NCBI GenBank assembly: GCA_000004695.1
Contig: CM000151.3
Location: forward strand, 2,048,001-2,112,000
DNA from: Dictyostelium discoideum
Taxonomy: Eukaryota
DNA: 64,000 bases
Reading direction: 5' to 3'
Numbering within the stretch: the stretch's first letter is position 1; the number at the start of each line of letters is the position of its first letter. Below the pieces are notes generated by a model. The model was not told the origin of the DNA, searched no databases, and worked only from the letters and a program-made list of their open reading frames with translations. Below are positions 1-64,000 of this stretch, one piece after another. Made by a program: the position numbers and the translations under genes.

Positions 1-227
1 AAATAAAATAAAAAATTAATAACAAACTTCCCCACTGAATTAGTACCATATTTAACACAAAACTTATTAAATTTTTTTAAAAAAAAAAAAAAAAAGAGAA
101 TAAAAAGGTGGAATTTTTCAAAACAAATTATTTTATTATATTTTAAAAATAATTATATCTCTTATTATTTTACAAAAATAAATTTATTACTTTTTATTAT
201 TGTTTAAAAGAAAAAAATTAAAAACCA

Positions 228-593
228 ATGTCTAATCAAAACAAGTTTATCTGTAAACATATTGGTTGTGGTAAGGAATTTGCTCATTCAAGCTCAAGAA
301 CTCGTCATCAAAACTCTGTTAAACATAGTTGTTGTGATAATTTATTTAAGTGTTACCCTGAAACTGTTGATCCATCATCTCGTGTTAAATGTCGTCATAC
401 AAATTGTAATCAATGGGGTCACACTAAACATAGAACTCGCCATGAGAAATGTGGTATCCACAGCAAACCATGCCCTGATGTTTTTTGTGTTGCATGTACC
501 AGATCCGATGAATTTGTACGTGGAAAACCATGGGTTGAAGATTTTGATCTATTACAATTACCTCCCTTCCATTGCTTTTTTAAATTTGCCTAA
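228..593 (+). CDS. Small Cys/His-rich protein with one N-terminal C2H2-type zinc finger (C-x4-C-x12-H-x5-H: CKHIGCGKEFAHSSSRTRHQNSVKH)
   Basis: Intronless 121-aa ORF with typical Dictyostelium A/T-third-position codon usage and clearly higher GC than the flanking DNA. The C2H2 spacing is read directly from the translation. The rest of the protein is Cys/His-rich without a motif I recognise. Confidence 0.45.
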   Translation: MSNQNKFICKHIGCGKEFAHSSSRTRHQNSVKHSCCDNLFKCYPETVDPSSRVKCRHTNCNQWGHTKHRTRHEKCGIHSKPCPDVFCVACTRSDEFVRGKPWVEDFDLLQLPPFHCFFKFA

Positions 594-717
594 CAAATTA
601 AATGACTTAATAATAAATTAAATTATTTAATCAATAAAAATAATAAATAATAAATAATAATAAATATTAATTTAAAATAAAATTATAAAAATAGACTGAA
701 AATTTAATAATTTTGAT

Positions 718-744
<27 letters not shown>

Positions 745-750
<6 letters not shown>

Positions 751-835
751 TAAGATTTTGATCAATTAAAATTATTGCCTCCTTTCCATTTTTTGTTATT
801 TAAATTTGAATAATAAATTAAAATGATCGTATTAT
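745..835 (+). repeat. Partial duplicate of the 3' end and 3' UTR of the 228..593 gene
   Basis: The string gattttgatc-attaaaattattgcctcctttccatttttt...ttaaatttgaataataaattaaa repeats gattttgatctattacaattacctcccttccattgcttttttaaatttgcctaacaaattaaatg (535..605). It lies about 210 bp downstream, separated by an A24 run. Confidence 0.35.
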
Positions 836-951
836 TAAAAATAAATAATAAATATTAAAAAAAATTGTTTGTAATAATCTTATTATTTTATTAAATATAA
901 AAATTGGTAAATTTTTAATAAATTAAAATAAAATAATATAAATTATTTTTT

Positions 952-1699
952 TTATACGCTTGGGAGTGAAGTCTTTTTATTATTATCTTGTTTCAAAAAT
1001 TTGACAAACTTTAATTATTAAATAGAATAAAATTGGTTAGAAAATAATTTTAATATATATTTTTTTGGGGGGTGAAAAAATAAAAAAAAACTTACACCTT
1101 CTAGATCTTCATAGGAAAGACTACCTTCTTTGTTAGTATCAATTTGTTCAAAAACGTAATCAGTAGTTTTCTTTGAATTTCCGCAACCTAGTTCATCAAG
1201 TTTGGTTTTTAATTCGTGATGGGAAATCATTTTATCATTGTTTTTATCGAATCTTAAGAGGAAGCTTTCAATATCAATTTCTGGTTTATCTTGGAATTTA
1301 TCACAGTTTTTAGAAATTTCTCTATCATCAATGTCATTGAAACAGATTGACTCATCTAATTTTTTATTCAAAGATTTAAAGAGTAATACAGCCAATCTTT
1401 CTGGATTTTTTGAATCTGAAATAAAAAAAATAAAATAAAAAATAAAAATAAAAATAATTAGTTTATTGTTATTTTTAACATTCAGATAATAATGATAAAT
1501 ACTTACTCTTTTTTAATAATTGAACAATTTCATCAATTGAATATTGACGATCTTTATCTAATTATTTATATATTGGATTTTAAAATTAGTATAATTAACT
1601 TCATTTCTTTTTACAAATAATTAATATATAATTACTTTTATCACATTTCAAAATTGTTGGTTTAATTTCATTTAAACAATGTTCTGAAACTGATGCCAT
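952..1699 (-). CDS. EF-hand calcium-binding protein (about 163 aa, 3-4 EF loops), 4 exons
   Basis: Exons on the minus strand: 1699..1636 (ATG; MASVSEHCLNEIKPTILKCDK), 1557..1507, 1415..1096, and a putative terminal micro-exon 1008..952. Donors are GTAATT, GTAAGT and GTAAGT; acceptors are ttag, tttcag and ttaaag. Phases are consistent (64+51+320 = 435 nt). EF-hand loops DKNKDRQYSIDE, DKNNDKMISHHE and DTNKEGSLSYED are read from the translation. The last exon is supported only by the GTAAGT right after ...EDLEG and an AT-rich 87-nt intron. Confidence 0.6.
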
Positions 1700-2384
1700 G
1701 TTTTCTTTTATTATTGAGATAAGGAATAATTAATAATGAATGAATGAATAAGAGGTATAGGAAAAATTATAATTAATTTAAAAAAAACAATAAAAAAAAA
1801 ATAAAAAAATTATTTAAAAGCAAAGAAAAAAAAAAACAAAAAAAAAATGAGAATAATAAAAATAATAATAAAAAAATTAAATAAAATTAAATTAAATTAC
1901 AAGTGTGGTAAATTTGTAAACACACATCAATGTTCAAAACAAATCTCATTACCACAGCTTCCTTATTTTTTTGGGAAAAAAAATAAAAAAAAAATAAAAA
2001 ATAAAAAATAAAAAAATAAAAAAAAAATAATAAAAAATAAATTTCTTTAGGTGGTCAATATTTTTTTTCTATTTTTTAATAAATCAAGATTAAATTCATT
2101 TATTTTTGGATCTGAAAAAAAAAAAAAAATAATAAAAAAAAAAAAATATAAAAAAATAAAAATTTTTTTCATTTGTTATTAAAATTTGGGAAAAGAAAAT
2201 GAGTCTGAGAAAACTAAAGGGTAATTATATAATTATACGAGCACCAAATCCTTTTTATTTTTAAGAATTTCTTCTTATATTGAATTGTTTTTATATTTGT
2301 ATTAATTAATTTCCTACTAATTGTTCTTCAAAATAAAAAAACAATTACAAAAAATGGTAAATAATAAAATTTAAAAAAAAAAAG

Positions 2385-2432
<48 letters not shown>

Positions 2433-3219
2433 ATAAAAAATATATGGAATTAAAAGAAAATATATTTTTTTTTATTTTTATCACTATTTTTTAAATCAAT
2501 TTTTTATTTTGGAAATAATTATAAGTGATTTAAAGGCGACTTATTTATTCTGAAAAAAAAAATTAAATTTTTTTTTTTTTTTTTTTTTTATTTATGATCA
2601 AACGAAAATTTTTTTACTTTTTTTTGTTTTCTTAAATTCTGGTTTCAAATCTTTAAATCAAAAATTCTTATTTTATTTTTAATATAAAAGAAATTTTTTT
2701 TTTTTTTTTAGCTCATTCAAAAAAAAAACAAAGTATATACCTTTAAAATAAAATAAAAAAAAAAAAAAAAAAACCAGCTTTTAAAATATAAAAAAACAAT
2801 AAAAATTATTATTAAAAAAAAAAAATTTATTTAATATTTTGAAAAAAAAAAAAAAAAAAAAAAACATACAAATTAATTAATTGTTTTTTTAATTAGATAT
2901 CTTTTTAAAAATAGGTTATTTTATGTCAATGTGGGTTATTTATTTTTTTTAATAGATATTTTGTATAGTTATTGGTTTATTTAGTATGAATCGGTACTAA
3001 TCCAATTGCCAGAGAATGAAAGGATGTTATTCTATTTAAGATATATCTTTTCATTCTCGGGCATTGTTGATAGGTAGATTTAAACAGCTGTTTCACTAAA
3101 TAATTTATTTTTTTAAAAAAATAAAAAAAACTATTTTATACATTAAACACAAAATAAAATATGGAAATTTTTTAATTTTCAATCAAGGTAAATAATAAAA
3201 ATACTTTTTATTCCAATAA

Positions 3220-3260
<41 letters not shown>

Positions 3261-3968
3261 TTTTTACTAATATTAATTTATATTATAGCTTGATTGGTAT
3301 AAAACAAAAATTAAAAAATCAAAGTTTAGTGAACTGTATTTTGCTGAAATCAGTGTGATTGTGTTTGATAATCCCAAACAAAATCCCAAACAAAATCAGA
3401 AACAATATAAAATAAAATAAAATAAAAATAAAAAAATAAAATAAAAAAAAAAACAAAATAATTATTTTTTATTGTTTTGAAATTTCAGATCCATTATCTT
3501 TTTTTTTTTGTTAAATTTATTAATATTAACTATGATCCAATAAATATTATTGGTTTTATATATTCCAACATTTTTCGATTTTGGATCAATTTTTCAATAT
3601 AAAGAATCAGAGAAACTAACAAAGTTTGTAATTTATTTTTTCATTATCAATAATTTTAATTTTATTTTTCAAAAGATTTCAAAAGAAATTTAGAGTGATT
3701 CCTTTTTTGGAATATAACGAATAAAAAAAAATAAATAATAAAAAGAATAAAAAAAAATAAAAAAAAATAAAATTTGAAAAAACAGATAATAGATTGTCAT
3801 ATACGGATAATTGGACATTCTACTTTAATTTGATTTGATTTAAATTTTTTTTTTAAATTTTTTTTTTTTTAAATATTTTCTGTATAGATATAAAAAAAAA
3901 AAAAATTAAAAAAGTTTTATTTATATATATAATTTATAAATTGTTGGAAAAAATATTATTTTTATAAA

Positions 3969-6900
3969 TTATAAGCCAATATCACATTTAACAAACTGTT
4001 GATCATAATAAAAATCATCTTCTTGATTAATATTATCATCTTCATTGTAATAATCACATTCCCAACCATTTTCATTACAATCAAATAAATCATCTTGATA
4101 ATATTGGTATTGTTCTTGTTCTACTCCTACATCATCTTTTTCTTGGTAATCATTATAAAAGAAATCTTCTCCTTGATAATCATCAAATGAGAAATTACGT
4201 TGTTTATCGTTAAAATCTTTTTCAAATTCATCAAATGTTAAATTTCTATGATTGAAACCATTACCATTACTATTATTATTATTAAAAAACTTCATTAAAT
4301 TTTGTATATCTTCACGAGTTGAATCTGATTTTGAAATTATTTTTTTAAATTCTTTAATTAATTCATCTTGATCTCCAACTATTTGTAAATTAGTTTCAAA
4401 TACCTTATAATAAGATTCATCAATCTTTGCCAAGAATACTAAAGTATGTAAAATTTGAAAATTAATTTGATAATTATTACTTTCATCTGATAATAAATTT
4501 TTTAATAATTGTTCAAAAAACTATAATAATAAAATAAATAAAAATTAATAAATGTAATATGATTATATGTTATTATTGAAATTAACTACTTACTTTTAAT
4601 TTTTTAAATTGATTTTTTAATTTTTTTGAACATTTAATTGGATTATGAAGTGAAATGATAACATTTGCCAATGGTATATAAAATTTAATTGATGGATTTA
4701 AAAACAAAGCAACTTTAATACCATTTAATAATGTTGAAATAACCTTATCATTCATTTTAATATTTAAAGATAAAGTAACTAAAAACTTTACAACTATTAT
4801 ACTAATTTGTAGAAGTGTTGTTAAAAAATGAGGATTATCAATACAAAGATTATGAAAAATTGGTAAAAGGTTTGATAGGGATTCAATGATTTTTGAATTT
4901 AAAATACAACCAATTCTAATTACTGATGGATCATTCTTTTCTTTTACTTTATTTAAATTTGTTTCTCTCTATCAATAATTGTGAAATTCTTATAAGGGTC
5001 TGAGAATTTATATGAATTTACAATTATTTTTAAACATTTTAAAACTGAAACATATGACGGCTGATCAGTTTCAATCACTTGAACTTTACCAAAATCTACT
5101 AAAAATTTATTAACTGTTTCAATTGGAATTAAATCTGGTGCTTTTCTAAATCTATAAATTTCTTCAAGTATTGTATAATCCATTATACCATCATTTATTA
5201 AATAATTATTTGAAAATAATTTTAAAAACTTTTCATGATTTGGTTTAACAATTGTTGATTCAATATATTCATTCTCTATTTCATTAAATAATAACATTTC
5301 TTTTTGTTTATAATTATCATCAATAAATTGGTATTGTTGTTGGTGTGCTTGATTGTAATTATTTATTTCATCCATTGGTATTGCATTTTCATATGACTCG
5401 TAATTTGATGATTCATTATCTTGGTAAATATCAATTTGTTGTTCTTGCTCTTGTTTTTGTTGTTGTTGCTGTTTTGAATCTTCATTACTATTTCCAAATT
5501 GTGTATATTCAATACTAATATTAAGTTCATCTTCAATTAGATCCTCTTGGAATATATCCATTTCAATTTGATATTTTTTATGAATTTTATTTTTTTCATG
5601 ATTGCTAATTAATTCAATATGACCATTTTGATTTTTTGGGTGAATTGAATAATAACTTGGTGGTTCATCACTTGGAAGTGTTGTTGTTGTTGCTTTTGTT
5701 GTTGGTGTTGTTATTGCTTTTTGATATAAATTATCGTTATTTAAAAACATATTACATGATAGTAATAGTGGTTGTTGTGGTTGATGTTGCTCTTTGACTA
5801 CCAATTTTTCAAAAATTGGTTGATATTGCTCTTTGACCACCAATTCTTCAAAAATTGGTTTCATTTGTAAGAAATCCAACATTTCTACAATATATTTTAA
5901 TTTTTGTTCATCTCCACCTTGATTGTAACAATTTAAAAAAACAATAGACCTTAATTGGCAAAGTGGAAAGTTGTTAAAAAAATCTTTAATTAATTCTACA
6001 CAATACTATTTAAAAAAAAAAAAAATAATAATAATAATAAAAGTGTGTTAATTTAAATAATTTTTTTTATAATATATATGTATTAATACGTACTGTAATA
6101 ATTAAAAATGGGGTTTTAATTGGGTCTGAAAGGATATTAAAATCAATATCTCCAGAAACAAAACCTTTGTTTACGACATCAATATCGAAACCATTTGATA
6201 AATTTGATTTCAATATATAATTCTGATTGAAAATTTTAAAAAACTTTGAAAAAGTAACTTTTTCAATATTTAATTTTATTGAATATGATAAACTCTTTTT
6301 ATCAACGAAATCATAATGATTTGAAATCGAGTTGATATCAAGGAATTGAATTTCCTTATAATTAATATTACAATCTTGGAAATATGATAAAAAACTATTA
6401 TTTATTATAGAATTAATATAATATAATAAACAATAGTATATTTCTATATATATTTGTAAAAGATTTAAAAATTATATATTAATATTCAAATATAAAAATA
6501 AAAAAATAAAAATAAAAATAAAAAAATAACTTACCACAAGATATATTTGATTTTATAAATTGAAAGTCATTTTCACTTTGGCAATTTAATATTTTATTTT
6601 TCAATGATTTTGAATCTTTACTTGAAAGATATAAAAGTCTTTCTACTTGTATTAAAATATCATAATTTTTGTAATCTTGATATTGTAAATTTGAAATTAA
6701 TTCAACTGAATTATAAATTTCAATTATTCTATTTTTTAATGGAATATCAGTAACAACCGATTCTAATAATCTTAAAAATTTATCTTTTTTTTCAAATGCA
6801 TCATATTGAACATATCGAAAACATTGAACCTAAAATAAAAAAAAAATAAAATAAAATAAAACCAAATTAGTTTTTTTTTTTTTTTTTTTTTAAAGGAAAA

Positions 6901-7275
6901 AAAATACTTGCATCTGGATAACCTAATAAAAAAATATTAATGAATAAAATTTCATCATTAAGAGTTGATTTTTTAATTTTATAATGAGTTTCAATTGATG
7001 TATCACCAAGTGTTGAAATTGTTAAAAGTTTCCATAATTCAATAGAGTTTAAAGAAAATGATATGGATTCTTGAATTTCTTTATAATTAAAATTTAGTTT
7101 TGTTCCGCATATATATTCTTGAATGAAAAGATTTTTTGATTCATGGTCATTACCAAAAATTAAAAATCTTTCATTTCGATTATTATTAAAAGTTGATTTT
7201 AAATTTTTCACATTTGATGTGGTTAAAGGCGCTGATAAATTATTTAAAATTAAATAATTTTTGAAATAAATATCT

Positions 7276-7310
<35 letters not shown>

Positions 7311-7385
7311 TTTTTTTTTTATTAAATTAGTTTGGGAAAGTAAAGAACTTTTTTCAATTAAAAGATTCTTTATTTTTTTTTCCAT
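3969..7385 (-). CDS. Large multi-exon hypothetical protein (about 6-7 exons, roughly 1000 aa); no recognised domain
   Basis: Minus-strand coding blocks run 7385..6908 (start MEKKIKNLLIEK, poly-N tract), 6829..6535, 6395..6094, 6005..4953, about 4950..4594 and 4520..3969 (acidic D/E/Y/Q-rich C-terminus). They are joined by AT-rich introns with GTAAGT/GTACGT donors. Introns 6534..6396, 6093..6006 and 4593..4521 were hand-verified as phase-consistent. Two junctions are not clean: a phase mismatch at 6908/6829, and an in-frame TAA at 4955..4953 with the ORF continuing in another frame. The product is not recognised. Confidence 0.4.
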
Positions 7386-7528
7386 TTTCTGATTTTTAAG
7401 GGTTTTTTTTTTTTTTTATTTTTTTTTTTATTTTTTTTAATTTTTTTTTTGTTCGCTTCCAATAAAAAAAAAAAAAAATAAAAATCTAAGTGTCTGCAAA
7501 TTTTGAATTAATAACTGGTTTTTTTTTG

Positions 7529-7562
<34 letters not shown>

Positions 7563-7991
7563 AAGGGGTAGGTTTTGAGAGAGATGCCTTTGGAAAATGT
7601 TTTGTTTTGTTTTAAGTCGACTTAAAAAATATCCTTTTTTTTTTTTTATTATTAATCAAAAATAAAAAAAATAAAAAAAAAGATTTGTTGCTCTTTTATG
7701 ATTAGTTTTGCGCATATGTATGTGTGAATAAAAAATAGAAAAAAAATAAAAAAAAAAGAAAAAAAAGAAAAAAATAATGCTGTTTTGTTTTAGAAATTGG
7801 CGAACTCAAATTCTAACGGGCAAATATTTTTAGTGAAGAAAAAAAAAAAAAAATAAAAAAAAATTAAAAAAAAAAAATACCTATTATTTTATGATAGAAA
7901 AAAAAAAAAAAAAAAAAACACACAAATTATTTATTATTTAACAATATATGTTATTTTTGACATTGAAAAAAAAATTATTTTAATCCTGGAA

Positions 7992-8022
<31 letters not shown>

Positions 8023-8743
8023 TTTATTTATTTAACATTCACAAGATGTGTTTCACTTCCAAGATATAAAACCAATATTAACAAAGAGGTGTTTTATTTG
8101 TCACGATATTGATTGTACATTTTTTTTTTTGTATTTTATCGTTTTTTACCTTTTTTATTTCACAACACTTAAATCACAAAAATGTAAATGTGAAAAAAAA
8201 ACCCACACTCCCAAAGTGTTTAGAAACTTTTATTTATAACTTTTTGATTCACTCCAATTTTTTAAATGGACAAAAAAATAAAAAAAATAAAAAAAATAAA
8301 AAAAATAAAAAAAATAATTTTCACTGATTTATTTTTATATATTTTTTTTATTTTTTAAAAAACTGGTTGAGAGGTACCATTGCTTTTAATTTCAGCTATA
8401 TTTACCTTTGAGTAATTATATTTTTTTAGAAAAAAAAAAAAAACAAAAAAAAAAAAAAAAAAAACTTAATTTTATTTATTTTCATAATTAATTTTAAAAA
8501 CTTTATTTAAGGAAATTTTAAGACTCCTTTTTTTTTACAATAGAAATTTATTAATAATTTTAAAATAAAAAAAATATTAATTTATTTAATAAATTAGATA
8601 ACTCATTTGTTTATTTTTTTTTTTTTTTTCCTTTTTTTTTTTATTTTTCAATTTTTTTTTTTATTTTTTATTTTTCAATTTTTTTTATTCTTTTATTTTT
8701 TTATTTTTTAATTTAAAATTAAAAAATCAATGTAGAGAAATAT

Positions 8744-9388
8744 ATGTCTACACAATCACCAACTTCAACAAATAATAATATTAGTAATATTGCAAATCAA
8801 TGTAATAAAAGGATTGCAATGGTATGTGCATCCAATCAAAATCGTAGTTTGGAAGCACATCATTTATTTGTAAAGAATGGATTTAAGAATATAAGGTCAT
8901 TTGGTACATCAGCACATTGTAAATTACCAGGACCATCAATTCATCAACCAAATATATTTTCATTTGGTACACCATATCAAGAGATCTATACATCACTAAA
9001 GAATCAAGATCAAGAACTTTACATTAGAAATGGTTTATTGAATATGTTGGAACGTAATATCTCTGTTAAACTTGCACCAGAGAAATGGCAAGAAGAACAA
9101 CAATCAAAATTTGAAATCGTCTATACATTTGATCAACGTGTTTACGATGCCGTCATTGAAGATCTCTTACAAAGAGATGTATCCTCCTCACTATTACAAC
9201 CTGTACATATAATCAATTTACAAGTTAAAGATACTCACGAAGAAGCTGTAGGTGGTGCACAACATGCTTTAGAAATTACTTCAATCATTGAAAAAACTCT
9301 TAATTGGGAAGAGAAATTAGATCAAATTTTAGAAGATTTTTATAAACAAACTTCAAGACAATTTTTACATACTTTAATGTTTTATTAA
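8744..9388 (+). CDS. ssu72: Ssu72-family RNA polymerase II CTD phosphatase
   Basis: Single-exon 214-aa ORF. The N-terminal low-molecular-weight-PTP-like signature VCASNQNRSLEAH (CX5RS phosphatase P-loop) and the overall length (about 200 aa) match the Ssu72 family. Confidence 0.85.
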   Translation: MSTQSPTSTNNNISNIANQCNKRIAMVCASNQNRSLEAHHLFVKNGFKNIRSFGTSAHCKLPGPSIHQPNIFSFGTPYQEIYTSLKNQDQELYIRNGLLNMLERNISVKLAPEKWQEEQQSKFEIVYTFDQRVYDAVIEDLLQRDVSSSLLQPVHIINLQVKDTHEEAVGGAQHALEITSIIEKTLNWEEKLDQILEDFYKQTSRQFLHTLMFY

Positions 9389-9413
9389 AAAATAAAAAAA
9401 AAAAAAAAAAAAA

Positions 9414-9444
<31 letters not shown>

Positions 9445-9583
9445 AATAATAATTATAGTTTTTTAAAGTATGTTTACTATTTTTATTTTTATTCTTTTAA
9501 TTTTATGTTTATTTTATTTTATTTACTTTTATTTTTATTTTTTTTTATTTTTTTATTTTTAATTTTCCAAAATCTCTTATAAT

Positions 9584-12371
<2,788 letters not shown>

Positions 12372-12761
12372 TTTCTTTTCTTTTTTTTTTTTTTTTTTTT
12401 TTTTCTAAATTTTAAAATTTGGTCAATTGAAAATAAAAAAAAAATAAAAAAGGGTTTATTTATTGAATTCTCTTCAAATGATTAAAATCAATAAAAAAAA
12501 AAAAAAAATTAATTTTTTTTTTGGAGGCAAAAAAATTCATTTTTTTTTTTTTTTTTTTTATTTTTTTTTATTTTTTTTTATTTTTTTTGAAAAAAATTTA
12601 AAAAAAACTTTTTTTGAACATGCACTTTTTTGGGTTGTTTTTCTTTTAAATTGTAAACCCACTTGAAATAATAAAATAATAGATTTGTTTAATATTAATT
12701 GTTTTTTTTTTTTTTTGATATATATTATTGTGGAAATGTTGTACTTCAAATTATATAAATT

Positions 12762-12806
<45 letters not shown>

Positions 12807-12889
12807 AAGTTAATTTAAAAATAAAAAAATAAAAATAAAAAAACAATTTGTTAAAAATAAAAAAATAAAAAAAATCTTTTTTTATTTTT

Positions 12890-12927
<38 letters not shown>

Positions 12928-13112
12928 CCTTGCTAACGTCAACCCTTTTTTTTTTTTTTTTTTTTTTTAAATCGTTTTTTAACACTCTATATATAATAAT
13001 TATTATTTTTAATTATTTATTTCTTTAAACAAATAATAAAATAATAAATGAATAAAAAAAATATATAGAGTAAAATAATATATATATTTTTAAAAAAAAA
13101 AAAAAAAAAAAA

Positions 13113-16100
13113 ATGAATTATAATAATGATTTATATTCTAGAAATAGATGGAGTAAAAATAATAACAATACCAATAATAATAATAATAATAGTTATAATA
13201 CCCATCATATTAATAATGATATAAGTAATAACTATAATAGTAATAATACAAATATATTTAATAAATCCTATTCAAATAATAATAATAATGATAATAATAA
13301 TAATAATTATAATAGTGGTGTTAATAATAATTATAATGGTAGTGGTTCAATAAAAATTATACCACAATTTATAAAAATTTATATTTTCAAAATTAATAAT
13401 AATAAATGGGTACAACTTTTAAAAAGAATAATTAGACAATTAACTCAAGGTAAATTGAAAAAGATATTTTTGGTTTTTCAAGTTTTAGTTTTATTCTTAT
13501 TGTTGGAACATACTTTAAATAAATTTCAGCGTACAAATGATAGTGATTCAACATTGATTGGTTATCGAAATAATTTATGTTCACCTTATGGCAACGTTGG
13601 TGGAATAGAATACCGTGACTCTTTTTCAGAGGTTTTTAATAGAAATCATCTAAATCAATTATTAAATAATTATAATATCGATCGGGATATATTATGTAAT
13701 TATGGACAACAATATCAATTTAAAAAGTTTATTTGGTTATTTGTCGATTCATTAGCACATGATCAGGCGTATGATATGATTGAGCCATTTAAAGAGAATT
13801 CCAATGTTTATAGGGTACTTAATCATGGCTTCAAATTCTCCACTGCCATCTATACTACATTCTTTACTGGTAAGATTCCGACAAACTATGCAGGTAAACC
13901 AATTCAATCGGATAATATATTCTATCAAATGAAGAGAGCTGGTAATCATATGCATTTCGTTGGTCCGGAATTCCCTGCACCAGCATTGTTGGCCGATTCA
14001 CCATCCACCAATCGTTACTTTGAAGAATTCACCATTGTACCCGACGAAACAAATCTATTCTCACAATTGTTTGATCAAGCCAATTCAAATCCAACATCAG
14101 AATCTGTGGCACAGAGATTGAATCAGTTCACAAATGATGGTAGAAAGAGTGTAATGTTCACCACCAATCTATTGGATGATAAAATCCATAGAAATGGTAA
14201 AACTCATCCACCAACATTAAGATTACTATCAACTCTAACTAAAAACATACCATTGTTGAAGAAATGGTTGGCCGATAATCCAGATTACTTATTCATTTTA
14301 AATAGTGATCATGGTGGTAGTAAAACAGGTGGTGTCAACGAAGGTGATCTTCATGGTGCTAAAGATGGTGGTAATGAAGGTTTCTTTTTATTCTACAATG
14401 AAAAACATATAGCATTACAATCGAAACAATCACAACAAATCGATGATAGACCTTGGTTGGATACAGTCGATGTTGCTCCAACCATTGTCAAATACTTTAA
14501 AGATACCAATATACCTTTAGAATCATTGGGTTTGGTCTCCTCTGGTCATTACAATGATTTAAATTCACCAAACATCAATAAAACTGCAATCTATATGGAT
14601 CTATTAATCAATGCAATTCAAATCAGAGAATTATGTCTTTTAAAAGGTTTCCCCTATAGTGAAAGTGATTTCGAAAGAGCAATTTCTTTAGGTACATCAA
14701 TTCAATCTCATCAATTATCTGATAAAATAGATCAACTTAAAAACTTTATTATAAACATTAAAGAGCCAATGGTTGAATTTAAAAAATTCCCTTTAAATTA
14801 TTTAATTTTCACTGGAATTTTATTATTTTTAGTACAGGTAATTAATTTATTTATTTCTAATCTTTTTTTTTTTTTTATAAAAATTATTAATCTTTTTTTT
14901 TATTTTTTTTTTTTATATAGATTATAAATTTAAAGATAGAAATTTCACAAAATGATATTTTATCATTATTAAAGAATAATTTTTTACCAACTGTATTCCC
15001 ATATTTTTATATCTATATTGACTTTTTATTTTTAAAATTCGATTACCATAAACATTTTACAAATGTTTTCAATTTTTATTTCATAATTATTCCAGTCATA
15101 ATTTTATATTTAATTTATAATTTAATGATAGATAAAGTTAGTAATAATCTTAACGAAGATAATGAAGAATTTATTAATAATAATGATATTGATGAAGTTG
15201 ATATTATTTCTCAAGAATTACAACAACAACAACAACAACCTCAAGTACCTTTAATTCATATGAATCAACAACAGCAACAACAATTACAAGTAGAAATAGC
15301 ACCACTTGAGGAAATTTCTTTAGATGATTATAAACAACCACAATCACAACAACAACAACAACAATCACAACCCTCATCAAATGGTATGATTGCTTCGTCA
15401 GCCGAATCATCAACAGCTAATGTACCAAATACTCCAATTAACCAACAAGAACCTATTTTCATACCACAACAACTACAGCAACCACAACAACAACAACAAC
15501 AACAACAAATTGAACAACAACAACAACAACAACAACAACAGCAACAGCAACAACAACAACAATATAATAGTAATAATAATAATAATAACCAACAAGAAGA
15601 ATTAACACCATCAATGTTAGGTAATATTAATTCAAAAATTGAATATGAATGGTTAAATGGTATAGCATTTAATATTTTCTTTGTAGTTGGAACATTTGTA
15701 TCAAGTCATTTCATTATGGAATTTTTACCTATGATTTATGAAAGTTTAGAATCATTTAGTTTTTATACAAACTATTTTATTTTATATTATTTCATTTATA
15801 TTTTAACAATAATTAAAACCATTCAACTTGATAATAGTAATAATAATAATAATTATAATAATACTAGTGGTAATATTTTATTAAATAATCCAATTAAATT
15901 ATTAAATTCAATGCAAACTAGATTATTATTTTTAAAGAGTGGTGGAGTTTATTTGATAGCAGCAACATTATCATTATTTTATGATATTAGTGGTATACCA
16001 TCAATAATGCAACTATGTTATTTGATATTATTGATTCAAGTTTTGATTTTGGTTGCAATGGGTAATTTAATTGACGAATTATGTTTCATTTCAAGTATAT

Positions 16101-16834
16101 TGGTTTTCATAGTTAGTACAGATAGTCAAAGATTTTATTTATTGGTTTTGTTTGTTCCACAATTATACCTACTTTCAAATACTTATTGTAGTGGTGGTTT
16201 AACAAGTTGGAAGTTATCATTACAAACTTCTTCATATGGTGGTAAATTAAAAGCACTCTCGAGAATGTTGGCTTTGTTTATGATTGTACTCACCATTCAA
16301 TCTTATATCCTTATGGGTGGTCAATTCAATATGAACGTCGATGTTAGAGCTGGTAATGTAGGTCTATTAAATATGGAAGATTATCCAACTTTCTCTGGTT
16401 TCTTAATGGTTTTCCATAAATTGGGTTACTTTTTTATTTTAATTACTTTCTTATTTAGATTTGTAAAATCATATAATCAACAATATCAACAACTTCATCA
16501 TTATCATCATTATAATAAACAGCAACAACAACAACAACAACAACAACAACAACCACAACAACAACCACATCATTTAATTCATAATCATGATAATATCTTT
16601 AATTTATATGATGAATTGGAAATAAAGAGTTGGTTATTTAGAATATTGGCACAGAAATCAATTGTTTTAATGTGGATTTTCAATTTTAATTTTTGGCAAT
16701 ATAAAGATTATTTAGATTGTTTTATTTCAACCTTAATCATTTCAATCGTTACCGTTGGTTTTGGTGTTTGTTTATGTTTTGATGAACTTTCAAAATATTT
16801 AAAACCAAAAGTTTGGAAAATATTAAACAAATAA
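13113..16834 (+). CDS. GPI ethanolamine-phosphate transferase-like enzyme (PIG-G/PIG-O/GPI7 family, alkaline-phosphatase superfamily) with multi-TM C-terminal half; 2 exons, about 1212 aa
   Basis: Exon 1 is 13113..14837 (575 codons), the intron 14838..14920 (GTAATT...tatatag) and exon 2 14921..16834 (in frame through MIDKVSNN). After an N-terminal TM helix come LFVDSLAHD (compare the DALRxD metal-site motif) and LNSDHGGS (compare SDHGM). The C-terminal 640 aa is very hydrophobic with many TM segments plus poly-Q/poly-N inserts. The family call rests on these two short motifs plus the architecture. Confidence 0.5.
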
Positions 16835-17167
16835 ATAAATAAATAAATAAATAAAAAAACAATTCATTTATTATAATTTTTATTTTTATTTTTTTTTTTT
16901 TATTTTTTATTTTTTATTTTTTATTTTTTTTTTTTTTTTTTTTTTTTATTTTGTGTTGGTGACTTATTTTCAAAGGTCATGTTTAAAATTTGTAATAAAT
17001 TCACTGATAAAAATAAAAAAAAATCCCCCTTTCGATTTAAATTTTTAATAAAAGATAAGATTTTTTTTTTTTTTTAAAAAATTAAGAAATTTATATTATT
17101 TAATTCCCACTTTAATTAATTTTTTGTTATGTCATTTTTTATTTAATTTTATTTTTATAAAAAAAAT

Positions 17168-17201
<34 letters not shown>

Positions 17202-17310
17202 CGTTAAAACGGCACAAAAATTTTTTTTTTTATTTTTTTTTATTTCATTTTATTTTTTTTAAAAGTTTATTTTTAAAACAAATTCTATATATATATATAA
17301 AAATAAAGAA

Positions 17311-19345
<2,035 letters not shown>

Positions 19346-19474
19346 AAAAAAAAGAATTTAATAATATAAAAAAAAAAAAAATAAAGAATATTTGATTATT
19401 TATAATAAAAAAATAAAAGAATAAGTTTTGAAAAAAATAAGAACATTTTAAAATATTTTAGTTTTATTTATTTA

Positions 19475-21478
<2,004 letters not shown>

Positions 21479-21718
21479 CTCTTTTAAAGATATTTATTTA
21501 TTTATCTTTTTTTATTTAGTGAAGTGAAACTGTTTAAGACAATAATAACATTTTTTTATTTTTTTTATTTTTTTTTATTAACAAAAATAAAAAAAAAGTT
21601 CCATATTTCCAAGAAATTTTTCGACAATTTATTTTTTTTAATTTTTTTTAATTTTTAAATTTTTTTTTTTTAGTCTTGTTTTATTTTTTTATTTGGATTA
21701 TTAAAATTAAAAAGCTGT

Positions 21719-21979
21719 ATGACATCTTCAAATGAGATAATTATTTTAGATGATGACGATGATGATGATAGTGAACAACAAAAAACACCAAGATTTCAAG
21801 TAAATAATGGAGCTGAAACAATGAAAAATTCAAATTCCGATATTAGAAAAAAAGTAAATAAAACAATTGTAAATAAAAAAAGAGAGTTATTGGCGAACAT
21901 CCATTCAAATAGATTTGATCGAATAGATAATAAAAAGATAAAAAGTGTTAATGACAATAAAACCAAGAATACCAACAGT

Positions 21980-22043
<64 letters not shown>

Positions 22044-23154
22044 GTGATGGTAATAAAACAACAATCCCAACAATAACCACTACAACTAGTAGTCCCAAAA
22101 ATATTATTTGTATAGATGATGATGACGATGATGCTATTGTAAATAATCTTAATACAAATAAAATAACAAGTAATTCAACAAAAGAAATAGTGCAAACAAA
22201 ACAAACGACACCAACAAAAGTACAGTCACCACGTTATCATAATAGTAATAGCAATAAAAGTCCCAATGCAAAATCAAATTTTTTAGCAGATATACACGAA
22301 AAAAGATTAAATATTGGTGATGGTGGTATTACAATCGATGAGAATTATCACAACGTTTCAAATGGAGATAACGATTCCTATCGACCAAATAATAATAATA
22401 ATAATATCAAAAGTAACAGTAACAGTAATAACAATTCAGATAAAATTAAAACTAATAAAGAACCATTTAATTTTCAACAATCACTAGACTTGAAAAAACA
22501 ATTGAATTCAATTAGAAATGAACAACATAAAAGCTATAGAAATGATAAATTAAATAAAAAGAAATTCTTTGACCTAAATGATATCGATACACTTCAAAAA
22601 CAAGAATTACAGAATAGAATGATTTCAGCATCAATGGAAACAACAATACCAACTGTTAATAGAAACGCTATTCATACAATTGATAATACTATATTACATC
22701 CTGAAGCAATTGGTAGAAAAGCATTGGAGTTTTCAAATAAATTTAGAAGTGCTCAAGGTAAACCATCATTAATTTGGAATCAAACTATTTATCATATAGG
22801 TGTTGAACATAGTAAAAGTAAGTATATAAATAATATATTATAACAATAGCAATAGCAATGATAAACATTAACATTTAATTATAATATATAGACATGGCAG
22901 AGAAAAAAGTTGCTTTTGGACATGATGGATTTAATGATAGAGCTAAAAGATACCCATTCCCATCAAGAGGAGCTGGTGAAAATGTTGCTTATACAAATGA
23001 TCCAGATGATATTGCAAATAAAGTGGTAAATGGTTGGATTAATTCACCTGGACATAGAAAGAATCTTCTTGGTAATTTTAATGTTTGTTCAATTGGCGTT
23101 TATAAAAATAGTGAAGGTTTTTGGTACTTAACTCAATTATTTGGTCTTCAATAA
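21719..23154 (+). CDS. CAP/SCP/PR-1-like domain protein with long N/S/D-rich N-terminal extension, 453 aa, 2 exons
   Basis: Exon 1 is 21719..22817 (phase 1, GTAAGT donor), the intron 22818..22891 and exon 2 22892..23154. The C-terminal 150 aa reads HTIDNTILHPEAIGRKALEFSNKFRSAQGKPSLIWNQTIYHIGVEHSKN... GENVAYTNDPDDIANKVVNGWINSPGHRKNLLGNFNVCSIGVYKNSEGFWYLTQLF. This carries the CAP-family GEN, W-x-SpGHr-N-L and C-S-x-G-x-Y..Q-F motifs. Confidence 0.6.
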
Positions 23155-23212
23155 TAATTTAATAAACAATATAATAAATAATAAACAATAAAATATAATA
23201 ATAAATAATAAA

Positions 23213-23347
<135 letters not shown>

Positions 23348-23498
23348 GGAGAAACATATCATAATATGTAAATTAGTTTTTTAATATATTCTGAAATGTT
23401 TTTAAATAAATATAATACAATGTATTTAGATATTATTGATATTTTATTGATATATTTTATTATTACATGTGTGTTAAAACTTTATATATATATTTATT

Positions 23499-23747
23499 TT
23501 ATTCGTCTTTAAGTAAAATGACATCAACATTGTCGTGAACACGTTGGAGTAAGATTTCACCTTGGAAAGTGATGATACCTCTCTTTTTAGCAGCTTTGAG
23601 TGTACCAACTAATGCTTCGAAAAAGTTTGCAACATCATCATCATTGAATAAAACACCATATTTGACAGAGTACTTTCCATCAGCACCCTTGGTTCCAAGT
23701 TTTTTAATAAATTTGACTAATTCCTTAACTTCGTGATCAACGTCCAT
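23499..23747 (-). CDS. cosA: Costars (ABRACL / STARS C-terminal-domain homologue), 82 aa
   Basis: Single-exon ORF MDVDHEVKELVKFIKKLGTKGADGKYSVKYGVLFNDDDVANFFEALVGTLKAAKKRGIITFQGEILLQRVHDNVDVILLKDE. It aligns position-for-position with human ABRACL (MNVDHEVNLLVEEIHRLGSKNADGKLSVKFGVLF...EALVGTLKAAKRR.I.T.PGELLLQGVHDDVDIILLQD). Confidence 0.85.
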   Translation of the reverse strand: MDVDHEVKELVKFIKKLGTKGADGKYSVKYGVLFNDDDVANFFEALVGTLKAAKKRGIITFQGEILLQRVHDNVDVILLKDE

Positions 23748-23928
23748 TCTTTACTAAAAAAAAAAAAAAAAAGTATTAAAACCCAAATAAAATACTTCTG
23801 ATTTATTAAAAAAAAAAAAAAAAAAAAAATCATTTAATGATCACACATACATATATGCTTTTACAAAAATTTTTAATGAAAATAAAAAAAAAAAAAAAAA
23901 AAAACAAAAATAAAAAATCAAAAAAACC

Positions 23929-23985
<57 letters not shown>

Positions 23986-24142
23986 AAAACCCAAAATAAA
24001 ATAAAATGAAATTAATTAATAAAACCCCTACATGATTAAAATAATGCTAAATTAAATAAGATAAATTGTTTTTTATTTTATTTTATTTTATTTTATTTTA
24101 TTTATTTTATTTATATTATTTTATATTATTTTAATAGTTTAT

Positions 24143-27100
24143 TTATTTTGAGTATTTGGCAAGGATATGATTGAATATCATTTGGATCAGGTTATTTTCA
24201 CCACCATTACCATATGACCCAATTGATTGAAGGAATGATATTTGTTCTTTTGAGATACCATAGGCTTTTTCAAAATTGTATTTTTGATCAAAGTCTAAAG
24301 TGTGGAAAGTTCTTAATTTAATACAAACTTTTTCATTAGAATCCATCACCATACGCTTCCACTGTTTAAAATTAACTTCTTTACAATTTCCACCTTTTTC
24401 ATTTTTTAATACTTGGAGAATTTTAACAGAATTAATAACTTCACCATAAACATTATAGATCTTTAATGAAGAATCTGAAGAATCTTTAAAGTTATCATTA
24501 AACATTATTTTAATTATATTATCGGCTACCCAATTCACAGGTGAACATAATAAATTAATATCTACTTCTTTATCAGATGGGAAATAACCTAATTTAAAAC
24601 TTGATTGAAGCATCAATTGAGTGATATCACCATAATGACCAATACCAGTATCAGGATTTGAAAATATACTTGGAGCTCTAAATATAATTGATGGAATTTT
24701 AAATCTTGATGATGCTTCAGTTAATAAAAATTCAGAAATTACTTTACTTTGCATATAACCTGTTGGTAAATTATTTATTGTTTCAAGTTTTGGAGTTGCA
24801 ATTGATCCATTAAATTCTTGATTGTAAAATACTGAAAATGTTGATATTGTAAGTATTGGTTTTGGTTGGTGGTGTTGTTGTTGTGTTGGTTTACCAAAAA
24901 GTGAAAGTTTAATAATTTCTTTTAAACTATTAACATTTACTTGTTTACATTCGTAATAATTTGCTCTTAGATTAATATCAGCACCACTATTTAAAAGTAA
25001 ATTTGTATTGTTTGAAATTAATGAATAATTATAATCAGATAAACCAAACTTCTTTTTAGTTAAATCTCCAACAATTGGTATAATTTTTGAAAGATGTTTT
25101 TCATTTAATTGTTTATAATATAATTGATGATGTTTTAAATTATTCAAAATCTCATCAACTGGATTACTAGATTTACTTTTATTTCTTAATAAACAATAAA
25201 CTACTGAACAACATTCCATTTGAATTAAATACCAAAGTAAATAAGCACCTAAAAATCCTGTACTACCTGTTAAAAATATTCTTAATTCATTTTCTTTAAA
25301 TTCTTTAATTTCTATTTGATTTCTTATTGAATTTGATGAAATTAAATTAAATTCATCATCATCAAGTTTAATTTCATTTTTCCAAAATTCTTCAGATTCT
25401 ATTGTTTTATTTTCAGGAATATTATTATTTTTTTTATTTTGTCGATGTTGTTGTTGTTGTCCATCACCAATTTTTAATTTTAATTGATTTGTAATTAATT
25501 TAATTGATGATGATATTGTGTTTGATTGAAGTTGTTGAATTGTAATTAAACTAGAGTAGATTTCTTTATCAATCCAATTTTTTAATTGAACTGTTAATAG
25601 TGAGTCTGCACCATACTCAAGTAATCTTAAATCTTGATTAATCTTTGATACTTCAATAGATAATAGTTCTGATAGTTTATTTAAAAATAAACTATCTATA
25701 CTTGTGTCATTTTCAATTTTTTTATTATTTGTTAATTCATTATTTTCAATTAGATTTGTAATGAAATCGAATTTATGTATCATTGGATGTTTTTTATAAT
25801 GTTCAAATAAAGTTTTAAAATTAAATGGTGATACTATTAAATTTGTAGATTGAAAAACATTTTGAATTTGTGAATCTAATAAACCCAATATCATATTGAT
25901 AGGTAATGGATACAAACCTTGGCCATCTAATAGCTGTGCAATTGATTCATTTCTTGAAACTAAACCTGCAGATTGAACAGATCCATAATTTGTACAAATT
26001 GAAGGTAAACCAATTGATTTCCTATATCTTGATAATGAATCTAATACTCTATTAGAACAAACATAAGAACATTGATCAACTGAACCAATTATTGATGCAA
26101 CTGATGATGATAATATAAATTGTTTTAATTTCCAATTTCTTTTTATAGATTGATTATGTAAATTAATTGCACCCATTGTTTTTGCACCATGTGAAATTTC
26201 TAAACTTTTCATATCGATTTCATTTACACCACAAAATGTAAATTCAAATGCAAAATGAAAAATTGAATCTATATTTGTTATTGTTTTTGAATTTCCATTT
26301 AAAATTTGATCAATTGCATTATCAACACTAATCGAATTACTAACATCAACACTCTTAAAATGAAAATTAATATGTTTATTCTTCTTTATTAATAATTCTA
26401 AACCCCATTTCATTGATGATTTTGAAAGAACTATAATATTTTTAACATTTTCTGAAAATTTAACAATCCATTTTAAAATTTCTAAAATAATACCAGACTG
26501 ACCTGTTACTAATATTGTTGAACCTAAATGATCTTGATTATTACTATTAATTTTATAATTTGTTTTTAAAATTGAAAAATTTGAATTAATTTGATTTTTA
26601 TGAACATCAATTAAATCACTTAGAATGTTAATATCATTATTTACAACTATTTTACCAATATGTTTACGTTTATTAATATATTCAATTGCTACTTTAATTG
26701 TTGAATTTGAAAATTCAGTAATTGGCATTAAGTTTAATTCATGATTTTCAATAGCTCTAGTTATTTTCTTTAACATTCTCTGTATTAATGTTTTTTCAAT
26801 AAATAATAATTCAACATTATGATAGCCAAAATTATATTTAAAATTATTATTATTTATATATTCATTTGGATTTAAATGAGTGATTGATAAATCTACAATT
26901 CTACCACCAATATTTAAACATTTGAAATTTGAATCCATATAATCACTTGATAAAGTATTTAATATTAAATCTACACCATGTTTATCTGATTTTAATTGTT
27001 TTAATTTTAACTTTATCTCTTCTGAATAGTCTTTGTTCATTGTTGAATAAATTCCAGTTATAAAATCACCATAGGTATTGATAAGGTATTGCTCTTTCTC

Positions 27101-30100
27101 TTTTGAACCTACAGTAACGAATATATGTGATTTATGACCTTTCCATTTCAATATATTCAATGCTGATAATCCTATACCACCTGAACCTGAATGAATTAAT
27201 ATTGATTCATTTCTTTTAATTTTTAAATTTCCAACATTAAATATTGAATGATATGATGTTAAATAAACACCTGGTATTGACGCTGCCTCAATATGATTAA
27301 TATTAGTTGGTTTATGGTAAATCTGATTGTAATCAACTATGATATGTGTTGAAGTTGTATCATAACCAATACCATAAATTTGATCGCCTATCTTGAAATC
27401 ATTAATATTACTACCAATGGCTGAAACAATACCTGAAAATTCCAAACCAAATTCTGGATCATTTATATCATTATTATGACTAACCATTTCAGGTGGTAAA
27501 AGTCCACAATAAAGTAAATAATCTTTATAATTTATACCAGTTGCCTTAACATGAACTTCTAATTGATTCTCTTTTAATGATTTCTTTGAATCTAAAATAA
27601 ACTCTAAATTTGGTGATAGTTTTGCATATAATTGATTGATATCATTTACAAATGATTCAGATATAACAAATGTTTTATTTAAATTTGAATTTCTCTTATA
27701 TCTTTCATAATAAACTTTGTTATCTCTAATTTTAAATTCTTTTTGAATGAATTTATTTGAATCTAATAATAATTGAATAGTATTATTTAATTCTTTATTG
27801 TTTATTGATTTTTGATCAAAATCCAAAGAGAATAAATTAAGTTGAGGAAATACTTCAAAATATCTTGCTGCACCAATTACCGAAGCTGATAAATAATTAA
27901 TATTATCAGAATTTAATGTAATTAAAACATTTTTACATTTTAAATTATTTGATAATAATATTTGATTAATTTGAATGTATTCTAATGTTACAAATTTGAA
28001 ATTATCAATTGTTAATTGATTAATTGCTTTTGTAAAATAAACAATTGATTTATCAGTAATAATTGATTTTTTAATTAATTCATTAAATTGTTGAACATTT
28101 GAAATTGTTGTTGTTGATACCTCTTTAAATAATGATAATTCATTATCACCATAGATAATGATATTATTATTATTATCATCATTAATTTGAGTAATTGTTT
28201 CAATATTGTTTAAATTTGAATAGATTGAAGGCTTTTGAGTATGTATTACATAAAAACTTGGTATTTCAATTGACATTATAACTTTAACTTCATTAAAACT
28301 ACAATCTAATAATAAATTATTCCAAGATTCTTTAGGCATACAACATCTATCTTTTCTTATAGTTAAATCTGTAAAACACCACCATTGATCGAATACACCG
28401 AATATATTATCTAATAAAATTGATTTATAAATTGGTTCTACAAATACAAGTTGACCATTTGGTTTTAATATTTCATAAATTTGATTAATTGGTGGTTTTA
28501 ATTGTTTAACTACATGTAATACATTTGACATTATTACAAAATCATAATATGATGGTTTTAACATTTGTTCAGTAATTAATTGCTTTTCAAGATTTAATGG
28601 TTTATAAATGATATGAATATTTTGATTTATATGTGAAAACTTGGATTTGGCATCTGGAATGAAGGATGGTGATATATCACTCCATGTATATTCTATATCG
28701 ATTTCACTATTTGGAAATTCTATCAATAATTCATTGATTTTATTTAATACAATCAATGATAATGATGCTACACCACCTCCAAATTCTAATATTCTAAATA
28801 CCATCTTTTCATTTAAATTTGGTAAAATTGATTCACTTATAATATTAGCAATCACTTGATTATGAATTTTAAGAATATGATAATTTGAATAGAAATTATC
28901 TAACATTCCATTGTCAAATAATGATTGAGGTGTATCATTTGAAGGATCGTCATCTATCAATGGAAATAACAATTTTGCAACGATTTTTGTTGATTTTAAT
29001 AATATTTCATAATGTTCTATATTATTTTCATTATAATAATGTTGATGATCATCAACATTATTAACATCAATAACACTATCTTTTAAGGTTTCAAAAATTG
29101 ATTTGAATAATTTTGAATGTTTATCATCATTTAAATATTTTTCAAGTAATTGAATTATATCCATTGATTTGATTATTTCTATATTAAGTTGTGGACATCT
29201 TTTAACTATATTTGAATATAATTGATTTGAAATGAAATTTTTCAAAATTGAAATGTCATAATTTTTAACTTTTTCATTCATCCTATCAGGTTCATCAAGT
29301 TGTTGAGTGAATTTTGAAGGTGATGGTATTGGTGAATCAATTAATTGATTATATGTTGAATATAAATCATTTAATGGTGGTTGTATTATTGATGAATCTT
29401 TAATTATTGTTAAAGATTTACATACTAATTTATTCATTTCAATTAAAATTCTACCATCTTCAAACATAACTATGATTGAACTTGAAAATGAATCTCCTAT
29501 TCTTTTAAAACTATATGAATATGAATATAGTTTAATTTCTTTATCAGATGATAATTCTAAAAATGATGGTATATTTGATGAATAATATTTAAATCCTTCA
29601 ACTTTTTCAAATACTAATTGACATTGTTCATCAACTAATCCAACTGAACTATGTAAACAAGAATCCAATACTGATGGTGTGAAAAGAGTTGATGATGATG
29701 GTTTAATTGGTATAACAGCTAATGAACAATCATCACCTAAGTAACACTCTGAAACTGTTTGAAATTCACCATTGTATGATAATCCAGTTTTTGATTTAAT
29801 ATTTTGATATAATTCATTCTTTGTTAATTTTGTTAAATTACATTTATTATTAATTAATTCTTGAATATTATACTTTTTATTTACATTATTACCACTTGTA
29901 AATAATTGGAAATTACCATTTGATGATTGTACCCATTCATTTGATTTATTATCTTTAAAATGGAATTGTACTTTAAATTCAGTTTTACCAGTTTGAAATA
30001 TATTTGTTTGTAAACATTGATTAATACCATCTATTAAAATTAATGGTGATTTAAATTCCATTGAACCAATAGTCAAATCTTGTGATGGATATAATTTCAA

Positions 30101-32535
30101 TAGATTATCAATATAACCACAACCTGGGAAATAGTATTTACCATTCACAATATGACCTTTAAGATATTTGAATGGTTTCTTACTAATATCAATAAATGTT
30201 TGATATGATTTAACATTTGGTGAACTTTCAATTAATGAAAAACCAAGTTGGTCAATTGGAGGTCCTTGAAATTTGTGTTTTTGTTGAACTAAATCTTCTT
30301 TCCAATATTTTTTATCATCCCATTGATAATTTGGTAATATTATTTCTTGATTATTATTATTATTAATTATTTGCTCATCTTTGAATTGTGATTTAAAATT
30401 GATGTTATATCGATTATCACAATAAAGTTTAGCAATTGTTTTTTGAATCTCTTGAATATCATTCTTTTTCTTATGAAGTGCTGAATATATTGAAACTTTG
30501 AAATTAGTTTCTTCAGTAGTTGACAAAGATGATACAGGTATCATTTGTTTTAAATAAAACTGTAATGTTGGATGTGGTGCTAATTCAATGAATACAATTT
30601 CATTTCCTAATTTATTTATTTCAATATGTTTATATAAATTTGAAATTGTTTGGGAAAATTTAACTGGTTTTATTATGTTATTATAAACATATTCGGAGTT
30701 GAATGGTGTTGTTGAAGATTCGTATAAATTTGTTGTTACTGTTGAAAAAATTGGTATTGTTGGTGATTGATGATTAATGTTTAAATTTAAGATTTGATCT
30801 TTTGTAATCTTTTGATTTGAAGTATGGAAAGATGATAATGAAGCTAACATTGTTGAGAAAATTCCTTTATCTTTTAATTCATTTGATATTTGATTTAATT
30901 GTTGTTCATTACCTCCCAATACAATTGAATTTGGTGAATTGTAACATGCAATTTCAATATCTGGGTATTTAGTTGAATAATTTGATGATAAATAATCTTC
31001 AGAACTAATACCAATTGATAACATTCTACCACCATTACAATGTGTTTCAATTTGTGCTAATGATCTATGATAAATTAAATAACATAAAGTATCCAATGTA
31101 ATCATACCTGAGCAATAGGCTGCTGGAATTTCACCTAAACTATGACCAACTATAAATGATGCTTCAATACCCCAATGTTTATATAATTCGAATAATGATA
31201 TCGTTAACATACAAACTATTGGTTGTGCAATTGTTGGATGTTGAATACTTCTATCTCCATCATCTATAATTGATCTAAATTTATTTAAAACTGAATATTC
31301 ATAATACTTTAATAGTTCATCATCTAATAAATCCATTGATTTTTTGAAAATTGGTTCATTATTATACAATTCCAATGACATTGTATTATATTGTGAACCT
31401 TGACCCGCAAACACAAATACAGTAATTGGATTATTTTGAACTTTTGACATATTTGATGATTGTGTATTAGATGTTTGAATTTTATTTGTTGATTCAATAT
31501 TTTCACTAAATTCATTCCAATTTGAAGCAGTAACTACACAACGTTGGTAAAGTGAACTTGATTTACTAAAAATTTGTTGTTTAACAAACTCTTTAAAATC
31601 ATTTGATTTTTTAAACAAATAATCATTAACCACCGATTCATACTGTTTTAATGATTGTACTGAATTTGCAGAAAATGGTACTAAATACTGTTTTTGAGTT
31701 TGTAAATTTTTTAAATCTTCACTATGTGTGCAACTGTTTTTGTTGTTGTTGTTTTTATTGTTACCTTTGTATTCTGATAAAATTAAGCAACAATTTGAGC
31801 CGGTAATACCAAAATTATTTAAAATCATTGAAAAATTATCAGTTTTTTGGAGATCTTTGAAATGGATAGGTTCTGTAACAACTTTTAAATTCCATTCGTC
31901 AAATTTAATTGATGGATTTGGATTTTTAAAATTAATATTTGGTGTTAGATATTTGTTTTTAAACATTAAACAACATTTAACCAATGATGCAGAACCTGAA
32001 GCTGCTTCTAAATGACCAATTGAACTTTTAATTGATCCAATTAATAATGGTTGTTGACTTAAGGTGGAATTATTTGAAGAATGTGTTTTAAAAACTCTTG
32101 ACATTCCATCCAATTCAACTGGATCACCAGTTGGTGTACCGGTACCATGTGCTTCAATATAAACTATATCTTCAAGTTTCACAGTTCCATTGGTTGATGA
32201 AAATGCATTATTAACATTATCAGCTTGTGATATTGATGATGGTGAATAAAAGTTTTGTTTATCTTTTAAACCGTTACCATCAACATTTGAACTTGCACCT
32301 TTAATAACACAATAAATGTTATTACCATCTGCAACTGATTGTTTTAAACTCTTTAAAACTAATAACGCAACACCTTCTCCTCTAACGAATCCATCTGCAC
32401 TTTCATCAAATGTCATACATTTGCCTTGACTTTTACTTAACATATTCAAATATGAAAAAGATTTTGATGAATTTGTTTCTAAAAATCATAAAATAAAATA
32501 AAATATGTTAGTATTTAAAAAAGTTTAAAATAGAG

Positions 32536-32577
<42 letters not shown>

Positions 32578-33242
32578 ATACCAAATAATGAATTTACACC
32601 TCCAACAATTGATAAATTTGAGAAACCACTTTTAATTGATTGATAGCCTAATCTTATTGCATTTAATGATGATGAACATGCAGTATCTATAGTTATTGAT
32701 TCACCAGAGAAATCAAAACAATGTGATATACGATTTGCAATGGTACTTAATGCCGATCCAAAAACGTTTGTTTGTGTTGAATTTGGATTTTTGCTAATAT
32801 CTTTATAATCAACTGATGTACAACCAATGAAAACTGATGTTTTTGAACCACGAATTTTGATTGGATCAATATTTGAATCTTCTAATGCTTCCCATGTACA
32901 TTTTAATAATAATCTTTGTTGTGGATCAATAGTTGATACTTCAGATGGATTAATACCAAAAAATAATGGATCAAATGATTTCCATTCATCAAGTGGTAGT
33001 AAACCTGCATTTCCATTTGAAATTTCACCCAATTCATTAAAATTATCGCTCCATCTTTCAGTGGTTTTAACAACACCATCAAATCCATTCATTAAATTAT
33101 TCCATAATTCTTTTGTTGAATCATTTGATTTACTTAAATCTCCTGATGGTAATCTGAATCCAATTCCAATAATTGCAATATCATCCTCGTTTTCATTTGG
33201 TTTCGCTAGTTTATAAGATGATAAGTTAGTATTGTTTGTCAT
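24143..33242 (-). CDS. Iterative type I polyketide synthase, about 2998 aa: KS-AT-DH-cMT-ER-KR-ACP-C-terminal NAD(P)-binding reductase (R) domain; 2 exons
   Basis: Exon 1 is 33242..32582 (MTNNTN...; KS active-site DTACSSSL; phase 1, GTATGT donor), the intron 32581..32479 and exon 2 32478..24143. Total is 8997 nt, a multiple of 3. Motifs with approximate nt positions: [13 protein letters not shown] about 32155; AT GHSLGE about 31147..31130; [13 protein letters not shown] about 30155; methyltransferase [13 protein letters not shown] about 28790; [16 protein letters not shown] about 27190; [16 protein letters not shown] about 26515; [16 protein letters not shown] about 25610; R domain [15 protein letters not shown] about 25280. 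No thioesterase or chalcone-synthase domain, so it is not a Steely-type hybrid. Confidence 0.9.
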
Positions 33243-33847
33243 TATTAAAAAAAAAAGTGAAAAAGTTAAAAATAAAAAAAAAAACAAATTTAAAATGATA
33301 GAAAGTTAATTATTGTAAGGTTGAAAAAATAATGGAATACAAATAAAAATAATTTCTATTTAAATAATTGGGTACAAAAAAAAAAAAACTACATTTTAGG
33401 GAATTTACGATTTTAGATAGGTGTATGTCGTGAAAAAAAAAAAAAAATTTAATAAAAAAAAAAAAAAAAAGTCTTTTTGTCGGAAAAATGTATTATGAAA
33501 ATAAAAAATTAAACCCCACATTAACATATTAATTAATTATTGGATTCACACTAAAATGTTAAATTTTTTTTTTTTTTTTTTTTCAAAAATTCTTTAAATT
33601 TATAAAGATTTTCGAAAAAAATAAAAAATAAAAAAATAAAAAAAAAATCAAATAATTTTATTTGCCAAATCTCATTATATCTGAAATTAAATCTCTAATT
33701 TGAAAATATTTTTGTAAGCTTTATCTTTTGCTTGAAAATAATTTTTTACAAGATAAGAAAAATATATTTTGTTGTTTTTTTTTATGGGAGTAGATCAACC
33801 CAAACTTTTATTTTTTTTTTTTTTCTGGTCTGGTTTTATGAAACTCG

Positions 33848-33934
33848 TCAATGGGTTTGTTTTTGTTTTTTTAATTGTGGGTGTTGAGATTTTTGATAAA
33901 TTGGTTTAATATTTTGAAAATTATTTTCAATTTC

Positions 33935-33991
<57 letters not shown>

Positions 33992-34099
33992 TGGTTGTTG
34001 TTGTTGTTCATTTGGTTGTTTAGGTTGCTTTGGATGTTGGGGTTGTTGTGGCGGTTTTGCTTGTTTTGCTCGTTGTTCTCTTGGTAGTTTTGGTTGTTT

Positions 34100-34180
<81 letters not shown>

Positions 34181-34426
34181 TGGTTGTTGTTGTTGTTTTG
34201 GTTGTTTTGGTTGTTTTGGTAGTTTTGGTTGTGGTTGTTCTCTTGGTTGTTCTGTTTGTGTCGATTTTTGTTGTTGCTGTTGTTGTTGATATTGTTTAAG
34301 ATGCTGTTGGATTAAAGCTTGATCTTGGTCTTCCAACTCTTGTGTGGTTTGGTATTGAACCTGTTGTGCTTTCATTTCAAGTTCAGGTTTAAAATTATTA
34401 AACCTGTTTGATTTATTTTGATAATG

Positions 34427-34519
<93 letters not shown>

Positions 34520-35841
34520 ATTAAAAATACTATTTTTATTATTATATGAACTATTATTATATAAATTATTATTATATAAATTATTTAAACAATCTTTAAT
34601 ATCATCAGAAGATTGTAGTTTTAATTCTGAATTAAAGAAATGATTATTTCTAAAGGTATTAATTAATTTATATTTAAGAGGAGATATATTTCCGCTATTG
34701 TTATTGTTATTATTATTACTATTATTATTATTAAATAGCTCTTCATAAAATTCAATTGATCTATTTGGAAGTATATTAAAAAATAAAGTTGGAGAGAATT
34801 GTAATTGTGATTGTTGATAAGGTGTTAATTTTGATTTATCAGTTTTAGTATTAAATAGAGTTGTTAGAGTATCAATTGCATCTGATTTTCTAAATTCTTT
34901 CTCCATTCTCTTTCTATCCATTATATTAAAATGTGGTGTTTCCTTATAAATTGGATGATAAATGGTTGGAAATAAATGTTTATTCGAATAGTCAATTAAT
35001 AATATACCAAATAATAATGGTACTGGTGGTAATGGATTCTTTAAAATATTTGAATAATTTTGAATTTTTAATAATTCTCTTTCAATTTCACAAATATCAA
35101 AATTATTATCATTATTACTATTATTATTATTATTATTATTATTTAGAAATCTAATTGGAAAATTCTTAAAAACTTCTGATGAAATAACTGATTTAATTGG
35201 AAAACTAAAATTAAAATCATTACATTTACCACCAAAATAATTTATGTGCCAAATTAAACCATAAAGATAATGATTTAATAAAATGTCTTTTTTACTATAA
35301 GCTGCTGCTGTAGTTGTTGTTGTTGTTATTGTTTCCTTTTCATTCATTTTAACATCTCCATCTTCATTTTCAATTTCATTTTCAATTTCATTCTCATTTT
35401 CAATTTCATTCTCATTTTCAATTTCATTTTCTTCAAAATCTTCATCTTCGTCTTGATTATCATCTTCATCTTCATCATTCTCATTACAACCATCATCCTC
35501 TTCTTCACTATTATCATCAGCATCATTATCATTACAACCATTTTTAACAGAAGTGAATAAATTGTATAATTTATAAATATATTTCTCTTTAATAATATTT
35601 ATATTTGATTCCCAAAATGGATGATTTATAGATAAAAATGATCTAATTAAATAATCTATATCATTTGATGAATCTACTATTTTATTTTCAATGATGATAT
35701 TATATCTTGTTTTTATTTTACTATTACTACCATTTCCCTTATCTTTTTCACATTTAAAATTTTGAGTTGGTTGACTTATTCCTTTTGATAAACAATAATA
35801 ATTACCTGCGTTATTAAATAATGATTTTAATATTTGAGGTG

Positions 35842-35937
<96 letters not shown>

Positions 35938-35970
35938 GCTGTTGCTGTTGTTGATTATTGTTAACATCGC

Positions 35971-36055
<85 letters not shown>

Positions 36056-37389
36056 AAAACGATTACGATAAAATAAACGTGGTTGTGAAGATTTTCCAAT
36101 TAATCTAAATAATAAATCTAAATTTATTAAACCTGTTTCTTCATTATATAATGGTTTCTTAATTTTACAATATTCACTCCATGCTGAGCCTATATTATAT
36201 GATGATACTTTTGGTAAATGATCAGTACCCATTAAAAATGTTAACATTACGAAATCAACTATTGCTTGTCTTCTTTTACTAATATCTTCTTCTTCCTCTT
36301 CTTCTTCCTCCTCTTCTTCTTCAATTTGCACCCCTTCTTCTTTTTCCTCTGTTGCTATTCCTTCACCTTCTCCTTCCACTTCTCCTCCTGATTTTTTTTG
36401 TTGTTTTTGTTTTTTTTGTTTCTTTTTATAACATTGTTGATAAATTTTATCTCTAATTTTATCAATTTTAATAATTTCTTCAGAATCTTTATTATAAATA
36501 TAAACATTTTTATATTTTGATAATAATGAAAATAATAAAATATCTGAATCACTAATAATAATAATAATAATAATAAAAATAATATTAATAAATGATTGAT
36601 GATAAACTATTATTATTATTGTTATTATTATTATTTTAATTAATACATACCTTGAAACTATTGTAAATGAATCATTTATTGGATAATTTGAATTTAAAAT
36701 TTGTTCGAAAATTTTAAATTCTCCTTCACCAATTCTATCAGATGCAGAAATAAAAATCTTTTTTGCAAAATATAATTTATTCTTTGTATAAAATATTAAA
36801 AAATCTTTTAATTTACCCATAAATGTAGTACCTGGTGTGAATTCTAATGTTGAGAATGAGCTATCAAATGATTTTAAATCATTTTCATTTAAATAATCAT
36901 AATCGTGAAGTTGAGGTGATTGTTGTTGTTGCTGTTGTTGCTGTTGTTGTTGCTCTTTATTTCTATTTATAAAATATTTTAATTTATCTATATTCCCATT
37001 CTATATAATAATAAATAATAATAATAATAATAAAAATGTTGTATACTACTATTAGTAATTGATGTATATATTTTATATTTTATATTTTATATTTTTACCT
37101 TTAATCTTCTTTCTCTTTGTAATATCATTTTTGATCTAGGACCAGGACCATCAATACCAAAGAATACGGAATGTTTAACACGAACTTTTCTTAAAATTCC
37201 ATCTATAAAAGATTTTAATATTCTAAAAACATTTACTTCTGTATTTAATTTGGAATTATCTCCCCTTTTAACTGATTTATGTAAATAATTATTTAAATCT
37301 ATATATACATGATCGGTGGTAATTTCTTTTACTTTTTCAACACAACCAAATTGTTTACCCATGAATAAATTTAATCCCTCAATACCCAT
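33848..37389 (-). CDS. XRN-family 5'-3' exo(ribo)nuclease-like protein, divergent, about 1114 aa with very long poly-Q/poly-N/acidic inserts; 3 exons
   Basis: Exon 1 is 37389..37099, intron 37098..37001, exon 2 37000..36651, intron 36650..36552 and exon 3 36551..33848. Phases check (291+350+2704 = 3345 nt). Conserved XRN N-terminal-domain motifs are present: YIDLNNYLH (compare YLDMNGIIH), GIDGPGPRSKMILQRERR (compare AIDGVAPRAKMNQQRSRR), TPGTTFM, IGEGEFKI (compare PGEGEHKI), ISDSDILL (compare GLDADLIM), FLMGTDHLP (compare FVGNDFLPH) and YGLIWHINYF. The N-terminus MGIEGLNLFMGK is not the canonical MGVPKFFRW. Confidence 0.65.
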
Positions 37390-37672
37390 TTTATTTTATT
37401 TTATTTTCTTTTTTTTTTTTTATTATATATATATTATTACGTTTTTTTTTTTTTTTTTTTAATTTTTTTTTTAAAAAGTTTATGGCGAATCGGATTCCTA
37501 ATACACAAAAATAAATAAAAATAATAAACAAAAAATAAAAAAATAAAAATGTAAAAAAAAATAAAAAAATAAAAAATGTAAAAAAAATAAAAAAAAAAAT
37601 AAATTTTCGTTTTTTCTATTTTTTTTTATTTTCAATTTTTAATCAAACCGTTACCAAACTGTTATTTTTCTT

Positions 37673-37717
<45 letters not shown>

Positions 37718-37727
37718 TATTATTATT

Positions 37728-39495
37728 TTATAAAGAGGTACCACTAAATATGGAGAAAGGGTTAGATGGAGTATTCTGATTTTGATTTATTGTGATTGGT
37801 GACCACTCTCCAAATAATGATTGTGATTGTGACTGTGATTGTGGTTGTGTTTGTGGTTGTGACAATTGATTAAATTGTTTTGTTGGATTATTTTGTTGTT
37901 GAACTGATAATGGCCCAAATGATGTAAAAGGTAGTTGTTGTTGCTGTTGTATTTGTTGTTGTTCATTTTCATCATCTTTAAAGTTTGAAATTGTATTAAA
38001 CATTTCCCTTAATGATTTCAAATTACCTTGATTATCATTGTTTTTAATGTTATCATCATCTTCCTCATCTTCATTATTATTATTATTATTATTGTTGTTA
38101 TTGTTATTATTATTATTATTTTTATCAGAAGTTGAGGTTGTTGTTGTTGTAGTTGTGAATATTGATTTATTTGATAACTTTTGAATTTGATTTTGAATTT
38201 GATTTTGAATTTGATTTTGTTGTTGTTGGTGTTCTAGTATTAAAACTCTTTTCATTAAATCTTGAATTAATTTATCCTTTTTTTTATTCTCTTTATAGAA
38301 AGAATCTCTAGTTAATGAATTTGAATGTTTTATTATTGAAATTTCGAAATTCTGATTCACATTATTTTGTTGAATTATAGTTTCAAGTTTTTTAATTTTA
38401 TTTTCTTGTTTCTTTAATACAATCGATACCAATTCATTATGATATTGATGATTTCTAATGAAATGTTTTGATAATTCACTCCTTTTCATTAATTCATTAC
38501 ATGGTGATAATGGTATTATTGATGATGATAAAGATGATGATGATAATGATTGATTTGAGTTGTTTTCATCACTATCATTATTATCATTATCATTATTATT
38601 ATTATTATAAATAATTTTTAATGATTTAAATGGACATTCAATTTTAATTTCTTTACAATGATTTTCAATATGATTTTGTAATTTTAATCTTGTAAATTGT
38701 AAAGAACAATGTTGACAAGTAATTAAAACTTTTAAACATTCAAAGAGGATATGACCTTGCATTTGTTTCATTTGAACAGATTCATCACAATGGGTACATT
38801 TTTGAATGATGAAATCACATTGACTTTCATGTTTATCCCTTTCATTAAATCTAATTATTTCATTACATTGATTATTTATTGAACATTTGATAAATCTAAA
38901 TTCACATTTACTTTCATGTCTATCAATTTCATCAATTGTAATAATTTCTTTACATCCATTAAAGTTATTACTATTATCAAAATTTAAATAATTTGGACAA
39001 TGAATCTGCAATAATAAATTTTGAAATTATTAAATTGTTAAATATGTTAATTTTAATATTAATTTTTTTTTTGGAAAATGTGAATGTGTGTGTGTTGGGA
39101 AGCGTGAGATTCAACTTGGGAAATTTTATTTTATTTTTTTTTTTTTAAAAAAAGATTTATTTAATATATATAAAAGTTACTTTAATAGATTCAGATATTG
39201 ATTTAATAATAAATAAATTATTTGAAAGAGTATTCATTGATTGAATTTGAATTCTGCAAGTTGGACATTCACTTTTAATTTCTAATATACTTTCCCAACA
39301 AGTTAAACAAAAACAATGACCATTAATACATTGTAATGCTTTCATTCTATTTGGTATTAAACTACTAATAAGTAAACCTTCACAAATTTGACATTTAAAA
39401 TTATCTGAAAATGAAATTTCTTTTAAATTATTTTCTATACTTTCATTTTTTATTATTATAAGTTTATAAATTGGTATATCTCTACCCAATTTCAT
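37728..39495 (-). CDS. RING-finger + TRAF-type zinc-finger protein (TRAF-like E3 ligase), 530 aa, 2 exons
   Basis: Exon 1 is 39495..39181 with the C3HC4 RING CQICEGLL...CINGHCFCLTCWESILEIKSECPTCR (GTAACT donor), the intron 39180..39006 and exon 2 39005..37728. Exon 2 carries repeated TRAF-type C/H zinc-finger units (HCPNY..C..H..C.F..C...C....R..H...C, three times), a coiled coil, and N-rich and (QNQI)n tails. Confidence 0.7.
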
Positions 39496-40079
39496 TATTT
39501 TTTTTTTAATATTTATTTTTTAATTTTCTTTTTTAGTAAAAAAAAAAAGAGAAAATGGAAAAAAAAAAAATAATAATAAAAAAAGGTAAGTTGAAAAAAA
39601 AAAAAAAAAAAAATTAAAAATTAAAAAATTACTTTTTTATCAATAGATCTGTTTTGAAGTTTATTTAATAATTATTTTATATTATTATAGAGTATTTATC
39701 AATAATCTATAACTATTTTTTTGGAATTAAAAAAAATTAAAAAAATTAAAAAAACATATCAGAATAAAAAATTTAAAAATATCAAAAAAAGAATAATAAT
39801 AGGATTTTTATTAAAGCTTTAATCACATCAGAATTAAATTACCATTTAAAGGGCTTTAATTCTAAAAAAAAAAAAAAAAATGAAATAAATAAAAAACATT
39901 TTTAAAAATTAAAATAAAATGAATAAAATGAAATAAACCAAAAATTTTAAAAAAAAACAGATAATATATTTTATTTTATTTTATTTTATTTTATTTTATT
40001 TTGTTTTATTTTATTTTATTACTATAATTTTTTATAGTATTTATACTATTACAGATATTAAATCTTGAGATTAGAATGA

Positions 40080-41768
40080 TTAAGGTGTATTAGTACCACC
40101 AGATAAATTGATATGATTACTACCATTTATACTACCATTACTACTACTACTTGGAATACTTCCACCATTGTTATTATTATTATTAATAATTGGTGATTGT
40201 GGCATACCAGTACTACCATTAATTAATTGAGGTATTGATTGTTGTGGTACATTCATTGCTTGTAATAATAAATCCAATTTAGTATTTAAAATATTAATAT
40301 TTTGTTGAATTGACTCAAATTTCTTCTTTTCCTTTATTTTAGCTTCCTTTTTCCAAGTATCTAAATCTTTTTTATGAACTTGTTGACCCATTAATTTCAA
40401 TTCAAAAGTTACACCAGTATTTTTAGCGGATTGAATTTGATCCAAATACTTTATTCTTGCCCTTTGAACTTTCATTAATAAATCTGCATAATCACATAAT
40501 GTCTCCTTCATCCTTAATACTTGGTTGAATTATCATAATTTCATCTTTAAATCTCGATGGATCAATACCATCAGTTTCAATTAAACCTGGCTTTTGATCA
40601 ATAAACATTAACACTAAATCATAAATGTCAAGTGAATTTGGAGTGAATAATAATAACAATGATTTCATTGTTCTCTCCCATCTAGTTAATAAATATCTCT
40701 TTGTTTTTTGTTTCTTTTCAAATGTATTACTAATATTTTGATAAGAATCTGAAATGATTGCAACAAACATATTAACTAAAATGAAAAACATAAAAATTGT
40801 AAATAATAAATAATACTATATATAATAACATCAAAAAAATAAAATAAAATATAATTATTAGTATATCTTTAATAATAATAATAGTAATAATTATAATTAT
40901 ACTTACAATTGGACCTAATGCTCTATTTGTATATGACATTGCTTCATAATCTGGTGGATTACCAATAATGAATTGTAATAATGTACCAAGACTAGTAACG
41001 AAGCCATTGAATGAGGCAATATCAGTACCAAAAGTTAACCAACCTGAAAATAAGAAACCCAACATCATAATACAAAACATAATTGTAAATGTAATTAATT
41101 GAAGTCTAGATTGTGAAATTGCAATCCATAAAATATATAATCTTCTATGTACTACTAAAAATCTAAATGTTTTAAATGACATTAATAAAATATCTTAATA
41201 ATAAAAATAAAAAATAAAAAATTAAAATTAATAAAACTAAATAATATTAAAATAGGTATTTTAAAAAATAATAAAAAATAATAATTACTAATTGCAGAAA
41301 TTTGGTATAAAACCAATGCAGTTTGACCTAAATTTTCAAGATATAATGGATAATCAGTAGTAGTTTGAATTTGAGAATTAATATTTAAATCTCTTGAATT
41401 GTCCCCTAAAAATGCTAAATATAATGCAATTGAAGCAATAAATAACTATTAAAAAAAAAAAAAAAAAAAGAAAATTAGTACTTTTTTATTTTTTATTTTA
41501 TTTTATTTTATTTTTTATGTAAACTTACAGTTAAATTTATAACATCGAAAATATTCTTAAAATTTGAAATATAGAATTTAAATCTACCCAATTTAAAGTC
41601 AATTCTAGCTTCATTAACAAAGTAATAGAAATAATATAAAATAAAAATAAAAAAGGAAACTTCTAAAAATCCTCTAAATTTATCCAATGCATCCATATAT
41701 AATTGAATTCTATAAGTTCTAATTGAATAATAGGGATTAACTGATCCTGATGCTGTCCACTCTGTTAA

Positions 41769-41808
<40 letters not shown>

Positions 41809-42097
41809 AGTTTTTTTTATTTTATTTTATTTATATAAAAATTATTAATTATTAATTATATTACCATTGTAAATACTGAAGTTCTAGATTGGAAATTTAA
41901 ATTTAATGTTGAGAATGAAATTATAACAGATCTAGTTTGAATATCGAAAAAACCATTATCAATTAATGATTCAACCCCTGTTTTAATATCTGAAACTGGT
42001 ATATCAATATAATATCCACTACGATCCCATACATATTGATTATGACCTAATTTTATTATTATCATTATTTTTGGTAAATTATTTATTTAATTAATAA

Positions 42098-42147
<50 letters not shown>

Positions 42148-42413
42148 CAAAAAAACATACCAAAAACATAAGAACCATGTGAATTTGAAGTATAGGTATA
42201 CATATCATTAGGACCAAATGGTGATCTATCTTTTGTATCTTTATCATAATTATTTGAGTAACATGTTAAATTAAAACCATTATTACTACATGAATCAGGT
42301 TTTACTCTTGCAGTTCTAATTCTAATTACATTTCCAATAATTTTATTCATTGCATCATTATTTTCCAATGACATATCTGATATTGATTCACAAAATGTTG
42401 AATTTAAATACTG

Positions 42414-42453
<40 letters not shown>

Positions 42454-42794
42454 AGTAAAATTTATTAAATTAAATAAATATTAAAATAATATTATTTACA
42501 GTTATAAAATCAGATGGATTATTAATTTCAAGGTATTGGCTATCTTGACTAAATAAAATTTGATTTTTTAGGGATGTATTGATAATGAATAATGATTGAG
42601 GATTTAATTGAAGTACAACGATTAATACGAATACAACAAAGAATACAAGGTGAATAATTAAATCTTTAACTAATCTTGCATTTCTTTGAGTTTCAACTGC
42701 TGCCAATAATGTTGCTTTCTCTTCTCTGGTTTTATTCTCTAATGCTTTAACAGCTTCAAGTCTTTGAGAGAAAACTGTCCTCTTTAATGTATTC

Positions 42795-42796
<2 letters not shown>
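40080..42796 (-). CDS. pkd2: Polycystin-2 (PKD2/TRPP) cation channel homologue, 7 exons; C-terminal coiled-coil tail is in a different frame (apparent frameshift)
   Basis: Exons: 42796..42500, 42410..42161, 42046..41865, 41768..41529, 41445..41289, 41193..40907 (1413 nt, phases consistent) and 40815..40492. Beyond that is a 143-aa coiled-coil/low-complexity ORF 40511..40080 in the +1 frame. The first six donors are GTAAAT, GTATGT, GTAATA, GTAAGT, GTAATT and GTAAGT. The pore/S6 region YYLLFTIFMFFILVNMFVAIISDSY matches human PKD2 [25 protein letters not shown]. A polycystin-domain and an S1 region are present. Confidence 0.75.
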
Positions 42797-42843
<47 letters not shown>

Positions 42844-44079
42844 TTTATATTATTAAATTCGAATAGGTTGAAATATAAATATAAAAAAGGATAAAAATTA
42901 ATATATGAAAAAAAAAAAAATTATAAAAAGGAGGGAGATAAAAGTGAAAAAGTCTTTTTTTCTTTTTTTCTTTTTTTTTTTTTTTTTTGAATTTTATGTT
43001 TTTTTTTTTTTTTTTTTAATTTTTTTTTTTTTTCCTATTTTTTTATTTTATATTATTTTAATTTTATATTTTGATTTTTTTTTTTTTTTGATTTTTTGAT
43101 TTTTTAATTGATCAATAATAAATTTAAAAATAGAACAGACTTTAAAAAAAAACTTAAAAAAAAAATAATAAAAATAAAAAAAAATAAAAATAAAACAATT
43201 TAAAAAAAAAATATAAATAATAAAATTAATTTTACATTTTTTTTAGTCAAATTATTGTTTAAATATTTAAACAATAAAATTTACCACACAAAAAGTTGTT
43301 TATTTTTTTTTTTTTTTTTTTTTTAAGTGATAAAAAAAGAAAAAAAATAAATAAAAAAAAAAAAAAATAAAAAAAAAACAAAAAAAAATTAAAAAAAAAA
43401 AAATGTAATTTTAGTAACCCCCTTGATTGGGTCAGTCTTCTATTTTTAGGAAATTAGAGAACTTAAAAAAAATAAGTTGTGAAAATAAGGTTGTATAAAA
43501 AAAAAAATAAAAAAAATTAAAAAAAAATGAAAATTTTTGGTAATGGTTTGTCGTTGCATGAAAGAGAAAAAAAAAAAAAAAAAAAGATATTTTCATTTGG
43601 AAAAAAAAAATTTTTTTAAAAAATATTGATGAAAACATTAAAATCTAACACTCAAAAAAAAAAAAAAATGAAAATACATTTTTAATTTTAGTTTAATTTT
43701 TTTATAGAAAAATAAAAAAAAAAAAAAAAATGGTGAATGTAATCATTCTAGTTCGTCAAAATAAAAAAACAATCAGAAAAAATGGATGATAAAAAATTTT
43801 AAAAATAAAATAAAAAAAAAAAAAAAAAAAATTCAAAAAAACAGAATGGTTATATTCATTTTTTTTATGTATAATATCATTTTGTTTATTTTTGAGTGAT
43901 CTATTTTTAAATACTAAATCCATATTAAAAATAAATATAATTAAATCAATGTGTGACAAAAAAAAAAATAAAAAAAAAATAAAAACAAAAAAAAAAAAAA
44001 AATTAAAATATTTTTTTGCAATGATTAAATTTTTATTTTTCCGTATTTTTTTATTTTTTTTTTTTTTAATTTGCCAAAA

Positions 44080-46128
<2,049 letters not shown>

Positions 46129-46379
46129 AAAAAATATAGTAATTATAATAATAATTATTTATTAATAAATAAAAATAAAAACTTTTTTAATTTTTTTTTT
46201 TTTAAATTATAAAAGGAAATTTTAATGTCGCTTTATTTCATTTTTTTTTTTTTTTTTTATTCGGATTACTATTTGATTTAAATTTAAATTTCTTTTACTT
46301 TTTTTTTTTTGAATTTCTTTTTTTTTTTTTGACTTTTTTTTTTTTTTTTTATTATTATTAAAAACTATTAAAATATTAA

Positions 46380-47226
46380 TTACATAATGATACATTTTTC
46401 TTTTTTTTCTTTAACTGGTGCACCTTCTTTCTTATATTTCTCTTTAATTCTTTTAACGATACTAAAGAAAACATTATCAACATTGATTCTATCCTTTGAA
46501 GAAGCTTCCCAGAAATCACAATTTGGATAAGAGTTGGCCAACTGTTTACCTTCGTTGGTTGAAACTTCTCTGTGAGCGTCTAAATCTATTTTGTTACCAA
46601 CTAAAACAATTGGTACTTCTTCTTCTTCTTTAACTCTAAATAATTGTTCGACGATATCTTTAATTTCTAAAAATGTTGATTTAACAAGAATACTGTACAC
46701 TAATATAAAACCTTCAGCATTTTTCATATATAATTCTCTCATTGCTACTAATACTTCTGAACCTGCTGTATCTAATACTTCAATACATACTTGTTCACCA
46801 TCTAATTCAAATGTTTTTGTATATGTATCTTCTACTGTTGGATCATACTATTTTATATTAATAAATTAATAAAAAAAAAAAAATAATAATTAATTAATTA
46901 ATTTATATTAATTAAAGGGAAGAAAGAAAAAAAAAATTTTGGTTAGCAAGAATTGGTTTTGTATGGGAAAAAAAAAATTTTGGAAAAAAAAAAAATCTAT
47001 TTTTTCGTTCTTTTTTTTTTTTTTTTTTTTTTGCGAGGGCACATAAAAAAAAAAAAAAATCAAATCAAACACCTACTTTATCAATGAAAACTCCTTGAGT
47101 GAATTGAACAGTGAGTGCTGATTTACCAACTGAACCAGCGCCCATTACTGCGACAAAGAATTTTGTTTTTGTTGAAGATTTCTCTGAACCTTTTGAATCT
47201 TTTGATTTACCATTTCCCTTACCCAT
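46380..47226 (-). CDS. Rap/Ras-family small GTPase with 22-aa Lys/Ser-rich N-terminal extension and CAAX end (CIIM); 205 aa, 2 exons
   Basis: Exon 1 is 47226..47077 ([56 protein letters not shown] donor), the intron 47076..46848 and exon 2 46847..46380. Exon 2 begins [11 protein letters not shown]...[28 protein letters not shown]...LVGNKIDL...SSK... The AMRELYMKN signature is Rap-like. Confidence 0.8.
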
Positions 47227-47326
47227 TTTTATTTATTTATTTTATTTTATATTTTTTATTTTATTTTTTTTCTTTTTATATATATACTATAGGTTTTTTT
47301 TTTTTTTTTTTTTTATTATTACAATT

Positions 47327-47370
<44 letters not shown>

Positions 47371-47689
47371 ATCTTTATTTCCAAATGGATGAAAAAAAAA
47401 AAATGAATTAAAAAAAAATATATAAAGGTGAAGAACAACATTTTTTTTTTTGATTTTTTTTTTTTTTTTTTTTTAAAAAAAGAATAAAAAAAAAAAAAAA
47501 AATTTTCATGAAAAAAAAAAAAAAAAAAATCAAAAAAAAAAAAAAAAAAAAAAAAAAAGATTCAAAAAAAGTTTGTGTGTGATGAATAACGATTATGGTA
47601 GTTATTTTTAAACTACATTCACCATCAATAAATCTAATATTAGATAATCATTGAATTTAATTATTATTTAATTAATTGTTATAAAAAAA

Positions 47690-47875
47690 ATTATTTTTAT
47701 TATTATTTATTATTTTATTTTTATTTTTATTTTTACTTTTATTTTTATTTTTATTTTTATTTTTATTTTTATTTTTATTTTTATACATATCTTTTTTTTT
47801 TATTTTTATTTTTATTTTTATTTTTATTTTTATTTTTATTTTTATTTTTATTTTTTTATTTTTTTTTTTTTTACC
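47690..47875. repeat. (TTTTTA)n/(TAAAAA)n minisatellite, about 28 units with a few variants, intergenic
   Basis: Seen directly (tttttatttttattttta...). It gives a poly-(KI)/(KN) artefact ORF on the minus strand. Confidence 0.85.
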
Positions 47876-48456
47876 CGACATAAAACTTATCTTGTAATTT
47901 TATTCATTTGATGTTTTTATTTGAAATTGTGCTTGTAAAATGTTTCTGTTCTCAGTTTTTTGTGAATTAACAATTTAATCTTTGCTGAAATTTAATGATA
48001 TTGTAAATTGGGGTGCGAATTTTTTTATTTTTTTATTAAAATAATTTAATTTTTTTTTTTATAACCACAAAAATGTTTTTATCAAAAAAAAGAAATTCCT
48101 TTAAGGGTTATTTAATATCTAAAAAAAAAAAAAAAAAAAAAAAAAATTATATATAAAAAAATAATTAAAAATGAAAAAATTAAAAATTAATCCTTATACA
48201 AGTTTGATTGTTTTTTTTTTTTTTTATCTGATAGAACTAGTTTTTTATATTTGGTAATTTTTGTTTTTTCAAACAAAAACATTAAATAATTTTTATTAAT
48301 CAACTTCCTTTAATATTTGTTTTTTATTTGTTTTTTATTTTTTTTTTTTTAACCTTTTTTTAAATCATTAATCAAAATAGTTAAAAATAAAAAAAATAAA
48401 TAAAATTAGGAAAGGTTTTTTAAGGTAAATTTATAAACAATTGTCGTCATAAATAA

Positions 48457-48504
<48 letters not shown>

Positions 48505-48725
48505 ATAATTAAAATCAATTATTTATTAAATATAAAAATGATAATTAAAATGTCAATTTAAATTGATTTACTAATTAATTTTATATTATATTTTTTTAAA
48601 TCTTTTATAATATTAAAAGGACAACCAGAAATTGATGTTTCATTTTGAAGGCAGTTTTAGAATGAATGGTACAAATCGCCTTCTTAGAGCATCGAAAAAT
48701 ATAGGAAGATAAGAAAATTGATTTA

Positions 48726-49355
48726 ATGGCATCAATTGGTACTGGAAAATTCAAAAATGAACCAACTTTTGGTAAGAATATTAAAGAAATATTGATACTT
48801 TTAGAAAGAAGTATAGCTGAAAGTGAGAAACAATGGGTTGATCTTGTTTCGGAAAATAAAAATTTAGTGGATGTAAATGCTTTTAGAATTAATAAGTTAT
48901 TTGATAATAAAATAGGTTTGGATGTCAAAGATAATAAAAGCTTTGAACTTCTAAAAAAAACTGTACACGAATTTAAAACTGAAAGACCAGTAATCGATTT
49001 GGTTTGCAAATCAATTTCATGTTTATTTTATCTCTCAGATTTACAATTATCAAGTATAATTACCAATCTTCCAAATGAAATTATTGCTCAATTAAAAGAT
49101 TCCACTGTTCCATTCGCATATAGATTAGAAAATAGTTCACTAAAAAATGTTCAAATTCAAAAAAGACATTATTTATCATCAAATCGTCCAATAGAATTAG
49201 TTTGTTGTATTCTATATCTACCTGCCAACATTGATATTATTTGTAAGGTTGTCCCCAAATCTAAATTTTTAAATGAAACATCAATATCTGGATGTCCTTT
49301 TGATTTGGAAATGGATTCATCTTTTTATGGTATTAAAAAGAAATTATCGTTATAA
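48726..49355 (+). CDS. Hypothetical protein, 209 aa, no recognised domain
   Basis: ORF with normal Dictyostelium codon usage and GC above background. An in-frame TAG lies 21 nt upstream of the ATG. A short upstream ORF (48633..48710, MFHFEGSFRMNGTNRLLRASKNIGR) may indicate a missed 5' exon. Confidence 0.35.
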   Translation: MASIGTGKFKNEPTFGKNIKEILILLERSIAESEKQWVDLVSENKNLVDVNAFRINKLFDNKIGLDVKDNKSFELLKKTVHEFKTERPVIDLVCKSISCLFYLSDLQLSSIITNLPNEIIAQLKDSTVPFAYRLENSSLKNVQIQKRHYLSSNRPIELVCCILYLPANIDIICKVVPKSKFLNETSISGCPFDLEMDSSFYGIKKKLSL

Positions 49356-49425
49356 AATTAAAAACAATTTAAATCTTAATATTTTTTTTTTTTTTTTTTT
49401 ATTTTATTTTTTTAAATGTGGTACC

Positions 49426-49752
49426 TTATTTTCTTTTAATGGTTAATTTGACGGTACCATCAACAACTTCTGATCCATTGAAGAATTCGAGAGTACCATC
49501 GTAACCCTTTGAACGTACGGTATTCATTGATATGATCGAACGACCAATAAAGTCATTTTTACTTAAGACATCATGATCCCAAAGTTCAACGATGATATCT
49601 GTTACATTATCTTTAACAAAGAAATTTTCAACTTGATTCCATGTTGGAGTAAGTGTTTTCTTACATACATTACTTTTGAATAAAATTTTTGAAAATGAAT
49701 TATCTGGTTTAATGGCAATAATAACAAGGTATGGATCTGAAAAACCTAATTT

Positions 49753-49804
<52 letters not shown>

Positions 49805-50078
49805 GACTATTATTGTGAGTTTAATATTTCATAAGGTATAAATTACCATTGTTATCAGTTGCATTGGTAACAGTTCCCTCTATTAAATTGATGGTGTATG
49901 GACTTTGGGTAACAACTGGCTTTGGTGGTTTTGGTGTATTAACCTTTACAGCTTTTTTTTCTTTTTGTTTGTTTTCACGTAAAAGATATCCTAATGGTCC
50001 ACTTCTTCCACCCATGTTACCTTGTTTAACTGTTATTAATTAATATAAAAGTTAATATTTAAATAATAATTTAATTTT

Positions 50079-50114
<36 letters not shown>

Positions 50115-50173
50115 ATCTATTTTCTTTTTATCGACTTACCTTGGGCTCTCATAATTTCTTCATAGATTGACAT
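49426..50173 (-). CDS. Small C2-domain protein, 178 aa, 3 exons (34-nt first exon)
   Basis: Exon 1 is 50173..50140 (MSIYEEIMRAQ, GTAAGT donor, phase 1), the intron 50139..50030, exon 2 50029..49847 (GTAATT donor), the intron 49846..49746 and exon 3 49745..49426. Total is 537 nt. The C2 signature reads GFSDPYLVIIAIKPDNSFSKILFKSNVCKKTLTPTWNQVENFFV...IVELWDHDVLSKNDFIGRSII. Confidence 0.6.
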
Positions 50174-50483
50174 TTTTTTATTTTTTTTATATAATATTTT
50201 TTAAATATATGATGGTAAGTAATGAAAAACCTTTTTATTTTTTTATTTTTTTTTTTTTACAAATATAAAATTTTTTTGATTTCTTTTTTGATCAAAAAAA
50301 AAAAAAAAAAAAAAAAAATTAAAAAAAATTAAATTTTAAGATATTTTTGATATCTAGGGAACACTAAAAAATTAAATGTTGCAATTAATTTAAAATTTTT
50401 CAAATAATTTTTTTTTTTTTTTTTTAAAATCAAACATATTTTATTATAATTTTTTTTTTTTTTAAAATTCCAAGATTTTAGTA

Positions 50484-50876
50484 TCACCTTTTATTATTGT
50501 TTTTATTTTTGAAAATTTCGTGAACCTTTGAAGTTGTCCCAATGGTAATTGAAAATACAACCCCGTTTATAATTTCCTGTATATTTTTAAACCACTCTTC
50601 TCTTTGGTAAACATGTAACTAAAAAATAAATTTAAAAAAATCAAATATAAATTAAATTAATATTTTTAAAAAAAAATTATAATAAAAATTGATTTATATT
50701 TATATATCTTAACTTACTCTGAAAGCATCATTATATACACCTATAAATAAAAGTGGTGGTGATCTATATATAAAAATACCCCTTCCATTTTTTGAATTTG
50801 ATAAATTTATAATTGAATTTGTAGCTTTGGTTACTTTATATTCATTTCCTATTTTTAAAAATAATAAATAATTAAT

Positions 50877-50914
<38 letters not shown>

Positions 50915-51248
50915 TTTACAAACCTTTTATTTTTATAAATTTCCCAATTATTTCATCTGGGTGATAAAGACCATAATTTATAAAAGAAAGTTCATCAGAT
51001 AAAATAGTAAATCCAGATGATGAAGCACATGTGTAATTTCCACTCATAAAGCAAACTTTTGTAAATCCAATCTTTGGAAAACAATTTGGATTATCTGTAT
51101 AAAATATAATAAAATATATATAAAAGAAAATAAAAAAAAAAATAAAAAGAAAATTAATCAAAAAGTAAAAAAAAAACAAATAGAAAATTTTAAACATACC
51201 AATAGCATATTGCCAACAACTTGTTGAACAAATCTCTGACATTTTCAT
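50484..51248 (-). CDS. Hypothetical 161-aa protein, 4 exons, no recognised domain
   Basis: Exons are 51248..51200, 51094..50924, 50848..50718 and 50618..50484. Donors are GTATGT, GTTTGT and GTAAGT; acceptors are tacag, aatag and tttag. Phases sum to 486 nt. The translation is MKMSEICSTSCWQYAIG|DNPNCFPKIGFTKVCFMSGNYTCASSSGFTILSDELSFINYGLYHPDEIIGKFIKIK|GNEYKVTKATNSIINLSNSKNGRGIFIYRSPPLLFIGVYNDAFR|LHVYQREEWFKNIQEIINGVVFSITIGTTSKVHEIFKNKNNNKR. Confidence 0.5.
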
Positions 51249-51807
51249 TAATTCAAGGAATTATTTCATAAAATAAAAAAAAAAATAATAATAAAGGAAA
51301 AAGAAAATAGAAAAAATAATTTAAAAAAAATAATAAGGAAAAAGAAAAAAGTTTCAATTGTTAATATAATAGAATAAAATAATAATAAATAAAAAAAAAA
51401 AAAATTAATAAAATAAAATAAAATAAAATAAAAAAAAAAAAAAAAATTAAAATAAAAAATAAATTAATATAAATGAAACAAAATTTTGATCAACCATGGA
51501 GCCAAACATCACAATAAAATTTTATATGGGTAATAATAACAAACACACACTCACACACAACCAAGTTTTTGGAAAACCACATAAAAAACACAGTTTTGGT
51601 TAATTTTAGTGGGTAATGAGTTTAATTTTTGGGGGGTTTGAGAGTGGTGGTGGTTTTGAGAGTTAATATCTTTATATATAAATCTATATTATTATTACCA
51701 TCATTACATGACAGATTTAAATTGATTTTCACTTAATTTTTTTGTTTTTTTTAATTATTTAATTTAAATTATTTACTTTATTTTTATTTTTTTATTTTTT
51801 TTTTTTT

Positions 51808-53319
51808 TTAAACCATTGTTACAAGTTCTTCTCTAAATTAATTAATTTATGATTTTTTTGGTTTTTTTTTTTTTTTTTTTTTTTTGGTTAGTATAAATTA
51901 ATATTGGATTTTTTTTAAAAATAAAATTAATAAAATTAATAAAACTTACGCAGATGTTGGATGAATTGCACAAGTATTATCCAAATCCCATTTTGTACAA
52001 CCCATTTTAACAGCAACAGCAAAACCTTGAATAATTTCATCACAACCATCACCAATAATGTGTAAACCAATAACTTTTTCCTCTTTACCTAAACAAACCA
52101 ATTTCATAGAGGTTCTAACTTTATGAACTTGAACTGAATAAAACATATTGATGAATGAGGTATTGTAACATTTGATATTTTCAGTACCATACTTGGTGAT
52201 TGCTTCTTGTTCGGTTAAACCAACGGTACCAATTGGTGGATGAGAGAATACAACAGTTGCAACATTTTCATATTCGAATTTCAAATCGGATTTTCCATTG
52301 AAAAGACGTTCAGAAAGACGACGACCAGCAGCGATTGCAACTGGTGTTAATAAAAAGTTACCACAAATATCACCAACTGCATGGACACCTGGTACATTTG
52401 TATTTTGGAATTCGTCTACTTTAATGAAACCACTTTGTTCTGTCAATTGAATACCAGCCTTGTCAATACCCAAATCATCAGTATTTGGTACACGACCAAT
52501 TGCCCAAATTACACATTCAACTGGTGGTAATTTTACACCTGCGTTTGTGGTGGCAATGATTCTCTTTCCATCGACATCTCTTTCCAATGATTTAATGGAT
52601 GCTTCAGTTACAAATTTGACACCATCGTCAGTCATTTGTTTCAAAAGGGTAGTGTGTAACATTTCATCAAAAGTACGAAGGAATTGTTTTTGACGGATCA
52701 CCATTGTTGTTTCGGAGCCTAATGAATGTAAGACACCAGCCAATTCCACTGCGATATATCCAGCACCGACTACCAATGTTGATTTTGGTAAATCTTCCAA
52801 CTCAAAGAATCCATCTGATGTAATACCCAATTCTTTACCTGGTACATCTGGTACAGTTGGTCTACCACCAGCTGCAATTAAAATATGATCAGCTGTATAC
52901 TTTTCACCGTTGGCACCATTGACTTGAATCTCTTTTGGTCCGCTAAATCTACCATAACCATTGATTCTAACGATATTATCTTTTGCGAGATTTGAGTCAT
53001 AAATTCCATTCAAACGTTTGATATATTCATCACGTGCTTTCTTAATTGTTGGCCAATTGAATTTAACTTGTTGACCACCAAAATCAAAACCATAACTTGG
53101 TGCTGCATTAATCATCTCTTTAATGAATGATGTATTCCACATAACTTTCTTTGGTACACAACCAACATTTACACATGTACCACCTGGTCTTGTTACCTCT
53201 ACAATACCAATACGATCTCCATTACCTTTAGCATTTAAATGTTTTGCTGCTCTTCTTGCTGATGCAATACCACCTGATCCTGCTCCTAAAACTAAATATG
53301 TAAAATGATTTGTTGAACT

Positions 53320-53322
<3 letters not shown>
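51808..53322 (-). CDS. gsr: Glutathione reductase (pyridine nucleotide-disulfide oxidoreductase class I), 465 aa, 2 exons with 25-nt terminal exon
   Basis: Exon 1 is 53322..51950 (ends ...AIHPTS + GC, GTAAGT donor, phase 2), the intron 51949..51833 and exon 2 51832..51808 (A-EELVTMV-stop). Total is 1398 nt. The N-terminus carries the FAD-binding GAGSGG motif, the redox-active disulfide [16 protein letters not shown] sits about 53181..53140, and the HPT motif near the C-terminus. Confidence 0.9.
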
Positions 53323-53362
<40 letters not shown>

Positions 53363-53762
53363 CCTATTCAAAAATTTTTAAAAAAAAAAAAAAAAAAAAA
53401 AAATTAATATATTAATTTTAAATAAATAAAAAATAAACAAATAATTTAATAAAATACAAACAATTATACAATCAAAAAGGTTTGTGTTTGATTAAAATAA
53501 TTGAAATTAATTTTCAAAAAAAAAAAAAAAATTAAAAAAATTTATTTTTAAAAATAAAAAAAAAAAAAATAAAAATAAAAATAAAAAAAAAAAAAAAAAA
53601 TAAAAAATGATGATATAAATGTTTTCCATTTACTTCTAGAAGCTAAATCAAGAAATGTTTTTTTTTTTTTTCATCCAAATCCTACAGGGAAAGGAAATAA
53701 TTATCCCATAGTTATTAAATATGATTACTTATTTTTGGATTTTTTTTTTTTTTTCAGATTAC

Positions 53763-53829
<67 letters not shown>

Positions 53830-54037
53830 TTATAAGTACAAGTTTATTTTCACTTTTTTTATATCATTTTTTACAATATATATTTTTATTTTTTTTATTT
53901 TTTTATTTTTTATTTTTTTTTTTTTGTTTTCTAGTTATTACAAACTTTTTTGTTTTTGTTTTTGTTTTTTTTTTTTTTTAAAAAAACTTGAAGATAATTA
54001 AAAAAAAAGGTGGGGAAAAAAAGGAATTTGATGTAAT

Positions 54038-54926
54038 TTATTTTTGTTGTTTTTCAGATTTTTCTTGTTCTTTTTGAATTTCTTTTTCAGCTTCAACGAC
54101 AGCAACTAATTTATCAATTTCTTGTTCATCTAATAAAACGATTGGTTGTTTATTTCTAATGACTGCAATTTCAATATTTTTATTTCCACTTTCAACAATC
54201 TCTAATAAAGCTCTAACTGCTAATTTAATTGATTCCTCTTCACTAACGTCTGTATAATTCTTTTCTAAAAATTCACCAACACTCTTTGAACTACGACCAA
54301 TTGCAGCGGCTTTCCATGAACTATAGGATCCAGATGGATCAGTTTGATAAAGATTTGGTGTACCATCTGTATCAAAACCAACAATTAATGTTGAAATACC
54401 AAATGGTCTAACACCACCACTTTGAGTATAACGCTAAATTTATTATTAATTATTAATTTTTTATTTTAAAAGGGAGGAGGGTTGGAAAAGTAAAATAAAA
54501 TAAAATAAAATAAAATTAATATATAAGAAAATTTATAATTTTTATATTAAAAAAAAAAAAAAAACTTACTTGTTGAATACCAGCAATAAATTTAGAAATA
54601 TATTCAACTGATGGTGAATCTTCAACAGTTAATCTATAGGATTGACATTCCATTAATGCTTTACTAATTAATACACGTGAATCGGCAGTTAAACCAGCAA
54701 AGGTTAAACAAATGTGGTCATCTAATTTAACGATTTTTCTAATTGATCTTGCATCTTGAAGTTTAGCGGTTGCTTTCTTTTCAACACCTAAAACAATAAC
54801 ATCTTTACCACGTACACCAACTGCAACAGTACCTTTTCTTACTGCTTCCATGGCATATTCTACTTGAAAAAGATGACCATCTGGTGAGAAAACTGTAATT
54901 GCTCTATCGTATCTTGCACTTGACAT
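54038..54926 (-). CDS. psmA7: 20S proteasome subunit alpha type-7 (alpha-4), 250 aa, 2 exons
   Basis: Exon 1 is 54926..54570 (119 codons, ends ...AGIQQ, GTAAGT donor), the intron 54569..54434 and exon 2 54433..54038 ([21 protein letters not shown]...). The sequence is near-collinear with human PSMA7 ([53 protein letters not shown]). Confidence 0.9.
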
Positions 54927-55929
54927 TATTATGTATTTATATATATATTATATTATTGGAAAAAAAGAAAAAAAAAAAAAAAATTTGGAGTTGATGTGTG
55001 TGTGAGAAATGAAAATTTTAATAAAAAAAAAAAAAAAAAAAAAAAATTAATTTAAAAAAATAAAAAAAAAAAAATTGATTGTGAAGTGCAAAACTTTTTT
55101 TTTTTTTAATTTTTTTAATTTATTTTTTTTTTTTTTTAATTTTTTTTATTTTTTTTTTTTTTTTATTAAAACGGAAAAAATTGAAAAATAAAAAAAAAAT
55201 AATAATAAACAAGATAATATTATTATTATTTCATTATTTATTTATAACTCTTAATTAAATATTTTTCGTTTTTTTATTTATAGTTTTATTAAATTTTAAA
55301 AAAACAAAATAAAAAAAAAAAAAAAAAAAGAAATAAAAAATAATAAAATTTTATTAAAAAAAAAATGAAATAATGAAAAATTATATCACAAAGTAATTAT
55401 TTATTTTGGAAAAAATATCAGGTCAATTTTTTTTATTTTTATTTTTATTTTTATTTTTTTTTTATTTTTTTATTTTTTTATTTTTTTTTTTTTTGATTAG
55501 ATTTACCACCACTCTAATTGATATTCCATTTAAAATAATTTGATAATTTCACTAATCTTTTTTAAATGTTTTTAAAAGATATTATTCAAATGTGTTTAAA
55601 AAAAAAAAATTATTCTCCAATCACACCATTTTCAAAAACACCAATCAGTGGTTTTTCAAAAAAAAAACAAAAAAATTAAATATTTCTATAACATCAAATT
55701 AAAAAATAATAATAATAAAAATTTTAAAAATATAAAAAAAATAATAATAATAATAGTAATACACTTGTAATAATAAAAAAAAAAAAAAAAAAAAAAATTA
55801 TTCTATCTATCTATTTATTAAAAAATAATTAAATTTTATTGTTTATAAACAAGAAATAATTTATGTTGAAAAAATAAAATTTATTCAAAATTTTATTTTC
55901 TTTGTGTATTTTTCAGATCTATTTAAGAT

Positions 55930-56345
55930 CTAAAAATCTAAGGAAAAAGGTTTATTAGCTTGTTGACTTAGAAATATTCTAATAATGATTTCTACGTTAT
56001 CTTTAATCCAAGTACCCTGGGATTCAGGAATATCAAATTCTTTTCCGTTGAATTCAATTTTACCTGATTTTATATGAAATTCCTTTTTGTCCCAAAGCTT
56101 ACCTTCAATTTTGTATTCGGTAAAACTCATAAAATATGGTGTTGGAAGAATACGGGGGGTTGGTGCTGGATGAGCTATATTTTTAAAAAAAGGAAGAGGA
56201 AATTAATGAAATGAAATGTAAGATTTTTAAATTTATATAAATAAAAATTAAATATTTAGAAATTAATAATTTCAATTAATTTACCTTTACCACTTATTGT
56301 TGATTCCCCATCTTCATTAATTAATGTAATTTTCAATTCAGCCAT
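55930..56345 (-). CDS. Small (101 aa) protein of an unrecognised family, tandem copy 1; 2 exons
   Basis: Exon 1 is 56345..56285 ([26 protein letters not shown] donor, phase 1), the intron 56284..56175 and exon 2 56174..55930 ([82 protein letters not shown]). Confidence 0.6.
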
Positions 56346-57533
56346 TTTAAAATATATTTATTTATTTATTTAAAGTTATAATTTATATTATTTTTTAAAA
56401 AAAAAAGAGAATGTTATTAAATGAAGAAAAAAAAAAAAAAAAAAAAAAACAAAAAGAAAAAGAAAATTAAAAAAATTAATGGTTTTTTCACCCCAATTAT
56501 TATTATAATTTACATATCTCTCTTATATCTCTCTATTAAAAAAAAAAAAAAAAAAATTAAAATTATTTAAAATTGGCAAACTACAAAATCAATTCATCTT
56601 CACTCACCACCAAAACAGTTTTTTTTTTTTTTATCAATTTTTTGAAATTTTTTATTATTTTAATATAAGCTTAAATTAAAAGGTTTTATTATTTACAATT
56701 GTTACTAATTTAATCATGAGTTGGGCAGAGAATGTAATTGCAATAAAACACACATGCAGTTTTTAAAACCTAATTTTAATTTTAATAAATTAGAGTGTTG
56801 GTCTTCTTTTTATGTTCAAAGAACACCAAAAAGTATAAATATTGAATTTCTAATATATTTTTATTAAAATATAATAATTACTAAAAAAATGAGATAATAT
56901 ATAAGAAGGTTATAAATTTTATTAATTATGGTTTTAATAATAAGATGTTTAAAAAATAATAAAATAAATTATAAATTGGAAAAGAATAAATATTGCGAAA
57001 ATTTAAAAAGTATAAATATTGCGAAAAATTTAATAGAATATATTGAAAAAGTTTATGTTTTAAAGGGATTAAAAAACAATGTGGAATTTTCAATATATTT
57101 TTGGTGGAAATTATTTTGATTCTTATATATTTAAATCTTTTTTTTTTATTATTCATATTTTATAAAAAATAACACCCAAATACATTTGCATCATATATGT
57201 TTCTAATTTCTAAATCTGACAGTTCTTCAATTGAATTTTTTATTTTTTATTCTTTATTTTGGGTAAAATAAATTGCTTTATTTTAACATCCAATCAAATT
57301 TCTTTTAAAAAAATAATAAAAAAAAATATCAAAATTAAAATTATTATAAAATGTCCAACTACAATAAATCATCTCAACTCACCACCAAAACAGTTTTTTT
57401 TTTTTTTTTTTTTTTTTGTATCATCCACCATGCATTTATTTTTTAATGGTTTTATTTTTTTTTAATATTTTTAAATAATCAGCTGATAATGAATTAAAAC
57501 CAATAAATAAATAGTCTCTCCAATTAATTTATT

Positions 57534-57566
<33 letters not shown>

Positions 57567-57701
57567 TTTGAGACAAAATTTAAAAATTTTAATCTAAATA
57601 AATAAATTTATAAAATTTTATTCTATATTATATTTATGATGAAAATAAGATTAATGCAAATTTTTTATTTCTTTGTTTTTCATTGTATCTGTTTTTGAGA
57701 T

Positions 57702-58114
57702 CTAAAAATTTTTTTGGAAAATTTTTTTTGGTGGTACAATTAGATGTAAACTAACTTTGATGTGGTTTTCTTCATCATCTTTACTCCATGTGCCTTTAGA
57801 TTCAGTAATATCATATTCTTCTCCGCCGAATTCAATTTTACCTGATTTTATTTGAAAATCATTTTTGTCCCAAAGTTTACCTTCAGTTTTATATTGGATA
57901 AAACAGAAACAATATATTGGAGGAAATATTAGGGGAGCTGGTAATGGATGACCTATATTTTATAAAAAATCCAGAATAAAATGAAATGATATGTTAGATT
58001 TTTAAATATATATAAATAAAATTAAATATTTAGAAATTAATTATTCCAATTACCTTTACCACTTATTGTTGATTCCCCATCTTCATTAACTAATGTAATT
58101 TTCAAATCAGTCAT
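57702..58114 (-). CDS. Small (103 aa) protein, tandem copy 2 of the same family; 2 exons
   Basis: Exon 1 is 58114..58054 ([20 protein letters not shown]), the intron 58053..57953 and exon 2 57952..57702 ([83 protein letters not shown]). Exon/intron positions are identical to copy 1. Confidence 0.6.
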
Positions 58115-59218
58115 TTTAAAATTTATTATTATTATTATTTATTTATTTTTAAGAGTAATTATATTTAAATTGAATGTTGAAAAAAAATTTTATTAAATAA
58201 TTAAAAAAAAATAAAAAAAAGAAAAAAAAAAATAAAAAAAAAAAAATAAAAAAATTGTTTTTTTTAATAATAAATTATTGTAATTTATATCTCACTTGTA
58301 TCCCCATTAAAAAAAAATAATAAATAAAATAAAATAAAATGACAATCATCTTCACCCCTCCCACAATCAAAACAGTTTTTTTTTTTTTTTTATAAACAGT
58401 TTAAATTAGAGGTTTTATTATTATTTAAAAAAAGTTTATTCTATGTCAATTATTAAACTGATAACAATAATTTGTGATATGGTAATTTGGTGAGTGTTGT
58501 TGATGCTGTAATATATTATTAAAAGATTGAAAATCTTGATTTTTACCAATCATTGAATTTGATTTTCTAAAATTTGCTAAAATCTGACTAGCAAAAAAAA
58601 AAAAAAAAATAATAGAAAAAAAAAAAAATAATTAAAAAAAAAAAATTTGGCGCAAATTTTAAAGTAAATTGTTATTTAATCTTAAAACAATCAAATAACT
58701 GTTTATAAATAGTTTTTTTTATTGTTTTGGTTAAATTAATTGTTTTTAATTTAAAAAAAAAAAAAAAAAAATTTAGTGTGAAAACTCACTACAACAAATC
58801 TGCAAAATTAAAATCAAATAAAACAAATTATAAATAAAACTTTTTGTGGAAAGAATGTAATTGCAATAACTGAATGTTTGGTATAACTATATGATGAATA
58901 ATATTCTCCCATTTCAGAGGAAATGTAAATTATTAAACCTAATATGATGTTGAATTTCTTAATTTCAAAACTCCAAATACATTTGCATCATATATGTTTC
59001 TTATTTATTTAAATGTCAGATAAATTTATCTTATGTTTCCTCAATTGAACAAACAAAACCAAAACCACCTAATACATTTACATCATATATGTTTCTTATT
59101 TATTTAAATGTCAGATAATTAAATTTTAAAAACATAGAAATTATATATGATGAAAAAATAAGATTAATGAAATTTTTTATTTCTTTGTTTTCATTGTATC
59201 AGATCTGTTTTAAGATCT

Positions 59219-59628
59219 TTAATTTTTTGGGAAAAATTTTTCTGGTGGTCTAAATAGATGTAAATTAACATCGATTGCGTTTTCCTCATCATCTTTACTC
59301 CATGTGCCTTTAGATTCAGGAATATCATATTCTTCTCCGTCGAATTCAATTTTACCTGATTTTATTTGAAATTCATTTTTGTCCCAAAGTTTACCTTCAG
59401 TTTGGTATTGGGTAAAACGGAAAATATATATTGGAGGAAATATTAAGGGAGCTGGTAATGGATGACCTATATTTTTAAAAAGAGCCAGAATGAAATGAAA
59501 TGATATGTTAGATTTTTAAATATATATAAATAAAATTAAATATTTAGAAATTAATTATTCCAATTACCTTTACCGCTTATTGTTGATTCCCCATCTTCAT
59601 TAACTAATGTAATTTTCAAATCAACCAT
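59219..59628 (-). CDS. Small (102 aa) protein, tandem copy 3 of the same family; 2 exons
   Basis: Exon 1 is 59628..59568 ([20 protein letters not shown]), the intron 59567..59467 and exon 2 59466..59219 ([82 protein letters not shown]). It is about 90% identical in nucleotide sequence to copy 2, intron included. Confidence 0.6.
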
Positions 59629-60162
59629 TTTAAAATTTATTATTATTATTTATTTATTTTTAAGAGTAATTATATTTAAATTGAATGAGGAAAAAAAATT
59701 TTATTAAATAATTAAAAAAAAAAAATAAAAAGAAAAAAATAAAAAATAAAAAAAAAAGAAAAAAAAAATTAATTGTTTTATTTTAATAATAAATTATTGT
59801 AATTTATATCTCACTTGTATCCCCATTAAAAAAAAAAATAATAAATAAAACAAAATAAAATGACAATCATCTTCACCCCTCCCCCACAATCAAAACAGTT
59901 TTTTTTTTTTTATCATTCCACCATTTTTTTATAAACAGTTTAAATTAAAGGTTTTATTATTATTTATAAAAAGGTTTATTCTATGTCAAAATGGTGTAAT
60001 GATAAAAAAAAAAAACTGTATTTCCCAAATTAATTTTTTTTTTTTTTTTTTTTTTGAATTGGCGCCCAAATTAAAAAATAAAGTCTTTTTTTTTTTTTTT
60101 TTTTTTTTTTATTCAACTTTATTTTTTCAAATGTTGTAATAGATACAACAAATAATAAAAAC

Positions 60163-60309
60163 ATGTTAGGTACAAAAAGAAACTTAAGTGATACAAATGA
60201 TATAATTAATGATGAGAATGTAGATAATAATAGTAATGATAATAGCAATAAAAGATTCAAAACAAATTCGATCTCATTTGAAAAGAAATCGAATCCACCA
60301 TCATTATCG

Positions 60310-60353
<44 letters not shown>

Positions 60354-60886
60354 AACATCAACAATACCATTAGGATCACAAAAGCGTATAAATATTACAT
60401 CATTTTCAGGTCACAGAATTACTAGAGTAGTAAAATCTCAAAATAGTGAGAATATTTCAACCTCTTTATCAAAATCAAATATATTATTTAACGATTTATT
60501 AAAGAAACCAATTAATGAAATTTTAGAAGAGATAGAGAATATTGTAAAATATTTTTATTAATATATTTATATTTATATATTATAGTAATAATAATAATTA
60601 TAATAATTATAATACTAATATTTTATTTCTCAGGAATCATTAAAATTAAAATCAGAATTAATTAAAAATTCAAATTCATTAACGCCAACCAAATCAAAAG
60701 GAGTTAGTGAAGAGATAGTAAAGAATAAAGACAATAGATTATGGGTAGATAAATATGCACCAACATCATTTCATGATTTACTTAGTGATACAACTATGAA
60801 TTTAGAAGTACTAAATTGGTTAGAATTATGGGATCATATTGTATTTGATAAACCGTTATCAAAAAATTTAATAATGCCTTCAACTT

Positions 60887-60959
<73 letters not shown>

Positions 60960-61430
60960 TAGTAGTAGTACAGGTGGTGGATATTTTAATAAATTTAATA
61001 GTAAATTTACAACAAGTAGTAATAGTAATCAACAACATCAAAACCAAGGTCAATATTTATTACAAGAGGATGGAACACCAATTGCAAAGATTATACTTTT
61101 AACAGGTGGACCAGGTTTAGGTAAAACCACATTAGCACATGTACTCGCTAAACAAGCCAATTATAATCCAGTGGAAATCAATGCAAGTGAAGATAGATCA
61201 GGTGAAGCATTTGAAAGTAAATTATTATCAGCAATTGAAATGAAATCATTATTCAATGATAATAAACCAAATTGTTTAATTATTGATGAAATTGATGGTA
61301 TTTCAGGTCGTGATAATGGTCCAATTGAATTATTAATTAAATTAATTGATAATAGTTTAAAATTAGGTAATCATAAAAAGTCAACTACAAACCCAGCCGC
61401 TAAAAAATCAGCTGGAAAAGATACAGAATC

Positions 61431-61470
<40 letters not shown>

Positions 61471-63066
61471 CATGAAGACCAAGATGAAGATGATGAAAAA
61501 TCAACAAAAACCAAAGGTAAAAAAGGTAAAAAGAAAGGATTTACAACAAGATTACTTAGACCAATCATTTGTATTTGTAATGATCAATATGTACCATCAT
61601 TAAGAAAACTTAGACAAAAAGCAATGGTATTTGATTTTCAAGCACCAAAGAAAAATGATTTATTATCAAGATTAAAGGTAATTTGTTCAAACGAAGGATT
61701 ATCAGCAACTGATGCAACTTTGAATGCATTAATCGATATGACAGGTAGTGATATTCGTGCGTGTATCAACTCTTTACAATTTATTAAATCAAAAACTACT
61801 GTATTAAATTCAGAATTATTAAAGAATAAATCAAATATTGTAATTGGTCAAAAAGATATGGAAAAAGGTTTAGTTGAAATTTGGAATAATATTTTTAAAA
61901 GTTCAAGTATTACAAGTTCAACTAATAAATTATCAAAATATTCAAATACTATATCATCATCGTCATCATCAATTGATTCTATTAATAGTATTAGTAATGA
62001 TTATTTAAATCAATTAGATTTTCAAATTGGTGCATGTAATCAAGTTGATAAATTAATTGATGGTGTTTATGAAAATTATTTAACAAATATGTCAAGTGAT
62101 TATACAATGCAGAAAACAATGGATTGTTTGGATTGGATGGTATTTGGTGATCAAATGTTAAATGTTCATGCTGATGAAAAGTATCGTTCTCTAGTTCCAT
62201 TGGCAATTCATCAACGTTGTTCAACTTATTCACCAAAGATACAATTACCTCATTCCGATTATGATAATTTCATTAAAAAGAAATCAAACTCAAATATTAA
62301 AGATTCCTTTTACTCAGATTTACCAGCCACAATCTATTCTTATCTTACAAAGAAATGCTTTGTCATTGATTTCATTTACCCATTTGTTGATATACTTTCC
62401 TTACCAGTACGTGTTACAAATGTTCAATTGTATAGCCAAACAGAGAAAACCAATTTAAATCGTTTGGTTGAAATTATGAAATTCTATAGATTATCTTATA
62501 AGTTGGAAAAAGTAAATAATTTTATCAAACAACAACATCAACCACAAAAAAAATTAGTTGATAGTCTGGATGAAAAAGATGATGAAGAATTACAACGTAA
62601 TAAAAAACAACAAAATCAACAAACTCAAGATATAACAATGCAATATAAATTGGAACCACCTATTGATACTTTATTATATTTTCAAAATCAAAATCCAAAA
62701 ACTATGGTAAAACATATTCGATTATCTCATAGTCAAAAACAAATTATTTCTACAGCTGTACAACAATATAAACCACCTCAAAAATCAACTACTACCACCG
62801 CCACCGACACCACCACTACTGTTAAAAATGATGAAAATCAAAAACAAAAAGATCAATTGAAAAAACCAATACCAACAAAAGAAGAATTCAAAAAACCTTT
62901 GGTACCAACAGTTTTAAAAGATTTCTTTGGTAGAGTCATTCAAACATCACCAGAAACTAAAAAGAAAACTATGGAAGCAACAGCTGGTCCAAATATTAAA
63001 TATAGATTCCAAGAAGGTTTTACAAATGCTGTTAAGAAAACAGTGTATGTAAAAGATTTCTTGTAA
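60163..63066 (+). CDS. ctf18: Ctf18/Chl12 (chromosome transmission fidelity 18), RFC-like AAA+ clamp-loader subunit; 937 aa, 2 exons
   Basis: Exon 1 is 60163..60543 (127 codons, GTAAAA donor), the intron 60544..60633 (acceptor tttctcag) and exon 2 60634..63066. The Ctf18-specific motif reads RLWVDKYAPTSFHDLLSDTTMNLEVLNWLELWD (compare human LWVDEFAP..LLSDD.TNR.LL.WLKLWD). Walker A reads LLTGGPGLGKTTLAHV, followed by DEIDGI, an SRC-like region, and poly-N and poly-D inserts. Confidence 0.75.
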
Positions 63067-63122
63067 AAGATATAAAAATAAAATAAAAATTAAATTATTA
63101 ACTAAATAAATATTAATTATAA

Positions 63123-63163
<41 letters not shown>

Positions 63164-63170
63164 AATTTAT

Positions 63171-64000
63171 TTATTTATCAAATGAATAATTTGGATGTAT
63201 AATTAATATTCTATGATCAGGATATTGATTTGGTACTAATACAACAAGAGAATTGTCTTTGTTTATCATTTTATTGATAACCATTTTAGTGATTTTAGTT
63301 TCTTTTGTAACTTCATCATCAGTGATTATGCCAGACTCCAATTGATCTTTAATGTACCAATCGATAAGATCAATTTGTTTTATACCAGATTTCTCTTTTC
63401 CTGATTGTTTAATTTGTAAAACTAATAATTTTGATAATTGTGAATATTTTGAAAAATTCATAGTTAATTTGCCAATACCATCATCACCATCTTCTTCAGC
63501 ATGGTTATCGTTATCATTTTCAACATTTTTGACTAAATCATCATCATCATCACCTAAAATTACATCATTTGTTTCAACATGAACTATTGATTTCTCTAAT
63601 AATCTTGCAGCTTCATTTACATATTTTGGTAAAACTTTTGTATCTAAATGTAAACGAGCCAATGATTCCGATAAACGAACTAATGATTCCAATTGTCTAA
63701 CTGTGATTCTGTATGCTGGAGTTTTTGAACCACTGGTATCCATTTGACGTAATCTATCGTAATGTCCCACCAATAGTTGTACACTTTCATCTGGAATGGT
63801 TGGACAAATGAATTTTGTATACTTTATATAGTTTTTAATTTCAGTTGCAGAGAATGGTGCGTTGAATGCTTTTTCACGTTTTTGATGAGTCAACACGATA
63901 TGCTCTGCTATTCTATGATCAGATTCTGGATTACATTCATCCAATACCACAAAGAATAAATCGAAACGTGACATTAGTGGACCACCAATATTTAAATTTT
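63171..64000 (-). CDS. mcm6: MCM6 replicative helicase subunit, C-terminal part (5' portion lies beyond the window's right edge)
   Basis: The frame is open from the window edge to the stop at 63173..63171. It reads ...[33 protein letters not shown]...[25 protein letters not shown]... This is the Arg-finger SRFDL and the winged-helix C-terminus, collinear with human MCM6 ([28 protein letters not shown]...[22 protein letters not shown]). Confidence 0.85.
   Translation of the reverse strand, partial: [275 protein letters not shown]

Follow-up and report, generated by a model that had tools for sequence, protein, structure and literature searches.

The window analysed here, a 64,000-nucleotide stretch of the Dictyostelium discoideum genome, carries on its minus strand the coding region of the chromosome 2 gene pks14 (DDB_G0272859; 24143..33242, from the ATG at 33242 to a TAA), which encodes an iterative highly reducing type I polyketide synthase (PKS). 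Both the identity and the architecture of the gene can be taken as practically certain, with 2,998 of 2,998 residues identical to D. discoideum AX4 DDB_G0272859 / UniProt Q558Y6 / XP_644930.2; this full identity also names the paralogue, a task that the preliminary description of this DNA had left to a comparison with the known Dictyostelium set. The same description had taken the DNA to be from Dictyostelium, and rightly so. In the databases the protein goes by 'hypothetical protein' or 'Probable polyketide synthase 14', and pks14 is an already catalogued gene to which the sequence feature itself brings nothing new. Our literature search on pks14 / DDB_G0272859 returned no statement on product, knockout, phenotype or expression; the string pks14 matched only a paper on a Beauveria pks14 and a Legionella paper (taken as non-gene use), and the supplements of a 2025 paper on D. 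discoideum PKSs (PMC12828403) hold no entry for it.

The coding sequence comprises two exons, with a spliced length of 8,997 nt that is in frame and translates into 2,998 amino acids (about 3000 had been estimated), the terminal TAA being the sole stop. Exon 1 (32582..33242, minus strand, 661 nt) encodes residues 1-220 and the first base of codon 221, while exon 2 (24143..32478, minus strand, 8,336 nt) includes the TAA stop at 24143..24145. Given that a stop is expected in ~9.4% of codons at the local base composition, the chance of 2,768 stop-free codons is ~1e-118. Between the exons lies a phase 1 intron within the KS domain (32479..32581, minus strand, GTATGT...TTTTAG), for which the preliminary description had reported 103 nt and a (T)41 run; the exact length and the run of 41 T were both confirmed. 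Elsewhere the intron keeps this position and phase with a length of 115 nt in the orthologue from D. firmibasis, 93 nt in a 69% paralogue and 80 nt in the ACTFIW allele, where T19 stands in place of T41. A functional role of the (T)41 run was rejected on the grounds that another isolate has T19 and that orthologous and paralogous introns have no such run. Premature stops, which had been raised as a concern, were absent from independent assemblies, the full-length reading frame being kept in four D. discoideum isolates and in the syntenic D. firmibasis orthologue.

The domain order KS-AT-DH-cMT-ER-KR-ACP-R, originally read from motifs, was borne out, since all the motifs were found (DTACSSSL at residue 186, GHSLGE at 665, HxxxGxxxxP at 996-1005, LEFGGG at 1451, HSGSGGIG at 1983, VTGQSGI at 2211, GADSL at 2510 and LTGSTGFLG at 2623) and the Pfam order agrees, with KS (4e-65), AT (3e-38), methyltransferase (2.5e-10), ER, KR (2e-22), ACP (5e-31) and NAD_binding_4 (8e-44), the DH being placed on motifs. 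Beginning at the N-terminus, with all domains on the minus strand, the KS (residues 20-404; 31928..33185, with the intron within the span; PF00109 4e-65, PF02801 2e-28) harbors the triad Cys189/His331/His376, invariant in 128-130 family members, and the AT (residues 574-866; 30542..31420; PF00698 3e-38) harbors Ser667 of GHSxG, the carboxylate-binding Arg692 and the catalytic His772, invariant in 130 relatives. For the DH (residues ~985-1244; 29408..30187), two Pfam models fall slightly short of gathering, one with 22.9 bits where 23.7 are required and the other with 18.3 where 27 are, so this call rests on the motif residues His996, Pro1005, Asp1159 and His1163, which are conserved in 128-130 relatives. 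The C-methyltransferase (cMT, residues ~1442-1588; 28376..28816; PF08242 2.5e-10, PF13489 7e-07) contains Glu1452 followed, one residue on, by GGG at 1454-1456, together with His1542 and Glu1568, and has the majority residue of the family at every motif position. The ER (residues 1857-2166; 26642..27571; PF08240 and PF13602, i.e. ADH_N / ADH_zinc_N_2), with GSGGIG at 1985-1990, and the KR (residues 2208-2389; 25973..26518; PF08659 2e-22), with Gly2213, Gly2216, Lys2320, Ser2346, Tyr2359 and Asn2363, both score above Pfam thresholds. The motifs of the reducing loop are complete in KR (K/S/Y/N), DH (HxxxGxxxxP and DxxxH/Q) and ER (NADPH glycine motif). In the ACP (residues 2472-2564; 25448..25726; PF23297 5e-31), the phosphopantetheine-bearing Ser2513 within GADSL is invariant in 130 relatives. 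There is a single module, with one KS and one ACP, and a tblastn of Pks14 against the window matched only its own gene, with no second PKS module elsewhere in it.

Directly after the ACP, following a 55-residue linker, comes the terminal R (thioester reductase, TR) domain, which extends to the stop codon (residues 2623-2998; 24146..25273, minus strand; PF07993 8e-44, TIGR01746 1e-46, PDB MxaA 4u7w 3e-22). PF07993 reaches 150 bits, above its cut-off of 20.1; the best-scoring family for this tail is TIGR01746, the NCBIfam thioester reductase, at 159.7 bits, which lies under its curated cut-off of 213.35. The nucleotide-binding motif T2624-G-S-T-G2628-F-L-G2631 is present, as are Arg2652 (2'-phosphate), Asp2692 and the catalytic triad Thr2767, Tyr2795 and Lys2799 (YxxxK). 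Among 66-67 R-bearing relatives, the key residues are conserved in 57-65, position 2767 excepted, where Ser (44) and Thr (16) together account for 60 of 67; Tyr2795 is found in 65 of 67 and Lys2799 in 62 of 66. In fragment numbering, Leu40, Thr41, Gly42, Gly45, Gly48, Arg69, Ser183, Tyr212 and Lys216 are invariant across 18 diverse dictyostelid R domains. An inactive or pseudo-R domain, which the preliminary description had named as a finding that would overturn its reading, is contradicted by retention of TGxxGxxG, Thr2767, Tyr2795 and Lys2799, and the catalytic and cofactor-binding residues are intact in all eight domains of the protein.

An AlphaFold model of the R domain built on the 18-sequence alignment (pLDDT 81, pTM 0.88) displayed a Rossmann beta-alpha pattern; a model from the single sequence (pLDDT 34) was set aside. 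When the former was compared with the PDB, 4u7w and 8v1x were the best matches (TM 0.74-0.79), with alignments of 392-418 columns that cover both subdomains, and the top 27 structural matches were all TR or CAR R domains. As judged from this model, the terminal domain of pks14 is predicted to have a thioester-reductase fold, which, together with NAD_binding_4 at the C-terminus, upholds the earlier assignment of a terminal reductase in place of a thioesterase. The C-terminal subdomain of R is poorly conserved even between dictyostelids, and its substrate and extent of reduction are therefore not inferable.

The closest characterized counterpart in both sequence (3e-22) and structure (TM 0.74/0.78) is the R domain of MxaA from the myxalamid PKS-NRPS of Stigmatella aurantiaca (4u7w / 4w4t), an NADPH-dependent thioester reductase whose TGxTGFLG, Arg, Thr/Ser and YxxxK align with those of Pks14 (GYAQSK vs. 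GYMQSK) at ~24% identity overall. In MxaA the R domain belongs to a modular bacterial assembly line, where it is preceded by a carrier protein of NRPS type and makes an alcohol by 4-electron reduction (PMC8024701); Pks14 is an iterative eukaryotic PKS, with R placed behind the ACP. The second-best match, the Streptomyces coelicolor type I PKS thioreductase 8v1x (4e-16 over query residues 32-362; TM 0.75/0.79), is like Pks14 R the terminal reductase of a PKS and not of an NRPS, with TGxTGFLG and YxxxK lining up, but its host is a modular bacterial PKS and identity is ~19%. We take 8v1x to be the TR of coelimycin CpkC, which stops at the aldehyde. In layout, fungal highly reducing PKSs with a C-terminal R domain, such as the betaenone-type HR-PKS-R, are iterative with KS-AT-DH-cMT-ER-KR-ACP-R and release their product reductively to an aldehyde. 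The dictyostelid enzymes differ in constituting a family of their own, outside biosynthetic gene clusters.

Nearer relatives are found within the dictyostelids: almost all of the best 120 hits listed were named proteins from this group. The syntenic D. firmibasis orthologue is 74% identical to pks14 and the closest D. purpureum proteins ~50%. The other TR-bearing D. discoideum PKSs (among them pks6, pks9/36, pks30 and pks45) have the layout KS-AT-DH-MT-ER-KR-ACP-TR and the R catalytic motifs in common with pks14, at 38-54% identity, with R as the least conserved catalytic domain (48% vs. pks9/36). The close paralogues pks13 (2,551 aa), pks7 and pks8/35 (~2,513 aa) end at the ACP; pks7, which has no R, shares a 90%-identity cluster with the R-bearing pks6 and pks9/36, a contrast that hints at one gain of R followed by repeated loss. 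A thioester reductase, likely monomeric, follows the ACP in 19 of 40 D. discoideum PKSs (PMC12828403), 40 being the number of functional pks genes in this species (PMC12625978). The remark in the preliminary description that products have been assigned to almost none of the Dictyostelium PKSs also held, with only Pks1/StlA, Pks37/StlB, Pks5 and Pks16 so far assigned (PMC12828403, PMC12625978). Because none of the TR-bearing enzymes is on this list, they are uninformative on the function of pks14. Pks5 (dictyodene synthase) and Pks16 (fatty acid synthase) belong to the same family and have the KS-to-ACP core in common with Pks14 (PMC9618038, PMC12828403); unlike Pks14, Pks5 ends at the ACP without a TR (PMC9618038), and Pks16, with 2,603 residues (a 5,206-residue homodimer, PMC12828403), is from its length taken to end there as well. 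Since neither has a TR, their release chemistry is not transferable to Pks14.

Selection on the R domain resembles that on the rest of the gene: comparison within the species gives it a dN/dS of 0.27 (whole gene, 0.25) and comparison with D. firmibasis one of 0.24 (whole gene, 0.27), the value is ~0.25 across all catalytic domains, and R equals KS, DH and ER. The R domain is thus under purifying selection like the rest of pks14. D. discoideum alleles differ by 6% at the protein level, which could have pointed to hyper-diversity or balancing selection specific to pks14; we rejected this idea on finding the flanking DNA equally or more diverged (85-92%). The adjoining ORFs encode Costars, XRN-like, TRAF-type zinc-finger, arginyl-tRNA synthetase, SUN-domain and glutathione-reductase-like flavoprotein products, with no Pfam match for the others nearby; a biosynthetic gene cluster around pks14 was likewise rejected, there being no tailoring gene among the neighbouring ORFs.

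We consider it probable that pks14 is an iterative highly reducing PKS with reductive release, which is the best overall explanation of these data; release by the R domain itself, as predicted from its motifs and context, is likely. By this scheme, KS, AT and ACP would assemble the chain from malonyl units, with KR, DH and ER reducing the beta-keto groups and the C-methyltransferase able to add alpha-methyl branches. The finished acyl thioester on Ser2513 of the ACP would then pass to the terminal NADPH-dependent thioester reductase, where hydride transfer would free the chain, giving an aldehyde by 2-electron reduction or, should a second reduction follow, a primary alcohol with 4 electrons in all.

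It could be argued that the R domain has been retained for a structural or regulatory role and does not release the chain, which would exit by hydrolysis or through a trans-acting enzyme, as must occur in the ~19 D. discoideum PKSs that end at the ACP. The close paralogues pks13, pks7 and pks8/35 do function without an R domain, as does Pks5, the product of which is known (PMC9618038), and the TIGR01746 score lies under the curated cut-off; but Pks14 has kept every NADPH-binding and catalytic residue, its R domain is constrained as strongly as KS, DH and ER (dN/dS 0.24-0.27), and a structural role needs no near-invariant Thr/Tyr/Lys and TGxxGxxG across 66-67 R-bearing relatives. We regard such a non-releasing domain as improbable. 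Far less probable still is a non-redox R* identity of the terminal domain, with release by Dieckmann-type cyclisation as in tetramic-acid PKS-NRPS hybrids, a reading to which the reductase-like domain of the fungal PKS-NRPS PsoA, among the weak PDB sequence matches (1.5e-05), lends some color. Pks14 has no NRPS module, hence no aminoacyl beta-ketoamide to cyclise, and its best matches in sequence as well as structure are true reductases. Domains of the Dieckmann R* type have, as a rule, another residue in place of the catalytic Tyr, whereas Tyr2795 is present in Pks14 and conserved in 65 of 67 relatives. Equally remote, in our view, is the idea that pks14, as one paralogue of a large and fast-evolving family, is decaying or not expressed. 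An older catalogue (Zucko et al. 2007) reportedly listed a larger number of pks genes than the present functional set of 40, and the literature search gave no expression statement for pks14; against decay stand the uninterrupted frame of 2,998 codons (chance ~1e-118), full-length alleles in four isolates with a syntenic full-length orthologue in D. firmibasis, dN/dS of ~0.25 over all catalytic domains and the current count of 40 functional pks genes (PMC12625978).

A different view would accept reductive release and change only the role of the enzyme, with Pks14 acting as an FAS-like synthase in lipid metabolism that makes fatty aldehydes or alcohols of long chain length, destined for instance for ether lipids, waxes or the coats of spores and stalks. 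The intact KR-DH-ER reducing set fits this view, as does the absence of adjoining tailoring genes; the Pfam family of the terminal domain includes fatty acyl reductases, rice DPW (7eoz) is among the structural matches, Pks16 of the same family is the fatty acid synthase of the cell (PMC12828403) and Cryptosporidium is known to have a type I FAS whose terminal R domain works on very long acyl thioesters (PMC2995488). On the other hand, the cMT motifs are intact in pks14 whereas the MT of the fatty acid synthase Pks16 is inactive (PMC12828403), expansion of the PKS family is lineage-specific and was read as ecological in the D. purpureum genome paper (PMC3188802), and even the closest D. purpureum proteins are only ~50% identical, compared with 74% for the D. 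firmibasis orthologue. We find an FAS-like role doubtful.

Returning to an iterative PKS with reductive release, the product would be a reduced, probably methyl-branched and lipid-like aldehyde or alcohol, provided that each domain is used. Seemingly intact domains of iterative PKSs may stay idle in some or all cycles (PMC12828403), and the literature leaves unsettled what decides between 2- and 4-electron reduction in TR domains (PMC8024701). Sequence does not tell aldehyde from alcohol, nor does it give the length of the chain, its methylation pattern or how far it is reduced. We speculate, tentatively, that a developmental signal or ecological agent is made from this stand-alone gene with no tailoring enzymes next to it, in the form of a reduced polyketide aldehyde or alcohol with methyl branches.

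Because none of the TR-bearing amoebal PKSs has an assigned product, any one, pks14 included, is a reasonable target for metabolomics. The product of Pks5 was solved by overexpression and knockout metabolomics, and pks14 is suited to such work by virtue of its eight competent-looking domains, an R domain under core-like selection and a syntenic orthologue in D. firmibasis. If its product does prove to have such a signalling or ecological role, pks14 would be the first TR-bearing Dictyostelium PKS with a product and would open the TR subclass of ~19 members.

The minus-strand gene at 24143..33242 is pks14 itself, an annotated gene that had been read correctly de novo, and not a new member of the family. 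In an exact-sequence look-up, its product matched DDB_G0272859 / XP_644930.2 / UniProt Q558Y6 ('Probable polyketide synthase 14') of the reference strain AX4, an entry placed on the 8.48-Mb chromosome 2 record, and this exact 2,998-aa identity names the paralogue that the preliminary description had left unnamed. On the minus strand, an ORF scan of the region gave two long ORFs, at 24143..32449 and 32508..33287, and reading their junction revealed a canonical GTATGT...TTTTAG intron (32581..32479). A scripted splice check placed exon 1 at 33242..32582 (661 nt) and exon 2 at 32478..24143 and gave the intron a length of exactly 103 nt, with exactly 41 T in one run. The spliced coding sequence of 8,997 nt has only one stop, the terminal one; with a random-codon stop rate of ~9.4% at the local base composition, the probability of a 2,768-codon open frame arising by chance is near 1e-118. 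The 103-nt intron with its (T)41 and the ~3000-aa frame first claimed from the sequence were thus all reproduced by script, and the eight motifs quoted with them all lie at the expected places in the translation. A further T run of ~53 nt (minus-strand reading) is found at 23930-23982, ~160 nt downstream of the pks14 stop, between pks14 and a Costars gene.

Pfam recovered the order KS-AT-DH-cMT-ER-KR-ACP-R proposed earlier from motifs, comprising KS (residues 20-404) with its C-terminal extension (407-520), AT (574-866), DH (~985-1244, by two models both just below the gathering cut-off), methyltransferase (MT, 1442-1588), ER (1857-2166), KR (2208-2389), ACP (2472-2564) and NAD_binding_4 (2623-2875, 8e-44). 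Catalytic positions were read from an alignment of 130 family members, each of at least 2,300 aa, and every one of them in Pks14 carries an invariant, majority or common family residue: Cys189, His331 and His376 in KS; Ser667, Arg692 and His772 in AT; His996...Pro1005 and Asp1159...His1163 in DH; Glu1452, Gly1454-1456, His1542 and Glu1568 in MT; GSGGIG (1985-1990) in ER; Gly2213, Gly2216, Lys2320, Ser2346, Tyr2359 and Asn2363 in KR; and the attachment residue Ser2513 in ACP. At the level of sequence, these data suggest no sign of a dead domain in Pks14.

Among PDB sequences, the R domain matched by phmmer the MxaA myxalamid reductase (4u7w, 3e-22) and then a type I PKS thioreductase (8v1x, 4e-16), ahead of R domains of NRPSs and carboxylic acid reductases, with aligned pairs such as TGSTGFLG/TGATGFLG, CLLRNK/CLVRSK, ISTFS/VSTVS and GYMQSK/GYAQSK. 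Thr2624, Gly2625, Gly2628, Gly2631, Arg2652, Asp2692, Ser2766, Tyr2795 and Lys2799 are each kept in 57-65 of 66-67 R-bearing relatives, 60 of them have Ser or Thr at position 2767, and the Tyr and Lys are invariant in 18/18 diverse R domains. A model built from the 18-sequence alignment reached pLDDT 81 and pTM 0.88 (single-sequence prediction, only pLDDT 34); its first Foldseek matches in the PDB were 4u7w/4w4t (TM 0.74/0.78) and 8v1x (TM 0.75/0.79), and the next ~20 were all NRPS or carboxylic acid reductase R domains, above generic extended SDRs. The preliminary description had raised loss of the SDR catalytic residues as an objection; the nucleotide motif, Tyr2795 and Lys2799 are retained. 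Since sequence matches, conservation and structural matches agree, the R domain has the residues and predicted fold of an active thioester reductase. We liken Pks14, tentatively, to the MxaA-type and PKS-type terminal reductases, here fused to a fungal-style HR-PKS core; it shows the features of the class in sequence and predicted structure, yet its tail scores below the curated cut-off of its best NCBIfam family, the TIGR01746 thioester-reductase domain (1e-46).

Full-length alleles of 2,985-2,998 aa occur in four D. discoideum assemblies, two of them with ~94% identity to AX4, and the orthologue in D. firmibasis is 3,019 aa long (74% identity); the premature stops also raised earlier are found in none of these frames. 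Downstream of the D. firmibasis orthologue lie Costars, a CAP-domain gene, a 627-aa gene and arginyl-tRNA synthetase, and two of these, Costars and the synthetase, were identified in the window too, on the matching side of pks14. The intron position is shared, both in codon and in phase (1, after GGVNxL), by pks14 (103 nt), the allele of isolate ACTFIW (80 nt), the D. firmibasis orthologue (115 nt) and a 69%-identical paralogue (93 nt). By Nei-Gojobori, dN/dS for AX4 vs. ACTFIW and vs. D. firmibasis was 0.25 and 0.27 for the whole gene and 0.27 and 0.24 for the R domain, indistinguishable from KS, DH and ER; linkers evolve faster (ACP-R linker, 0.63-1.4).

Several differences among isolates were also observed: 1) the intronic poly-T is length-polymorphic (T41 in AX4; T19 in ACTFIW, whose intron lies at gene offset 661 of locus L003 and is otherwise nearly identical), with only short T runs in the D. 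firmibasis intron; 2) MT (28376-28816) is the only catalytic domain with a within-species replacement excess, its dN/dS of ~3.1 for AX4 vs. ACTFIW (pN 0.034, pS 0.011, 160 codons) being probably small-number noise, and is at 0.18 vs. D. firmibasis; 3) the alleles of ACTFIW and ACTFIR, both labelled D. discoideum, are only ~94% identical to that of AX4 in protein (dS ~0.10), and in ACTFIW (GCA_054859355.1), the one isolate compared at the DNA level, the flanks (locus L003 vs. window 21000-35700) are 85-92% identical, so the divergence is lineage-wide rather than specific to pks14, and the two isolates may represent a cryptic sister lineage; 4) the ACTFIT allele (P0002) equals that of AX4 except at residues 2982-2997 (24146-24200, the last ~17 codons), where clustered changes and two 1-residue indels suggest either frameshifts that compensate each other or a discrepancy between assemblies.

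We take Pks14 to be an iterative highly reducing PKS whose terminal R domain would free the ACP-bound product by hydride transfer from NADPH, as an aldehyde or, should a second reduction follow, as a primary alcohol; what sets two-electron vs. four-electron reduction is unsettled even for crystallised R domains (PMC8024701). As KR, DH, ER and cMT all seem competent, the chain probably ends up saturated, or for the most part reduced, and carries at least one alpha-methyl branch; tailoring domains are employed selectively in iterative PKSs (PMC12828403). Reductive release is the best-supported reading, judging from residues and the modelled fold. That the R domain is kept yet unused, as the existence of paralogues without R might imply, has its conservation and dN/dS against it, and we regard it as improbable. 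A non-redox Dieckmann R* domain is hard to reconcile with a retained Tyr and a protein that has no NRPS module, and is highly improbable; equally so is a decaying gene, to which the open reading frame, the D. firmibasis orthologue and dN/dS are all contrary. A role in lipid rather than secondary metabolism, with identical chemistry and different biology, seems unlikely, though less so than an idle R domain.

In the window, tblastn with Pks14 found its own gene as the sole match. The flanking ORFs encode Costars (23499..23747), an XRN-like low-complexity protein (33848..36820), a TRAF-type zinc-finger protein, arginyl-tRNA synthetase, a SUN-domain protein, a glutathione-reductase-like flavoprotein and, judged by eye from translations, Ctf18-like and MCM-like proteins. 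No P450, halogenase, methyltransferase, transaminase or transporter was seen among those adjoining pks14, and we rejected a biosynthetic gene cluster, pks14 being solitary in the window with no tailoring or transporter neighbours. The synthetase (17311-19345) is split into plus-strand ORFs 17311..18525 and 18629..19345, the first ending in a long poly-Asn translation that is probably read-through into an AT-rich intron and not real coding sequence.

The 69%-identical, R-bearing paralogue (proteins P0006, P0124 and P0007) occurs in two wild isolates, ACTFIW and 'cf. discoideum' ACTFIZ, and in D. citrinum; because its 90%-identity cluster holds no AX4, ACTFIT or ACTFIR protein, it seems to be a presence/absence paralogue. 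ACTFIW also has a terpene synthase gene (PF19086, L002:762-2119), and its copy of the paralogue (L002:10001-19030) lies ~8 kb downstream of that gene. Elsewhere in the family, pks7 (P0125, 2,513 aa, without R) shares a 90%-identity cluster with R-bearing pks6 (P0126, 2,924 aa) and pks9/36 (P0010, 2,931 aa), so that gain or loss of the R domain has occurred between these near-identical, recently duplicated genes.

Forty functional pks genes are counted in D. discoideum (PMC12625978), all modelled in the 2025 Pks16 cryo-EM paper, which places an off-loading enzyme after the ACP in 21 of the 40: chalcone synthases in Pks1 and Pks37, the rest 'most likely monomeric thioester reductases' (PMC12828403). 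Pks5 is KS-AT-DH-MT-ER-KR-ACP with no TR, i.e., no thioester reductase (PMC9618038). Our literature search on Dictyostelium pks14, with the Zucko 2007 catalogue and the Ghosh 2008 expression survey outside its scope, found no report of product, phenotype or expression; the family members with an assigned product are Pks1/StlA, Pks37/StlB, Pks5 (dictyodenes) and Pks16 (fatty acids), and no others (PMC12828403, PMC12625978). pks14 is itself a known gene, and in having no assigned product it is like ~35 other PKSs of D. discoideum.

Follow-up and report, generated by a model that had tools for sequence, protein, structure and literature searches.

An intact gene for a non-canonical XRN-family nuclease, probably additional to Xrn1 and Xrn2/Rat1, in Dictyostelium discoideum

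The three-exon gene on the minus strand at positions 33848–37389 of the window, the 64,000-nucleotide stretch of Dictyostelium discoideum DNA analyzed here, encodes an XRN-family protein in which all of the catalytic acidic residues are intact. By sequence comparison it belongs to an uncharacterized XRN side branch that is conserved across the social amoebae, and we estimate at about three in four the probability that the locus is an intact gene encoding a non-canonical nuclease of the XRN family that exists alongside the housekeeping enzymes Xrn1 and Xrn2/Rat1. In the textbook view, most eukaryotes have a pair of XRNs, of which one is cytoplasmic and the other nuclear, and to our knowledge functional work on extra, highly diverged XRNs is confined to the kinetoplastids. 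The value of the observation is incremental in that both the enzyme family and the way it works are already well known; the orthologs are machine-annotated as XRN_N proteins and are uncharacterized. The gene represents a Dictyostelia-wide extra XRN, with an active site that appears intact, in a genetically tractable model, and the role of side-branch XRNs is therefore directly testable; rRNA maturation, control of small RNAs or retrotransposons, and defense are possible roles to ask about.

Splicing of the three exons joins 3345 nt that encode an uninterrupted protein of 1114 residues with no internal stops, terminated by a TGA codon at 33850–33848. Exon 1 (37099–37389, on the minus strand like all other features of the gene; residues 1–97) encodes the N-terminal helix, Asp31, His37, Asp80, and the 5′-phosphate pocket residues Lys87, Gln91, Arg94, and Arg95, and it is matched by tblastn at 37389–37102 by the D. 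purpureum and P. violaceum orthologs. Exon 2 (36651–37000) encodes residues 98–213 together with two bases of the Ser214 codon and contains a poly-Q insert, the TPGTTFM motif, and GEGEFKI with Glu189 and Glu191. Exon 3 (33848–36551) supplies the last base of the Ser214 codon, residues 215–1114, and the stop codon, and includes Asp215 and Asp217, Asp324 in GTDHLP, the low-complexity inserts, conserved region 2 (CR2), and the C-terminal tail. Both introns begin with GT and end with AG and have a GC content of 8–9%, as compared with 21.5% for the window: intron 1 (37001–37098; 98 nt, 9% GC) follows QRERRLK, and intron 2 (36552–36650; 99 nt, 8% GC) is in frame and contains no stops. The position and phase of both are identical in the D. 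purpureum ortholog. Splicing restores the QRERRLKN and VSSDSD motifs, and removal of intron 2 gives a VSSDSDILLF sequence; both junctions align with the homologs without gaps. All seven XRN nuclease motifs that the original prediction had placed in order on a three-exon product were located in the 1114-residue protein, at residues 29, 79, 152, 188, 214, 322, and 644. The locus is most likely an intact gene under purifying selection, and conservation of its side branch across the social amoebae argues that the gene is real.

Alignment with the Pfam profiles of the family had been proposed together with that prediction. The XRN_N profile (PF03159) matches at a level well above any chance similarity, with an E-value of 1.8e-41 and 142.6 bits (cutoff 22.9), residues 1–233 corresponding to positions 1–238 of the 241 in the profile, but the single-sequence match to XRN_M falls below threshold (20.3 versus 23.8 bits). 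Asp31, Asp80, Glu189, Glu191, Asp215, Asp217, and Asp324 align with the catalytic residues Asp55, Asp104, Glu205, Glu207, Asp235, Asp237, and Asp336 of Schizosaccharomyces pombe Rat1, the equivalents of Asp35, Asp86, Glu176, Glu178, Asp206, Asp208, and Asp292 in human XRN1, and the earlier statement that the seven acidic positions are preserved is borne out. Trp540 of Xrn1 stacks on the substrate. The histidine of the canonical GEGEHKI motif is replaced by phenylalanine in the window protein, and Phe, Trp, Leu, Val, or Ile at this position is a signature of sequences outside the canonical clade. The equivalent of Cys201 in Xrn1, as positioned by motif count, is threonine; valine is found there in a number of XRNs, among them mouse Dhm1, which is enzymatically active. 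Lys87, Gln91, Arg94, Arg95, and His37 are the equivalents of Lys93, Gln97, Arg100, and Arg101 of the 5′-monophosphate pocket and of His41, residues whose roles have been described (PMC8850482). Among 131 family sequences, the seven acidic residues, the four pocket residues, and Lys193 are nearly invariant, and the position of His37 is occupied by His or Tyr.

A search with the near-full-length query was swamped by low-complexity words (5 matches), and homologs were then collected by profile searches. A family profile aligns to solved XRN2 and XRN1 structures, including 5FIR and 3PIE, through conserved region 1 (CR1) and CR2 with E-values of 2e-90 to 1e-79. An AlphaFold model of a 703-residue core construct, from which the low-complexity runs were deleted, has a pTM of 0.75 and core pLDDT values above 85–95; these are mostly >90 over trimmed residues 1–320 and mostly 85–96 in CR2, which has one poorly modeled loop. 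In Foldseek, the top matches of this model are all XRN2, Rat1, or XRN1 (E ~1e-18, target-normalized TM 0.5–0.65), followed by EXO1 and FEN1 at 1e-6. The protein had been described as lacking the canonical N terminus, but the model contains an N-terminal helix at residues 6–14 (pLDDT of the block, 92–94), the XRN_N alignment begins at residue 1, and Xrn1 chains align from residues 5–9; only the sequence of this region has diverged.

CR1 (36053–37389; residues 1–380) comprises the XRN_N nuclease core and the start of the helical domain and is broken by the poly-Q insert of exon 2 (36923–36955; residues 113–123) and by an acidic insert (36281–36406; residues 263–304). It is followed by a poly-N/poly-Q insert (35843–36052; residues 381–450) that is absent from all homologs, with an AAT array at 35971–36053 (100% matches) and a CAA array at 35843–35962 (93% matches). 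The middle module (35537–35842; residues 451–552) occupies the slot in which the non-dictyostelid relatives have a double-stranded RNA binding domain (dsRBD); it is kept among the dictyostelids, with an HPFW motif, and AlphaFold confidence is low there. Next is a D/E-rich acidic insert (35357–35536; residues 553–612), also absent from the homologs, in which an ENEIEN repeat has a period of 18 nt and 3.9 copies. CR2 (34727–35320; residues 625–822), which is matched by the orthologs at 35278–34736 (tblastn), contains YLYGLIWHINYFGGKCNDFNFSFP, PLPPVPLLFGILLIDYS, and a terminal β-hairpin (SQLQFSPTLFFNILPNRSIEFYEE). The C-terminal low-complexity tail (33851–34516; residues 893–1114) is poly-N and then Q/P/K-rich and has no counterpart in the non-dictyostelid homologs. 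The poly-Q, poly-N, and ENEI-repeat inserts noted in the original prediction are thus real features of the DNA. The long poly-Q, poly-N, and acidic stretches have no equivalent in any homolog and lie between conserved blocks; most probably, therefore, they are not functional modules but insertions, of a type typical of this genome, into surface loops or linkers. Some inserts are nevertheless near functional elements: the poly-Q insert is in the segment that follows the phosphate-pocket helix, which may be the tower, and an acidic run is located just upstream of the GTDHLP helix.

Judged from the tree, the Pfam scan, and a published survey, the window protein is neither Xrn1 nor Xrn2/Rat1, in keeping with the original assignment. 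With Xrn2/Rat1 (S. pombe Rat1, 3FQD; Caenorhabditis elegans XRN2, 5FIR) it shares the XRN_N fold with CR1 and CR2 in a single catalytic domain, the seven acidic residues, the Lys/Gln/Arg/Arg 5′-phosphate pocket, and the stacking histidine. These chains are its best matches among solved structures, and the size of the protein is between those of Rat1 and Xrn1, as might be expected if it were simply the fast-evolving Xrn2/Rat1 (or Xrn1) ortholog of the organism. However, its identity to the solved XRNs is only 13–17% (Foldseek), and it matches Rat1/Xrn2 with an E-value of only ~1e-14, whereas the survey lists a separate D. discoideum Xrn1 (XP_643245.1, E = 4e-177) and Xrn2 (XP_646407.1, E = 4e-82) against the yeast enzymes, and the reciprocal match of Rat1p reported there is XP_646407.1, another D. 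discoideum protein. The canonical signatures GEGEHK, DGVAPR, and SWxWYYPYHYAP are replaced by GEGEFK, DGPGPR, and DFNFSFPIKSV, and in a rough neighbor-joining (NJ) tree the canonical XRN1/2 clade, with kinetoplastid XRNC, is separated from all other sequences, the window protein among them, with 93% bootstrap. The protein has the catalytic core and residues of Xrn1/Pacman (2Y35, 3PIE, 9E70) and an N terminus in register from residue 5, but its structured core is ~700 residues as compared with 1200 or more, and the D1–D4/SH3-like C-terminal domains (PF18332, PF18334, and PF18129), which are present in true Xrn1 matches, gave no hit in the Pfam scan at E ≤ 1. Identity with a housekeeping enzyme is accordingly very improbable. 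A different activity, such as action on DNA 5′ ends or flaps in the manner of FEN1/EXO1, or endonucleolytic cleavage, is hinted at by the MGIEGL N terminus, which resembles the MGIxGL start of FEN1/XPG/EXO1, by the rank of EXO1 and FEN1 directly after the XRNs in structural searches, and by the literature, in which XRN_N belongs to a FEN-like PIN group and yeast Xrn1 can cut single-stranded DNA. Such an activity seems unlikely, given that the XRN-specific 5′-phosphate pocket and CR2 are conserved, that the Foldseek E-values for FEN and EXO1 are weaker by 12 orders of magnitude, and that the characterized XRN_N members in the literature are 5′-3′ exonucleases only. The FEN1-like reading of the N terminus itself was rejected, since Pfam finds XRN_N and neither XPG_N nor XPG_I even at E ≤ 1, and FEN/EXO1 are second-tier matches in Foldseek.

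Low-complexity sequence raises the further question of whether the locus is a decaying or non-catalytic relic, either a pseudogene or a nuclease-dead scaffold that is filling with repeats. About one third of the protein is homopolymer or acidic repeat, the dictyostelid orthologs are only 25–56% identical to one another, and kinetoplastid XRNB and XRNC are dispensable. On the other hand, the 3345 nt are free of frameshifts and stops, the intron positions are conserved, the repeats fall outside the conserved blocks, and almost every dictyostelid sequence compared keeps the catalytic and phosphate-pocket residues; a relic would lose these residues, and decay is therefore most improbable. The chance that the gene was recently acquired from a giant virus, or is part of an integrated viral element, is smaller still. 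Amoebae are giant-virus hosts, the family profile ranks ~480-residue giant-virus XRNs (Fadolivirus, Indivirus, and many GVMAG contigs) above most canonical XRNs, and some of the viral genes have the exact GEGEFKI and DGPGPRxK patterns. Like the window protein, the XRNs of Nucleocytoviricota (in Mimiviridae, mimiCOG CLS10010) fall among the non-canonical XRN_N proteins, and the GEGEHK histidine is often missing from them, but the best viral matches are only 21–31% identical and are limited to residues 1 to ~330, and the viral sequences form a separate clade (98% bootstrap) that excludes the window protein. Recent viral origin is also opposed by the two spliceosomal introns held in common with D. 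purpureum, by host-like composition and ordinary cellular neighbors, and by the presence of the gene in six dictyostelid genera sampled. Ancient exchange between viruses and protists may have occurred.

With respect to activity, RNA substrate, and role, all of which we infer, the non-canonical XRN of the window is most likely an active, 5′-monophosphate-dependent 5′-3′ exoribonuclease with a specialized substrate. CR1 and CR2 fold into one domain that forms the complete XRN catalytic core, and this combines a two-metal acidic cluster with a basic pocket that admits only a 5′-monophosphate and a stacking histidine. The predicted reaction is the Mg2+-dependent 5′-to-3′ degradation of RNA from 5′-monophosphate ends. 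If the extra XRNs of kinetoplastids are a guide, the enzyme probably serves a specialized task in RNA processing or decay, not bulk mRNA decay. The kinetoplastid proteins XRNB, XRNC, XRNE, and XRNF are a precedent for extra, strongly diverged XRNs in which the catalytic residues are preserved and XRN_N is the only recognizable domain, and one of them, XRNE, described as "highly diverged," is a nucleolar XRN required for 5′ processing of 5.8S and 18S rRNA (PMC3854532). XRNB resembles the window protein in its MGxxGL start, GEGE[L/I/V]K, and NDSDL but is placed by the NJ tree in another non-canonical clade, with deep nodes unsupported. Among all references, XRNB gives the lowest pairwise scores, and scores against the kinetoplastid XRNA–D, Giardia, and Trichomonas references do not discriminate subfamilies.

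Relatives are found in all six dictyostelid genera sampled: Dictyostelium (D. purpureum), Polysphondylium, Acytostelium, Cavenderia, Heterostelium, and Synstelium. At protein identities of 40–56%, synonymous sites have reached saturation. D. purpureum and P. violaceum each have two paralogs of the dictyostelid clade, and D. discoideum may therefore hold four XRN-family genes. The description of the gene as a third, lineage-specific XRN consequently stands in part: it is probably an extra XRN besides Xrn1 and Xrn2, but "third" may undercount the family in this genome, and the relatives next in line are cellular proteins from other protists, Willaertia magna for example, within a large non-canonical assemblage that includes the window protein, kinetoplastid XRNB, and the giant-virus XRNs. 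Robust support in the NJ tree is confined to the canonical and viral clades; bootstrap values are 17% for exact monophyly of the dictyostelid group, 12% for its ortholog subgroup, and 0% for the dictyostelids with the dsRBD clade.

The closest non-dictyostelid relatives by score are uncharacterized protist XRN-dsRBD proteins (W. magna ABK040_002437 and EukProt/metagenome sequences P0001, P0006, and P0012). They share with the window protein the DGPGP, GEGE[F/L/Y]K, xDSD, and Y..G..W...Y..G.C motifs and the CR1-linker-CR2 layout with a terminal β-hairpin. They have a genuine dsRBD between CR1 and CR2, and a profile of this region matches Staufen, TARBP2, and ADAR, whereas in the dictyostelid proteins, that of the window included, the module at this place is either different or degenerate. 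A degenerate dsRBD was suspected in the window protein because these relatives have one. This candidate was rejected: there is no Pfam dsrm match, the dictyostelid mid-region gives an hhalign probability of 0.2% against the dsRBD profile, and AlphaFold shows only a low-confidence helix–hairpin–helix arrangement. No paper on an extra Dictyostelium XRN or on XRN-dsRBD fusions was found in the literature searched. A broader reading, which we offer tentatively and consider doubtful, is that these proteins represent an undescribed, ancient third cellular XRN lineage that ancestrally had an XRN core with an internal dsRBD and was remodeled in the dictyostelids. Its members would be found in amoeboid protists that are unrelated to one another (Dictyostelia, Heterolobosea, and uncultured eukaryotes), possibly with exchange with giant viruses, and the dictyostelids would have kept two paralogs while the dsRBD was remodeled. 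In animals, 5′-3′ decay is directed to structured RNA in trans, by dsRBD-containing partners of XRN2. The presence of a dsRBD within the relatives themselves suggests an unexplored targeting of 5′-3′ decay to structured RNA. Under the broader reading, the internal domain of the ancestral form would have aimed the exonuclease at double-stranded or structured RNA, for example the precursors of small RNAs, dsRNA of viruses or transposons, or rRNA spacers.

The gene lies on the minus strand in three exons (37389-37099, 37000-36651, and 36551-33848) that join into a single frame of 3345 nt, with 1114 codons, a TGA, and no internal stops. Both introns are GT..AG, with lengths of 98 and 99 nt and a G+C content of 8-9% as compared with 21.5% for the window. 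Intron 2 (36552-36650, 99 nt) is in frame and stop-free, which is why a 990-aa ORF appears in the mechanical ORF list. Once it is excised, the sequence ..TIVSSDSDILLF.. is re-formed and lines up with ..LVVGSDSDLLLF.. of the homologues without any gap, the D. purpureum orthologue has both introns at identical positions and phases, and tblastn matches from orthologues are confined to the proposed exons; intron 2 is therefore real. If retained, it would add 33 mostly hydrophobic residues directly before the catalytic SDSD motif. The three-exon, 1114-residue product of the original prediction stands, with a frame open throughout and intron positions common to D. purpureum. Tandem-repeat analysis confirmed the predicted poly-Q, poly-N, and ENEI-repeat inserts as CAA arrays, AAT arrays, and an 18-nt ENEIEN repeat, respectively. 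In the alignment, none of the homologues has the poly-Q, acidic, or poly-N/Q runs, which lie between conserved blocks.

Pfam XRN_N matches residues 1-233 over profile positions 1-238 of 241 (E = 1.8e-41), and a scan at E ≤ 1 returned nothing further except a weak, sub-threshold XRN_M match. The seven XRN motifs that had been predicted are all present in order, at residues 29, 79, 152, 188, 214, 322, and 644. A phmmer search of PDB sequences matched only XRN2/Rat1 and XRN1 (E = 9e-15 to 3e-7), and in these alignments D31, D80, E189, E191, D215, D217, and D324 coincide with the catalytic residues, given in the PIN-superfamily classification as D55/D104/E205/E207/D235/D237/D336 for Schizosaccharomyces pombe Rat1 and D35/D86/E176/E178/D206/D208/D292 for human XRN1. 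The proposal that the seven acidic active-site residues are intact is thus borne out by alignment onto known Rat1/XRN1 sites. By the same offsets, K87, Q91, R94, and R95 correspond to K93/Q97/R100/R101 of the 5'-phosphate pocket and H37 to His41; the roles of these residues are taken from the literature. Among 131 aligned relatives, the catalytic and phosphate-pocket positions are invariant or nearly so, and the H37 position is His in 101 and Tyr in 23. The canonical N terminus, which had been described as absent, is diverged rather than missing: MGIEGLNLFMGKQF aligns from XRN_N profile position 1, Xrn1 chains align to the N terminus from residues 5-9 (phmmer), and an N-terminal helix is seen in the AlphaFold model.

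This model was computed for a 703-aa construct lacking the homopolymer and acidic runs, with a 131-sequence alignment, and has a pTM of 0.75 and a mean pLDDT of 75. The pLDDT exceeds 90 over most of conserved region 1 (CR1; trimmed residues 1-320) and is mostly 85-96 in conserved region 2 (CR2; residues 625-822), where one loop is poorly modelled; the middle module (residues 451-552) and the tail are of low confidence. The family profile aligns with solved XRNs across CR1 and CR2, and the CR2 motifs YxxGLxWxxxYYxxGCxSWxWYYPYHYAP and KPFxPxxQLMxVLP of solved XRNs appear as YLYGLIWHINYFGGKCNDFNFSFPIKSV and NPLPPVPLLFGILLIDYS, respectively.

A FEN-like DNA nuclease is unlikely because in a Foldseek search of the PDB 27 XRN2/Rat1/XRN1 chains rank first (E = 1e-18 to 1e-13, target-normalised TM 0.33-0.65), and EXO1/FEN1/XPG structures follow only from E = 4e-6. 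Within the XRN family, the Pfam scan (E ≤ 1) found none of the Xrn1 C-terminal domains, whereas true Xrn1 matches of the same searches bear PF18332, PF18334, and PF18129. Trimmed reference sequences from kinetoplastids, Giardia, Trichomonas, and Naegleria, drawn from the alignment of a published survey, were part of a neighbour-joining tree (412 well-occupied columns, 60 bootstraps). The canonical clade, which comprises all GEGEHK sequences and the kinetoplastid XRNC, excludes the protein in 93% of bootstraps; with the missing Xrn1 domains, this upholds the prediction that it is neither Xrn1-like nor clearly Rat1-like. Orthology to Rat1 is unlikely on this evidence and because D. discoideum Xrn2 is published separately as XP_646407.1 (E = 4e-82; reverse match Rat1p at 8.9e-136). 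The same supplementary table gives Xrn1 as XP_643245.1 (E = 4e-177), and both scores far exceed any score of the window protein. According to this literature, and with the window assigned to D. discoideum from its composition, its neighbouring genes, and the pattern of orthologues, canonical Xrn1 and Rat1 would coexist with the gene.

The locus is a genuine gene, intact and under constraint, whose product contains the full XRN catalytic core. The best-supported mechanism is that of the XRN family itself: the basic pocket of the predicted nuclease would select a 5'-monophosphate end, two-metal catalysis would take place at the acidic cluster, and hydrolysis would proceed 5'-to-3'. The C-terminal parts unlike those of Xrn1, the coexistence with Xrn1 and Rat1, and the kinetoplastid precedent, in which XRNE acts in rRNA processing and XRNB and XRNC are dispensable, point by analogy to a specialised cellular role.

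An exhaustive profile search over 1.84 billion representatives (E ≤ 1e-3) returned 7712 XRN-like proteins. The best 150 are overwhelmingly non-canonical: the H after GEGE is replaced by L, V, F, I, Y, or W, and DGPGP or DGPAP and GNDYLP are also typical. The closest are dictyostelid: D. purpureum DICPUDRAFT_18829 (51-56% identity), Polysphondylium violaceum CYY_000544, Cavenderia fasciculata DFA_04210, Heterostelium album PPL_01155, and proteins of Acytostelium subglobosum and Synstelium polycarpum. Several carry the UniProt label 'Xrn1 N-terminal domain-containing protein'. A second, more distant paralogue occurs in D. purpureum (DICPUDRAFT_158467) and P. violaceum (CYY_007490), giving two clade members in each (P0022 and P0007; P0010 and P0003); the source genome may therefore have a fourth XRN-family gene outside the window. 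DICPUDRAFT_18829 (8001-10451 of locus L002, GL870953.1) was deposited as a 310-aa partial protein, but its frame runs on into CR2 (9840-10451, 45% identity by tblastn), and the deposited model is therefore truncated. CYY_007490 (P0003; 2737-5426 of P. violaceum locus L001) has, in its annotation, a COX17 domain joined to the front of an XRN_N from which the first acidic motif is missing, and probably represents two merged genes.

The next-closest group by score includes cellular protist genes. A Willaertia magna relative (locus L003, 8001-10298) neighbours PGI, V-ATPase proteolipid, and MsrB genes, and another is on a 2.7-Mb eukaryotic contig. In this non-dictyostelid group, a bona fide dsRBD forms the CR1-CR2 linker. 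Of 39 members, 3 match Pfam dsrm (best E = 7e-9), the alignment has the pattern hPKSxL...GxGxSKKxAxxxAAxxAL in most, and among PDB entries the linker profile matches Staufen1 (6e-10), TARBP2, ADAR2, Loquacious, PKR, RNase III, and DGCR8. In the AlphaFold model of the cellular protist protein P0001 (pLDDT 85.6), residues 310-370 form three strands flanked by two helices; in P0006, also cellular, the domain is at 345-378. In the window protein, in contrast, the module between CR1 and CR2 is different or degenerate. The middle modules of dictyostelids have a motif of their own in common, ..DHPFW, and no profile similarity to the relatives' dsRBD (hhalign probability 0.2%); given also the low-confidence model of this module, no dsRBD is assigned to the window gene. 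A search of the accessible literature found no description of the XRN-dsRBD architecture or of this dictyostelid clade. The kind of enzyme, machine-annotated orthologues, and a precedent for extra diverged XRNs are already known, and the gene, although unsurprising to specialists, merits study in this tractable model.

Recent acquisition from a virus is unlikely. Giant-virus XRNs (Fadolivirus, Indivirus, and many GVMAGs) are farther from the window protein than the protist group, being 21-31% identical over its N-terminal third only, and the ~480-aa viral proteins form their own clade at 98% in the neighbour-joining tree. In the same tree, the kinetoplastid XRNB is placed in yet another non-canonical clade, near one with a Cyanophora protein; the deep nodes among non-canonical sequences have no bootstrap support. 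Many IMG/VR giant-virus contigs (L005-L037) carry XRN-like genes with exact GEGEFKI and DGPGPRxK, as in the amoebal proteins. A decayed relic is likewise an unlikely reading, given the uninterrupted frame and the retained catalytic residues.

Immediately downstream, a gene of great length (24143-33287, minus strand) encodes a type I polyketide synthase with KS, AT, methyltransferase, ER, KR, and ACP domains and, at the C terminus, an NAD_binding_4 reductase; a short intron splits it into two or more ORFs. The remaining neighbours are all ordinary cellular genes, encoding a TRAF/Sina-type zinc-finger protein (37728-39011), a glutathione-reductase-like flavoprotein (51946-53322), and a SUN-domain protein (9584-11086) on the minus strand and an RFC1-like AAA ATPase (60796-63066) and arginyl-tRNA synthetase (17311-19345) on the plus strand. 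The ORF of the last is broken at a poly-AAT run, which is probably an intron.

Follow-up and report, generated by a model that had tools for sequence, protein, structure and literature searches.

A probable reference-sequence error splits the reading frame of the Dictyostelium discoideum polycystin-2 gene pkd2

The polycystin-2 gene of Dictyostelium discoideum (pkd2/trpP) is split into two reading frames in the AX4 reference sequence. This break is absent from all other sequences of the gene that we compared, and from this comparison we infer, with a probability of about 0.8, that it is a local error in the reference. Two bases set the reference apart at this place, and a 52-nt "intron" in the gene model, almost certainly an annotation artefact, hides the break from users of the database protein. 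The analysed window comprises 64,000 nt of contig CM000151.3 (assembly GCA_000004695.1, positions 2,048,001 to 2,112,000 of the forward strand), and all positions given without a locus name refer to it.

Results

The frame break lies in a eukaryotic gene of the minus strand that is AT-rich and has introns (Table 1), and exhaustive spliced mapping of XP_644933.1 onto the window gave exactly one solution. Pfam assigned residues 275-498 to PKD_channel (PF08016; 92.9 bits vs a cut-off of 22.4) and residues 88-263 to Polycystin_dom (PF20519; 45.5 bits vs a cut-off of 23.6), i.e., the TOP domain formed by the extracellular loop between S1 and S2; a match to Ion_trans (34.9 bits) was above its own cut-off, too. 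With both the PKD_channel and the Polycystin (TOP) domain present, the protein belongs to the polycystin-2/TRPP family, and the matches in protein searches with pkd2 were dictyostelid polycystin-2 orthologues. The gene is the already characterised Dictyostelium polycystin-2.

The channel frame runs as ...PSRFKDEIMIIQPSIKDEGDIM (in a longer read-out, ...GIDPSRFKDEIMIIQPSIKDEGDIM) into a TGA at 40494..40492. A first-pass annotation of this DNA had claimed that the coiled-coil tail of the protein is out of frame with the channel core, encoded by a 143-aa ORF in the +1 frame; the stop, the displaced ORF, the short overlap of the two frames and the putative coiled coil with its low-complexity end are all present in the window as described. 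The ORF translates as MKETLCDYADLLMKVQRARIKYLDQIQ...KLDLLLQAMN..., followed by an Asn/Ser/Gly-rich tail. Its YYADLLMKV motif, its coiled-coil heptads and its low-complexity N/S/G end identify it as the genuine C-terminal tail of PKD2. A run of 149 stop-free codons in the tail frame is expected by chance with P ~2e-7 at the local base composition, therefore this frame is not open by accident, and its conservation extends over the Dictyostelia. In the segment KEKKKFESIQQNINILNTKLDLLLQAMN, the residues F-I-I-L-L-L-M fall on a/d positions of the heptads, and seven of the eight a/d positions are hydrophobic, in keeping with a coiled coil. A C-terminal coiled coil was also annotated for XP_644933.1 in PMC3919814. 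A sequence search of the PDB with the tail yielded no meaningful match to any solved structure.

Table 1. Features of pkd2 and of its frame junction in the window.
Feature	Position	Strand	Remarks
pkd2/trpP (DDB_G0272999) coding region	40080..42796	minus	ATG at 42796, stop at 40082..40080
Real intron	42499..42411	minus	spliced mapping of XP_644933.1
Real intron	42160..42047	minus	spliced mapping of XP_644933.1
Real intron	41864..41769	minus	spliced mapping of XP_644933.1
Real intron	41528..41446	minus	spliced mapping of XP_644933.1
Real intron	41288..41194	minus	spliced mapping of XP_644933.1
Real intron	40906..40816	minus	spliced mapping of XP_644933.1
C vs A in L006	42212	minus	codon 166, Pro (FGPNDM) vs Thr (FGTNDM)
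Ancestral phase-2 intron site	40541/40540	minus	between AGATTTAAAGA and TGAAATTATG; inside the Asp codon of RFKD/E
Annotated seventh "intron", almost certainly spurious	40520..40469	minus	52 nt, GC 28.8%, GTATTAAG...ATGAAAG; spans the frame break
143-aa tail ORF, +1 frame	40080..40511	minus	overlaps the channel frame by 20 nt
Extra G	40503	minus	GAAGGA[G]ACATT; +1 frame shift; window only
Premature TGA	40492..40494	minus	closes the uncorrected channel frame after 578 residues (...SIKDEGDIM, then stop)
G for T	40493	minus	TGT[G/T]ATTAT; T in all other sequences

Outside the window, the junction is read in one frame. In D. citrinum, D. dimigraforme, both pkd2 copies of D. cf. discoideum and three other D. 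discoideum assemblies the protein continues as ...IIQPSIKDE(G/A)TLCYYADLLMKVQRARIKYLDQ..., and the bases orthologous to 40520..40469 are translated in frame as SIKDE(G/A)TLCYYADLLMKV. On the DNA level, the relatives and the other D. discoideum sequences have GAAGGA-ACATTATGTTAT or GAAGCA-ACTTTATGTTAT at this place (GAAGGA/GCA-ACA/T TTATGTTAT in D. citrinum, D. dimigraforme and both D. cf. discoideum copies); the window reads GAAGGAGACATTATGTGAT, unlike every relative and every independent D. discoideum sequence in the comparison. Changes among the relatives within these 52 nt are mostly synonymous. In YYADLLMKV, the residues Y, D, L and K (pattern Y-ADL--K) hardly vary among the Dictyostelia, including Cavenderia, Tieghemostelium and Acytostelium, and the Tyr encoded by the codon around 40493 is itself near-invariant.

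Two base differences separate the window from these sequences. The extra G at 40503 shifts the frame, and 10 nt away the G at 40493 provides the middle base of the premature TGA and, read in the tail frame, replaces the conserved Tyr by Asp. The 90%-identity cluster that includes the best match of the protein searches holds XP_644933.1 (P0023, 698 aa) and three proteins of other D. discoideum assemblies, namely P0017 and P0018, each of 718 aa, and P0022 with 715 aa. These three, as well as P0024, an ORF derived from Logan, run through the junction in a single frame as ...IIQPSIKDEGTLCYYADLLMKVQRARIK... Deleting the G at 40503 from the window opens an ORF of 715 aa, which differs from P0022 only by P166T and D579Y and regains SIKDEGTLCYYADLLMKV.

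Some further observations concern the structure of the gene in the relatives. About 20 nt upstream of the annotated 52-nt "intron" lies the site of an ancestral intron (Table 1). This AT-rich intron is kept in D. citrinum (96 nt, L001 6228-6323) and D. dimigraforme (~113 nt, L003 ~5567-5679), and D. purpureum has an intron of ~69 nt at the same site (L007 4585-4653, GTAAGT...TTTTAG). It is precisely missing in the window and in both D. cf. discoideum copies, which, judged from these sequences, looks like a clean loss, of recent date and within group-4 Dictyostelia, of the intron nearest the 3' end. D. cf. discoideum has two full-length pkd2 genes in tandem (L002 1906-5188 and 6001-8847), encoding 721 and 717 aa with 88% and 94% identity to the protein of the window; the window, D. 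citrinum and D. dimigraforme have one pkd2 each at the syntenic place. Several deposited orthologue models break in the vicinity of the ancestral intron or right at it: in D. citrinum the gene was deposited as two split proteins of 471 and 231 aa (L001 3666-5858 and 6001-6792), and the D. purpureum model (562 aa, L007 2501-4587) ends with ...TFKG at the start of the ancestral intron, 99 nt before the end of the contig. Because these deposited models are broken, database orthologues of the C-terminal tail need to be treated with care.

The most telling comparison is that with independent sequences of D. discoideum itself. The Logan contigs L004 (SRR26869267; shared identically by 8 samples) and L005 (SRR28564543, one further run) were aligned to positions 40899..39991, and over these 908 and 901 nt, which include intron and 3'-UTR sequence, all bases are equal but for the two at the junction: these at least nine runs, none of them proven to be AX4, lack the G at 40503 and have T at 40493. 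Since L004 and L005 are identical to the window elsewhere, while P0017 and P0018 differ from it in several other residues of the tail, the contigs carry the window's own haplotype. They thus represent independent sequences of the same haplotype that depart from the reference at the disputed site only, the pattern by which a reference error is recognised. The D. discoideum assembly GCA_054883475.1 (L006, likewise not proven to be AX4) shows the same two differences. Over 8.7 kb, the indel at 40503 is the sole one in coding sequence, and all other indels between L006 and the window are homopolymers in introns or UTRs.

Both changes could instead be real and private to AX4 or its immediate ancestors, brought about by one complex two-base mutation. 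They are truly in the window, the contigs free of the frameshift are not proven to come from AX4, laboratory strains of Dictyostelium are known for private mutations, and background effects were invoked for the conflicting phenotypes of pkd2/trpP (PMC5312093). Against this, at least nine Logan samples and L006 share the haplotype of the window and have neither change, no frameshifted ORF is recorded in any sample, two independent mutations within 11 nt are improbable, and all relatives show strong purifying selection on the segment. We consider a mutation of AX4 unlikely on these grounds. It predicts GAAGGAGACATTATGTGATTAT as the form of the junction in AX4, with both G bases (40503 and 40493), and a reference error predicts GAAGGAACATTATGTTATTAT. 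In the same unlikely case, AX4 would make a PKD2 of 578 aa devoid of YYADLLMKV and the coiled coil, probably a hypomorphic channel. The frameshifted products of 99 and 143 aa were absent from the gene-position index and from a collection of 15 billion proteins. The same index contains neither the reference protein nor a 75-aa ORF with P166, therefore the AX4 assembly lies outside it, and the index is uninformative on AX4.

The comparison with L006 revealed other differences as well. At codon 166 the window has Pro, and Thr is found in the three other D. discoideum assemblies, D. cf. discoideum and D. dimigraforme; D. purpureum has Pro. This difference may represent either a true polymorphism or another error of the reference, and the ORF of the P166 exon is not in the Logan index. 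The A/T homopolymers at 42829-42841, 42444-42451, 42137-42147, 41800-41806 and 43016-43020, located in the pkd2 5' UTR and introns 1-3, exceed their counterparts in GCA_054883475.1 by 7-13 nt. The difference always has the same direction, which suggests a compression of homopolymers in the newer assembly and not biology. Approximately eight mismatches between the window and L006 are concentrated within 75 nt (42863-42937) of the low-complexity promoter upstream of the pkd2 ATG, compared to about five in the remainder of the 8.7 kb; this cluster may reflect an alignment slip in repeats or a hypervariable patch.

The reference gene model deals with the break by splicing. The window translates residue for residue into XP_644933.1/Q558Y3 (698 aa) only if 40520..40469 is removed, and because the translated model equals XP_644933.1, the window is the AX4 reference sequence or identical to it. 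At the join the reference model reads ...IMIIQP-I-QRARIKYLDQ...: the removal drops 18 residues (SIKDEGTLCYYADLLMKV) and puts one Ile in their place. The codons cut out, SIKDEGTLC(D/Y)YADLLMKV, comprise the tail motif that is best conserved in the Dictyostelia. The reference protein, which the first-pass annotation had named as a check on the break, does not end at ...DEGDIM, and the true junction is missing from it as well.

It would follow from the model that 40520..40469 is a genuine 52-nt spliceosomal intron in AX4 and the 698-aa protein a natural one. The piece begins with GT, ends with AG and restores the frame, and the deposited model uses it. However, the six real introns of pkd2 are 83-114 nt long, with a GC content of 3-9%, 5' ends of GTAA or GTAT and 3' ends of AG, whereas the putative seventh intron is shorter and, at 29% GC, resembles the flanking exons (23-27%); no AT-rich or T-rich tract precedes its AG. 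In the other D. discoideum strains and in every relative these bases are translated in frame and conserved, and their removal by splicing would cost the protein the best-conserved motif of its tail. Moreover, an enumeration of all frame-restoring pairs found ~50 GT..AG pairs near the break, so one that restores the frame is expected by chance. None of the enumerated pairs is intron-like, and we rejected a rescue by splicing through any of them; a 37-nt candidate, 40520..40484, was dropped, as the reference model uses 40520..40469. A genuine intron is thus very improbable, and the 52-nt piece is almost certainly an annotation artefact that hides the frame break. The first-pass annotation had correctly seen that the junction is not AT-rich, but erred in stating that it holds no GT...AG pair. 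Its claim that no intron rescues the frame is right in the biological sense, given that the bridging "intron" is an artefact, and wrong for the reference model, which joins the frames by just such a pair.

Programmed +1 ribosomal frameshifting at GGA-G-ACA, by which ribosomes would pass from the channel core into the tail, is hardly credible: the tail does lie in the +1 frame and a shift at 40503 would exactly recreate the ancestral DEG-TLC, but neither the relatives nor any of the other D. discoideum sequences have the break, which leaves no conserved site, the zero-frame stop comes three codons later than the shift would have to occur, the flanking RNA folds unremarkably (z = 0.11), and no shift-prone motif is recognisable. 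To our knowledge, GGA GAC ATT is not a +1 motif. With a break that occurs in the window only, the first-pass annotation was right to rank recoding as the least likely explanation. Programmed frameshifting and a genuine intron are both effectively excluded.

Discussion

A local error in the AX4 reference would account for the frame break in the following way. A G inserted in error at 40503 and a G miscalled for T at 40493 would have entered the reference and split one ancestral frame into a 578-codon "channel" ORF and a "tail" ORF in the +1 frame. An annotation pipeline unable to translate through this place would then have bridged the two frames with the nearest GT..AG pair that worked, the artificial 52-nt "intron", and the bridged model would have become the 698-aa XP_644933.1/Q558Y3, minus 18 conserved residues and plus one Ile. 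The real protein would have 715 aa in a single frame, with neither splicing nor recoding at the junction. The first-pass annotation had listed a single-nucleotide assembly error first among its explanations. An error is indeed favoured, with the G at 40503 absent elsewhere, but it would involve two changes 10 nt apart instead of one. Two spurious G calls within 11 nt probably fit one poor read better than two independent mutations. The chromosome of the window was assembled from Sanger shotgun reads in 2002-2005.

Experiments with tagged proteins bear on the tail as such. In PMC3919814, a C-terminal Flag fusion in the DH1 background was located at the plasma membrane, as was a C-terminal GFP fusion made on RT-PCR cDNA (Ax2) in PMC5312093, and in both studies the pkd2/trpP coding sequence rescued the knockout. 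Because these C-terminal fusions are expressed, the tail is translated in frame in laboratory strains. The strains used were DH1 and Ax2, not AX4, and the fusions would fit the annotated 52-nt splice, too. The sequence discrepancy goes unmentioned in the main texts of PMC5312093, PMC3919814 and PMC11012017, and a literature search for frameshift errors in the AX4 reference found nothing useful.

The biological significance of the break is low: neither recoding nor unusual splicing was found, and nothing points to a natural truncation. Its practical consequences concern XP_644933.1/Q558Y3, a model protein related to ADPKD, which misses 18 residues and has a wrong Ile shortly before the coiled coil. 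Whoever designs synthetic genes or mutagenesis, aligns the protein or predicts its structure from the database entry takes over this deletion. It is advisable to correct or flag both the gene model and bases 40503 and 40493 of the reference, and the 715-aa correction may merit being passed on to dictyBase, UniProt and RefSeq. Should the lesion be true for AX4 after all, this strain would carry a natural C-terminal-truncation allele of a polycystin-2 channel, which might contribute to strain-dependent pkd2 phenotypes.

Compared to known systems, the protein agrees with the polycystin-2 channels (TRPP/PKD2; Lima et al. 2014, Traynor & Kay 2017) in its PKD_channel and Polycystin_dom domains and its C-terminal heptad segment, and differs in that the Dictyostelium PKD2 has no EF-hand and no ER-retention motif (PMC3919814). 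With programmed +1 frameshifting, as in antizyme or yeast Ty1 and EST3, the junction shares the geometry only, i.e., a downstream ORF in the +1 frame and a zero-frame stop soon after the overlap; in contrast to these cases, the pkd2 break is not conserved, lacks a shift-prone codon context and a stimulatory structure, and has its stop off the shift site. The closest likeness is to those indels of Sanger-era references that are masked by short spurious introns. As in these, an exon that is otherwise conserved carries an indel of one base, a short, exon-like "intron" restores the frame at the expense of conserved residues, and independent assemblies read straight through. Nothing material sets pkd2 apart from them; it adds a second base change 10 nt away, which turns Tyr into Asp and supplies the middle base of the TGA. 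The pkd2 break is therefore very probably an instance of this familiar masked-indel artefact and not a new biological feature.

Follow-up and report, generated by a model that had tools for sequence, protein, structure and literature searches.

The discoidin I genes of Dictyostelium form a developmental tandem family whose members were duplicated together with their promoters. The small genes of the contact-site-B family (csb) were reportedly first cloned by Loomis and Fuller in 1990. Another described system is DdCAD-1 (cadA, PDB 1YHP/2B1O), the Ca2+-dependent adhesion molecule of 24 kDa that was purified from contact sites B. According to Pfam, its N-domain is Crystall_3 (beta/gamma-crystallin-like) and its C-domain Membrane_bind. 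The name gp24 and a link with contact sites B are common to DdCAD-1 and the Csb proteins; both are expressed in early development and have neither a signal peptide nor a transmembrane segment (for DdCAD-1, see PMC2138044). Regarding csb expression, the transcription of csbA begins in the aggregation zone (PMC10730084), and this gene is already in use as a live transcription reporter and aggregation-stage marker. Moreover, csbA and csbC increase at the aggregate stage (PMC4118049), csbB is regulated similarly to discoidin, with an expression that parallels that of dscA (PMC2920877), and hypoxia induces all three csb genes together in a study that also detected the CsbB and CsbC proteins (PMC12750705). 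A mutant deficient in csbA, csbB and csbC is described as forming fewer aggregates in a statement of PMC5735089 that cites Xu et al. 1996, and gp24 knockout mutants have been reported without a phagocytosis defect (PMC2443395).

A stretch of 64 kb (hereafter the window) was analysed, of which the region at 55.9-60.0 kb is, with high confidence, the csbA-csbB-csbC locus of D. discoideum AX4, whose small contact-site-B (gp24) genes form a tandem family that is already known (Table 1). The three products were identified by exact-sequence look-up as CsbA (P16642), CsbB (P16643) and CsbC (Q558X5), with zero residue differences from the AX4 records (XP_644943, XP_644942 and XP_644941 in RefSeq, respectively), and the gene order agreed with that of csbA/csbB/csbC in AX4. 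All three matched the Pfam family PF05720 (Dicty_CAD) with E-values of 1e-37 to 1e-40, covering profile positions 1-80/82 with scores of 136.7, 125.5 and 131 bits (gathering cut-off, 23 bits), and Dicty_CAD alone was reported by the Pfam search at E-values up to 1. The initial annotation had proposed an undescribed gene cluster of an unrecognised protein family; this claim fails, as the products have the very sequences of CsbA, CsbB and CsbC and match Dicty_CAD, and the cluster is already known from named proteins, a curated Pfam family and published expression and mutant data. The sequence was read correctly, but both databases and publications had covered its object before, and the cluster is not a discovery. 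That this could still be a newly amplified family characterised by nobody has practically no chance of being true: the family is confined to dictyostelids and matched no solved structure by sequence or Foldseek, which would suit such a reading, but its members correspond exactly to the named proteins, fall into the curated family PF05720 and are encoded by genes that are transcribed and studied in published work, where they serve as developmental markers and knockouts exist.

Table 1. Genes and non-coding elements of the csb locus (positions in the 64-kb window)
Feature	Position	Strand	Details
csbA (Glycoprotein 24A, P16642)	59219..59628	-	ATG 59628, stop ends 59219, 102 aa; Pfam E 2.6e-40; exon 1 59568-59628, intron 59467-59567, exon 2 59219-59466 incl. 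stop
csbB (Glycoprotein 24B, P16643, DDB_G0272562)	57702..58114	-	ATG 58114, stop ends 57702, 103 aa; exon 1 58054-58114, intron 57953-58053, exon 2 57702-57952
csbC (Contact site B protein C, Q558X5, DDB_G0272756)	55930..56345	-	ATG 56345, stop ends 55930, 101 aa; exon 1 56285-56345, intron 56175-56284, exon 2 55930-56174
csbA upstream element, A/B type	59840..59915	-	core 59885-59903, 257 nt from ATG
csbB upstream element, A/B type	58320..58395	-	core 58362-58380, 248 nt from ATG
csbC upstream element, C type with CTGTTTTGGTGGTGAGTGAAGATGA	56560..56635	-	core 56605-56623, 260 nt from ATG
Orphan upstream element, C type, geneless	57297..57417	-	core 57380-57398
csbA TATAAA box	59803..59808	-	at -180
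csbB TATA counterpart	58284-58289	-	at -175
csbC TATA counterpart, TATAAG and TATGTAAA	56509-56527	-	-171 to -182
3' element copy 1	59068..59096	-	~120 nt past csbA stop; repeat family D8
3' element copy 2	58973..59001	-	duplicated locally, 95 bp away from copy 1; 88% identity over 67 nt
3' element copy 3	57176..57204	-	~175 nt downstream of orphan upstream element

The gene models confirmed three head-to-tail, two-exon genes on the minus strand with products of 101-103 aa, as initially annotated. Each Csb protein is a single domain of about 100 aa, encoded by a 61-nt exon 1 of 20 codons that is followed by a GT..AG intron of about 100 nt (101, 101 and 110 nt in csbA, csbB and csbC, respectively), which splits the coding sequence in phase 1, after codon 20, in all three genes. 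The same spacing between exon 1 and exon 2 was present in the related loci L001-L005. The similarity among the copies was measured by region-wise global alignment, for which shuffled controls gave 0.52-0.65. In particular, csbA and csbB were identical at 95% of positions in exon 1 and at 96% in the intron, and at 90% both in exon 2 and in the region from -200 to -1, while the identity of csbC to these two genes was 93-95% in exon 1, 81-82% in the intron and 73-74% in exon 2. The protein identity was 84% between CsbA and CsbB and 61% between CsbA and CsbC, and dS amounted to about 0.08-0.09 between csbA and csbB and to 0.34-0.37 with respect to csbC. The C-terminus of CsbC was found to be diverged from its paralogues. 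Two earlier statements are borne out by these values, namely that copies 2 and 3 were about 90% identical including the intron (90-96% by part for csbA/csbB) and that copy 1, which is csbC, was diverged especially at the C-terminus. It is also next to impossible that the three copies arose as an assembly artefact, in the form of a mis-expanded or collapsed repeat. Tandem repeats in AT-rich genomes are error-prone in general, with nothing specific to this locus, but the divergence of the copies, measured over both exons and introns, reaches 4-10% for A/B and 18-27% for C, which is too much for a repeat collapsed or duplicated in assembly, a separate protein record exists for each of them, and multi-copy arrays are carried independently at the syntenic site in related genomes.

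Between one and about five csb copies were found at the syntenic loci of related Dictyostelium genomes, where one cluster was inverted. L001 and L003 each presented one A/B-type copy, whose similarity to csbA was nearly the same as that to csbB (79-82%), in addition to C-type copies. The copied repeat unit comprises the upstream element, a TATA region, both exons with the intron between them, and the proximal 3' UTR; the tandem triplication with co-amplified flanks that had been proposed initially is upheld, the coding sequence having been duplicated along with its promoter, its intron and some of the flanking DNA. Since the intron of csbA and csbB is 96% identical and the single A/B-type copy in related genomes is about equidistant from both, this pair is, by sequence comparison, a recent and lineage-specific duplication, and the same comparison places the split between the A/B and C types before the related species. 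The description of the array as recently amplified holds for the csbA/csbB pair, while csbC is older (dS of 0.34-0.37). Unequal crossing-over between units would account for the growth and shrinkage of the array.

The sequence AAAAACTGTTTTGRTKGTG occurred exactly four times in the 64 kb, always on the minus strand and at the core positions of Table 1, compared to a chance expectation of 0.06. Three of these copies were linked to genes, each lying 248-260 nt 5' of its ATG, in line with the conserved element noticed initially at about 250 bp before each start codon. For csbA, the element followed the order GATAA, A-run, CTGTTTTGATTGTG and GGGGAGGGGTGAAGATGATTGTCATTTT. In the csb copies the element is situated about 80-95 nt 5' of a TATA box, and these boxes are taken as the putative core promoter from their position and the T-runs that follow them. 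Moreover, L001 and L003 keep the element at -240 to -313, and so does L005, which is non-syntenic and encodes a protein with only 55% identity to CsbA. L005 represents the strongest case for the conservation of the element. In L003, the element had the opposite orientation but the same spacing to a gene that looked intact, and in L001 a premature stop was present in exon 1 of the copy that an inversion had parted from its element. The csbA-like gene of L001 presented an apparent frameshift. As the related genomes are about 14-18% diverged in nearby non-coding DNA, the conservation of a 17-mer constitutes modest evidence; conservation and position together indicate that the element is probably a shared cis-regulatory module.

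Dictyostelium ncRNA genes carry the upstream motif DUSE, [AT]CCCA[CT]AA. When read on the plus strand, the csbB copy of the element contains TCCCACAA, which matches DUSE, and both this fit and the presence of the element without a gene would agree with a small ncRNA promoter or body on the opposite strand, or with a fragment of a repetitive element, instead of a csb regulatory site. Such an origin is very improbable, given that the DUSE motif appears in just one of the four element copies and is no more frequent in the window than expected (8 vs. 8.8), that the element is found nowhere else in the 64 kb, and that its distance to the csb start codon is kept across genomes. Furthermore, no match was obtained in an Rfam search at E-values up to 1 and no tRNAs were found in a tRNA search, and a link of the element with ncRNA, DUSE or tRNA was rejected on the basis of these two results and the lack of DUSE enrichment.

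Returning to the cis-regulatory reading, the module is precisely delimited and would be a candidate behind the aggregation-stage induction of csbA. Since each copy bears the same module (GATAA, A-run, CTGTTTTGRTKGTG, G-rich box and GAAGATGA) at about 80-95 nt 5' of the TATA box, the csb copies would be switched on together at starvation and aggregation, the module acting probably as an orientation-tolerant upstream activating sequence for a developmental transcription factor. For GtaC as a possible candidate for this factor, Supplementary Data 2 of a GtaC ChIP-seq paper includes csbB and csbC, neither of which appears in its top target sheet (PMC4506546).

The fourth copy of the upstream element belongs to the C type and has no gene behind it. 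Its identity was 81-87% to the csbC upstream region (repeat families D11 and D12) and about 84.6% to what lies upstream of the intact csbC-like genes of L001 and L003, and no coding remnant was found by tblastn behind it. A further sequence, the 3' element AGAAACATATATGATGCAAATGTATTTGG, occurred three times with 0 expected; none of its copies lay directly 3' of csbC. The second element that had been placed 3' of the genes is, then, locally duplicated at csbA as stated, but it does not follow every gene (two copies at csbA and one at the orphan). As the third copy follows the orphan at a distance of about 175 nt, this would be a unit that lost only its gene, and the most plausible reading of the orphan is that it was left behind when a csbC-like unit was lost. 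The proposal of a decayed or deleted unit gains support from its C type and its similarity of about 85% to csbC-like upstream regions. A rather unlikely alternative is the duplication or transposition of nothing but a promoter fragment, no complete fourth unit having been lost. In its favour, the stretch from the orphan to the 3' element holds no coding remnant at all, and geneless or inverted element copies are present in L001 (9030-9046) and L003 (5705-5721), from which it follows that the upstream-element block moves or inverts on its own; against this, the orphan keeps the order of a complete unit, from the upstream element to the 3' element, and the related genomes present at least two intact C-type genes vs. 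one in AX4, which fits a loss better than a gain. In the case of the loss of a csbC-like unit, one unequal crossing-over or small deletion would have removed the second C-type gene in the AX4 lineage, leaving the upstream and 3' elements.

The Csb products are all-beta proteins of about 11.7 kDa, and the AlphaFold2 model (pLDDT of 90.8) presented eight strands. Neither a hydrophobic segment nor a signal peptide was detected in the sequences, nor was an N-X-S/T sequon; the model and this analysis agree with the earlier description as beta-rich without a signal peptide, and the export of Csb, if any, would need an unconventional route. PDB sequence searches matched no solved structure, and Foldseek searches with the model against PDB and BFVD gave nothing significant. 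Weak matches with Calx-beta and Ig-like repeat proteins in a deep HMM search were attributed to composition or to a generic resemblance of beta-strands and rejected as signs of homology. The confident model appears to resemble an Hcp/tail-tube-like barrel. It is conceivable, but decidedly unlikely, that Csb is a dictyostelid-specific family with a barrel of the Hcp/phage-tail-tube kind, acquired in ancient times from bacterial prey or phages or reached by convergence, which would act by self-assembly into rings or fibres at or outside the cell surface and not as a classical adhesion receptor, its array evolving fast like recognition loci. The array showed a dN/dS of 0.6-1, copy-number change and inversion. 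The structural alignments of the model with Hcp/tail-tube proteins reached an identity of 4-12% only, hhalign comparisons of Csb with Hcp profiles gave probabilities of 0.4-0.6%, and searches of Csb in PHROGs and NCBIfam returned nothing. Csb thus differs from Hcp (T6SS tube, PF05638) in showing no sequence or profile match to it, and it is also about 60 residues shorter. For a family without a solved structure, the barrel hypothesis suggested by the model would be cheap to examine.

According to the literature, the Csb proteins would contribute to early cell-cell cohesion. Compared to DdCAD-1, which is unrelated in sequence, they presented neither the Crystall_3 nor the Membrane_bind domain in Pfam, and hhalign gave a probability of 0.5% between both. 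The possibility of Dicty_CAD being a domain of DdCAD-1 was rejected, as the Pfam domains differ, the hhalign probability is this low and there is no PDB sequence match. Csb and DdCAD-1, both known as gp24, therefore share neither sequence nor domain, and annotations that merge them mislead. Since the adhesion molecule purified from contact sites B is DdCAD-1, the terms 'glycoprotein' and 'adhesion' may overstate what is known of Csb. The discoidin I genes, despite a different protein fold and family, resemble csb in that they code for small cytosolic or unconventionally exported proteins induced by starvation, and in forming a small cluster of paralogues that have their upstream elements in common.

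The window has a G+C content of ~14-27% along its whole length, extended A/T runs and introns that are short and AT-rich, a composition characteristic of Dictyostelium, and exact protein look-up confirmed this origin. Gene models built by script from the minus-strand reading of positions 55500-60400 gave three two-exon genes. In all of them exon 1 was 61 nt long, with a 3′ end of ...GGTAAAG/GTAA, and the introns terminated in ATAG. Region-wise global alignments of csbA and csbB gave identities of 95% (exon 1), 96% (intron), 90% (exon 2) and 90% (-200..-1), while those of csbC with either of them were 93-95%, 81-82%, 73-74% and 71-73%, respectively (shuffled controls, 0.52-0.65). The tandem triplication of two-exon genes proposed in the initial annotation was thereby confirmed. 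Its proposal that the cluster is undescribed was refuted, because the proteins belong to a well-described family: Pfam PF05720 (Dicty_CAD) matched all three (E-values of 2.6e-40, 8e-37 and 1.6e-38 for CsbA, CsbB and CsbC), and exact-sequence look-up returned CsbA/Glycoprotein 24A (P16642), CsbB/Glycoprotein 24B (P16643) and CsbC (Q558X5), all from D. discoideum AX4, with consecutive RefSeq numbers and records on an 8.48-Mb contig. The locus is thus the known csbA/csbB/csbC cluster, whose csbA/csbB pair, encoding gp24, Loomis and Fuller (PNAS 1990) reportedly cloned and described as "a pair of tandemly repeated genes".

Coordinates of the csb genes and neighbouring features in the window, and of features in related csb-bearing loci (L001, L003, L004, L005)
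Feature	Coordinates	Strand or orientation	Details
csbA	ATG 59628, stop ends 59219	minus	102 aa, intron 101 nt
csbB	ATG 58114, stop ends 57702	minus	103 aa, intron 101 nt
csbC	ATG 56345, stop ends 55930	minus	101 aa, intron 110 nt
Orphan upstream core	57380-57398		C type
Intergenic region, csbA to AAA/RFC1-like gene	59629-60162	divergent	535 bp
AAA/RFC1-like first ORF	60163-60561 (ATG 60163)	plus	poly-threonine tract
Long CAA/GTT triplet run	60296-60358		in the first exon of the gene neighbouring the csb array; poly-threonine tract of the preceding ORF
csb region compared with L001, L003 and L004	55800-60000
L004, region compared	5100-6500	as in window	one csb gene
L001, region compared	4400-9100	array inverted relative to flanks	three csb copies and an exon-1 fragment
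L003, region compared	5500-12900	as in window	~five csb copies/fragments
L001, C-type upstream region	7331-7453
L003, C-type upstream region	6975-7104
L001, stranded A/B-type upstream element	9030-9046	minus	beside AAA gene
L001, csbA-like copy	4636-5040		A/B type
L003, upstream element	5705-5721	inverted	~280 nt 5′ of ATG 6001
L003, gene call	6001-7711
L004, DDE transposase gene	8781-10073
L005, DDE transposase and retrotransposon pol genes	1-2890

The duplicated unit extended from about -370, where the repeated block D17 was 94% identical between csbA and csbB, to about 80 nt beyond the stop (3′ limit, block D13), and contained the upstream element, a TATA region at -171 to -182, T-runs, exon 1, the intron and exon 2. 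Whole units were duplicated in tandem, promoters included, and unequal crossing-over would have driven their gain and loss. The upstream core AAAAACTGTTTTGRTKGTG appeared exactly four times in 64 kb (0.06 expected), three of these lying 248-260 nt 5′ of an ATG. This module is common to the csb copies and conserved, and it comes in two flavours, A/B type (...CTGTTTTGATTGTGGG(GG)AGGGGTGAAGATGATTGTCATTTT) and C type (...CTGTTTTGGTGGTGAGTGAAGATGA...TTTG.CA.TTTT), most copies opening with (W)GATAA and then an A-run of 10-25. A separate 3′ element was found three times, against none expected: two copies 95 bp apart 3′ of csbA, and a third, missing from the initial annotation, ~175 nt 3′ of the orphan upstream element. 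The co-amplification of flanking non-coding motifs claimed there is supported, as are the repetition of the 3′ element and its local duplication, but not its general location 3′ of the genes, since it was absent behind csbC and directly behind csbB. Given the gene models, alignments and motif counts, the other factual statements hold.

The upstream module probably serves a developmental factor as an activating sequence that tolerates either orientation, and its G/T-rich box is reminiscent of GBF sites. Explanations of the element as an ncRNA, a DUSE or tRNA-linked were rejected. The csbA copy lies very close to the midpoint of the divergent intergenic region and could in principle act on both csbA and the AAA/RFC1-like gene, whose triplet run is ordinary for Dictyostelium coding sequence. 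At the other end of the genes, an AGATCT motif either shares bases with the stop codon or comes immediately after it in csbA, csbB and csbC (59201-59218, 57698-57703 and 55915-55931, respectively). A second AGATCT follows 5-6 nt after the first in csbA and csbC (AGATCTTAAAACAGATCT), its csbB counterpart having decayed to AGATAC, and the pairs could represent a short hairpin or GATC sites.

The orphan element matched two neighbouring blocks upstream of csbC, with identities of 87% (block D12) and 81% (block D11), and no coding remnant was found near it by tblastn. Moreover, its identity to the sequences upstream of C-type genes in L001 and L003 was ~84.6%, which is consistent with AX4 having lost a second C-type gene and agrees with the decayed unit suggested initially.

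Word-indexed and exhaustive HMM searches found few Csb relatives, all of ~100 aa, in Dictyostelium species and Cavenderia fasciculata. Three of the five related loci fetched for comparison (L001, L003 and L004) were syntenic with the window, in the order MCM, AAA/RFC1-like, csb array, proteasome alpha and pyridine-nucleotide oxidoreductase. Between the AAA/RFC1-like and proteasome alpha genes, related Dictyostelium genomes differed in csb content, with anything from one copy to about five, fragments included. Identity to the window was 91-95% for the flanking conserved genes, ~82-88% for nearby non-coding sequence and ~74-82% for the csb units. In addition to C-type copies, L001 and L003 each had a single A/B-type copy that resembled csbA and csbB to about the same degree; the csbA/csbB duplication in the D. 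discoideum lineage is therefore recent, and the split between A/B and C is older. In L001, the inversion parted the csbA-like copy from its upstream element; its exon 1 has lost 1 nt (TTGAAATTACATTAG), which creates an in-frame TAG, and the copy, which has no gene call in that assembly, is either a pseudogene or the product of a homopolymer sequencing error. The inverted element of L003 precedes an apparently intact gene, and the gene call there appears to fuse the first exon of one unit to the second exon of its neighbour. The upstream element is still found, at -267, in the non-syntenic L005, where the identity of the protein to CsbA is only 55%. DDE transposase genes adjoin csb genes in L004 and L005, as does a retrotransposon pol gene in L005, a hint that mobile elements were involved in, or close to, the movement of some dispersed copies.

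The csb genes are in routine research use (PMC10730084, PMC2920877, PMC5735089, PMC12750705, PMC4118049), and their co-expression is reported in the literature. csbA serves as a live-imaged transcription marker of the aggregation stage (PMC10730084), csbB has a discoidin-like expression profile (PMC2920877), and csbA and csbC levels rise at the aggregate stage (PMC4118049). Under hypoxia, all three transcripts are induced and the CsbC and CsbB proteins also increase (PMC12750705). Furthermore, a passage of PMC5735089 citing Xu et al. 1996 describes fewer aggregates in a mutant without csbA, csbB and csbC. As to GtaC as a candidate for the developmental factor, csbB and csbC are present in the supplementary gene lists of a GtaC ChIP-seq study and absent from its top target sheet (PMC4506546). 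staC is another D. discoideum paralogue (PMC9117722).

Regarding the coding sequences, dN/dS was ~0.8-1.2 for csbA vs csbB and ~0.56-0.60 against csbC, with small counts, and selection looks weak or diversifying. The csbA/csbB intron (96%) was better conserved than exon 2 (90%); together with the weak coding constraint, and again with small counts, this could be due to selection that is relaxed or diversifying, or to gene conversion in the 5′ half. The AlphaFold2 model of CsbA was confident (pLDDT 90.8, pTM 0.80, eight strands), with no significant Foldseek match in PDB or BFVD. All sequence tests for a relationship with Hcp, the type VI secretion tube protein, failed, so only a possible fold-level resemblance is reported, as a lead from the predicted structure.

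As a confirmed observation on an already-known cluster, the locus has little value for a discovery scan; its residual value lies in the lineage-specific array turnover, the delimited upstream module, the putative Hcp-like fold and the confusion over the name gp24. The Csb proteins (~11.7 kDa) have no signal peptide or hydrophobic segment (maximum 19-residue Kyte-Doolittle average ≤1.23) and few or no cysteines, and no N-X-S/T sequon was found in CsbA, CsbB or CsbC; these features fit poorly with the name "glycoprotein 24". The molecule purified as gp24 of contact sites B is DdCAD-1 (PMC2138044), which carries the domains Crystall_3 and Membrane_bind and has none in common with the Csb proteins; kinship between them was rejected on this ground and by hhalign (0.5%). 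One historical name, gp24, thus covers two unrelated proteins, Csb and DdCAD-1.
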